Assembly: GCA_951406725.2 (NCBI GenBank) | Contig: OX597815.1 | Span: forward strand, 98,704,001 to 98,768,000 | Reading direction: 5' to 3' | Length of the DNA: 64,000 bases | Source of the DNA: Octopus vulgaris | Lineage: Eukaryota | Part shown: one piece after another, positions 1-64,000 of the stretch | Layout of the letters: the number at the start of each line of letters is the position of its first letter | How positions within the stretch are numbered: position 1 is the stretch's first letter | Position numbers and translations under genes: made by a program | The notes under the pieces: model-generated | Database searches by the model: none | What the model was told of the DNA's origin: nothing | Seen by the model: the letters and a program-made list of their open reading frames with translations, nothing else

Positions 1-431
1 TTTAATAACAGAAAAAACACAAAGTCGTTGCAAAAGGAAATAAGAAATATTCAGGGAATTTAACTAAGTGTACGGATTAAAGTGAAATTTATGATGTTAC
101 TTCTGTCAGTAAGAAATTACTTTCATCAGTAATTGTGAATTTCTTTCTTAATTTGTCGTTGTTGTTTGTAAATAGCTATTGAAAATTTACAGTGAAAACA
201 ATACCGATTGAAGTGATAACAATAGCAAGTGAAGAACAATAGAGAATGAGAGAGATATAGAGAGAGGGAGAAAGAGAGACAGGTAGCTAGTTAGACAAAA
301 AGGTAGATATAGGTAGATAGATCAAATATAGACAGATAGCTACAGAGAGATAGATAGATATAGGGATAGAGATATAGATAAAGAGAGATAGAGATCGATA
401 GAGAGAGATTGGTAGAGAGACATAGAGAGAT

Positions 432-787
432 GTAGACGTCACGGACGCTAGGAAACCGGAATAAAATATTTTCATAAGCTTTCAAAGACGTGAATCTAAT
501 ATGAAAATCAATAGTTTATTTTTATTATGACCAATGGATGTAAGGGAGACAATCAGTCTCTGAAAGTTAATTCGCAAGTAGTTATCTCCTTTATCCACGT
601 AACCCAGGAACGGGTGTTGTCTGCTCCCAGGGACCCTGTACTCATTATTTGAAACATTTTAAGAGTCTAAAACCATCTCTGGAAAATAAGTAATGTATCT
701 TCCCAGTTTGGAGAAAAACAGTTGAAAAATACAGCCGTTATAAACTTTTACACACGCGCACACAGAGAACGGGATTTATATTATAGA
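432..787 (-). mobile_element. Degenerate non-autonomous Helitron-like element
   Basis: The minus strand starts A|TCTATAATATAAAT, then a TG-rich tract and ACGGCTGTATTTTTCAACTG, the same layout as the clearer element at 58157. It shares the subterminal motif (GATTGTCTCCCTTAC vs AGTTATTTCCCTTAC). The 3' hairpin and CTAG end are decayed. Confidence 0.45.
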
Positions 788-789
788 TA

Positions 790-1003
790 TTCAAAGGTAT
801 TCTAAAATTTTCCTGGCATTAAGGGTTTCTCGAGAGGCCAAGATGGAGGCCTACCTCAACGACTTTTTTAACAGGGCTTAGAGAAACTGAAGGACAACTG
901 CAACAATTGTGTAAATCTGAGAGAGGGCTATAATAAAATCATAATTAACAGATCCTCCTATATTTTCTTTTACCCAAAACTAGGAACTTTTCAGCACCCC
1001 TCA
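790..1003 (+). mobile_element. Mariner-derived MITE, copy 1 (decayed left TIR)
   Basis: Aligns along its length with 9841-10057. The right TIR is AGGAACTTTTCAGCACCCCTCA followed by TA. The internal frame reads GLEKLKDNCNNCVNLREGY, like a mariner transposase C-terminus. Confidence 0.75.
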
Positions 1004-2449
1004 TACATATATGTACGTAACACTGCATGCATGCATTTATGTATGTATGCATGCATGCATGTATGTATGCATGTATGTATGTATGTATGTATGTAAGTAT
1101 GTATGTATGCATGAACTTTCGATCTACTCATAGTGCTCTTCTCATGTAAGATAGCTTTTAGAACATGCCTGTAGTGCAATTCAGGTATAATGCATAATGC
1201 CTAAGCCGCAGATGTAGGAGCTTAGATGGCACTTTAAGATTGGAAGAAGGATAATAGTTGCATAGCACTTCAAATATTTTTTTATGGAAGTCAAATAAAA
1301 ACACTGACGAAAACGTACGGAATTTCTATACTCGTAACTCTCGAGGTTAAGTTCATAGATTCAAAGCATGAACTTTTAGTGAAAACTCTTTGATCGGGCG
1401 ATTTCTATTTCAACTAGCCAGCATTCTTAACTCTTTACACGAATTTATTTTCTCTCCAGCTCAGATTCTTTGGCAGCACAGACACTCGACATTCGTAAAC
1501 CGTATCATTCTGTGGTATGGTGCTGCTTCTAGAACAATGGCATGCCTATCAAGGGTTGCCATAGAACAAAATCAGGAAATAGTTTTCGCGTTGCGTATAT
1601 TTGTACGTTTCAACCCAAGGAATATTCATCGAACATTCCCATTCAAAATGTCTTAAATGTAAGAAAAACTTGTTTAGTAGATGTACCAAGAACATGAAAC
1701 GAAAATCACGTGGCTTTATAGTTCGACTATCTAGCTGATGTAAATATTTCGTTCAAAATCATAAAGGAAGAGAACTGAAAAAGCGATGAATACTTCGTAA
1801 TGTGTTGAAAGGTAAAAACACATTGGATGATATGCGTAGTCTTAGATATATTTGAAAACAACGAGATTATTTTTTATTACAGATCTCAGTAATATAAACC
1901 GAAATCGGATGCATAATCAACTGATTAGTATCCACAGTAACTCTGTGTAGGTTATAAATCAAAATATGTTGCAATGATCATTCTCACATTTGACAGTGTT
2001 AATAAATTGCGAAAATTTTAGATTTTCAAGCAAAGAAACGTATCAGTTAACATGTACTCAAAAACGTCAGTTTGTAAACAAAATAAATAAAAATAGTTTT
2101 TTAGAATTCAGATCATAAATTTTATTGTTGTTGCTGTTGTGTAAATTCCAGTATTGCAGCTTTGTTTCTTAGCTATAAACCAGTCCCTTCTTTATAGACA
2201 ATAAAATCAAAAAAATATATAAAAGAGTCATGTATACACACATAAAAGCACAGATATGCACACACATGCATTTTTATATACACGTTGATAATATTTACAT
2301 AAATTGGAAAAGTTTATCTTTAAAATTCGAAATGGTTAATGATCTGACTTGATTAGCAATTGAATTTATTCTAAATAGAGTAGATGCTGATTTCAACTGC
2401 GCCATTATCGGCAAGCGTACAGAAATACCTGCTTAAATGTGTCTACAAA

Positions 2450-2560
2450 TTAACACACACACATACACACACAGATGCATATAGAGTACTTAAATACGCA
2501 TGCATATACATATGTATATAAATATGTCTGTGTTTATATGTACATACATACAAATATATG

Positions 2561-2607
<47 letters not shown>

Positions 2608-3104
2608 GATTCTCATAGACACATATATATATATACACACACATACATATGTATATATATATATATATATATATATTATGTGTGTGTGTATGTATATATA
2701 TGTGTCTATGAGAATCTTTCATAATCGTGTATACACATTGCACTGTACCTCTAACAAACATTTAATTAGATATCTACTCTATAAACATGCAGATATTTAA
2801 AAGTGTGAGAAGAATGGTAATGGGATGTGGTGATGTAAGAATTTGTGTTTCACGGTTAGAACATAGATATAGCTAGAATCGTTAGTGTGTATATATGTCG
2901 GTGTCTATGTCTGCGTTTGTTCATAATTGCAAGCGCATACATACGCACACCTACATATAAATACATATACATATACATACACACACACACATATATATAT
3001 ATGTATGTATGTATATATATATATATATATGTATTTATAGTTATACGTTTAAATATATATATGTGTGTGTGCATATACACACACACACACCTATATATAA
3101 ATAA

Positions 3105-3135
<31 letters not shown>
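2450..3135. repeat. Compound (TA)n/(CA)n microsatellite field
   Basis: Seen directly. It is the source of the YI/HT-rich ORFs. Confidence 0.95.
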
Positions 3136-3628
3136 GTATGCGTAAGGGTGCGGTAATGGCGATTATCGTGAGATATTTGCAATATCACAGTGGAAAATTT
3201 AAATCAATGTGTAAATGATTACATAAATATATGAATAGATTGTCAAACCTTCAGCAAATTTTAATGAAATGAGGGACAAGAATAACACCACCTCTACCAA
3301 CAGCCTCGCTTCTAAAATAACGAAATAACAACTACACGTTAGGTATTACACTACCTTTTCTAGTAAATGCCGGGAGCCAAAAATTACGCAGGCGACAAGT
3401 GAATGTGTATACATAACATTTTGTGTGTGCGTGCGTGTGTTTGTCTGTGTGTGTGTGTGTGCGTGTGTTGTATTTTGTGTGATTATGTGCAAGGAAGTAG
3501 GAACAAAAATTGAAAAAATATTGAAAGTTAAAATTTAAAATAAACTATCAAACCAAACAAGAAATTAATATGAACAACAATAGCAGCATAACCACCACCT
3601 GACTAAAACGACGAGTACCACCGTCTTC

Positions 3629-3666
<38 letters not shown>

Positions 3667-3809
3667 ATACAACTAACATAGCATCAATATCAATAACTAC
3701 TTCATTACCATTTATAATCTGTTTGAGCTGAATCAGCCACAACAGCATCACGAAAATATAACTAACAAACAGCAAATACAACAACATTAAAAACAACGAA
3801 AACAGTTTT

Positions 3810-3841
<32 letters not shown>

Positions 3842-4348
3842 TTTACTACCACCACCCTCGCCGCTTACTATTACATCAGCAATATTTATTTGGTGAATAA
3901 AGAGTAGATGTATGAAATAAACTGCCTGCAGCAATGAAAAATACTGCCACGATTCAAGTCAAGACGTTAATATCACAGCAAGATGAAGATATTGGCATTA
4001 TCACATTTACATCGTCTTGGCAAGACAATCGGGACTTAGCTAAAATAAATCTACGTGTTATTGATTTTTTTGCATGTTTTTTGCGTTGTTTGTAATTTTT
4101 TTTTTAGGTAAGTTGTTGTGTATACAGAGTCTTCATTGTAAGAATGATAAAATGCCTGCACAGTCCCACCAACCCCAGAATAAACATAATTCGTAATGAA
4201 TTGACAATGCATTGATAGAATAAATGTGATGCGTGGCTTGAATTTTTCAAAAATTTCCTCAACATGCTTAACTTTTAATGAGTTATTCTATTTTATAACA
4301 TATATGTGTGAGTATATGAGTGTGTCTGTGTGTATGTACATGTATATA

Positions 4349-4400
<52 letters not shown>

Positions 4401-4409
4401 ATTACACAT

Positions 4410-4620
4410 AAAATAAGAAATGTTAGCTGGGTGTTGTTAGGGTCGTTGTGTAGACCCAAGTCTGCAGTGATCCTTTTGACCGATAATGAAAGGCATTCCA
4501 GCAGTGGTCATACCGTGTTTTTATTCAGGCCTAATATGTCTTGGAATATATTATTTGATGTCTTCTTTTTCAAAAAGAACAAGATGGTAGGGCGTGATTT
4601 AGGCAGTTGACTGGTAAGGA
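4410..4620 (-). repeat. Degenerate interspersed repeat (related pieces at ~1705-1950, 9200-9420, 43925-44030, 44650-44810, 49620-49810)
   Basis: Shared motifs such as (C/G)AAAGGCATTCCA...CCGT(C/G)TTT and AAATA(A/G)CAG(C/A)CA occur among the pieces. They are highly diverged. Confidence 0.35.
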
Positions 4621-7600
4621 CGTTCCAGTTTAAGATCTGCTTTTCAGCAATCATTTTGGACCAATTTATTCTAAACTAAAATGTCACTGAGGTCAACTTT
4701 GTATTTTCATCCTTTTGTAATCTATAAAGTACCTGTGCTTTTCTGAGATCTTTCTCAGTCTTTCTGTCAGTTTGCCTGTCTTTCTTTCTTTTGGCAGAAA
4801 TTGGCCGAGATCAAATCTGGAGAGAGATGAAATCCGCCAGGTCTAAAGATGACTGAAAGACGTTGTATATATCACTGCGATCCTACTACGAATCGAGGAC
4901 ATGGCGCAAGGTAACGAAAGAATAAGATTTAAGAGTTTGGGACTGTCTTCTGTTACAAGTTCAGTCATTGCATAAAGATGCGCTTTTTGACACAGTAGTT
5001 ATAAGAAGGTAAAATTCATTCACGCATGACAAGTATACCGCGTATACGTATATACATAGAGAGAGATTCACTGTCATATTTTAATTAGAAAATTATCTAC
5101 GATGCAAGAAAACCAGGGTACCACTATATTATCTTCACCTGTTCATAAATTATATATTCTTTAATATTGTATTTAAATTAGTGCTGAATCTGCAAAAGTA
5201 TTCTTAAAGCAATTATTTTTAATACGTTCTATGTATCAAGCAAAAATATACTTAGATACCTGGATTGTGAGTGAGCACTGATAAGCTCCAGCTACTTTTG
5301 AAGAATTCTTCAAACAAAAAAGTATACTTTTGAATGTTTCTTTCTATGATTCTGTAAGCGCGTTACACGTGTTACAGTGTTGATCTTTGTTTTCACTGTC
5401 ACGCCTCACGTTTCCAAAAGTTGCTTTGTTTATCCTATTTACAGTTATTCGAATATCCATGATAGTTGCTTTTATTGATTTAGAACATTGGAATATATCT
5501 TTTTTTTTTCTTTTTTAGTTACTCATATCTTTAATCTACGAAATGTAAACTTCCCCCTAGTACACTCAGATCCCTGTACAAAGTGTATTATACAAATATC
5601 GGAGAAAAGTAAGGTCTCGGCGTACGTATATATAACTTATTCTGTACAAATGCAGTTAAAACATATAACATATTTAGGAAAGAATGCGACTCAATAGGAA
5701 ATCTGAAAAATATTCTTGTGATTTGAATAGTTAAAGTTTAAATATATAATAATTAGCTAATTTGCATTTGAACTAGATACTAAGCTGGTCCTGGTTGCGA
5801 AAGTTCATCTTAACAAAAACAAATATCAAGCTGTCAAATCAGTATCCAGCTTACAAATATTAATTAATGAAACTTAGATGTATTTCCAGGAACTTTACTT
5901 TTGCAGATGAAGTTTCTGCAGAAAATTTTATTTTCAAAATTTTGAGTTACAAAACAAAATGATTCACACATTTTATTTGTTAAAAAAGTTGTAAAAGTAA
6001 AAAGTGTTGTACGTAACATTTTGCTATTTCATTTTATTTTTATTTTATTTTTTTTGTTCTTTTTTTTCATTTTTGACAGTTTACCAATAATGAAAATAGT
6101 GGTTTATTATCTTTGTAGTGGCCGCTGCAATAAAAAGCGAAACTTAAGTTTCTTCCCAAGACGTGTTATCGAGGATGTAGACAAAACCAAAGGAGAGAAA
6201 GTTTCCGTATGTTGTCATCCAGCTGTCGATAAATGGTCTAAGAAACAATCATTGAGTTTTATTTACTTTACCACATAAACTTCCTTTGTTTTAATTATTA
6301 CATCTACTTCAGTCACTCATTGCCAATACCGACATAATTTTCCCGTCATCTTTCTATCTAATCCATTATTCTTGGCCTCCGTCGTTGTTTGCACCAATAA
6401 TGTTCCTCACCAGATGCAGATCAGTGTAAGTTGTTTTGCTTGTTCTTTTTTCTTACATATATAAAAAAAGAAGCAAATAAGTAATTATTTAGTTTTCTCT
6501 CACTACGCTGCCGATGTTCTCCAACAGAAATTTGCTAGAATAGTACAACTTAGTTAAATAAAAATGCTTTCTTCGCTAACTCAGGACGTAAAGATCAGGC
6601 AACAGTACTTAAAAACGGATTTCGTCCGACGTACTCAAAATTCCGCCAACCCAGAGTCTTATGAAAATATTCTATTGACCCTGGAATGATAAAAAGGTAA
6701 ATGAAACCTCGAAAGAGTTTGTAAGCAGAGTATAAAAGAGCAAAGATTTATCTCCGACCCACTAACGATTCTGTCTGTCCATCCCCTTCTATTAATTTCT
6801 CATTCCTCAGCAAGTAAAATGTTTCTAATTTTTTCCTTTACTACATCTAGTTTTGAAATAAACAGCTCCATTTCCGTAGGATTTTACTAATGAAGCAAGG
6901 AAAGAAAATGCTATGCAAATATGAACCAAACAAACACAAACGCGCGCTCGCTGAAAGACATGCAAGTATAAATTGTCATATGCTAATGCAACGAGTACAC
7001 AGACAGAAACTTAGAAACAAACACACAGATGTACAGACACGCATAAAAACAAATAAAGACAATAAATAAAATTGAATACAAAACATTGCTCAAATACTCT
7101 CTTCCGCCACAAATCATTTAGAAATTGTTATTTTGCCAAAATTCATAAAAGTTGTATTATTTAATACTTGCTACTTGTCTAGAATCTTCTCTTCTATTTT
7201 TATTTTCATCTTACCAAGCTCAAGGCGTTATTTTGTTTTAAGCTGGGATAAAACGCTAATTGATTGAATTTTTATGTTCATGTATGTACGTATGTATGTC
7301 CTTATTTGTCGATTTATGTATGGGTATATGAGTATATGCATAAATGCAAGCATGCGTGCGTGTGTCTGTATTTTCGTACGTATGAATTAATGTACACATT
7401 CACGCATACACAAGTATACATACGTATACGAACACACAATTATACACATACGCAGAAACATATATCATGTATATACAATCACACAGAGTTATTATTAGCT
7501 GTATATGCCATTGACGTGTTACAAGTTTCAGCATACTATGGCTCTTCGGGTAGTATTCCGTATTCTTTCTTCATATATTGCTGGCTGTAAAAGAATGTTG

Positions 7601-8578
7601 GCAAAATGTTTATTATTTGGGACAAAAATTTGGGACATGGATTTACATTGGTCTTTAATTTTTGTGATATTATTTTTTATTCTTGTGTTCTTGAGAACGC
7701 TTGGTTTGTGCGTGTGAATCTACGTGTTTATTGAATCATCTTCATGTATGTGTTTGCCTTTTCGCTTAATCTGTTTGATGTGTATATGATACGTCAAAGG
7801 ATCAGCGTATTTATGTGCGCATGACTGTCTGTGTCTGTGTGTTTCCGCTTATGTTTGACTACCTATCTGTTGAGATGTATGCGCTTGGGATTTAATGTGT
7901 AATGGGACAGCGTAGGATATGTTTCTATTTGCACTATTAAAGTAAAGACAATTGCCTTACCCTACTTTTGTAAACAAACAATTTGGTGGATAGTTGGAAT
8001 ACTGTGGTCATTATTATTATCTTAAATTAATACATTTGGCAAGCACGTAAAATTATATACGTAAAACAGCAGTCTAACATTAAGACATGCAAAATGTCGT
8101 TTGAAACGAAAAGTGAAATTGAAATAGATTTTGTATTTCTCCTCTTAGATAATTTCTATCCATGTGATGGCATAAAGCATTTAGAAATGTGTGTTAGTTC
8201 CATTTTGTGTTGTTTTAAGTTCGATAGCCGTTCAGCAGTACAAAGGCTACAGAAAGCATGTGAGCGTTTATAAATTGAGATTTTATCAATGTGTTATATA
8301 TTGTTACACTTTAGATGAATAAATAAAAAAACAGAAGTGTTACAAATTTTTTGTCAATAATTTATATCTAGAATATTGCAAGAGATAAATATTGTCTTAT
8401 ACGATTTGCACTTGGAATTCATTTTCTATAAACGAAACATAATGATTAATTAATTACAAGTTCATGAGTAACTTGTCAGAAGTAACATTAGATTTAGTTA
8501 AGATACTGACACTAAAATGAATAGAGAATATGACGAGTGCATGTTCACCACTGTTGATAGTATAACATATCTTATAAG

Positions 8579-8637
8579 CGTTAACCCTTATTATTAAACG
8601 TTAACCCTTATTATTAAACGTTAACCCTTATTAAACG
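8579..8637. repeat. Three tandem copies of a 20-mer (TTAACCCTTATTATTAAACG)
   Basis: Seen directly; the third copy is shorter. Confidence 0.9.
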
Positions 8638-8703
8638 GCAGAAGGTGCTGCAGAAAATCAGAAACAGACACCACACGCATGCGATGCTGTAACCGTTATA
8701 TAA

Positions 8704-9061
8704 AAAGGTAAAAACATAGTAAAGATCCCCTTCGATCATGAATGACCATGGGACTGCACCAAGAAAGTTCCCCTCCACGGCACAAAGCCGTGCAAGGTTG
8801 TTTTGTGGAACACCAGTAGTTGGCCCATTCACACCAGTCTGCCTTCTTCACTCTACCGATTTTGTCCAAGGGAAAGGCAAAGGCTGAAAACAACATGGCA
8901 CCATTGACGTTACGACTCATTTCTACAGATGAATGAACTGTATCAACGTGAAATAAAGCGTCTTGCTCAAGAAGAGCACAACAGATAGCCCGATCCGAGA
9001 ATCGAACTCAGAACCTCACATTTATAAGTCCGATGCTCTAACCACTGAGCCATGTACTTTC
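8704..9061 (-). mobile_element. tRNA-derived SINE, CORE-like body, tail B
   Basis: The reverse complement has an A box (TGGCTCAGTGG) and B box (GAGTTCGATTC). It then has CTTGAGCAAGACGCTTTATTTCACG and the same tail as 18685 and 41669. Confidence 0.85.
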
Positions 9062-9840
9062 GCTATATAATTTCAATACATTTGCACATAACATGCAATG
9101 TTCGGTTTAAACTATTATTATTAACACTAAACGTAAATTCAGTTACCTGTGTTGTTGCTAAGTTAAAATCGTGGAAATTATAGACAGGAAGTAAAATTTG
9201 CTTGGTAGAACATCATAGCCGGTTCGTCTACCTAGCCTAGGGATACATTTGCAAGCGGCATCTTCTACGTAGTCAATTCACCTGCTTGCAATTTTAACCA
9301 ATGTTTGAATTACTCCTTGCCATCTTCAGAAGACGGAGACTTAAGGTGGTCCTAAATAAGCAATTCCCGGGTAAAACAAGGCATATTTAAGAGTGAAAGC
9401 TTCTTTGATCAGTAAGGTTAAACAACAGTAACAACGACGACGACAACAACAACGAGGACGACGATGACAGCTACAACAACATTAATAACAGCGACAGAAG
9501 CAATAGCAACAAAAATCCCTTTTGCTTTGCTCATTGAAAGACACTATAAGGGGCATGACGATAATGTAGTCATCGATTTGAATGAAATTTACCTTAACTA
9601 TGGAGTGTAGGACATCGACATGAATTAAAGGGGATATATTGATGAAAATCGAGATGAAACTGGTGATAAAGGTTAGGATGACTTGGAGGGAGGTTTACTA
9701 TTGATGATGATGATGAGGAGGAGGAGGAGGAGGAGGATGATGGCCATGGCGATGCTGGTGGTTGTAGACGATAACTCCGGAAATCTTGAAATTTCAAAGA
9801 CATGTTATATTCGTCCCTGGTACACAGAGACACATACATA

Positions 9841-10057
9841 CGACGGGGTGCTGAAAAGTTCATGGTTTTAAGGGTATCGCGAAAGGCCTGACTGGAGGCC
9901 CAACCCGCCGAGTTATTTTATAGGGTTTAGAAAAATTGAAGAATCTCTGCAATAAATGTGTGAATCTGAGAGGAGAATGTGTTGAATAAAATCATAATTA
10001 ACTGATCCTCCTGTATATTCTTTTATTGAAAACCAGGATCTTTTCAGCACCCCATTG
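9841..10057 (+). mobile_element. Mariner-derived MITE, copy 2
   Basis: TA|CGACGGGGTGCTGAAAAGTTCATGGTTT ... AAACCAGGATCTTTTCAGCACCCCATTG|TA gives ~28-bp TIRs with a TA TSD. The interior reads GLEKLKNLCNKCVNLRGECVE*, a mariner C-terminus. Confidence 0.9.
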
Positions 10058-10195
10058 TATTGTTACCTTTATGTACAGCACACCCTCCCTAATAGTCACC
10101 TTCTTTAATGACCTAAACAATACAAACATTATCATCAGCAACACTATCACTTATATATATACACTACCATCTGCTTTGGCACCAGCTATAACTAC

Positions 10196-10524
10196 TAATA
10201 AATGACACACCGTAGGTTACGACGACGAGGGTTCCAGTTGATCCGATCAACGGAACAGCCAGCTCATGAAATAAATCTGCAAGTTGGTGAGCACTCCACA
10301 GACACGCATACCCTTAACGTAGTTCTCAAGGAGATTCAGCGTGACACAGAATTTGACAAAGCTGGTCTTTTGAAATACAGGTACATCTCATTATTTCCAG
10401 CTCAGTGGACTGGAGCAATGTGAAATAAAGTGTCGTGTAAAAGAACACAATGCACCGCCACGAATCGAACCCATGATCTTACGGTCGCGAACTGAATATC
10501 CTAACCCCTAAGCCATGCACCTAC
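10196..10524 (-). mobile_element. tRNA-derived SINE, CORE-like body, tail C
   Basis: A and B boxes lie on the minus strand and the tail is shared with 43539-43892. An 11-bp TSD, GCTATAACTAC, is at 10185 and 10525. Confidence 0.85.
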
Positions 10525-10531
10525 GCTATAA

Positions 10532-10576
<45 letters not shown>

Positions 10577-11259
10577 ATAATAATAATAATAATAATAACA
10601 ACAACAACAACCACAAAAACAATAATAATACCTAGATATAATGCAGCTACCATCACCTGCACTTTACACAAACTAGCACCTAAAATTTACTACATACTAT
10701 TAACACCAATACCAAACACATACCACTATCCATACATCCCTAACCTCCAACACCATGACCACAAATATTACTATTATTTCTACTACTGCTACAACTGCCG
10801 CCACCACCACCACCGCAGCCATCACCAGCATCCCCAACACTACTACTTATTTACTTGCCACGAAAACTAAAGTTTACACCATTTTACATAAGCCATTTTC
10901 CTTAACAACACGATGTGTAAATAGATAAACAAATCTGTAACACATCTAGAATTTTCATCTAACAGCTCATAATTTATCGATTAGATTAATTTCAACTAAG
11001 CTGATATTTCACAGGTAAATTGAACAGAGAACGTAAGAAGCAGAATAACAGGTAGACTTGTATTATTTACCTGTTAGATACAGTGTTAATGAGATTCTGT
11101 CCGCCGATAATGACCCTCCATATATTGGAAATTAACGTATTCTCTGCACAACGAACACCAAAGAATGGTTAATGATATTTATTTGTTGTATTTGTTCTGT
11201 TTGCTCTGCTCTGTGAGAATACATTTACGAATATACGTGTGAATTCATAAAATTTATAT

Positions 11260-11375
11260 TCATATATACATGCATACACACACACATATATGTATATATG
11301 TATGTTCATATATATACATACATATATATATATATATCTATTATATACACATATATATAATGAGATATATTTGTA

Positions 11376-11412
<37 letters not shown>

Positions 11413-11451
11413 GTAAATGTATATCTGTTTATATGTATGTATGAATCTATC

Positions 11452-11502
<51 letters not shown>

Positions 11503-11702
11503 TGTATATGTAAGTATGTGTATGATATATACAGATATAAGTATGTATGCGTTTATATATGTATGAATATGCGTTAATCTACGAGACGATATCTACGCGT
11601 ACGTTTATATGTAAGGGCGCATATGTGTTTGTGTATTTATATTCATACATTTATGTAAATGCTTAGGCAAATATACATACACAAACAAACACGTACAGAA
11701 AT

Positions 11703-11779
<77 letters not shown>

Positions 11780-12360
11780 TACATACATATACATGTCAGT
11801 ATGCAGATATACTCATAGACATTTATATATATATATATATATGTATATATAAACATATGTATTTGAGAACATATATTAGAACGTTTATATGCATATATAG
11901 GCATTTCATTAATATGTGTGTACTCAATTACTCATCTCTGTATATGTGCGTACGTGTTCGTGTGTATTCGTATGTACGTATGTGTACGTATGCATTTTAT
12001 ATAAGCGTTCTTGTATATACATATGAGCAATTCGAAAAAATGCATATAACTGAGACATTTTGTTTCTATATATATTTACATATGTTTGTATGCTTGTGAG
12101 GCAATATTTGTAATTAGATACGTACAAATGCGTCGAGGTGTTTGAGTTTGTGTGTGTGTGTGCGTGTGTTTGTGTAATGTGTATGTGTGTATTATGTGTG
12201 TGTCTAATGTGTGTGTGTGTCGAGGGGCGGTAATACATATAACTAAGGATGTATTTACTAATATAGTTAACGCTATCAATCTATCAGTGTTTCTAACACG
12301 TGCATAAATAATGAATACACACATACATACACATATATAACTGTAGATATATATACATAC

Positions 12361-12426
<66 letters not shown>

Positions 12427-12568
12427 GTATATGTAAATATTTATATATATCATACATATATATAGATAAATATATATACATATATATATAAACACACATA
12501 TATGTATGTACATATATATATATATACTTATGTATATATATATATATATATGTATACATATATGTGTG

Positions 12569-12601
<33 letters not shown>

Positions 12602-12620
12602 GTATATATATATATGTATG

Positions 12621-12652
<32 letters not shown>

Positions 12653-12722
12653 CACATACATACATATTTATATATATATGTATGTATGTATGTATGTATT
12701 TCGCTACACATACAAACTTACG

Positions 12723-12772
<50 letters not shown>

Positions 12773-12900
12773 TATAAGAATGCGTTCATATTTCACGCTC
12801 TATCTTTGCAATTTATATTCGCGAATGTATATGTGTATTTTTATGCCTATGTGCATGAGTGAATGGCGATATGTATGTATATATTTGTGCACGGAAATGT
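11260..12900. repeat. Large (TA)n/(TG)n/(TATG)n microsatellite field
   Basis: Seen directly. Confidence 0.95.
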
Positions 12901-13698
12901 AAGTATTTCTGTAGTTGTACCTATACGTAAGTGTGTATATTTGCACGTACAATTATGTGTATATATTACGATTATGTGTATATATTACGATTTATTGACG
13001 ACATATTATTACTAATACAGAAATACAGAAATATATATACATATTCTTCATATATGTAATTCTTATATAGCAAACATATGAACATCAATGATTTCGATTA
13101 AATATCACTAATTTACGCAAATAATTTGGAACACGCCTCTCTGAAAGGCTATAGACAACATATACACATACAACTTCAAACATAAGAAAACATTCCATAG
13201 TATAGCTACGCACATGCAAGTATGCACACATAGTTTATATTCATATATTTGGAAAGGCTAACTTGACACAGAAATCTACATACTTACATACACGAAGACA
13301 GACATAAACACACACACATGCGCACGCGCACACAATCACACACGGAGGAGCTTTCGCATATATTTATATATATATAAAAAAACAATAATAATAACGGAAA
13401 TTACAAAATGATGTTCATTACCTCATAAACCTACATCGTATTATACAGACATCTAATAAGATGTATGGAAAATTTGTGAATATTCAATTCAAAAACAAAC
13501 ATACCCACCTATACATATATACATACATTACGTACGTAAGTAGTACATACATACATACATGTGTAATATAGTAAGATATATATGTGTGTATAATCTATCT
13601 ATCTATCTATCTAACTATCTACCTATCGATCTCCATACCTATAATATCAATAACAGTTTGACTCTCTTACGATAAATTTTGGGGGAGCCACATGACGC

Positions 13699-13746
13699 AT
13701 CCATCTGATGAGATGGGAGGTTTCTTCGTATCACGAAACTTGGAAG
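13699..13746 (+). ncRNA. Degenerate hammerhead ribozyme-like motif
   Basis: ATCCAT-CTGATGA-GATGGGAGG(TTT)CTTCGTATC-AC-GAAAC-TTGGA. Both core boxes flank a hairpin, but the base of stem II and the cleavage triplet are imperfect. Confidence 0.45.
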
Positions 13747-14339
13747 CATATGATGTGGTGAGTGCCACTTTCTTTATTTTGTCTCACTCACTTTATATAT
13801 GCACACATGTAAACATATTATACGTTAAAATACATCATTCATCCACGATTTTGGCTGCGAAAAGATCGTCATCTAATGGACATCAGCTGGTGAAATAAAT
13901 ATATTCAACTCATACCTCCTAACATTATGTTATGTGTGTGTGTGTGTGTGTGTGTGCATGTGCGTGTATTTATATTTATAACTGTGTTGTACATGTATAT
14001 ATGTACGGGTGTTCATGTGTGTAAGTGTGATTGCAGTTGGAATATAGCCAAACGGTTAAGAAAGCAGTGGTTGTTTTTTTTTTGGCATGGCCTGTGATCA
14101 ATTGACCTGAACGAAATGTGTGAGAGAAAACAGTGATTATGTGTACAAGCCCGTCACATTAATTGTAATAGTAATTCAAATGTAACGGTCTTATCACACT
14201 GTGTATCAAACTGGTTCTGCCTGAGAAGTACGTTATGGATGCATCTGTCTATGAAAGACCTACCTATGTACACGTTAATTTAGGAGCAGGTAATACAAAT
14301 GAACAATCAGTATCGAAAGACGGATATCCCCACTCATAT

Positions 14340-14507
14340 ATGTGTGTGTGTGTGTAAGTATGTATATATGTCTCTATATATATGCAGGTATATGTATATG
14401 TATATATACATATCTATATATCTATTTACCTCTGTATACATACATGTATATATATGTATATATGTATATGTATACGTATATATATATATATATATATATA
14501 TATTTTA

Positions 14508-14553
<46 letters not shown>

Positions 14554-14568
14554 GTATATATATGCATG

Positions 14569-14612
<44 letters not shown>

Positions 14613-15048
14613 TACATATATGCATATATATGTATTATGTATATATGTGTATATGTATGTATATATTTATATATATGTGGGGTGCGTGCATGTGTATGTG
14701 TGTGTGTAGGCATTGTATGTGTGCCTCTATGCGCGGGTGTGTACCTGGATTCCAAAAGATAGGTAGGTGAAAGTCAAAAATTACATTATAGATTTCTATC
14801 ACCATCTTGGAAAGAAAACTAAAATTTGTTTGCATTTAAATGCAACTGTATTTAGATGCTCACACATATGCACTTAATTGCACTCCATTTATCAGAATTG
14901 ATTTTTCGCTCTTCAAACATTGCAGCTATAATCATCAATCTCACGTTTGCCTAATATAGTGCTAGCTATATTATTTAAATAATACCTATATATCAAACAT
15001 ATATATGTGTGTGTGCGTTTGTGTGCGTGTGTGTGCTTTATGTGTGTG

Positions 15049-15087
<39 letters not shown>

Positions 15088-15110
15088 AATGAGAGTGGAG
15101 AGATACAAGT

Positions 15111-15164
<54 letters not shown>

Positions 15165-15200
15165 GTCTATATGTGCGTACATATGTGTGTTTGTGTACAT
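14340..15200. repeat. (TA)n/(TG)n/(GA)n microsatellite field
   Basis: Seen directly. Confidence 0.9.
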
Positions 15201-15766
15201 CTGTATAACCACAGTAAATTTACACTCTAGCATTATAAATTTACATCATCTAATCATAAGATGTTTAACGTAAATGACATAACACCCTATAAACACCGAT
15301 TTGATACAACGAGAGAGAGAAGCAATAAATATTCCTGCTTGTGAACGCTCGAATTTCCCTTTTCCAACAATGTGCAATATAATTATATTTTGTTTCTGCT
15401 ATTTTAACAGCTCTGTTTTTTTTCCCCTAGCCGGTTATTCGTTAGCCGTTTATCATTAGCAGGATAAACGGCTGACGTATTTTACTAATGTACAATGTAA
15501 CAAAGAATTAGAACTTAGTTCGATCTTTACCTCGACATATTTGAGATATTTCAGTTTAATACAAAATCTGATATTTGATATACAGAATAAGCTTTCAGTG
15601 ATTGTCTACGAGGATTTTCATCCAACACGCGATCCTCTTTGCTGACAATTAAACCACAAATAGATCAAAAGAAACTGAAAGATCCAGGTGTGGGACTGTT
15701 TTACTATGGATATTAGAATGTTGGGTCAATTAGGAACACAGAATTCTAATACAAACAACAATAATA

Positions 15767-15982
15767 ATGGTTTCAAATTTTGGCACAAGGCCAGTGGTTT
15801 CGAGGGAGAGGAAAAGTTGTTTATATTAACCCAGGTGCTCAACTGGTACTTATTATATCCAGCCTGAAAGGATGAGAGGCAAAGTCGTCCTTGGTGAAAT
15901 TTAAACTCTGAAAGTAAAGACGGACGGAATACTGCTAAGCATTTTGCCCGACGTTCTAATGATTCTGCCAGATAACCGCCTT
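15767..15982 (-). mobile_element. SINE family A (tRNA-like head plus GACTTTGCCTTTCATCCTTTC...AAGTACCAGTT domain)
   Basis: Matches copies at 42405, 42615, 44050, 51312 and 57620. It is flanked by (TAA)n. Confidence 0.85.
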
Positions 15983-16019
15983 GATAATAATAATAATAAT
16001 CATGATAATAATGATAGTG

Positions 16020-16065
<46 letters not shown>

Positions 16066-16242
16066 AATTTTAAAAATAATGCTGGTAGGAAATGCTCACA
16101 TCCAGCGAAAAATAGCGTGTATGTAATTCTACTCAGTCTAATCTGTAAACATTATCAAAAGTACTTTTAAATTTACATAACCTTAAGATCACTCTATCAT
16201 CTTATCATCAAAATACTTTTTTAAAATACACTTCTTGACTTC

Positions 16243-16324
16243 TTATGGCACCCTAGTCATAATACCAACTTTTAACTTGTCTCTTGGGGTCCCTGGGGGA
16301 AACTTGGAGTCAACTTGAACAAAA
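16243..16324 (+). mobile_element. Probable 3' end of an R4/Dong-type LINE abutting (TAA)n
   Basis: A short unique tail runs straight into the (TAA)n array, in the same polarity as the adjacent Dong 3' end. The family assignment is inferred. Confidence 0.4.
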
Positions 16325-16403
<79 letters not shown>

Positions 16404-16410
<7 letters not shown>

Positions 16411-16520
16411 CCATACAATAACCATCAGAGCATCACGACAAATCACAGCACATACCCAAGGCACACCGAGCTGTGCTCGGTAGTGAAGTGAAAGCACGAT
16501 ATAAAAAATATACTACTGAA
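16404..16520 (+). mobile_element. 5'-truncated R4/Dong-type LINE 3' end inside (TAA)n
   Basis: Near-identical to the reverse complement of 52121-52240 (TLSIQ* plus 3'UTR with the hairpin CCGAGC-TGT-GCTCGG). (TAA)n lies on both sides. Confidence 0.9.
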
Positions 16521-16527
16521 TAATAAC

Positions 16528-16596
<69 letters not shown>

Positions 16597-18299
16597 CGAT
16601 ATCAGTACCATCCATTTTGTTATCCCTACCATCACTTATAGCTGGAACCGAAAAGCGTTTGAAGCATTTACAGTTTCCCCAAGTTCGTTTTTGCTCTTGA
16701 TATAGAATAAGGACTTACAGCGTTAGATATTCTTGCTCCCTACAAACCAAAGAAACCATTGATAGTATTATTATGAAAAATAATTAAAGATACTGATTGA
16801 CCTCAGTTCAAAGAGAATATATTCTATTGTAAATATTTAGAATTTTATCCACTTCTTCCAGAAGACAATAAACCAAAATCTAAACAAGATTCTATAACTG
16901 ATAATGAAATAAAGTTGGAAATCTGCTGTAGGCAATTAGAACCGAAATAGTTTGGATGTTGTTTAGATAATTCTACATCGTATGTCTTCCAGATTTCTCA
17001 TCAATATACTGCTGGCATTCGTGTTTGAAATAACAGTGGTATATATTGATGTCATGATACATGTGTGGATTTGGCACAGATGGTATAGAGACTGGCTAGA
17101 TTGCTATATACCAACTATATCGAAGTCTTGGGCTTCTGTCATTAAATTTCTCCATAGTTGAATTTTGCCTTTCATCCATCGGTGTTTTATCAAATAATTT
17201 TACAGCTGCTACTAAATAAAAGTGTCTACTCAAATGATTTTCTTCCCTGTCGTTTACGATAAGGTCTCTACCTGTAAAACAAATTCTCTGGAATAGTTTG
17301 GAACAAGAGTAAGTGTTGATGATACGAAACTGTATTGATTTTATGTTTCTGTTTTTCTCTGGAATTCAAAGTTTGCCAAACTATAACTGTTGTTGTAGTT
17401 GTACTAGATTTAACACGGAGAATCAATAATAGACACATACATTTGTTTTGCTATTTTCATTTTGGAAATAAGAGAGTCAAGATTTTAAAAAGGGACAAAT
17501 AAATGGAACTTATACATGTACCATGAGAATTTGTTCCTTTTTAAATTTGATCAGTATACGCGTCGAAGAAATTACAAGAATGACATTAAAAGGTTGTAAT
17601 GGGTTTATATATATAAGAAAGCTCTGAAAGAAAGGATCAGGAGGACTATATGACGATCGATATATAGACACCAGAAGACTATCGAGAAAGAAAAATATGA
17701 CTAAGGACTAAAATACTTATTTAAAATTATTAAGTGTAATACAAAATTATTAAGTGTAATACAAGATACTTTATTTATTTATTTATTAAAATATAAGTAA
17801 AAATCAGTAAAGTGTTGGATATATTAGGTCAACTCCAATTAGAGAGTAGATTGCTAGAAACATTAGAATTCGGACAATGTTGATTAAAACCCCATACAGG
17901 CTGCAATCGAGCGTTGCCGTGGTTAAGTTTACTTTCCATCGAACCGACACATGTGAAGTACTGTCGTCGACTTTTATTTTTGAAATAAATCTATGATGGA
18001 TGTGAATGGGTAAATAATCCAGTGCTTCATTGTCATTTTTGTTTTCGAATATATTGATTCTTGATTTTCTGCCATTTTGTCTGTAATCTACAGTATGCCA
18101 CCAAATGCTTAGATATCAAGAGTGGTTTTATTGTCACTGAGTGAATTTGCTACAAAACTGAAAATGTCACTCTTTTGTTGTCTTTGCAGATTTCCTTCTC
18201 TTGAATTAAAAATACTCCCAGAAATATATGAGAAACGCGTCTAGCATCGTTAAATTCTATATGACATATGCACAACTGTACATATGCATACATACATGT

Positions 18300-18455
<156 letters not shown>

Positions 18456-18684
18456 ACATATACATGTATATGTATACACAAACGTATGCATATATACAGA
18501 TATAGCGTGTGTATATTTATATATATATAGATAGATTTGAAATATTTTCTTACAATAATAATTATTAATTATATGAAATGTCATTTAAAGAAATGCATTT
18601 TCGTTCGTATGTTTGAAGTGCGGAGAGAGCAATTAGTATTTCACAAATGCTTCCTTCCATTAAGGCTGTAGTAATGTGCTGTAT

Positions 18685-19010
18685 GGTGAAGGCGCACGGC
18701 TCACTGGTTAGAGCGCCGTGCTCACAACCATGAGGTAGTGAGTTCGATTCCCGGACAGGGATGTGTGTTGTGTTCATGACCAAACGCTTTATTCCACGTT
18801 GCTCCAGTTCGCGCAGCTGTAGAAATGAGTTGCAGCGTCATTGGTGCCAAGCTGTATCGGCCTTCGCCTTTTCCTTGGATAACATCAGTGGCGTGGAGAG
18901 GGAAAGCTGGTATGCTTGGGCGATCAATGACCATACCCAAATTTGTATCTCAGAGGGGAACTTTCTAGATGTAGTTGCATGGTCATTTATGACCGAAGGA
19001 GGTCCTTCTT
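18685..19010 (+). mobile_element. tRNA-derived SINE, CORE-like body, tail B
   Basis: GGCTCACTGGTTAGAGC...GAGTTCGATTCCCGG head. It has an approximate 13-bp TSD (TAATGTGCTGTAT / TAATGTGTTATAT) and matches 8704 and 41669. Confidence 0.85.
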
Positions 19011-19353
19011 TAATGTGTTATATTTTCTATATTATTAGTAATTTTTAATTTAAAAAATTTTACTTTTTTGTTAAATAAAGTGACTGAATATTGAAATGCT
19101 TCTGGAATTTTTTGCATCACAGACGCACACACAAATATATTCGTTTAAAATTACCTAAACAGACCTACTCATTATAACGTGGGTTCTTCCGTTTTCTTTG
19201 CAATATGCCAGTGAAGTATTGCATCAATATGCATGTAACTTGGATATATGGTCTTACACAATATGTAATTCTTGAACTGTCAAACTGCATTGTCTAAATA
19301 TATGTTCAATAGGATAAATTGTTTCCTCGGAGTTTACATTTATATTATTATTT

Positions 19354-19672
19354 ATTTATGCGCCCTTTTTATGCGCCCAAGCCTAGCCAAGCTCTTGGGC
19401 CCGGTTTCCCGGTTTCTATGGTGTATGTGTTCCCCACAGCTGGACGGGATGCCAGTCTATCGCAGCGTTACTCAAGAAACAGGAAGAAAGAGTGAGAGAA
19501 AGTTGGGGCGAAAGAGTACAACAAGGTCGCAACCCACCCCCCTGCCGGAGACTCGTGGAGCTTTTAGGTATTTTCGCTCAATAAACACACACAATGCCTG
19601 GTCTGGGAATCGAAACTGTGATCCTCCGACCCCGAGTCCGCTGCCCTAACTACTGGGCCGTTGCGCCTCCAC
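19354..19672 (-). mobile_element. tRNA-derived SINE, head D, tail X
   Basis: The head matches 20341 and 43539. The tail is GCTGCGATAGACTGGCATCCCGTCCAG...GAAACCGGGAAACCGGGCC. TSD-like ACATTTAT(A/T)TTAT flanks it. Confidence 0.85.
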
Positions 19673-20027
19673 ACATTTATTTTATATGCTACTTTTTAAA
19701 ATTTGCTTCGCCAGTGTGTAGTGAAAAAATGTCTTCTCATTTACAGGGTTTAAGGTTAAGTCCACGGCGTGGCATCTGGGGGAAAATGTATTCTACGATG
19801 ATCTCGAGCCGACCAAAATCTTTTGAGTGGAATAAATAGACACAAACTAAAATAACTATGTCATATATGTATATATATGTATATAGCATAGATATCAGTT
19901 AGAGGAGTTTAATACCTCTAAGGGATAATTAAATCCAAAGTCGCTCCTGGTTATTACCTGGGTAGGTACAGTCTTTTGTAAAGTTGTAAGGTAGTAGGTA
20001 GTTCGGTTGATAGAGCGGAGTTTAGGT

Positions 20028-20335
20028 TATATACAAGAAGTAAATGGATGTAAATAACAAGGGGAAACTCGTCGTTCTGGTATGCCTTTAGATAACAAAG
20101 AAAGAGGAAGCAATGATGAAGGTAGCATTTACGATCGTTTCGATTTACAAGTTTTAGTGAATCTCTTCAGAATGCGAAAAATAGATTGGTACAATGATTG
20201 GTAAATTGAAACGATCGTAAATGCTACCGTCATCATTGCTTCCTCCTTCCTTGTTATCTAATCAAATTAAAAGCATACCAGCGAAAGCGACGAGTTTCCC
20301 CCTTGTTATTTACACCCTTTTTCTTCTCGTATATA
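20028..20335. mobile_element. Fold-back non-coding element (inverted PLE pseudo-LTR-like) carrying a hammerhead
   Basis: Arms 20028-20148 and 20201-20335 are reverse complements with small indels, around a ~52-nt spacer. Both outer ends are TATA tracts. Confidence 0.8.
20125..20175 (-). ncRNA. Type I hammerhead ribozyme (canonical core)
   Basis: Minus strand: GCATT-CTGAAGA-GATTCAC(TAAAACTT)GTAAATC-GAAAC-GATC-GTA-AATGC. It has a 5-bp stem I, CUGANGA, stem II, GAAA, a palindromic stem III (ACGATCGT) and a GUA cleavage triplet. Confidence 0.88.
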
Positions 20336-20340
20336 TATAT

Positions 20341-20639
20341 GTGGAGGCGCAATGGCCCAGTGGTTAGGGCAGCGGACTCGCGGTCGTAGGATCGCGGTTT
20401 CTATTCCCAGACTGGGGGTTGTGAGTGTTTATTGAGCGAAAACACCTGAAAAGCTCAACGAGGCTCCGGCAGGGGGTGATGATCCCTGCTGTACTCTTTC
20501 ACCATTCTTTCTCCCACTTTTTTCCTCTTGGCCTGCTCGCTTAGCCAGCGGGGTGGCGTCATTCAAAGGCTAAAACAATGCGAACGCATTGTGACCAGCG
20601 ATGTGTAACAACATCTGATGGTCTGGTCAGTCACGTGAT

Positions 20640-20647
<8 letters not shown>
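20341..20647 (+). mobile_element. tRNA-derived SINE, head D, tail Y (ends CACGTGATCACGTGA) in (TA)n
   Basis: A box TGGCCCAGTGG and a degenerate B box. The head is shared with 19354 and 43539. (TA)n lies on both flanks. Confidence 0.85.
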
Positions 20648-20688
<41 letters not shown>

Positions 20689-21214
20689 GTTGTGCCTGGG
20701 GAGAGCCATCCTCTTATAATGCCTTATTATTTAACACATTCACCGGTAAAGTTTCCACTCATTTACTCATTTACTTTTCCTACAATTTTCGTTGCATCTT
20801 GCAAACTTAGTCTGTTATCAATAGTCTGTTATCCAAGCTGCGCTCTTTTTATTCGTTTGTGTGCATCTGTGTGGGTCAGTGTGTTTGCGCATACACATTC
20901 ATGTATGTATGTATGCATGTAAGTGTGTGTATGAATGTATATGTGTGCGTATGTATGTGTGTATGTATGTATGTATGTATGTATGTATGTATATGTGTAT
21001 GTTTGTATGTATGTAGTCTGCATATTCAAGTATTTGTGTCTTTTTGTGTATGTGTGTATGTGTGTGTTTGCATGTGGGTGTGTGTGTATATGGTCATATG
21101 TTTCAGTCTTCATTTGCGTATGTATCTGTGTATGTGTGCTTGTCTGTTCATACTAACCTTGTACCTATCCGTCTGTACGTTTATCTGTTTACATTCAAAT
21201 CCATTTATCCATAA

Positions 21215-21770
21215 ATCTAAGACTGGATTACAATACGTAGAGCTTCTGGCAAAGCAAACAGGGTGAAGACGTGGTACACAACCGACAAATACCAAGATGA
21301 TTTTAGAGGCCACAGCCCATGGAGAACTAGCCTGTACATTTAGGAAAGGTCTGAAGGAGACTAAACTCAACATTAAGATCTCTGAAAAGCCAGGGAACTC
21401 CATCAGATCACAACAATGTAGGACGTACACCTTTGAGAATACCATATGCACCAATGTTAATTGCATGGTATGTAGGATTAACCCTGGCATACTAAAAATG
21501 TAGTCTATAGCATAAGCGACTTGTAAAGACAAGAACATGACATACATAGGAGCATTGCGAACAGACTAAATGAACATTTGAGACAATATGACGCCTAAAA
21601 CAGTACTGCATACTCTACCAACATTCCAAGGACCAGCATGAAGGCAACCTGAGTTAACTTGACATCTACATTTTATCCAAGCACCAAAAGGACCCAACAC
21701 TCAGACAAATACATGAGTTCTTCCTCATAAATGAAACATTTCCAGTACTAAATAGGAATTACACAGAGTA
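21215..21770 (+). mobile_element. Penelope-like element remnant, Neptune-type: Cys-rich linker plus GIY-YIG endonuclease (frameshifted)
   Basis: ...KISEKPGNSIRSQ...CTNVNCMVC, then in other frames KNVVYSI...TYIG..SIANRLNEHL...LYQHSKDQH...DPTLRQIHE...PVLNR. Confidence 0.8.
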
Positions 21771-22139
21771 GGTAATCATGTCTCCATACCCATAGTTTAT
21801 ATATATATAGAGAGAGGTAGAATAGTTAGTAGGCTGTTATGTAGATGCATGTATGTGTGTGTGTGTGTATGTATACGTATACGTATATACATATGCATAT
21901 GTATGGAGGTAAATGGATATGAATGTAAACAGATAGACATACAGACGGATAGGTACATAATTAATATGAACAGACAGGCACACATGCAAAAATATATACG
22001 CAAATGAAAACTGAAACACGTGGCCATATACACACACACTTCACAGAAGGACATATAAGGACACACACATTTATACATACATACACAATACATAGTCACA
22101 AAAACCCAGACACACTCATCAAGATCGGTTGGATAGTCT

Positions 22140-22153
22140 CGATAGATAGATAT

Positions 22154-22219
<66 letters not shown>

Positions 22220-22262
22220 TGATAGACAGACAGATAGCTTGATAGCTAGCTAGCTAGCTAGC

Positions 22263-22335
<73 letters not shown>
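22140..22335. repeat. (GATA)n microsatellite
   Basis: Seen directly. Confidence 0.95.
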
Positions 22336-22540
22336 GTGTGTGTGCGTGTATGTCTTTGTCATTCACCACCGCTTGAGAACCTGTGTTGGTTTGTTTACAC
22401 TCCTGTAACGTATCGGTTAGGTAAAACAGAACCATAGAAAACGTATCAGACTTTTTAAAAATTGTTCTGGGATAGATTCGTTGGAATAAACCGTTCAATG
22501 CTGCAGTCCAAGAATGAGACGCGTAAAAGTTAAATGAAAG
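22336..22540 (+). mobile_element. SINE family E, 3' half
   Basis: CGCTTGAGAACCTGTGTTGGTTTGTTTACACTCCTGTAAC matches the 3' half of 24664-25060. Confidence 0.7.
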
Positions 22541-23538
22541 ATGAATGCTGATTAAATGTGGCTAACGTCTTATGAGATGGTCTTCGTAAACTCTAGCCTC
22601 GCTCTTTAGAATTTTTCTGTTTTTTTTTTTTTGATGCCCCATGTTACTATTTTTATATTAGCCTAACAACCGCTTGTTATTTCAGCTTGACTCAAATGAA
22701 ACCGGAAACCGGAACGTAGATATAGGTGCTTTGCTCATTTGTTGTAACTATTAGTATTATATTTCCTTTCCTAAATTTTAATTAATTATTGATTTTCATA
22801 ATTAAATTAGTATTTATATTTACATTTGATAATTTAATGTTTTCTTTATAAAACAAATCTTTTATAATGATATGAATAATTATTAAAGACTTCTTTTTTG
22901 TGTAGCTATTTAAACAATTCAGTAAATACCTGTTGATTAAATAGTAGTTGAGTAAATACTAGTGTAAATCATGCCATAATTCTAATTATAGAAAACTTCT
23001 AACACATTCTGATCTTGGTAACTCACTAAAAACTTCTGCCAAGATATTGTGTATGTCTGTCAAATTTTTTATCCAGAAATGTGAGCTTTATCACTTCCTA
23101 GTGCTTTCTAGTTTTTCATTTCTTATCTTGTCTCAACTACGCCATGTTTATTGTACTCGCTTGTTCAGTCGCTGGAACAATCTCATCTTTGGTGAAACTT
23201 TTCCGTCCATGCTTCTCTCCAAAATTTTTCTACTCCTCTTACTGTTACACAGAATAAATTTTCTTGCTTGTTTTTACCGAAATTTTGATGAATTCGTTTT
23301 CCGTTGAATTCGAACTCTTTGTTTTATTGTAGATTTACATTACATTAGAACCTCCTTGTGAGTTAGTATCTCTTGTATTATTTTGTTGTTTTATCTCTAA
23401 GAATACACTCTTTTACTTTTTCATTCTCTCTCTCTCTCACACTCTCTCTCTCTTACATTGAGTCAACTGCCATTGTACTAATTAACCAATGAGAATATCA
23501 CATTTTTATTCACGTCTTCTGTATACATCATTTCCATT

Positions 23539-24073
23539 CTATTAGCGTTTGCACATTTACTGGTGAAATTCTCTAATAACGGACGCAAATATTATGAAAT
23601 GTTTTAGTCCCTAACAAGAATCCTTTTGGAACAATTTTAGACGTTGCTACTTTATTACAAAATGTGTTGCAACAACTGTCTCAGTGAAACCAAGCAAAAT
23701 TAAACTCCTAAAAGCAATTTTTGCTTTTGCAACAAAAAAGAAATGTTTAAATCGTTGAGACAACAGTTCTGTAAAATCAGACATACAGATTATATGTAAT
23801 ATCGAAGTGGCACTTGCCGTATTAGCGAGTTATACTTTCAGTTCAGATACAGCTGTATCAGAGAAGTATGTTAATAAATTTCCATGCTATTAGCTTTTAC
23901 ACATTTACAGGTGAAATTCTCTAATAAAGCACGCAAATATTATGAGCTTTTTTCAAAATCCCTAACAAAAATCGTTTTGAAACAATTTTAAACGAGCTAC
24001 TTTATTACAAATTTTGTTGCAACAACTATCTCAGTGAGACCAAACAAAATTAAACTCCTACAAGCAATTTTTG
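23539..24073. repeat. Diverged ~185-bp direct repeat (23539-23723 and 23888-24073)
   Basis: Both copies run CTATTAGC...GGTGAAATTCTCTAATAA...GCTACTTTATTACAAA...AAAATTAAACTCCTA.AAGCAATTTTTG. Confidence 0.85.
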
Positions 24074-24313
24074 ATTTATTTTTCATTTGTAAGTATTCGT
24101 TACGTTACAAAATTTTGCGAAATTTCTGCAAAAACAGGCACTTTTGCAGACTCAGTACATGCACTAAAATATACAAAGTATCAACATTTTGTTATCCTTA
24201 TGGCATTCCTAAGAATGCAAGCGTTCTTACTTTGAAATCTTCTCTTTCTTATGTCAGTAGACATTCCCTTATAAAAGAATTAGAAAGGAAGTTTTTGTTA
24301 AACATGCATCTCG

Positions 24314-24365
<52 letters not shown>

Positions 24366-24663
24366 GAATCAGGGTTTATTTTCAAGGGATCTAAACATGA
24401 TCATCCCGTCCAGTTGTACGGATTCAGAGATTTTTGTGAACAGTAATATCAAAGAAAAGATTCCAAATGTTACCATACATTTTTTTTTATCTAAATCAAA
24501 TTCCAAATCCATTAGAAAATACTTAATGCTACAATATAATTCTAATATAATATTACATGGAATTCGTATGTCACTATGCATACGAACACAGAGAATAGTC
24601 AAAATTAGTAAGGGAGCAATGTATAAATACTTTCTTGATCGAAGGGATACATATATATGTGTG

Positions 24664-25060
24664 TGCCACAGGAGTGGCCTTGTGGTAAGTAGATTGCTTA
24701 CCAACCACATGGTTTCGGGTTCAGTCCCACTGCGTGGCACCTTGAGCAAGTGTCTTCTACTATAGCCTCGGGCCAACCAAAGACTTGTGAATGAATTTGG
24801 TAGACGGAAATTGAAAGAAGACCACCGTATATATATGCATGCGTGTTTATGTTTGTGTGTCTGTGTTTGTTTCCTAAAATCGCTTGAAAACCGATGCTGC
24901 TGTGTTTACGTCCACATAACTTAGCAGTTCAGCAAAAGAGCCCGGTTGAATAAGTGCTAGGCTTACAAAGAATAAGTCCTGGGTTCGATTTTCTCGATTA
25001 AAGGCGGTGCTTCAACATGGCCGCAGTTAAATTACTGAAACAAATAAAAGAATAAAAGAA
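24664..25060 (+). mobile_element. tRNA-derived SINE family E, full length with internal (TG)/(TA) tract
   Basis: GTGGCCTTGTGGTAAG...GGGTTCAGTCCC head, CTTGAGCAAG body and (AATAAAAG)n tail. Other copies are at 45170, 45710, 40828, 41215, 19745 and 37870. Confidence 0.85.
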
Positions 25061-25064
25061 TATG

Positions 25065-26306
25065 CATGGTTCGTAAGGTATTCGAGGACATACCCTTTCT
25101 GGGTCATTGCTGCATTTTTTGCTAACTCTGTATCATCTTTGTTTCAGAAAATTATAATAGCAGACCCTCAGCTTACTCAAGAAATGAAGTGACATGCTGT
25201 TATTGTGAATATAAAGGCTGAGGATAGTGATTTAGAAATATCTCGATTTTCAAAAGTTGCCAGATCTTTCGTCTACAAAGTTTGTAAGGAGCTAGAGACT
25301 GAAGATAGAAATGTATCACCAGTATCAAAGCATAAAAAGCGTTCTAAACATTCTGAAATCATCAGAACACCTGAATTTATCCAGCAAGTTCAATAGACTA
25401 TTGGTTACAATCCCAGAAAATCCATGAGGTCAATTGCAACAGATCTCCATGTGTCGGAAGGAACAGTCACAAATGTTGTCCACAAAGACATTAGATATAA
25501 GTTATATGTGGTGAGGAAAAGTCAATTTGTCAGAGAAAGCAAAAGAAAATCACTACATCAGAACTAAAAAGTTCTTAAACAAACTGAAAAATCCAGCAGA
25601 AAAAGATTTCATTTTGTTTTTCTCAAACGAGAAAAACTTCGACCAAGATTAAAGAGTTGACAGTCGAAATGACAGGTGGTTATGTGCAGACCATTCTGAA
25701 GTTCCAAGTATTATGCATAGAAAATTTCTGCAATTGTGATAGTTTTAGGGGTTGTTAGCAATGAAGGTCATGTAGCGCCTCCTTACTTCTTGCCACTAGG
25801 CCTTAGAGTTAACTCTGCCGCCTACATTGTGGTCCTGGAAATTATTGATAGACAGTGTATGCAATGAAAGGCCATATGTGTTTCAATAAGGCTCTGCACT
25901 GTCACACATGGCTCTAATAACACAGGAATGAATGATTAAAAATTTTTATGATCACACAACCCCTAACATTTGGCCTCCTAATTCCCCTGATCTCAACCTA
26001 TTGGAATAGTACATGTGGATAGTTGTGGAGAGAGGGAAGTCAATGAACATGCCCAAGATACTTTGAACGCTGCTATTGTCAAAGTAATATCCAAAATGAA
26101 CCAGGACCGCTTCATTCGAGCATTTAGATGATTGAGATCTTATATAGAACTTGTTGAAGCTGAAGGTGGCTTTATTGAATAACATTATAGAAAAGAAGGT
26201 TTATTTTTATCCTGATAGCATTTTTTGCTAATTAAAGTTATTATCTATTATTGTATATCTTATTTTATAAACATAAAATCTGTCCTCAAATATTTTACGC
26301 GCCCAG
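25065..26306 (+). mobile_element. Decayed Tc1/mariner-superfamily DNA transposon, DD37D (maT-like), transposase pseudogene ~25186-26182
   Basis: Imperfect TIRs (CATGGTTCGTAAGGTATTCGAGGACA / TGTCCTCAAATATTTTACGCGCCCAG|TA). Translation gives an HTH (RKSMRSIATDLHVSEGTV), FSNEK, FQ*GSALSH and WPPNSPDLNLL, with 37 residues between the 2nd and 3rd catalytic positions, and ends EGGFIE*. It has many stops. Confidence 0.9.
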
Positions 26307-26765
26307 TATGTACATGTATAGTGGTTCTTCTCTAATTTCTATACATGTATTATATATATATTATGTGTGTGTCTGTATGCAGGTGTGCGCCTCTCTGTGT
26401 CTGAGCGTGCGAGCGTCTGTGTGTGTGCTTGTGTGTGAGTGTGTGGGTGTGCGTTTAAATGTGTGTGGGTTTGACATAATATGTGTGTGGGTTTGATTCT
26501 GAGAATCATTTACTATTGAAAGACTGAGCAGTTGCAAAAATGTCAACACATTTTCTCTTCTTTCTCTCCTCCTTCCTTTCCTTCTCTTTTCCATTGACAC
26601 TCTTTTCTGATACGAAAGCACACACGCAAACATACACACACACGCGCGCACACGCAACTCTCTCTCACTTTCTCCCCATTCCTCACCCTCTTGTACTATC
26701 TTATATACCTCTCTCCATTCCTACACACTCAATAATACTATAAAAAGAGAAAATTCCTGAAAAAG

Positions 26766-26808
26766 TTCAATCTGACGACTCCACTATAGTGGACGCAAGC
26801 GTTAATAT
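26766..26808 (+). ncRNA. Degenerate hammerhead ribozyme-like motif in a pseudo-LTR-like context
   Basis: CTGACGA-cTCCAC(TATA)GTGGAC-GcAA-GCGTT needs two substitutions to restore the core and stem II. TATAAAAAG lies upstream and AATAAA downstream. Confidence 0.5.
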
Positions 26809-26886
26809 ATGATTTATAAAAACATGTGACATATTAATAAATAAATGTAAATATAAACCCATCCAGATTTCTGAGTAGCTCATTTC

Positions 26887-26935
<49 letters not shown>

Positions 26936-27771
26936 GCATACGTATTTAAAATGAGTATATGAGACGTGAATCCTGAACAAATACATTCTCCTTCATGAAG
27001 GAGGCATTATCTAAACTTTAGATAGCAGCATCCTTTATTTGCTTGGATTACTGTACCCTTGAACTGGCCGTCGGAGTATCACCGCGTAAATCTTCAAAGT
27101 ACTTGTATCTAATCATTGGAAACTTTATCTTCCATATGGATGCTTAAACATTTCTTTATTCACCTTTTCGTGAGGATTTACACTTTTATTTTTTGATATA
27201 GTCTTAATACTTTTGAACAAAGCTCTTAATCAGTAAGTAGGACGATGTCTTTAATATAAACCTTTTAAGATGCTAGTATATTTTTATAAATGTATATAGT
27301 TTTTCTGTCCATATATGTCTATTATATTTTGATATATTTATGTATCTGTAAATTTTTAATATTTTTTAATATTTTAATGAGTGTTACGTTAAATATATTT
27401 CAATAATTTGCATACACAGGTTTTATGGGTGAGTATATGTTGTATTATTTTTCTAAATTTTTGAACCTACATGAATTCTCCTTTTAAGTATAATACGTAT
27501 ACAGACACAATTGGGAGAGCGGAATTTTATATATCCAGTTTTATTCTGCTGCGAATCATGTCTGCACCTACATATTTTTGTGCAGCGATTTTGTGCACAC
27601 TGCATTTTGTGCATTTTGGTGTTAATTGTCGCTCCTTCAGGATGCTATTAACAGCGTTAAGGTACCAAGAGCGTTAAGAACTAAATCCAAATCCAAACAA
27701 AGAAACTTACTTTTACTGACACTCATATTTTCATATATATATATATGGGGGGTGCGTGTGTGTGTGCATGA

Positions 27772-27801
<30 letters not shown>

Positions 27802-27802
<1 letters not shown>

Positions 27803-28090
27803 CATGGCTTAGTGGTTATGGTGTTGCACTCACGATTGCAAGATCGTGGGTTTGATCCCAGACCGGGCGTTGCGTTGTGTTCCTGAAAAATACTTTATTT
27901 CGCGTTGCTCTGCGATCATTTCTTCTTATAACATGTGCCCCATGGTGCACCTGTGCAGGTAAAGTCGATTTGATGGAGAGAGGTATTTATGTGTGCACCA
28001 ACATTTGATCAGTATAAACAAATAATCTGTGTGGTTGTTCAGCAAGAAATTGCCGAAACTTTATACATCGTGTTACAACAGGAGTCCAAG
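27802..28090 (+). mobile_element. tRNA-derived SINE, CORE-like body, tail G
   Basis: GCATGGCTTAGTGGTT...GGTTTGATCCCAGACCGGG, then ACTTTATTTCGCGTTGCTC, then a tail unlike B or C. Confidence 0.75.
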
Positions 28091-29599
28091 ATGTTATATG
28101 TACGTACGTATGTATACATACATACATACATACATACATACATACATACATACATACATACATACATACATACATACATACATACATACATACATACACA
28201 CACACCTATATTCATAATGTGAAAAACAAATCGCAACCCATAAAATAGAAGGACTTCTCTCTTTACTGGAATAAATGTAGCGCATGTTATCAAGTGAGAA
28301 TATATTTATTAAATCTCTTTCAGATGGAGAAATACAGTGCTCGAAATTTTACTCAAGGCATTATCGGTTATGGTGAGGCTGGATGCATGATTTAAGTGCT
28401 TCCAATGGAGTGGAATCATTTAAAGCCATCCAGTGCTAAGACGTTGTTATTAGACCAGTTGACAAATTAAGATTAATATGCAATATATCATACAATCAAT
28501 CAGACGAGTATCCACAAAATTTCAGATTAACAAAATCCACATGCAAAGTTTTGAAAATCGAACGCACGGGAAAGTAGTTACGATACAAATCTCTTAACCA
28601 CATAGCTATAGACGTTTTGAAAGCAGGTATGTTTTAAGGAAAGCTAAGTGTAACAAAATAAATAAATATAATCCAAATGAAAATATTTTTTAAAAAAAGG
28701 ATAAAGGAGAGAAAGTGTTTCTATTGAATAAAGAGACTAATTATTGGATATATCGTTGATGAGTCATTTCCTGTGTATTTATTTTGGAAGGAAGTATCTT
28801 GTGCCCATGTTTGTTCGGATTATTTCTCATGCTTATAAGTTAAATATGCAGAATACAATTAATATCTAAGCAAGTAATTATGTAGTGGGCAGAACTGGAT
28901 GAATTACCATTCTTCCTTTTCTTCTTATTTCTCTCCTTTCTTCGTTTTTCCTTTTTGCTTTCTTTATTGCTTTTCAAGTTATGCGGATCAGCAACCATTG
29001 ATACATTTCAGCGTCTTCATTCAGTCAACACCAACAACCGCAGACTTGATTTCCAAAAGTTGCCTTCTATAACTCTAAAAGCTGGCTATATACATAAATA
29101 TATCTAACACAACACTTTGTATATGTGTCTAAATAGAGTGTGAGTATACACGTCTATTAAAATATGTTTGCCTGTATGTATACGTGCATTCATGTGTTTG
29201 CACGCGTGTTTGTGTGTGAGTATTCATGTGTAGGAGTGTATATGTATAAGCAGCTCTTTTTTTAAACACTTCTTTGTAAACTGTTTCTCGTTGCGTGAAT
29301 CGAATAATATCCTTTAATGAAACGAAAATAACCGTTCTATTAACACCTCGTTCCGTTTGTTTAGAAATATCGATTTGGAATGGCATCAATATAGAGAGAT
29401 TTTCCCAATCAGCTAAATCTTTCTTTGCTAATTTCCGAATAGAAAATGCCGATCTGACGTTCTCAATGGAGCTATTATACAAGATTCTTCACTGGAGGCG
29501 TTCATGCAATAATAGGCAACATGTAAAATATAGAAGGATAAACATTCACACAAACACACACGCGCACGTTCACACACATATACACATACCTAGATATAT

Positions 29600-30625
29600 C
29601 CATACATATTAACCTGCCATACATATGTATGTGTGTATATATATATATATATAAGTGTGTGTGTGTGTATAATATATATGTATGTATGTATATATATATG
29701 CATATTTATACATATATATTTGTATATATATATATATATATATATATATGCGTATGTATATATATATATGTATGTATGTATGTATGTAAGTGTATATATG
29801 AACGTAAACGTGTATATATGATACTTATACATTTGTAAATCTTTATATATAATCTCGTATATCCGTGTGCATGCAGAAACAGTCTACAAACAGATACATA
29901 CTTACATGAATGTACATATACACACGTAAATCTGTACAGATACATGTATGAACGTATGTGCATACATGTATGTTGGTGTGTGCTTCTGTGCGCGTGCGTG
30001 CATGCATGCGCGCGTGTATGCATGTATATTGGTGTGTGTGTATGTGTGTGTAGTGTGTATATGCTTTCATATTCATACGCAGTTATACGCTATATGTATG
30101 CATGCAAACGTACATACATACATACATACAAACATAAATACATACATACATACATACATACATACAAACATACGTACATACATACATACATACATACATA
30201 CATACATACATACATACATACATACATACATACATACATACATACATGCATACATACTGTTACAGACACGGAGGGTGAAAGTGTGATGGGGGGAAATACC
30301 GTTATGAATAGTGAGAATTATATTCAGTTATTTTACTTTGGTTAAGGTATTAGTGTTGTATATGTTATTTCTATTACATCGTTTAATCTGAGGAGACAAA
30401 ATAGGCGTCTGCATTGACAGTTGCAGTGACAATCACAATACACGTACAATGATAGCAGGGACGGTATTGTGAGGGTAAATGTGGTGAGAATGCCAAAACG
30501 GTGGCGTTAAGGAAGTATATCGTTCGGTATTGTTCATAGAATATATTTAAATATTTCGAGGGTAAAGTAGCGAAAGCTCTTCTTTGTTTGTTTGTTTTGT
30601 TTCTTTCCTTATTTATTTATTTATG

Positions 30626-30684
<59 letters not shown>

Positions 30685-30880
30685 TCTCTCATTCCCCCCT
30701 CTCTCACTCTCGCTGGATCTTTATATGTATATATGTATATATGTTTTGGGTGTGTATGCGTGTATGTATGTATATATATATATATATATATATATTTGTA
30801 TATATATATATGTATATATATATGTATATATGTGTGTATATATATATATATATTTGTATATATATATATGTATATATATG

Positions 30881-30921
<41 letters not shown>

Positions 30922-30971
30922 GTCTGCACATGTATATGTATGTATATATCGCATATATCTGTATATATATG

Positions 30972-31048
<77 letters not shown>

Positions 31049-31125
31049 GAATGATTTAGAAATATATGCATATAGACAAACATATATGTACATACCTACA
31101 TCTATATGTACATATACATGCATAT
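29600..31125. repeat. Microsatellite fields (TA)n, (CATA)n, (CT)n with a short unique island at 30260-30590
   Basis: Seen directly. Confidence 0.9.
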
Positions 31126-31600
31126 ATGGGTACAGGACATCAAAAAAAGGTTGAACACAATGAGAAACGAAAACAAAAACAAAAACATGGAAACGAATTT
31201 TTTTTCAAACAACGAGAAAACAGTACAAGACATACAACACAAGGAATAGTCCCCTTCTTCAGTTGTCCATGTTTCATCTACTCCACGATTTCGAAGGTAA
31301 GGAGAAGAAGCGACTTCGTTGAAACAGTCCTTCCTGCAAAGCAAATTAAATAAAATTTGGGATTTTTTGCGGGGGTGGAGGTAAAGTGGTAACAAAAACA
31401 GGACAGTAAAAACAATAAAAGTAAAAACAGTAAAAGGCAGAACAAAGAGAATAACACAGTAAAAACAAACGATGAGGGCTGTTAGGCCAAGACGATGGAA
31501 AAAATTATTCTGAACGCTTATGAGAGAGACAGGATAAGTGGTTTGGTCTTGGTGAAGATAGCAGTTAGAAAGGTGGCTTCTATGATCAGGTGTCAGTGAT
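31126..31600. mobile_element. Unclassified A-rich interspersed element next to (TA)n (PLE-terminus-like)
   Basis: A unique block starts abruptly in the TA tract. The minus strand contains CTGAAGAA plus a hairpin but no properly placed GAAA. Confidence 0.35.
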
Positions 31601-32034
31601 GAGAGAGTCGAGGAGAAGGAGGAGTAAGATATAGTGAACGGTGAAGGGGAGAGGAGAAGAATAGGGAAGTGTGGGAGTGAAAAACAGAAAGGATGAAAAA
31701 CAAGAGAGGGAGAGAAATAAACAGAGGATATATATATAGGTTCATTGATTTCATTTCACGAAATTGTTTAAAGTTAGAATGGCTAGCAGAGTATGCATGG
31801 ATCATGTATGTATGTATGTATGTATGTATGTATGTATGTATGTATGTATGTATGTATGTATGCATGCATGTATATATGTATCTATGTATGTGTGTATGTA
31901 TGAATGTATGTATGCATAAATACATGAATATATGTATGTATTTATGCATGTGTGCATGGATGTATGTTTGCATACATGTATGTATTCTCATGTGTATAGT
32001 GTCATATCTGGACATGCTCATATATATACTTAAA

Positions 32035-33085
32035 CGATAAATTTCTAGAAAGTTTTACGGATTTTTATAGTTCCAATGATGCCTTGGATCAATGAGCTTT
32101 TCCTTTCTGATTTTGAGATGTATATGTTCTCGAGATTGCTACTTAATGGCTGTGGTTCTCGAGATTGCTACTTAATGACTGTGTTACATATCCCAGTGTC
32201 CCAATAATTACAGGTATAAACATGATCTTATAATCTGGATAGAGTGACTGTAGATTTCTCAATAGTCTGACCTAGGTATTTTCTTTTTCGCTGATCTTTA
32301 GCATCATGTTAACATTTGTTGGGTATACTGTATACAGTTTCTCTACTCTCTCCCAAACCCCTATTTTGACATTTTATTGAGGTTTTCAATGGAATATTCC
32401 ACCAGTACTCCTTTTCATTGTGGGTGGCTATGGCTTCCACCATGCTCTGGGTTTTTATTTCTTTGTCCTCGGGTTTATCCTTTCGACGGATCTCGTTATA
32501 CAGATCTTGCTATAACGTCATGTCTCATCGGTACATAAAACCGTGATGATATTTTCGGACAACTGCTCATGATGTGGGCGAGATCTTCAAGTCTGCATCG
32601 GTTGTCAAGTTTTGTTGCTTATCCTGCATCTCAGTGCATTTTTTGCATCAAGTATTCGGCTGATGTCTCCTGATCCTGGTTTTCAAACGCATACCCTTCA
32701 AATTGGAAGGTAGTAATCCGTTTGTTGGTCCATGATAGATTGTTTTGATGATCAGTGTTACTCTCATCTCGAAGCTTTCTACTATCACATCCATGCATAG
32801 TCTTCTGTTGATGTAAGCACATCCTTACATATGATGATGCATTGTGGTAAAGTCATGCGACTTCTTTGGGTATGTATCTAAGGTAATCAGACAAGGAATG
32901 CTGCTAAAGTAGCTGCTTTCCAAGTCACATGGTATTATCAGCCTCATTTATGCAAACTTGGTCAAGGGATTCACTTCGACACTTGAGGGTTAAAAGATGT
33001 AGCCGAATGTATATGATACAACATTCAAAGGCAGTCTGGATTGAGGTTAAACCTGTTTCTCCTTGTTTTTGTTTTGTTGATGCCG
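32035..33085 (-). mobile_element. R4/Dong-type LINE remnant (third family): post-RT region, CCHC knuckle, REL C-terminus
   Basis: Minus-strand translations: MHG...LSW...FEGYAFENQDQE, RCRL..EDLAHIMSSCPKISSRFYVPMRHD, FIPVIIGTLGY and IIGTIKIRKTF. Confidence 0.8.
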
Positions 33086-34329
33086 CAATTATGTGCTATA
33101 TATATATGTATGCATGTATGTATTTTATATGTATGTATGTATGCAATCATAGAAAAATAGATATTTGGATGGATGGATGGATGGATGGATGGACATGATG
33201 ATTGTTCATGGATGATGGAAAGTATGATGATGATGATGAGGGGGAGGATGGGGAGGAGGAGGAGGAGGTGGAGGAACTTTTTTCGGAGGAAACATCATCA
33301 GGCTGTGTAAAAGAATGGTTGTTTCGATCGAATATTGTTGTAGACAAGAATGAGAAGGCGCTGGACAAAGGTACTTGCAGTATTATGACCCTACTGATTC
33401 CAATTATATAACTGCGAATGATAGAATAAGTCTCTATTGCATAATATAATTATCCTCACCCCTTTTCTTCCACCCAAACATTTATTCTTGTGTGGTACAT
33501 TTGAAATCGATAAATTCATGCTTTTTCAGTAATTTTAAATACATATCAGTGTATGCTTCAATACTACAACTTATTCCAATAATTCAATATTTCAATATTG
33601 ATTTGCGTCTTCCAAAGAATTTAAGGTTTTGTGTCATGTGTCGTGCATGAATATAGAGACTTTAGCTGATTACAGTTATTGTGATAGTAGCCATTGTTCG
33701 CCTCGATGTTGGCGTTACTTTTGTCATTGTGGTTTTGAAGATGTATATATCACCTTACATCATATATTAATATCTCTTTATAGCATATTCTTCATTTCCT
33801 CTGTGAACTATAACATTTAACGCAATTCACTATCTTCAGAAATTGGGTAAATCTACAGGTTATTTTTTGCCATTACCATGACAAGATTCACCTTTTTCTA
33901 CTGTCTCATCAGATGAAATAGTTTACGTATTTTTTTAATTTTCGTTTAGAAGTAATTATCTATTGATCAATGCAAAGCATAGGCAAACATCTCGATTCTA
34001 TTAAGCTTCATTATTCTATATATAATGTAAAATGTGTTCAAATTACTTGAAACAACTATGTGACCAACAAGGAGAAGAGGGATCGCTACGTAGTGATTTA
34101 ATCTAGAATTAGCGGCTGAAATCTTGTCTAAAAATACGATGAATATAAATCCCAAACCAGTAAAGAACGCATTCTATACAATATCTAAGGGAAAAGAAAT
34201 AAATATAGTCTGTAATCGATACAAGGTACAGTTAGAAGGTACTGTTAGAGACAAGCTGATGCTAAACGACAATAACATTATAAGAATTACAGTTGTCTCT
34301 ATGAAAATTATAGAAAATAAACATATTGT

Positions 34330-34450
34330 AATTAAGTAAGGTTGAAAATTGGTTGAGTCATCAGAGACTTGTGGTGTTGATTCTGGATACTTAGGCTCTG
34401 GACGCAGAAGGTAACTTTGCCTTTCATCCCTCCGTGACCGATAAATAAGA
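34330..34450 (+). mobile_element. SINE family A, degenerate
   Basis: AACTTTGCCTTTCATCCCTCCGTGACCGATAAATAAG core domain. Confidence 0.6.
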
Positions 34451-34499
34451 TTCCATTTCACTAACGAGAACAATCTACCTCTTCCTCCTCCTCCCCTCC

Positions 34500-34632
<133 letters not shown>

Positions 34633-34682
34633 ATCTTTCTCTTTCTTCTTTTCCTTCCTGTTTTTCTCCTTCGCCTCCTCTC

Positions 34683-34900
34683 CCATCCTCCTACTCCGCC
34701 CGTGATCCACTTCGTTTCATGTACCATGAGAAGGACTGACTTAAAACTTCGAGTTTCTCAACAGATGAAGAGGTTGTGAGCAAGGAAGAAGAAACTATCC
34801 AAAGCCGGTTCGACAAGTAGCACAACATAAACTGTAAATAATGAAGAATATTTTTTTCATACAACACCGTAACAGATATAGTCACAAAGAACTTTACGTG
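34683..34900 (+). mobile_element. Highly decayed mariner transposase C-terminal fragment
   Basis: Traces of HPPYS and FSTDEEVVS occur in the expected order. Confidence 0.3.
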
Positions 34901-36219
34901 ACATGTATACGCTTTTCCAAAGTATCATATACTGTGAACAAGGATTTCTAAAAAAAAATATCATAAAACAACTGGAATGTCTTCAACGTGGTCATCTAGC
35001 TACCCATTTTAATATGAAACTGTGATAAAGGGCTGCATATTCCTTCCTACATTCTTCATCGTCTCAATTATTATGCTCGTATGGATAACAAAAGACTTTG
35101 CTAAGGATGATGACCAGTGCATCTCTTATCTTACCAAATATTTTGCAAATATTGTTCCTTATGCAGACAATGTAACAATTGCTTAGAAATGATACTTCAC
35201 TTCGTAACACAGACTTAACCGTGTAGTATATCGCACAGCTTCTAGGCACTGCAGATCTCTTGGGATTTAAATCAATTTAGGACAAATGTCATCCGTACAT
35301 CAACAAAGGAGAGTCAATGGTTACAACGTTACATTACATATACATACTGTAAGTCATGTCATATAACGACATAATCATCAATTCTGCAAGATATTTGTTA
35401 CTTGATTAGGTTACCTTCGAGGATTTCTATGCACATACATTTCTATCCATCGTGCATATATACATGCTTACACTGTACAAGCCCAGTCTCTTGTTAAAAT
35501 AAAGTAGAAACATTAGTCTAAATGCATGATTTGAATTTTATTCTGCCTAGCGTCCTCTTTGAGCTTTTCTTGGGAATTCACTGTTTCTATATACTTTAAA
35601 GTGACTGAGGCGATTCATGTCAGAGGTGACCCGAGTGCGTGAGACTGACAAGGCGCAATAACGGTGAAATACATATCTATCATTAACGTGGGTGGTTTTT
35701 AGGAGGATTTTGTTTCGTCTAACTCTTACGTATATTGTGTTCACGACACACCACATATATATTGGGATCTTTCCCTAAACAACCACTGCACCTTAGACTT
35801 ATCAATTCACATATATATATATATATAAGAGTATGGATGTGTGTAGAACAGTACGTGTATATGTAGGTGAGTAGCTATGCATAGACACTTATATATCTAT
35901 GCGTGCATATTCTGACTACACCTGTTTATGAGAGTGCCACAGTGGATACGTTTGCGTACACGGAAACGTGCGTTTCTGAAATCATAAGAACAATTACATA
36001 TTCGTGTTACTTTTATGTACAAAAAGAAACAATTTGGAAATCTATAAAAACTTGATTAAATCTCCATATGCTCATACGAATTAAGATTATATATAATGTA
36101 ATAGATGTGTCTATCTTATGAGAGATCTAAATGTGCTGCTATTTAAATATATATATTGCTGTTTACATTGCTAGTAATTCAATAAAAACTTACGATGTTT
36201 GTAGAAATATATCATTACA

Positions 36220-37328
36220 ACTTATATGAATGTTTATGTGTGTGTATATACATATATACATATGCACACACATCTGTATATATATATGTGAGTGTGTCTG
36301 TGTGTGTATGTATATATATATATATGTGTGTGTGTATGTATATATGTATATATACATGTATGTATACCTGTATGTATGTACGTACGTATGTTATATGCAT
36401 ATATATATATATGTAATTTATATAAATAAATAGATACATACAAGGATTAATACATATTCTTATCAATCTATTTAAGTTTATAAATGTATATGTTCTTAAG
36501 TTTTTACCTATGTACCTATATATTTATGGATGGACCTATGTATTTATGCATGGATATATGAGTGTTTGTTCGCGTTTGCATATTCATATATATTTCTATA
36601 TATTTATATATACATGTATTAATGGGAATATACATATACATACATACCTATATGTATGTGTGTCTGTATGTGTGTATACATGTATACACATTATATAAAT
36701 ATAAGCATCTTCGTTTACGTTTACATCTATAGGTGTGGTTGTATGTGCATTTATATATGTTTTTTTTTTTTTGTGCCTATATATATATCAAATTATATAT
36801 ACGTACAAACTCGCAGACACACAGATACACACACTGTCACACACACACACATAGATATATGTATGTATATATATATGCATATGAAGATAAGTATTTCTTT
36901 GCTATAACATTTAAGTATGCCAGTCAACATATTAAAGCAGGTATGTTACGTAAAAAACCCATAAGTCTAGAGTAATAATATATTTTTATCAACAAATTTC
37001 TTGTGAAATATATTGATTATTTAGTATATCACTCAATTATACGAGTTGTGATACGAATGGAATGAATGTAAATGAAACGATAAAAACTATAAGCCGGGTT
37101 GGCTACAAAAAATATACACCCCGTACCACACACACACACACACAGATACACACAAAAAACTCACATACATACATACATATAAGTATATATATTTGTGTCT
37201 ATTTCATATTTTATGTACATATATATTTATGTATTCATCTAGATGTGCATATATATATATATATGTATATGCATATATATGAACATATGTATGTGTATAC
37301 ATATAGATATATACACATAGATATGTAT

Positions 37329-37362
<34 letters not shown>

Positions 37363-37381
37363 ACATACAAACATGCATACA

Positions 37382-37432
<51 letters not shown>
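36220..37432. repeat. (TA)n/(TG)n/(CA)n microsatellite fields
   Basis: Seen directly. Confidence 0.9.
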
Positions 37433-37434
<2 letters not shown>

Positions 37435-38008
37435 GATATGTAGATAAGCGTTTGTATACGAAGCAAGAAAATCAATGGGACAATTGTGATTCAGATTGCA
37501 GATAACGGTAAATCGTTAGCGTTTAACAACGTGTATTATTGAATTAGGATTAAGTTTTCGCATAATTGTTATAGAATATTTCTTATATATTAAGATATGA
37601 AAGCTAACTATAGCACAAACAATAACAAAGCACTGATAAAGTTTAAGGATGTAAAGGAATACATTGCAAGTTTGAATATAACATGTTTAATACTCAAAAG
37701 TAAATTACTCTCTTTCACTTATACGATTTCATCAGTGTCTATTCATATTTCATCAGCTAATGTTGTCGAAGAAGCGACTATAGATCATCCGGCCTACCTG
37801 TAATATTTCAAACCAACTTGAGTCCGTTCTTTTCTAGATCTAATAAAGTTCATCTTTGTGTCATGAAAATGTTCGGTTTGCAACCATAGTTATTTCGATT
37901 CTTTTCAACAACGCATCTTCTTGAGCAAAAGTCTACCTTCTATAGCCCCGAACCAAACAGCACTTGTAAATGAATTTGTTAGATAAACACTGTCTCGCTA
38001 TCTGTCTG

Positions 38009-38147
<139 letters not shown>

Positions 38148-38166
38148 GTCTGTCTATCTCTTTCTC

Positions 38167-38235
<69 letters not shown>

Positions 38236-38289
38236 ATGTGTGTATATAAGATTACATTAATATTCTAGTAGGAAAAACTCTAGTAACTG

Positions 38290-38570
38290 TAGTGCAGAGA
38301 CCGTGAAGAGCACAATGGAGAGCATCCAGCACATAGCTAACTCCATCCACCGAAGTATCAAAGCCACTATAGATTACCCTACTAGCCACCCTAACAATAG
38401 AATCCCTGACCTTGATACGGAACTTTCGTTAGAGACTGGGAACAACAGAGTGCAGCTCCTCCACTCATATTACATGAAACCCATAACTTCTAAATATGTT
38501 GTTCACAAGAACGCAGCTTTGTTGCACCACATGAAAATCAACATACTGATGAACTCCATGCACCGCATGC
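38290..38570 (+). mobile_element. Penelope-like (Neptune-type) RT C-terminal/thumb fragment
   Basis: TMESIQHIANSIHRSIKATIDYPTSHPNNRIPDLD...YYMKP...KINILMNSMHR matches the PLE late-RT and thumb pattern. Confidence 0.7.
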
Positions 38571-38589
38571 GATTCTCTGTATATGACCA

Positions 38590-38858
38590 GATAGATAGGT
38601 GAACTTGTTCACCACGTTCAGTCTCTGCCCGTTGATGGTGATGTTGGGTTCAACGTAGGGCTTGGTTGGAGCTGGCTGATACATTACCTCAGTCATTTTT
38701 GTATTGATAGTAAGGCCAAAGTTATTGCAGGCGCCAGAGAACAAATCAACGCTGTGCTGCATGTTGGACTCAGTGGCAGCATTGAGAGCGCAGTCATTGG
38801 CGAACAGGAGGTCGTTGACGGTGTCTTCTGAAACCTTGGTTTTCGCTTTGAGCCTCCC
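38590..38858 (-). mobile_element. RTE (BovB-like) LINE reverse transcriptase fragment
   Basis: RLKAKTKVSEDTVNDLLFANDCAL...FSGACNNFGLTINTKMTEVMYQPAP...LNVVNKFTYL. The catalytic FADD is mutated to FAND. Confidence 0.9.
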
Positions 38859-39289
38859 GTATATATATATATATATATATATATTACGCTTCGTGCAAAT
38901 TTATAATTCATAGCTATTTAATGCACCTATGTCACTGCTGGTGATATTATCAAATTTAAAATGTATCCACAGATGATATGAACAGTAGTGACATATGATT
39001 TCAAATCTCAGTGTTTGAATGTTTTGCTTAAAAATTGTATGCACCATGTGCTCTGTTTTTGGCACAAAACAAAACCAGTTGCACTGTCAGAGTTTAACGT
39101 GACAGTTATGGATTATTACCCGGTAGGCCACACTGTCGAGGTTCAGGGTTTAATTACCCAAAAACCGAAACCTGGTTTGTGGATATTCCTAATTGCATTT
39201 AAAACTTTGTAAGTTTTCCTCCAATTTTTTTTCTATAACATCATACTTTCATAGCAATAATAGTGGAACACTACATTATTATAACCGAT

Positions 39290-39555
39290 TTCAGGACATC
39301 CGTATACCGCAAGCTGGCCTTCACTGGACGATACCTCAACTTCAGCTCCCACCATCCATACAGTGTAAAGAGAGGGATTGCTCAGTGCCTAAAACATCGA
39401 GCAATGAATATAAGTAGAAATGATCAAGCTCAGTAACAATCTATTAAGCAACAACTACCCGCCAAAGCATATTCTCCACTCCAATTAGGAAGTAAAGAGA
39501 GGATGAAAGCGATAAACTACCCTATGTGAAAGGCCTCTCCGAAAAGATACAAAAA
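39290..39555 (+). mobile_element. Penelope-like fragment, inverted relative to 40375-40672
   Basis: RTSVYRKLAFTGRYLNFSSHHPYSVKRGIAQCLKHRA. It is the reverse complement of part of the neighbouring PLE, with deletions. Confidence 0.85.
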
Positions 39556-39723
39556 TGTTTCACTTCCTTTTAAAAAATGAAAATTTTCTGAATTTTTAAC
39601 TATATCCTTATTATTCATTATAAACTCTGAATTTCCTTGCCTAGAACTTTCATGCATACTCACCTTGTACTTTATTTACATTATTTATATTTCACGAATA
39701 TTTGTCTTCATCTTGTTTGTTGT

Positions 39724-39770
39724 TAACACAACGTTTCGGCTGATATACCCTCCAGCCTTCATCAGGTGTC
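39724..39770 (-). ncRNA. Minimal hammerhead ribozyme in the PLE 3' terminus
   Basis: GACAC-CTGATGA-A-GGCTG(GAGGGTATAT)CAGCC-GAAAC-GTT-GTGTT. Stems I and II are present, with a palindromic AACGTT in place of stem III as in PLE minimal HHRs. Confidence 0.85.
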
Positions 39771-39835
39771 TTGAGGACATTTCGAACCTGGGTCCTCATT
39801 CCTAAGGTATTTTTCGATATTATTATTATTATTTT

Positions 39836-39905
39836 TACTGCCTGAAATCGAACTCGGAATCTTGGGGTTAGTAGCCCGCGCTACTAAACACTACGCCATA
39901 TGCCC
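39836..39905 (-). promoter_or_regulatory. tRNA-like Pol III cassette (A and B boxes) inside the PLE 3'UTR
   Basis: GGGCATA-TGGCGTAGTGTTTAG-TAGCGC-GGG(CTACTAA)CCC-CAAGATTCC-GAGTTCGATTT-CAGG. The acceptor and T stems pair poorly, so it is not a functional tRNA. Confidence 0.7.
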
Positions 39906-40827
39906 GTGAACAATTATGGAGTGAATTTTAGGGCTTATAAATCTAATATTCTCCTATCCTTCCTTAATACCGGTTCCCATATGCTGTTCATAACTGCACT
40001 CGGTCTGCTTAAGAGGTTGTTGTGTCCTAGTATATGTGCTACTTCTTTTAGTTTTCGTATTTTCCAGTGGTATTCTCTGTCTATTATCTTAACTTCATCC
40101 CACCGAGGGAGGTGGTCTCCGTTTTTCCATGCATGATCAGCTATACCCGATTTATCAATATCTCCTCGTGTCACAACTTTACGATGTTCCTCTACCCTTA
40201 TTTTAAAGGGTCGGAATATTTCGCCTTTGTATAACCAACCACAGCTGCATGGGATAGAGTACACGCAGTCTTTGGTCATATTCTCTTCTATTGGTGGTTT
40301 TACTCGAAGGAGATATCTGTGAAGTGTTGCATTACGTTTGAATACTGTCCTCATGTCATATAGGCCGAATATCTTTTGTATCTTTTCGGAGAGACCTTTC
40401 ACATAGGGTAGACAGACTGTAAACAGTTTATCGATTTCATCCTCTCTTTTCATCCTAATTGGAGTGGAGAGTATGATTTCGGGGTAGTTATTGCTTAATA
40501 GATTGTTACTGAGCTTGATCATTTCTTCGTGGTGGGTATCACGATCGCTACTTATATTCATTGCTCAATGTTTTAGGCACTGAGCAATCTCTCTCTATAC
40601 ACTGTATGGATGTTGGGAGTTGAAGTTGAGGTATCGTCCAGTGAAGGCCGGCTTGCGGTATACAGATGTCCTTGATCAATTCTGTGAAGTGGGTAGAATT
40701 CTTCACGTACGATGTTGACTTTCCCGCTAATTGATTGATTATATCCACAAAGAATCGATTCAGTGGATGACATGTTGAACCTCTACAGCTCACTATAGGT
40801 TTTAATGGAATGTCATCCTTGTGAATG

Positions 40828-40955
40828 AGGCCGACAGAATGAATACTAGGCTTAAAAATTAAGTCCTGGTGTTAATTTCGTTGACTAAATTCCTTCAAGG
40901 TGGTGCTCCAGCATGGCTGCAGTCAAATGACTGAAACAAGTAAATGAATAAAAGA
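40828..40955 (+). mobile_element. SINE family E, 3' end
   Basis: GGTGCTCCAGCATGGCTGCAGTCAAATGACTGAAACAAGTAAA tail. Confidence 0.8.
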
Positions 40956-41105
40956 ACACACACACACACCCATTGATATATGTGTTCGTGTGTATATTTA
41001 TATGTGCATTGTGTATCTGTGTATGTATATATGTATGTATGTATGTATATATATATGTATGTATATATATATATATATATATACATACATACATACATAC
41101 ATACT

Positions 41106-41147
<42 letters not shown>

Positions 41148-41214
41148 GGTGTGCGTATTCTTGCAAGCGCGTATGCATATGTCCGCGTGTAAGCGTGTAT
41201 TTTTGTGTGTTTAT

Positions 41215-41435
41215 CTTTCTTCCTGTGTTTATTTCCTCTTCCCTGTTTGACAACAGATGTTGGTTTGTTTACATCACCGTAACAAAGCAGTGCAGCAAAA
41301 GTACCCAAGAGAATAGATACGAGACTTTTAAAACTGTATTGGTCTTCGATCTGTTGGAGTAAAACCCTTCAAAGCAGTACAACCCCATGGCATTTGTTCA
41401 ACAACCGAAACAAAGAAGTGGCAAAGATAAAAGAA
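41215..41435 (+). mobile_element. SINE family E, 3' half, degenerate
   Basis: TTGACAACAGATGTTGGTTTGTTTACATCACCGTAAC matches family E. Confidence 0.65.
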
Positions 41436-41668
41436 ATGGATTTAATCCCGAGAAGAATGAATCCACTCTAATATTATTTATAGCTCCCAAAGGGACGGAA
41501 AGGGATCTGGAAATGATTAAAGTTCAGAATGCATGGAATCTTAAAGAAAACTGCAAAACATTGTATTCGGTGCTCTTACGACCGCGACAACTCGCAACCT
41601 GCATATTCATACATATTCATGTTTTCTACTTAATCGTGGGAATTTATTGCTATGTATTATGATATATA

Positions 41669-41992
41669 TGAAGGTGCATGGCCCAGTGGTGAGAGAGCGT
41701 CGGTCTCAAAAACATGAGGTAGTGAGTTCGATTGCTGGACCGGGTTGCATGTTGTGTTCTTGAGCCAGACACTGTATTTCACGTTGCTCCAGTTCACTCA
41801 GCTGTAGAAATGAATTGCGACATCACTGGTGCCATACTGTATCGCCCTTTGCCTTTCCCTTAGATAGGGGAAGCTGATATGCATTAGCAACTGCCAGTCT
41901 TCCATAAACAACCTTGCCCAGACTTGTGCATCGGAGGGCAACTTTCTAGGTGCAATCCCATGGTCATTCATGACCGAAGGCTGTCTTTACTC
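41669..41992 (+). mobile_element. tRNA-derived SINE, CORE-like body, tail B
   Basis: TGGCCCAGTGG and GAGTTCGATT boxes. It ends GGTCATTCATGACCGAAGG, like 18685 and 8704. Confidence 0.85.
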
Positions 41993-42404
41993 TTCATCTT
42001 TTATGAGGATATTTCATAATAAATAAATTAAATGAGACTTATGTAATGCTAAGTATGAAGAATCAAATTTATTTTGATCTCATAAAAATTTAAAACCCTT
42101 CGAGAGAACGGGATTTCTTTTTTTTTTTTTTTTGTTGAACGTCGAATCTCGAAACAGTTGTCACTGACAACCTTTCGACTTCTTTAGGCCGAAGGATCAC
42201 TTTCAGTGCTGAATGCCTATTTTTGTTTTTCCCTCTCTTTCCGTGTCATCTCAGAATAACATCTGGCTTAAGTTGTTTTATTACTCTTATTTTAAATGCC
42301 TAATAACAATTTGAATCTTATTCATATGAAAATCACTACCTTACTCGTAAACTCTGGCCACCTAGGAAGAGATAATCTCGTTATTTAGCTAATGTAATAG
42401 ATAT

Positions 42405-42805
42405 TGGTTTCAAACTTTGGTACAAGGCCAGCAAGTTTGAGGGAGAAGTAAGTTGATTACAATGAACATCCCCACTTCATCTCCCATGCTCAACTGGCAT
42501 TTATGTTATGAAAGACTGAAAGGGAAGGTTGACCTCGGCAGAAGATGAACTCAGATCGTAAAGACGGACGAAATTCTTTCAGCTCACAATAAATATAGAC
42601 TATACATATTATGTTAGATTTCGAATTTTTAGTACAAGGCTAGGAATTTCGAGGGAAGAGATAAGTCAATTACATCGATCCTAGTGTTCAACTGGTACTT
42701 ATTTTATCGACCTTGGCGGAATTGAACTCAGAACGTAAAGACGAGCCAAACGCCGTTATGTATCTCGCTCGGAATGCTAAAGCTTCTGCCAGTGCACAAC
42801 CTCGT
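42405..42805 (-). mobile_element. Two adjacent SINE family A copies (42405-42580, 42615-42805)
   Basis: Both carry GTACAAGGC...GAGGGA...CAACTGG...GACCT.GGC.GAA..GAACTCAGA.CGTAAAGACG. Confidence 0.8.
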
Positions 42806-43538
42806 ATTTATGCAACAAATATAAAGCATAAAATGTTGTAGAAAGTGATAACTCACGGTACATGTTTCCGAGATAACAAATCTCGGCAGCGAAGAATAAA
42901 TCAAATCTATTACTTATATATTTAGGGGTCAGAATAATATACATTTACTACTTATTGAAATAGAGCTGGGTGATAAAATATTGTAAAAAGAGGGAGTGTG
43001 AGTATGTCGCTGAAATTTTCCACTCTTGTTTATGTAGTTTTTTTCTTTCTTGTGCACCTAATTTTGAGTCAAGGTTTCCTGACTTCAATACGTATAAATC
43101 TAAATTCTCGTAAACAGTGAACTAAATCTTGTTGCCCCGACGAATTTTATGGATTTTTGAGGACCCATCAGAGAACAAGTATATACTCATTACCCTGCTC
43201 AGAAAAAAAAATTATAGCAAATCCCTATTCAAACGAGAATTCAGCTGAATAATTTGCTTATAATGTGTTGGTTTATGTCGTGTTTAAATAAGTAATTAAT
43301 CTATATGTACAACAGAGGGTATATTAGGAAACCGGAAGTAAACTATAGCTTTTTAAAGATCTCCAGTGTGAAACTTGGGACAGATGTGAATATGTGTTCT
43401 TTACATGTTCTGAAAAATAAAGATTGTCCTCATCTGATTCACTGTTCATTGACCAATCGTCATAAGACAAATCAGGTATAATTCTTCCACCTAGAAAGAA
43501 AACTTTCGATAACAACATCTAATTACTATATGTGAGTC

Positions 43539-43892
43539 GCAATGGCTAAGTGGTTAGGGCAGCGAATTCACGGTCGTAGGATCGCGGTTTCGATTCCCAG
43601 ACCGGGCATTGTGAGTTTATTTAGCGAAAATACCTAAAGCTCCTTGAGGCACCAGCAGGGGTGGTGGCGAACCTTGCTGTACTCTTTCACCACATCTTTC
43701 TCTCACGCTTTCTTCCTGTTTCTGTTGTAGCTTTATTTCAAAGGGCCAGCTTTGTCATACTGTGTGTCACGTTGAATCTCTCCGAGAACTACGTTAAGGG
43801 TACACGTGTCTGTGGAGTGCTCAACCACTTGCACATATCCGAGCAGACTGTTCGGATTAACTGGAACCCTCGTCGTCGTAACCGACAGTGTG
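43539..43892 (+). mobile_element. tRNA-derived SINE, head D plus tail C
   Basis: A perfect 16-bp TSD, TTACTATATGTGAGTC, is at 43523-43538 and 43893-43908. Confidence 0.92.
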
Positions 43893-44049
43893 TTACTATA
43901 TGTGAGTCATATCCGTGCGTGTTTTATTGTTGTTTTCGCTTAGCTCCAAATCATCCTTCATCGGCAGACTTATGATCAAAGGCATTCCACTCATAAATAA
44001 CCCGTCTTTGTTGTTTTAGACACAGTCTTATAATTTCCTCATCTAATTT

Positions 44050-44260
44050 CTTATTTATTTATTGCCCACAAAAAAAAAACTTAAAAAACATAGAGGGGAC
44101 AAACAAGGACAGACAAACGGATTAAGTTGATTACATCGACCCAACTGCGTAACTGGTACTTAATTTATCGTCCCCGAAAGGATGAAAGGCAAAGTCGACC
44201 TCGGCGGAATTTGAACTCAGAACGTAACGGCGCGCTAACGTTTCTGCCAGCTCGCCACCT
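44050..44260 (-). mobile_element. SINE family A, subfamily with alternative 3' tail
   Basis: Well-preserved CCCCGAAAGGATGAAAGGCAAAGTCGACCTCGGCGGAATTTGAACTCAG. The tail (TTTGTCTGTCCTTGTTTGTCCCCTCT on the minus strand) differs from other A copies. Confidence 0.85.
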
Positions 44261-44829
44261 GCCTTTTTAGGGTAGGGGATGTTAAGCATTAATTCCTGCA
44301 GACGAGGACCAAAGTAGTGTCCCTCTCGCTGAGTACAGTATATATTAGGTTCTTCATAATTAGCATTTCACAAGTCTCTCAGTTAATCTATTTATTATGA
44401 AATATCATCATAAGGGATAAAGGGTAAAATCCCTTTCGGTCTTGTTCGGTTTTATGCTTGAACGCTTTAGCATCGACTCTGTAGCTGTTGAGTAGGCACA
44501 ATTATATGCTTAATTTTTCACTCCGTAACCGACAATGTGACATTGTAATGCTCCCATGCGGTGCGGTGGCTTGTTTCCGATGAGTTATTATGTGAATCAT
44601 TTCTGTTTGCTCATCGGTGCTCGCCTCATTGAGGGAAAAGACTAAAGTAGGAGCCACCGTGGTCGCTCAACATACAAAAAAATAGCAGACAGGTTTCTTT
44701 AAAGAGTACAATGTCGTCGGGTTATATTATAGCTTTAAAATTTATTTCTGGATTGAATGTCATTCATCGTACATCTATACGATCACGGTTGACTTACAGA
44801 CAAACAACAATTGCAAATATCACTGCGTA

Positions 44830-44960
44830 TGTATCCAGTATTACTTCAAAGCGAAAACCTTTCAAGTTATGATGTAACATGTCATGGCTGACATTATCAA
44901 AGGCTGTGGCGAATTTAATGAGTACACAATCGTTTCTTAATTCAGATAGCAAATTATTCA
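44830..44960 (-). mobile_element. Decayed CR1/L2-type RT fragment
   Basis: DCVLIKFATAFDNVSHDMLHHNLKGF resembles the RT motif DFxKAFDxVxHxxLLxKL. Confidence 0.45.
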
Positions 44961-45169
44961 GAATTTTCATGGTTAATTGCAAGGTCAATCACATTTACCA
45001 GAGTGAAAACTGTGACATCTCTCGTGAAAGAGAATCTGGTTTTCTCAATAATATATTGTTCAAAGTCAAGATTTAAATGATACGTATTTATGGTTACTTT
45101 GCTCTATTCTATTGTCATTTTTATGAAATGATTTTATAGACCCTTCCCCACTTCCTTTATCTGTAATCT

Positions 45170-45374
45170 GGCGTAGGCATGGTTGTGTGGTGAAGAAACT
45201 ATCTTTGCAGCGACGGATTTTCGAGTTCAACCCCACTCCTCGGCATATTGGACATGTATTTTCTACTATGGCTCCGGGGTGACCAATACTTTGTGAGGGA
45301 ATCTGGTAGGCGGAAACTGTGCAGAAGCCCGTAATATATGTGTGTGTGCGTGTTTATGTGTGTGTGTGTGTGTT

Positions 45375-45409
<35 letters not shown>

Positions 45410-45556
45410 TTTAGTAGTTCGGTAAAAGATAGCGATGCAATAAGTACCACAGTTTTCAAAAATTGCTGGGGTCAATTTTGTTCGTCTAAACCCCTTTAAA
45501 GGCAGTGCCTTATTAAGTGCCTAATCTGATGACTGAAACAACTAAAATACAAAAGA
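45170..45556 (+). mobile_element. SINE family E (partial second copy at ~45710-45870)
   Basis: Head GGCGTAGGCATGGTTGTGTGG...GAGTTCAACCCC, then GGAAACTGTGCAGAAGCCCG, a TG tract and a GACTGAAAC tail. Confidence 0.8.
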
Positions 45557-46718
45557 ATTAATCAGTATTCAAATTTAATAAACGTATCTGCAGGGCCCAG
45601 AATATCTGGGATTTTAGATGGAAGTCTATATTGTTACTGCGCAAAGTTCTCGTCAACCTACCGTCATTTACCTCGTATCTTAAAATAAGAAATTAATTTT
45701 ACTCCGAGTATATGGCGCAAGTATGTACGTGGGCTCATAAAGTTCATTCCACAGATATTTGGTTTTGTGTTCGATCCCACAAGCAGTGCCTTGAGCATGC
45801 CTTTTCTTCTGTAACTTCCAGTTAACCAATACCTCAAGATGTGGCGGAAATTTACAGAAGCCCGTTGTATCTATGTTTGTATGTGAGCATATGTACCTGG
45901 CTGTTTATTTATGTCAACAAGCACCTGTGATTTGTAAAATATCTTAAAATAGTGAGAAGAAAAGGAGATAACAACAACAGATATTGCTGTTGATATCACA
46001 GATTAAACCCCATATGAATTTGCTCTTGTATGGCCACAGTCAAATAAATAAATCCAGTAAAGAATTTTGTTGTGTATGTCTTGCACTGGGGTGCACATGT
46101 CAGGTGATGAAAAAGGACCGGTCCGACACACAAGAATATGCTGCTGATGCTGATGCTGCTGCTGCAGCTGATGATGATGATGATGAGGATGAGGAGGATG
46201 AGGTATCCTCTGTCGGTTTCGACGATGCACATTCCAGCTGATCGATCGATTGAAGTGCCTAACACATTACTTTATAGCATAAGTGGATGGATAAATGCTC
46301 CCTACCTCTCCCACTAAAGAATATCCTTCACGTGATCCTCAGTCACAAACAAATAACAAAGTTGCTCCAGTGAGTTACAGCAGCAGCAGCAGCCCTTCTG
46401 AAAGATATTCATCCTATTAATTTAAGTCCACAGAATTTAACTTCCATGTTTTGTAATTCAGAGTCATGGGTATAGAAACAAAAAAAAACAGAATTTTGCT
46501 CGAAATAAAAGACGTGGGATTGAACACAAGACGACATGATTGCAACGCCAACTTCAAAGCTTAGCCATGCCTGCGTCTATACATAGATACACACAGAAAC
46601 ACGTGCGCGCTCGCCGCACGCACACACTCACACACATACATATATGTTTATGCGAAGTGTGACTTTCACACTTACGCACAAGTGTTTGCATTACTAATGC
46701 ATAAATATATACAATGTG

Positions 46719-46757
<39 letters not shown>

Positions 46758-47365
46758 AATGCATTCACACATATATGCATATATATATATACACATACAC
46801 ATTCTTGCACACACAAACACATACACACATATGTTCTTCTTCTTTGGTGTTGCGTCCATTCACCAATGAACCAACGAACCAATGTAACTTGAAATGATAC
46901 GTTTAGTGTTCTCAGCTATTGATGCTTTGTTAAAAAGTAAATGTTTTCTGAAAGTCGGAAACGGTTTATAAACAACAGCCAAAGAATATATATCTGTAAC
47001 GATTATATCCCTGTGGCTAAATAAAACATAACAGAAAGCTTTTATAGATAAATGTAGCGCGGGGGAAAAAAATGAAAGAAATTCATTTTCAATCGACAAT
47101 AACAACAATGAAAAAATGCTTCTAGATAGATTTGACCGTTTCTTGTGAAAATTGACCGTTTAGAAAAAGAAATGAAGATTCGAAAAAGAAAAAGAAAAAA
47201 GAAAAGAAAAGCTTATGCGACAAATAACAAAATAGCCTTGGAACCAATACACTCCAAAAGTAAGATGAGAAAATAAGAAGAAAAAGACAAAAAATTGCTC
47301 TTGATGTAATCTGAATACTACAGTGCGTCGAAAGCTCTGCGCTTGTTTAAACGTTCTAAAGGAAT

Positions 47366-47369
<4 letters not shown>

Positions 47370-47423
<54 letters not shown>

Positions 47424-47426
47424 ATG

Positions 47427-47460
<34 letters not shown>

Positions 47461-47771
47461 TGTATGTATGTATGTATGTATGTATAAAAGAAGAACCATG
47501 CGACAGAGTCAGAGAAACTATTCAGGAATCTATTGTTCAAACGAAAGTTGTCATTGAATTTTCTTATAGCAGAAGGCAAGATTACTTGAGAAGGCGACAT
47601 TACGGTCCCTAGAATATTGTGTATCTGAGTATATATTGTTATGACCACACACACACACAAATGCATACAAAGTTCCATACATACATTCAAATGTACATGC
47701 GTATAAATATACACACACATACGCATATATAGATATGTATATGTGAGTGCATATATATATGTATATGTGAG

Positions 47772-47824
<53 letters not shown>

Positions 47825-47832
47825 AGAGAGAG

Positions 47833-47869
<37 letters not shown>

Positions 47870-48040
47870 TGTATATGTGAGTGCATGTATATGTGTGTAT
47901 ACATACTAATAATATATTTATACATATATTCATATAAAAAGAGAGAGGGGGAGACAGACAGAAAGGCAGACAGGCGGTTAGACAGGCAGGTAGGCAGACA
48001 GACAGGGACAAAGACAATTAGACAGACAGACAGGCTGATA
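47370..48040. repeat. Compound microsatellites (TA, TG, TATG, GATA, GACA)
   Basis: Seen directly. Confidence 0.9.
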
Positions 48041-48479
48041 GAAATTTAGATGAATGTATGGTTGAAAGGACGTATATATACAACATATCTGTACCTCTAT
48101 ATATATGTATATTATTCATATTTATATCTCCACCATCACTACCACCGCTTCAACCATCAACAGTATTATAACCATCATCATCGTTTTCGTTTTCGACGTC
48201 GTTGTTGACTTCGTCACCATTGTTCTCTGTTGATACTACAAGTGTTACTCAAGGGACCTGACATTAGGGTTCTTTTAAAAAATATAATGCAAACAACAAT
48301 ATATAATATTTACATTCACGAAGTAACGTGGCCTGCATCAATACACTTTATTCTGTAAATTTAGTTTGTAAGGATCTGAATTCTTTAGCAGAATATGATT
48401 GGATACGGAGAAATAATTGCAAGTAAAGACATCGTATAGATGTGTAATAGCCGTTTTTTCATGTCTGAACATCACGAAT

Positions 48480-48992
48480 AAGAGGAAGACGCCCTTAAAT
48501 GGCTATGAAAACCGATCCTCGGTGCTGTAGGGTTTTTCTTCCTGCCTGCCCTTAGTAGTTCTAAAGTGAGAGTCACTCCGCAATATTACCCCAACTTTTA
48601 GAGTCGAAAGTCTGACAACATCGGGCTGAGACGGTTGCGGTGACCATTATGCTGTGAGTTTTAGAATGAAGTGGCCTTCTTCTGGATGAACTGCCTATCA
48701 GAGCTGGAGAGCTCCACCTACCCTGCATTTTCCGGAAGGAGGTAGGTGTCCACCTGAGGGACTTCCCTCCATGATATGCTGTCGAGATGAATTCTCCAAG
48801 CCTTTTCTTTGCTCTCATAGAGTTTCTTCCAAAACATTCTAATCAAACCATAACCGAGACGATGAGACGTGCTACAACACCGAGTGAGAGTAGATCAGAG
48901 ACCGTTAGAAGCTAAGATGTGGTTTCACACTCTTCAGACTCCTGACCTGGGTCCCAATATGGAGTGGAGTTTAACGTCAAACCCAGGACCAC
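48480..48992 (-). mobile_element. GC-richer non-coding element resembling an RTE 5'UTR-derived repeat
   Basis: The minus strand has GTCCTGGGTTTGACGTTAAACT and GGGTAGGTGGAGCTC...TAGGCAG...AGAAGG motifs, recalled from RTE 5' regions. Confidence 0.45.
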
Positions 48993-49229
48993 ATGCAGGT
49001 ATGTATGTATGTAAGTATGTATGTAAGTATGTATGTATGTATGTAAGTATGTATGTAAGTATGTATGTATGTATGTATGTAGATACGTATACGCAAGTGT
49101 GTGTATATGTATGCACGTGTATGTAGGCATATATAAATATACAGGTGTATATTTATGAGCGAATATATGGGTACGTTTGAACTAGAAAATAGATGTGTGT
49201 ACAGGTGTAAATATATACTTAATCCAAAC

Positions 49230-49410
49230 ATGAACAAAGAGAAAACACAAGAACGCGAGGACGCGGAACAAGCATAGTGTTATTGGACGCTCAGGAAAGG
49301 AAAGAAAGAAGGAGGATTAACGTTTCAAGCGGAGCTCTTCGTCAGAAACATAGAAAAAGGAAAGGTCCAAGGAAGAGGAGTCGGACAAAGAAACTCGCCA
49401 TCGGTCATAT
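49230..49410 (-). mobile_element. Short non-coding HHR-bearing element beside (TA)n
   Basis: Purine-rich (+) block sharing ACGCTCAGGAA...ACGTTTCAAGC..GCTCTTC..CAG with 57190-57365. Confidence 0.7.
49312..49352 (-). ncRNA. Minimal hammerhead ribozyme motif
   Basis: GTTT-CTGACGA-A-GAGC(TCC)GCTT-GAAAC-GTT-AATC. Confidence 0.72.
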
Positions 49411-49468
49411 ATATATATGTATGTATGAATGTATATATATATATATATATGTAAGTATATATGTATAT

Positions 49469-49513
<45 letters not shown>

Positions 49514-49861
49514 TCAATATAGGGTGGCAAAAAATTTCGTAGAATTTTTTTGCCACCAGCGGTCTAGTGGGAAAAAATTAAATAGTCATAGACCATTTGT
49601 AAATTCAACAGCAAAATCAAGGAACGGCCATAATAGGCCATTCACCCACTAGAAATAACAGCCAAAGCTTCAACCGCAAAACAACATCAATTCCGCAAAC
49701 CAGGAGAAAATTAAAAAAACATTTACCCTGTAGTTCCTTATACGATGCACCGTTTCATCTATTGTTTAATGGTCAACTAACCTGATTAAATTAAATCAAG
49801 CCAGTCTTCCATAGGCCGATAGATTCGTCAGTAAGAACAGCCAGATCGGATCAGATATATA

Positions 49862-49905
<44 letters not shown>

Positions 49906-49951
49906 TATATGGGTATATGTGTGTATGCATGTGTGTATATATGTATGTATG

Positions 49952-50010
<59 letters not shown>

Positions 50011-50836
50011 CTGGATTTATGTAGATGTATACATATGTGTGCATGTATCTATATATGCCTATGTATATATTTATATGCATGTATATGTATGCATGTATGT
50101 TTATATGTAGGGGAGTAAATATTTGAGCTAGCATGATCTCCCTGCATCTCCCCTCCCAAACCAATATAAAAAAATACACTTCTATCAACAAACATTCCAA
50201 CACAAACCTGTTTTTTTTTCTCTCTGCTCTAATCCCCTATTTATCAAAAGACATGTATCTTACACCTCATTAACAACAGCCACCCCCACGCCCGACAGCA
50301 CACCTAAATTCATCTTTAACAGAGGAAATTACTGAATCCTCTCTTTATAAAATTAAGTTAGCTGATTATTCAGCCGTAAGAAAAGAATTTGAAAATCATC
50401 TGACCATTATGTTTTTCACCAAGAGTCAACTATCCAAATGGAACCAGCAGGGGCGCACTTTTACAAGCCCGTCATAAAACATTCCTTATACAACCCACTA
50501 CCTCTCAGCTCTACTCACAATCATCTTTCGGCTCTTGTTTCTCAACAGCCCTTCACTCCCACAATTATTCACAAACCTCAACCCCACCCAGACACACCCA
50601 AATCTCTTATATGTAGAATCACACAGCACAACACAACCTGAGATGAGTTTGACAATCGCCACCGACGAACGCGAGTATGTTCTTCAAAAAGTTAACAAGG
50701 AATGTCTTAAAATTCTCCCAAACGAAGTTAAACAACTTACATAGCAAACTGTTAAATTATATTATTATAAAATTAAATTAATTACAACTACCAGTGAAGT
50801 CATTCTATTCCTGTTTCAAATATGTATGTATGTATA

Positions 50837-50869
<33 letters not shown>

Positions 50870-51169
50870 TGCAGTTGCTTGAGTGTGTGCTTCTTTTTAT
50901 ATTAATATATACGAATCCGCATACGAGCTCATCTAGTGGTGTTATAGAGTGCGGAATGAAGCGTGGAACTTTTTACTAATCCCACCACGATCCGACGAAT
51001 TGAGCATCCCAGCTGCGCATGTCAATCTTGTCTATGGTGAGAATGAACGGGAGAGATAACAGCACTGAATCATAAAATCCCATAGGATCTTTGCATTTCT
51101 ATTTTCAACAATGCCTTCAGGTTTGTGGTCGTATCAATTTTTTGCACTGTCGTACCAATTTTTTGCTAC

Positions 51170-51226
51170 TACTACAACAACTATTACTACTACTACCGAT
51201 ACTGCTGCTGCTGATAACGATGATGA

Positions 51227-51311
<85 letters not shown>
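51170..51311. repeat. (CTA)n/(CTG)n trinucleotide repeat
   Basis: Seen directly. Confidence 0.95.
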
Positions 51312-51312
<1 letters not shown>

Positions 51313-51530
51313 AGGCAGCGAGCTGGCAGAATCGTTTGCACTCTGGACGTAATACCTAGCATTATATCGCCCGCCGCTACGTTCTGAGTTCAAATTCCTC
51401 TGGGGTCGACTTTGCCTTTCATCCTTTCGGGATCGATATATCAAATACCATTGAAACATTGAGGTCGATGTAATCGACTAGTCCCTCTCCAAAATGATCG
51501 GGCGCTGTGCCTTTACGAGATAGGATTTTT
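51312..51530 (+). mobile_element. SINE family A, near full length
   Basis: GAGCTGGCAGAATCG...GAGTTCAAATTCC...GGTCGACTTTGCCTTTCATCCTTTCGGG. Confidence 0.85.
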
Positions 51531-51544
51531 ATTATTATGATGAT

Positions 51545-52079
51545 TGCTGAGTATGATGGAAATAGACAGCTGTCCAAAGCCAGCAGTCTAAAGTGACTCT
51601 TATTTACTGGTCATGCTTCAAGAACATGGCAAAGAATTCTTGTGCCATTCCAAGCAATGCTGATTTTTGCAGGTGCTCTACCTTTACATTTGTACGAATC
51701 TTTTCCAGCTATGCTGGTAGTTGAGTTCTGATACTTCTAAGTGTGCCAATTACTATTGGTATCACGTCTACACTCCTCATTGACCACCGCCTTTGTATTT
51801 CCCACTTAAAATTGTCATAGTTGTTTATTTTCATCTTCTTTCTCTTTGATCCTGTTGTCACTATGTTGATTATCATGCATGTTCTTTCTTTTTTATTCAC
51901 CCCAACCAATTTCCAGATTCCTATAACTGGTCAGGTGACTGCACAGAATCATTGCAACCCACAGGATTTTACAATTCTCATTCTTAGTGCCGCCTTCTGA
52001 GGTTTTCTCATACCACATCTTCGCTCTTTGTATGCCGTGATTCCCACAGACCTCCCAATGGATCATTCTTGCCACATTG
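51545..52079 (-). mobile_element. R4/Dong-type LINE 3' fragment (older family)
   Basis: VARMIHWEVC...WYE...KILW...IPIVIGTL...LQKSALLG, a REL endonuclease C-terminus with frameshifts. Confidence 0.8.
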
Positions 52080-52089
52080 TTAATTACTA

Positions 52090-52120
<31 letters not shown>

Positions 52121-52124
<4 letters not shown>

Positions 52125-52824
52125 TAGTTTTATTTTTATAGCGTGCTTTCACTTCACTACCGAGCGCAGCTCTGTGTGCCTTGGGTATGTGTTGTGATTT
52201 GTTGTGATGCTCTGATGGTTAGGTTATTGTATGGAAAGTGTTCTGCGTAGGATGTGTGCAGTGCCTAGTAGTGCAATTTTCTGTATGTTATATGTGTTTG
52301 TAAGTCCTGGTGTTTTTGTTATGTATTTGTCTGAATATTTTTTTATCATGCCTAATGCACCTACTATGATAGGAATTGTTTCTGTTTTCAGATTCCACAT
52401 TCTGGTTACCTCTATTTCCAGGTCTTTGTATTTTGAGAGTTTCTCCATTTCTTTTAGAGACACGTTGTCATCAGCTGGTATTGATACATAAATTAGAAAG
52501 CATTTTTTTTCTTCGTGATCTCTGACAACTATATCTGGCCTGTTGGCCTTAATTTCTCTATCTGTGTGTATCGGCATATCCCAGAGTATGGTTGCTTTCT
52601 CGTTTTCTGTGACCTTTTCTGGAGTGTGCCTATACCATCTTTTTTTCTGTTGTTATTCCATAATGTTGGCATAGTTTCCAATGTATGTAGGTTCCAACTC
52701 TGTCATGTCTGTGAATATATTCCTTCTTAGCCAGGACTGGGCAGCTAGAGATAATATGATTTATTGTTTCTTGTCCATCTCCACATATTCTGCGGTTACT
52801 TGTTATATTTCTTTTCATTACATG

Positions 52825-52826
<2 letters not shown>
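52121..52826 (-). mobile_element. R4/Dong-type LINE 3' fragment (younger): CCHC knuckle plus restriction-like endonuclease, in (TAA)n
   Basis: RICGDGQETINHIISSCPVLAKKEYIHRHD; RPDIVV...SIP...EKLSKYKDL...IPIIVGALG...ALLGTAHILRRTL. (TAA)n lies on both sides. Confidence 0.93.
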
Positions 52827-52871
<45 letters not shown>

Positions 52872-52873
<2 letters not shown>

Positions 52874-53427
52874 GAGTGAGAGAGCAGTTCATGCCATCAA
52901 AGTGACACTGGGGTAAAATATACGAAGCCCAATATACCCATCATGACTACCCGTCTGATAAAGGTACACCAGGCACATGCATCACAACCATATGTGCGCG
53001 ACATGGTGATCTCATATCAAGATAAACAGCACATGACCTTGCAGGTGGGGCCCAGTTAGAATTTTATTCAGGTTGAGTAGCCCATCCCGCTCAAACGGTC
53101 CCTGAATAAGGGTTGTTTAAGGATGTTGAAAGAACCACCCATGTTTCTAGAGGTGAACTATTCAAACCCCAAAGAATCCCTCTCAACACATGGCTATGAT
53201 GCTCCCCCACTACTTCTGCTCGTGATCAGAGATGCACATATCGTCAGCCACTAAGGGACATGCTCAACTGGTTAAGGTCAAACAACTGACAAGCAAATCT
53301 GTGGTATTGAGCAGAATATTTGCTGTAGCCCATCTTTTATACCAAGACAAAACAATGTACATGATAACACTTCCAATCAGTTAAGATCAGAAGCCATGAG
53401 AGCCACTGTCTGGTACTGCATCAGGGC

Positions 53428-53431
<4 letters not shown>
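52872..53431 (-). mobile_element. ~560-bp non-coding element inserted in (TAA)n, copy 1
   Basis: Aligns end to end with 54158-54709. It has no ORF and no tRNA head, and (TAA)n lies at both ends. Strand is inferred from TAA polarity. Confidence 0.8.
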
Positions 53432-53508
<77 letters not shown>

Positions 53509-53530
53509 CATCATTATTATTATTATTATT

Positions 53531-53601
<71 letters not shown>

Positions 53602-53612
53602 TATTATTATTA

Positions 53613-53697
<85 letters not shown>

Positions 53698-53843
53698 CAC
53701 TATTGAGTGAGAGAGCAGTGCATGCCATCAAAGTGAAACTGGGGTAAAATATACGAAGCCCAGTATACCCTATCATCATTATTATTATTATTATTATTAT
53801 TATCATCATCATCATCATCATCATCATCATTATTATTATTATC

Positions 53844-53926
<83 letters not shown>

Positions 53927-54072
53927 CACTATTGAGTGAGAGAGCAGTGCATGCCATCAAAGTGAAACTGGGGTAAAATATACGAAGCCCAGTATACCCT
54001 ATCATCATTATTATTATTATTATTATTATTATCATCATCATCATCATCATCATCATCATTATTATTATTATC

Positions 54073-54152
<80 letters not shown>

Positions 54153-54154
54153 CA
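53698..54154. repeat. Two tandem ~228-bp units (68-bp element terminus plus patterned ATT/ATC microsatellite)
   Basis: Identical 68-bp blocks are at 53703-53770 and 53932-53999, followed by near-identical microsatellite patterns. Confidence 0.9.
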
Positions 54155-54157
54155 CTA

Positions 54158-54705
54158 TTGAGTGAGAGAGCAGTGCATGCCATCAAAGTGAAACTGGGGT
54201 AAAATATACGAAGCCCAGTATACCCATCATGACTACCCGTCCGATTAGGGTACACCAGGCACATGCATCACAACCATATGTGCGCGACATGGTTATCTCA
54301 TATCAAGATAAACAGCGCATGACATTGCAGGTGGGGCCCAGTTAGAATTTCCTTCTGATCGAGTAGCCCATCAAAAGGTCCCTGAATAATGATTGTTTAA
54401 GGATGTTGAAGGAACCACACATGTTTCCAATGGTGAATTGTCCAAACTTCTAAGAATTCCTTTCAACACACGGCTATGATGCTCCTCCATTACTTCTGCT
54501 CGTGATCAGAGTTGCACATATCGTCAGCCACTAAGGGACATGCTCAACTTGTTATGGTCAAACAACTGACAAGCAAACCTGGTAATGAGCAGAATATTGG
54601 CAGTAGCCCATCTTTTATACCAAGACAAAACAATGTACATGATAACACTTCCAATCAGTTAAGATCAGGAGCTATGAGAGCCACTGTCTGGTGCTGCCTC
54701 AGGGC

Positions 54706-54709
<4 letters not shown>
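54158..54709 (-). mobile_element. ~560-bp non-coding element inserted in (TAA)n, copy 2
   Basis: Diverged copy of 52872-53431 with the same two termini. Confidence 0.8.
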
Positions 54710-54801
<92 letters not shown>

Positions 54802-55309
54802 TATCATCATCATCATCACCATCATCATCAATATCATCATCATCATAATCATTATTATTGTTGTTGTTATTATTATTATCATTATTATTAATAATAATTA
54901 CTTGTAATCTACAGGTTTGTTGCAATCACCGAGACACACCAAGCGTCCTGGAGCGAGTGGTGCTTAAGTGATGTTACAGTATGACTGAAGAATCGGGGAG
55001 GGAATGTAGCAGGAGCAGTAGCGAAATACCTTCATATGCAACACAGACAATTAAATTCATTGAGTTTTTCTAAGGATGTGGGCAGTACATGTGGGCACAA
55101 TTTTTTTTTGATTTCTCTGAGACATGGGTCTCCTGGGATATTATCTAAATGTTTCTGATATCCCTTTTTTATCATACTTATGGCAGATACAATAAGAAGA
55201 ACAGTTCTTGTTTTAAGATACCATATCTTTGGTATTTCAATTTCCAGGTCCTTATATTTACTTAATTGTCAAATTGCTTTACTATTATTATCATTATTAT
55301 TATTAAGGA

Positions 55310-55392
<83 letters not shown>

Positions 55393-57189
55393 CAGCAGCA
55401 GCAGCAGTAGTTGTAGTGGTATTAATTGTTATTACTTTTATTCCTGTGTTATGAGGAAGATGAGGAGAAAGTGGTAGAGGAGGACATTTTTCGAATAACA
55501 AAGCATCATTATTTCCAGCAAAGCAATAAGCAAAGTGAATAAAAGAAAGAAACAGATGTCATGATGAACCAATAAATGCATACATACATTCGTACAATAA
55601 TATGTACGTTTGTATGTATGTATGTATGTATGTATGTATGTATGAAAAGAAAGAACAAGGTGGAAATACGCCCTGGGTATGAACCTGATTTGTTTAGTTA
55701 CAGTCATTACAAATTGTCGAAATTACAGTAATCATAATAGTTGTAGAATGTAAAGGAGAAAATAAATAAGAAATAAAAAAAAATGGCGGACATTTTCATT
55801 TCTTTATGTTTTAGTTTATAACAAGACACATTTAGTTAGTATTTGTTTGAAAAGGGGTGGAGTTCAAAGGCAGAATGAACATGATATACATACGTATATT
55901 TAAGAAATAATAACGAGAGAGAGAAGAGAAAAAAATCTTGTTTGTTAAAATTGTCAATAGAAACATCAACGAAAACAACCCTGCCGGAACGACGAAACAA
56001 TACGTAATGAGGAAGGAGAAAAAAAGCAACAAGAAATTAGGTATTTTCTGACACACACACGTACAAATATACGCCCACATACACACACTCGTGCATATGG
56101 ACGTACACATATATCGACACATGTAAGACTATGTGTGTAGGGGGTGCGCGCGCATTTATATGTGTGGGAAAGAGGGAGAGAGAGACAGAGACAGAGAGAG
56201 AGGATGAATGCATCATCATTAAGTTTCTGTTGATGTGGAGCGAAATATGTCGAGTGGTAAATATTTATCATGATCACACGAGTCAAGGAATGCAATTAGT
56301 GATATTTACTTTTGTTTGTACAGTGATTCGCATATGCACCAAACATCTGCTGTATACATGGTGCACACCTTTGCAAATACACTTGCTCATACACACTAGA
56401 ACAAGTTCACAAATACGAAATGCATTGAATGCGTGAACTGAAATACACGACAACCAAGACGGGGAAGAGTAGAATTATTTATATAATTAATAATACAGGA
56501 ATGCGAAGAGATTATTTATTTTAGACACGGATCCAGATAGAAATCCGTTCTATTCGAAATTTTTACAATGGTAGTTCGCACTAATATAACATCTCTTTCC
56601 CAAAGAAACACCAAATACGCGCCTACTGATGTTACTGAGCTATATAAGATTAATGAGAGATGGTTGGAATTAACATCGATGAACTAAAATTTATCGTTAG
56701 GTTTCTCTATAATTCTGATAGAATCGCCGGAATGAGGCCCGAACAAAGGCGCTCCACTAAATATTTACTTTGTTTTAGTTGAAAAGCACCAAGTCGGATG
56801 TAATCTCTACGATGCCAGAAGTCATGGATTAAATACCAGTTGTACTTATGTGTCAGTATATTTAAAACATACACCAACCCTTCAAATCTCTTTACCGTAT
56901 CTATATTATAAATCACTACTATATACTGGCCGTTGAGAATTAACTGAAATATGTTTTTTTGTTATGTTTACACAAGGTCAAAATAAATAATCATATAGTG
57001 ATTTGTATATCTCATTTCCTATAGAATTCATGAATTTATGCATGTTTATAAGGATAAGTGTTTGTATGTGACTGTGTGCGCCATTTTATGCAAATGTAGA
57101 GATATACGTACAATTCATACACATGCAGACAAATATATTAAGAGATTGACAAAAAGAACACAAAAATGGTGGTATATATATATATATAT

Positions 57190-57363
57190 ATATAGGGAGA
57201 GTTTACGAAAAAAAAACAAACAGATGTATTAGTATAACGCTCAGGAATAGAAAAAGTATTTTACGTTTCAAGCCTACGCTCTTCTACAGGAAGGAACACA
57301 GAAAACAAGGAGAGAAACAAGGAGAGAAAAAACGTGTGTAGTGGCTAACGATCTATCATGGCG

Positions 57364-57365
<2 letters not shown>
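57190..57365 (-). mobile_element. Short non-coding HHR-variant element inserted in (TA)n
   Basis: (TA)n lies on both flanks. It is related to 49230-49410. Confidence 0.7.
57258..57294 (-). ncRNA. Hammerhead-like motif with variant core (CUGUAGA)
   Basis: CTTC-CTGTAGA-A-GAGC(GTAG)GCTT-GAAAC-GTA-AAA. Confidence 0.55.
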
Positions 57366-57401
<36 letters not shown>

Positions 57402-57447
57402 CATATATACATATATATTCATATATATTTGAATGTCTGTATGTATG

Positions 57448-57481
<34 letters not shown>

Positions 57482-57619
57482 TGTATGTATGTATGTATGT
57501 ATGTATTATGTATATATGCATGTATAGCGGTAGTTGTGGGTAAGAACTAGTCGATTGATCAACCAAAACGATGGGTCAAATCATAGCTAAATATTAACTG
57601 ATAGACTATAAACGATCCT

Positions 57620-57832
57620 TATTATTATAGGCAAAATGCCTGGAATTTTGGGCGTTTGGGTGGGGCTAGTTGATTGCGTTGAACCCACTCCACAATTGCT
57701 ACTTATTTCATCAACCCCGAAACGATGAAAAGCGAAATAGAATGCAGCGGAATTTGAACTATTCAGAGCGCAAAAACCAGACGAAATCCGGCTAAGTATC
57801 TTGTCTGGTGTGCTAAAGATTACGTCAGCTCG
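57620..57832 (-). mobile_element. SINE family A, degenerate
   Basis: CCCCGAAACGATGAAAAGCGAAA...GCGGAATTTGAACT. Confidence 0.7.
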
Positions 57833-58156
57833 GATCTTCAATTGCGTATTAATAATAAATGAAGTTATATAGCAGTGCACACTTTTATCATTGGCATAAT
57901 GGCGCTCACCGGGTACTATATATATGCATATGCTAATAAACACACCTATCCATATAAGTATGTATGCGTTCGTGTGCGTATGCATGCGTACAAATAGACA
58001 TAGATATCAATTAGATTCGATATACATAAATACTGATCAATATACACGTTTATATAGAATATTGACCTAATTGTGCATCATTCAATGAGCTGGTAGTTCT
58101 TTGACGGAACAAAATTGTCATGACCGAAACAGACGGAAACTTATTTTATTACTATA

Positions 58157-58541
58157 TCTCTCTATATATAAACGGCAGTTTGTCTGTGCGTGTTTCTGTG
58201 TGTCTGTTTGCTTGTACCCTCACCCTGACCACGGCTTTCAACCGATTCTGATGAAACTTGACACACACATAACCCAATGTCATAATTCAAAACTAACGCA
58301 GCCAAAATTTTGAAAAGTTTCCCCAGTTCTGAAAAAAATCGATAAATTCGACATGGGGTCGAGAATCAGAAACACGAACTACAAACTGTCTAGGGGACGC
58401 AACTCCATCCTTTTTAACTCTCAAAAAAAAATTTACCATCATTTTTTTCCATTTTTTTGCTATTTTTTGGCTATAACTCTCTAAAAATGCTTTATAGTTA
58501 TTTCCCTTACAAACCTGAGCAACGCCGGGCGATACTGCTAG
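58157..58541 (+). mobile_element. Non-autonomous Helitron
   Basis: A|TC 5' end, 3' hairpin CCTGAGCAACGCCGGG followed by CTAG|T, and no TSD. Confidence 0.85.
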
Positions 58542-58601
58542 TATTATTTATATACGGAACCACGCATTCATAAACTCGCATACATACATACATATATATA
58601 T

Positions 58602-58655
<54 letters not shown>

Positions 58656-58688
58656 GGAAACACGCGCGCACGTATATATGGATGCATG

Positions 58689-58738
<50 letters not shown>

Positions 58739-59184
58739 CAAACGCAAGCCATGTTAAACTTCCCCTAGCCGTCAATATTTGCATTTACGGAAGCGGGGAA
58801 GCGTGGAATTGATTATATGTATAGGGTGTCGGTGGAGGACATTTAAACGCTTTCATTATCTCGGTGAAACGAACATAATTCTTAGTGAACTCTTCTCGAA
58901 TAAGAAAAATAAAAATTATTATTGCACACTAATGCCGTACACTGCGATACATGTCATACTATATGAGCAAGGAGGCCACTTTTTGAAGATATTGATCCAG
59001 CAGGAAGCATTGATTTTTGAACAAATTTTGCTTCGTGAATAAACATTCATAAACACATATATACAGACGAGCGTACATACCCATATTAGTGTGTGTGTTT
59101 GTGTATGAAGACTATGTGTCAGTAGTCTGTATGTGTTTGTATACCCATATGTATATCGATCCATCTCTTTATCAATGTATATCA

Positions 59185-61760
<2,576 letters not shown>

Positions 61761-62503
61761 AATGTGCATTAAATGGTGGGCGTGTACGCGCGGGTGTGTG
61801 CCATTCAGTGGATATATGCGTACGTTTGAGAATGTGAGCATGTTGTTCACACTCTTACATACTTTCTTTCTCTCTCTTTCTCTTCCTCTACCTCTCTCTT
61901 TCTCTCTATCTCACTCTCTTTCTCTCGCATTACATATTCTACCTCTTTTAGATTCAGCTCTTTTTTTCTCTCCTTATTTCAACCGCTTCCACTCCATTTC
62001 TACCCTCCACCCACTTTCAGCAATTACTTAATACACTCCAATTCCCCCCTCCCCTCACTCTCTACCCCCTCTATCTCACTTTCTCTCCCTTGTAGTCTCT
62101 CCTTCAATCATATCCCCCTTTCTCTCCCCACCTCAATCTACCTATTGTTATAGTCTTTCTTATTCCTATTTGTCTTTTCTTCCCCATCATGTTACCATTG
62201 TATATTTTAGTATCTTAATTTACTTTTGTTTTGGCTTTTTTTTTACGTAGTTATAGCTCTGCTTGTTCATGTTTTTGTTGAATTTACTTTTCCTGGTGAT
62301 GTTTTCGTTGTTATTATGGTATGCTGGTGTAGTTGCTCTTAGTTCCGTTTTATTGTTGCTTTTGGTATCATCATTATCGATGATGTTATTGTCCTTCATA
62401 TTGTTGTAACGATTGCTGTTTTTTTCATTGTTGACGTTGTTTTTGCTGGTATTGTTAGTGTTGTTGCTGTTGTTATTGTTGTTGTTATTGTATCACGCAC
62501 ACA

Positions 62504-62568
<65 letters not shown>

Positions 62569-62959
62569 ACGTATAGACACACTCGTACACCACCCCTTTC
62601 TCAGTGTTAGTCGTCAAATTATTTACGTATTGTCCACATGAAATGCTGTTTATAAACTATGATGTTTTTAATATTTGATAAATAGTTTTTGAACATCGAA
62701 ACTGGCTTCTAATTGTTGGAACGAAAGGCAGAAGGAAGAAAAAAAGCAGAAAAATGTAGAAAAGAAAAGAAGAAACGAAAACGAAGGGCAATATATAAAG
62801 AAATGAAAGAAATATGTAGAAGAAACCAAAAAAAACCCAAAAAAAAACAAAAAAAGAAACAAAACAAAAAACTATGATATGAAGTGAATAGGAATGAAGC
62901 AAAAAAAAAAATTTCAAAACTAGCTGCTCTCATCTAATGATACTGAGTGGTATGGGTTG

Positions 62960-63800
62960 GGTATGACATACGGCAATTGGTATAGTTGTAGTATTGGTGG
63001 TAGTAAAATGATGGTCGAAACGATTGCATTTGCGGTAGCGATAGTGGTGGTGGTGGTGGTGGTGGTGGTGGTGGTGGTGGTATTAGTGGTGGCGGTAGTA
63101 GTGGTGGTGGTGGTGGCGGTGGTGGCGGCGACGGCGGCGGCGGCGGCGGTGGTAGTGGTGGTGGTGGATGTGGATGTGGTGGTGGTTTTGGTGGTGGTGG
63201 TGGTAGTGGTGGTGGTTTTGGTGGTGGTGGTGGTGGTGGTCTTGTCGTGGTGTTGGTGACGGTAATGGTGTTGGTAAATATGTTGTGCTGTGTTGTAAAT
63301 GATGGCGGTGATTCGTTTGTATTTGTGAATTTGCCAACAGAATTGTATGTTGTTATGGGAGTGGAACTGGCTGTAAACAGTAGTGTTATTGTTTGCTTGC
63401 GTTGTTGTTTCTGCGTTAGTTGTTGTATTTGTTGTTGCAGTTGTTGTTGTTGATGTTATTACGGAGGTGGTGATGGTGGTGGAAGTGATTTCTTTGTTGA
63501 TAATGTTGATCGCAATGGTGGTGGTGATGGCAGAAGTTGATTGTGGATGTAGTTGTGTTGCTGGTAATGATGTGGTAGTAATGAGGCAATAGTAATGATT
63601 GTAATGGTAATGATGGTGATGGTAATGACGGTGGTAATGGTGGTGGTCGTGGTTGGAATGATAGTGCTTGTACTTGTGGTAATAATAGACATTGTCATGG
63701 ATGTTGTAATACTGGGTTGTTCCAACGGAGGTCATGATGGTTGTGATGGTAAGTGTACTAATGGTAATGCTAGTGGTAGTAGTAGTGCTGGAGTGGGGGT
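62960..63800. repeat. Degenerate (GGT)/(GTT)/(GAT) trinucleotide low-complexity tract
   Basis: Seen directly. Confidence 0.85.
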
Positions 63801-64000
63801 GAGGATGGGTTTGATGGTGTTTTGTAGTCTTATTACTGTCGTTGTTTTAATACTAGTGGTGACAGCAGTTGGCGATTTTGCCCTAGATCCATCCTGATTT
63901 AGCAGAATTAAGACTGATGTTCCAGCCATATTATCATACACCTCACATACACACATATACACATGAACACACAAATGCAGGCATATGCACGCACACACAC

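Follow-up and report, generated by a model that had tools for sequence, protein, structure and literature searches.

The 3' pseudo-LTR (pLTR) of a Penelope-like element (PLE) in Octopus vulgaris opens with a tRNA-derived segment that has kept its A and B boxes and ends in a minimal hammerhead ribozyme. Copies that bear the open reading frame (ORF) carry this tRNA-derived head as a rule, and it is a feature of the family, not a one-off SINE insertion. We propose that a borrowed tRNA-type promoter ahead of the ribozyme probably lets short, protein-free copies spread by means of the parent's enzyme. The window, the whole stretch of 64,000 nucleotides that was analysed, holds the 3' pLTR of one old, broken and internally deleted copy on the minus strand, and all of the motifs named in the first-pass annotation are present there, on that strand and in their places.

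Features of the PLE 3' terminus and of the adjoining ORF remnants, in window positions.
Feature	Position	Strand	Remarks
PLE RT N-terminal (fingers) fragment	40677..40832	-	translation IHKDDIPLKPIVSCRGS...; motif also in P0051-P0053
PLE RT thumb and C-terminal endonuclease coding region	39935..40672	-	stop codon ends at 39935
Short inverted repeat over 5' end of head	39896..39921	-	majority letters at 39909, 39910
tRNA-derived head	39836..39905	-	boxes kept, cloverleaf lost
A box	39898-39889	-	in head
Anticodon-like loop	39874-39868	-	arm GGG-CTACTAA-CCC at 39877-39865
B box	39855-39846	-	in head
(AAT)5 spacer	39819..39833	-	between head and ATG/ribozyme part
ATG 39799 and second GTTCGA	39772..39799	-	inferred 5' end of next tandem copy's ORF
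Stem arms and loop motif	39798-39792 / 39778-39772; GGTTCGAAA at 39788-39780	-	7-bp stem, second B-box-like motif in loop
Minimal type I hammerhead	39725..39770	-	core CTGATGA 39765-39759, GAAA 39737-39734
A/C-rich 3' segment and common 3' boundary (39666-39678)	39667..39724	-	depth drop, loose ends

The copy probably belongs to a high-copy octopus PLE family of the Penelope/Poseidon type. The nearest named relatives of the PLE frame are predicted proteins of Octopus sinensis (73%) and O. vulgaris (79%), and in longer homologues (48–62%) an RVT_1 reverse transcriptase (RT) domain sits ahead of the region matching the ORF. The order in this copy–RT fingers, thumb, endonuclease-like part–fits the single-ORF EN+ PLE layout. 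The RT core is missing through an internal deletion near 40672 that fuses the fingers fragment to the thumb, the alignment of the RT-bearing P0017 begins only at 40672, and with the core deleted and two in-frame stops upstream of 40564 the copy is dead. The deletion falls in short sequence common to both sides of the junction (40672-40680), like a microhomology-mediated deletion. The ORF had been annotated as a GIY-YIG ORF; its identity as a PLE ORF is borne out by the RT-bearing homologues, and the GIY-YIG domain itself is unsupported by Pfam for the endonuclease fragment. We take the GIY-YIG label of the C-terminus from the familiar PLE endonuclease motif together with those homologues. Inspection by eye shows no Cys-rich linker in P0051-P0054. 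The locus has the 3' pLTR alone, and this copy does not have the 3' extension shared by other copies, which is seen in loose contig ends and in P0024, which reads on into it. We note that 113 nt beyond the 3' end there is, on the opposite strand (39290-39554, plus), a further piece of this ORF with 82% identity; it begins within a few bases of the position of the main copy's deletion junction at 40672. The PLE fragment is bordered on its 5' side by another repeat (40824-40956, minus; 73% to 24935-25060), which it apparently cuts off.

The head begins about 30 nt past the ORF stop. It is tRNA-derived in its boxes and is not a tRNA, since Rfam gives no tRNA match even at E 10 and ARAGORN makes no call in the window. 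The Rfam matches listed for the whole window (150 of 335) are microsatellite-driven miRNA matches. The predicted fold of the head is not a cloverleaf, and the tRNA models recognise none, unlike what a functional tRNA gene would give. The spacing pattern of A and B boxes has three matches in the window against 0.02 expected, and none of 100 shuffles reaches three; besides this head, the pattern picks out two tRNA-type heads of another kind. The window has at least six further tRNA-type SINE heads (9002-9052, 10471, 18740, 19616, 41679-41731 and 43587), all distinct, which match the PLE head at 39–46 of 66 letters; the original paper on octopus SINEs is that of Ohshima and Okada (1994). With such heads nearby, a chance SINE insertion had to be excluded. 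As the first-pass annotation remarked, no target site duplication (TSD) is evident: in the 40–56 nt stretches searched on either side, neither the tRNA part nor the unit as a whole is bracketed by a direct repeat of at least 6 nt. The unit is also no classical tRNA-SINE with a LINE-derived tail, a simple-repeat end and a TSD, and its 3' part is PLE pLTR.

The family was surveyed in four of the 24 listed sequencing runs, compared with 39500-40400 at 80% likeness: three contig sets (X2 and X3, listed as probable DNA, and X6, of unstated kind and handled as DNA) together with one raw RNA run. Since summing contig depth does not give copy number, only the shape of the depth profile is used, which is the same in all four. 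The bin between stop codon and head is as deep as the ORF end (1.02, 1.00, 1.10 and 1.04 relative to it), and a paralogous contig (X2 contig 1) joins ORF and head, spanning 39866-40203 with 58 differences in 337 nt (about 82% identity). The junction depth and this contig together make the head a family feature and uphold the earlier judgement that the segment is no chance SINE; the converse, that most copies might be without the tRNA segment, is removed by the same depth.

Depth climbs beyond the junction. The head is 2.05, 2.41, 3.00 and 1.65 times as deep as the ORF, and the ribozyme is 4.9–20.6 times as deep as the ORF end and 3.0–6.9 times as deep as the head, so that much ribozyme-bearing sequence is without this head. 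Contigs with loose ends at 39905/39908 number 70+70, 90 and 54 in the three DNA runs, at a site among the six listed per run and adjoining private changes of this copy; in the best 24 of 2164 rows they have a median of 63–254 unmatched letters with an agreement of about 0.44. Comparable numbers (125+62, 186 and 149) have loose ends at the 3' boundary (39672/39677). At the head, the flanks open with the head's initial bases in short inverted form, and each of the three DNA runs has contigs over 39909 with 64–67 letters left to their end. An inverted repeat here (39896-39921), decayed in this copy, measures about 10 bp in other copies and would mark the 5' boundary of ORF-less ones. From these contig data, ORF-less copies starting at the head probably exist, and may have a defined 5' end. 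The excess depth and the loose ends point to non-autonomous copies of the tRNA-plus-ribozyme kind that the first-pass annotation suggested. The constant co-occurrence of tRNA part and ribozyme is weakened by the depth of the latter; linkage from head to ribozyme is seen in this copy only, the AAT run being skipped as a repeat in the comparison. To the eye, the translated paralogue P0042 resembled a diverged copy whose tRNA head precedes the ribozyme frame; it was rejected, as its score of 14.0 is reached by 26 of 150 shuffles and it is also outscored by two unrelated heads. The single RNA run, apparently unstranded and from a library unsuited to detecting cleavage products, has no peak of starts or ends, including at 39730. 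Of its matched reads, 63% continue into sequence of a different kind, which is what copies embedded in other transcripts would give, and the run speaks neither for nor against a Pol III RNA. The index of sequencing runs lists no RNA run as containing the sequence, which has no bearing on its expression.

In the hammerhead, stem I measures 5 bp and stem II 6 bp; CUGAUGA is followed by a single additional A, GAAA comes after stem II, and stem III consists of the palindrome ACGU only; the triplet is GUU and the cut is predicted after 39730. A minimal-hammerhead descriptor finds two sites in the window, this one and minus 20170, and none in 60 simulated windows; together with the ORF homologues this bears out the reading of the locus as a PLE 3' terminus with a minimal hammerhead. 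In the proposed check against hammerhead models, Rfam Hammerhead_3 scores 13.1 bits (E 1.9), below its gathering score; no match in the region reaches a gathering score. As modelled, the ribozyme is an ordinary minimal PLE hammerhead that is predicted to be unable to fold as an active monomer. Minimal hammerheads are known in PLE ends, and the excerpts of PMC4209133 used here report no cleavage in vitro for single minimal motifs; excerpts of PMC11167929 describe the Anolis PLE ribozyme as needing protein and as dispensable for insertion. The self-cleavage proposed in the first-pass annotation is weakened by the bare palindrome of stem III and by these reports. A free fold of two ribozyme copies gives a mixed structure, on which we place no weight. 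The window holds no second copy of the unit, and no tandem hammerhead units occur at the locus. A metagenome scan for the ribozyme returned three loci, none of the octopus PLE family, and scans of viral and prokaryote collections gave no matches. The site at minus 20170 is a second PLE-type hammerhead candidate (20050-20320) with a palindromic stem III and a GUA triplet, lying in one arm of an inverted duplication of about 270 nt that adjoins a tRNA-type SINE.

Between spacer and ribozyme, the annotation had placed a 'B-box hairpin' as a designed part. The 7-bp stem turns up in about 2% of shuffles of the same 61-nt stretch, and the family majority differs from this copy at 39794 (98–99.9%), 39778 (91–99.7%) and 39774 (72–96%) in the four runs; since these letters break three of the seven pairs, the hairpin is private to this copy and is rejected as a family feature. 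The GTTCGA within it is apparently kept in the family, to judge by the loose-end letters. The frame from ATG 39799 reads through the ribozyme, and a search with its translation returns 28 matches, of which 12 are of close type, 13 belong to a family further removed, one is an Octopus bimaculoides gene model and two are unrelated. Methionine stands in the 39799 column in 11 of the 12 close-type matches (15 of 28 aligned), and the five that start there reflect a gene-calling bias; five of the 13 distant matches share an upstream Met of their own. The common 3' ends (39666-39678) fall at +122 to +128 from this ATG. By analogy with the Anolis PLE, 39799-39667 may be the 5' end of the ORF with sites for RT recognition and priming; the reading is one of analogy because no full-length ORF or protein among the translated matches examined joins the Met-39799 frame to an RT.

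Several other features of this region are of note. In Octopus bimaculoides P0020, named dystrobrevin beta isoform X1, 22 residues match the ribozyme/tail frame at 91%, possibly as an exonised copy. Members of the distant family (P0021, P0023, P0025-P0027, P0029, P0030, P0032, P0035 and P0043) consist of tandem ribozyme-bearing units of about 39 codons and are retrozyme-like, and several distant-family members keep Val-Arg just ahead of the ribozyme, where this copy has GTTCGA. The majority letters at 39770-39780 (minus) give stem I a 5' end with a stretch of pyrimidines that closes in AG, at the place where the intron of Drosophila virilis Penelope ends (PMC4209133, in part); no spliced reads are among the joints listed.

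The reading that we favour, though with reserve, is that a Pol III promoter captured in the pLTR yields a short RNA which the PLE protein copies in trans as a SINE-like element. The anatomy, the family-level link of ORF to head, the excess of 3' parts and the non-conserved hairpin are observations; the steps that follow are conjectural. The head would be the captured promoter with its start near 39905, and no run of four T would stand in the way of a transcript that crosses the ribozyme and the A/C-rich segment, the first such run beyond the head lying at 39583 in this copy. The 3' part would be the ORF's own 5' end, the counterpart of which in the Anolis PLE carries RT binding and internal priming sites: there the ribozyme overlaps the beginning of the ORF, priming by the RT takes place at +111 to +118, a template of the first 172 nt is enough, and the main substrate is uncut RNA (PMC11167929, in part). 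With such sites in its 3' part, the short RNA would suffice as a template. Left uncut, it would hold both promoter and RT-priming end and could spread in SINE-like, PLE-dependent fashion. In single copies the ribozyme would for the most part be inactive; a cut at 39730 would leave promoter and priming end on different pieces, which fits the monomer-silent ribozyme of PMC4209133 (excerpts). In ORF-bearing copies the unit would act as a pseudo-LTR, and may be either the source of the short copies or a unit taken up at the ORF end. A depth gradient rising to the 3' end is also expected from plain 5' truncation, and this counts against the mechanism.

The most serious alternative, which we regard as unlikely but worth keeping in view, is that the head is a fossil passenger: a tRNA-SINE head that inserted a single time into the 3' UTR of a master PLE and has been carried along by passive copying since, with a Pol II promoter driving the element and the gradient due to 5' truncation. 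The abundance of tRNA-type heads agrees with this, as do the steady climb in depth from ORF to ribozyme, the lack of a discrete RNA in the one RNA run, and the apparent use of Pol II-type internal promoters with introns by those PLEs whose promoters were tested (PMC8557442, in part). However, each of the three DNA runs shows an accumulation of 5' ends at the head, the majority letter of the family at 39888 (95–98% in four runs) gives a better A box than that of this copy, and the head fills 70 of the 135 nt from the stop codon to the putative start codon, leaving little room for another promoter. Were the head only a passenger, the locus would be an ordinary PLE end with an old SINE scar.

We consider it improbable that the whole autonomous PLE is driven by Pol III, with the head of the upstream pseudo-LTR transcribing the next tandem ORF and translation proceeding without a cap. 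The sense strand has no run of four T in 1159 nt, where 2.7 are expected by base shuffle (P 0.05) and 2.9–4.3 by synonymous recoding (P 0.007–0.03), and its Phe codons are seven TTC and three TTT, but the count comes from one decayed partial copy, was tested after being noticed, and is not significant by dinucleotide shuffle (P 0.21). A T-poor sense strand is, moreover, common in retroelements. Ribozyme-linked cap-independent translation in RNA viruses (PMC13725137, in part) offers a parallel, but the predicted cut lies inside the putative ORF, at +70. In its full form, with a captured tRNA gene as promoter of an autonomous PLE, Pol III reading a multi-kilobase ORF that is translated cap-less, and a pLTR that doubles as a PLE-dependent SINE, this reading is just as doubtful; if true, it would supply a concrete mobilising partner for Sm-alpha-like elements. 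Very unlikely is the strong form of the first-pass proposal, a self-contained unit with a functional B-box hairpin whose ribozyme cuts out monomers as a retrozyme: Sm-alpha works that way (PMC6765202, in part) and 10 of the 13 distant matches have tandem ribozyme-bearing units, but the hairpin is not conserved, the minimal ribozyme needs a dimer or protein, the window has a single unit, and each of the 12 close-type peptide matches shows no more than one stretch that matches.

In the usual description, SINEs ride on LINEs. If the captured-promoter reading is true, a tRNA-headed element with a Penelope pLTR as its 3' end would be a SINE riding on a PLE, the PLE counterpart of TRIMp3, and would tie the schistosome repeats that combine Pol III boxes and hammerheads to the recent proposal of a PLE origin for animal retrozymes. 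Because the unit would be common to parent and short form within a single genome, the existing in vitro PLE assay makes it possible to test which enzyme mobilises such elements. Our literature search, to which Repbase, Dfam and most subscription literature were external, found no report of a tRNA head in a PLE pLTR or of a PLE-dependent SINE, and the words 'hammerhead' and 'ribozyme' are absent from text and supplement of the 2026 O. vulgaris repeat annotation. The element is a family-wide composite of known parts in an arrangement that we did not find described, and it may already be catalogued.

The comparisons that follow draw on excerpts of the works cited. The octopus element resembles known PLEs (PMC4209133; Anolis PAc, PMC11167929) in having an RT followed by a C-terminal endonuclease and a minimal type I ribozyme. 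Such PLEs have their pLTRs in tandem or partial tandem and an optional tail of 30–40 nt, to which the shared 3' extension of other octopus copies may correspond. The octopus ribozyme agrees with PLE ribozymes (PMC4209133) in that stem I is short, stem II long and stem III a palindrome, with an additional base behind A9, and the ORF probably starts near the ribozyme, as in PMC11167929. Unlike the PLEs in these accounts, it has a tRNA-derived head with A and B boxes that fills about half of the spacer from stop to start. Schistosoma Sm-alpha and Sj-alpha are also high-copy short elements in which a tRNA-derived Pol III promoter precedes a hammerhead (PMC6765202, PMC2770079), but the Sm-alpha ribozyme is shown to cut multimers, the element is arranged in tandem, and those texts name no autonomous partner; the octopus unit, in contrast, has a minimal PLE-type ribozyme and sits on an ORF-bearing PLE. 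Non-LTR retrozymes are likewise non-autonomous with a type I hammerhead and a proposed origin from PLE pLTRs (PMC7229834; bioRxiv 10.64898/2026.07.22.740005), but they are defined by tandem units each with a ribozyme, whereas the octopus copy is single and has a tRNA head. In the TRIMp3 elements (Helenus, Ajax and Cassandra), too, Pol III boxes of a small RNA were captured in a terminal repeat, where the boxes persist and the structure is lost; these are LTR-element derivatives with a primer binding site (PBS), polypurine tract (PPT) and TSD, without a ribozyme, and their autonomous partner is expected not to share the promoter (PMC10886601), whereas the ORF-bearing copies of the octopus family do carry the head.
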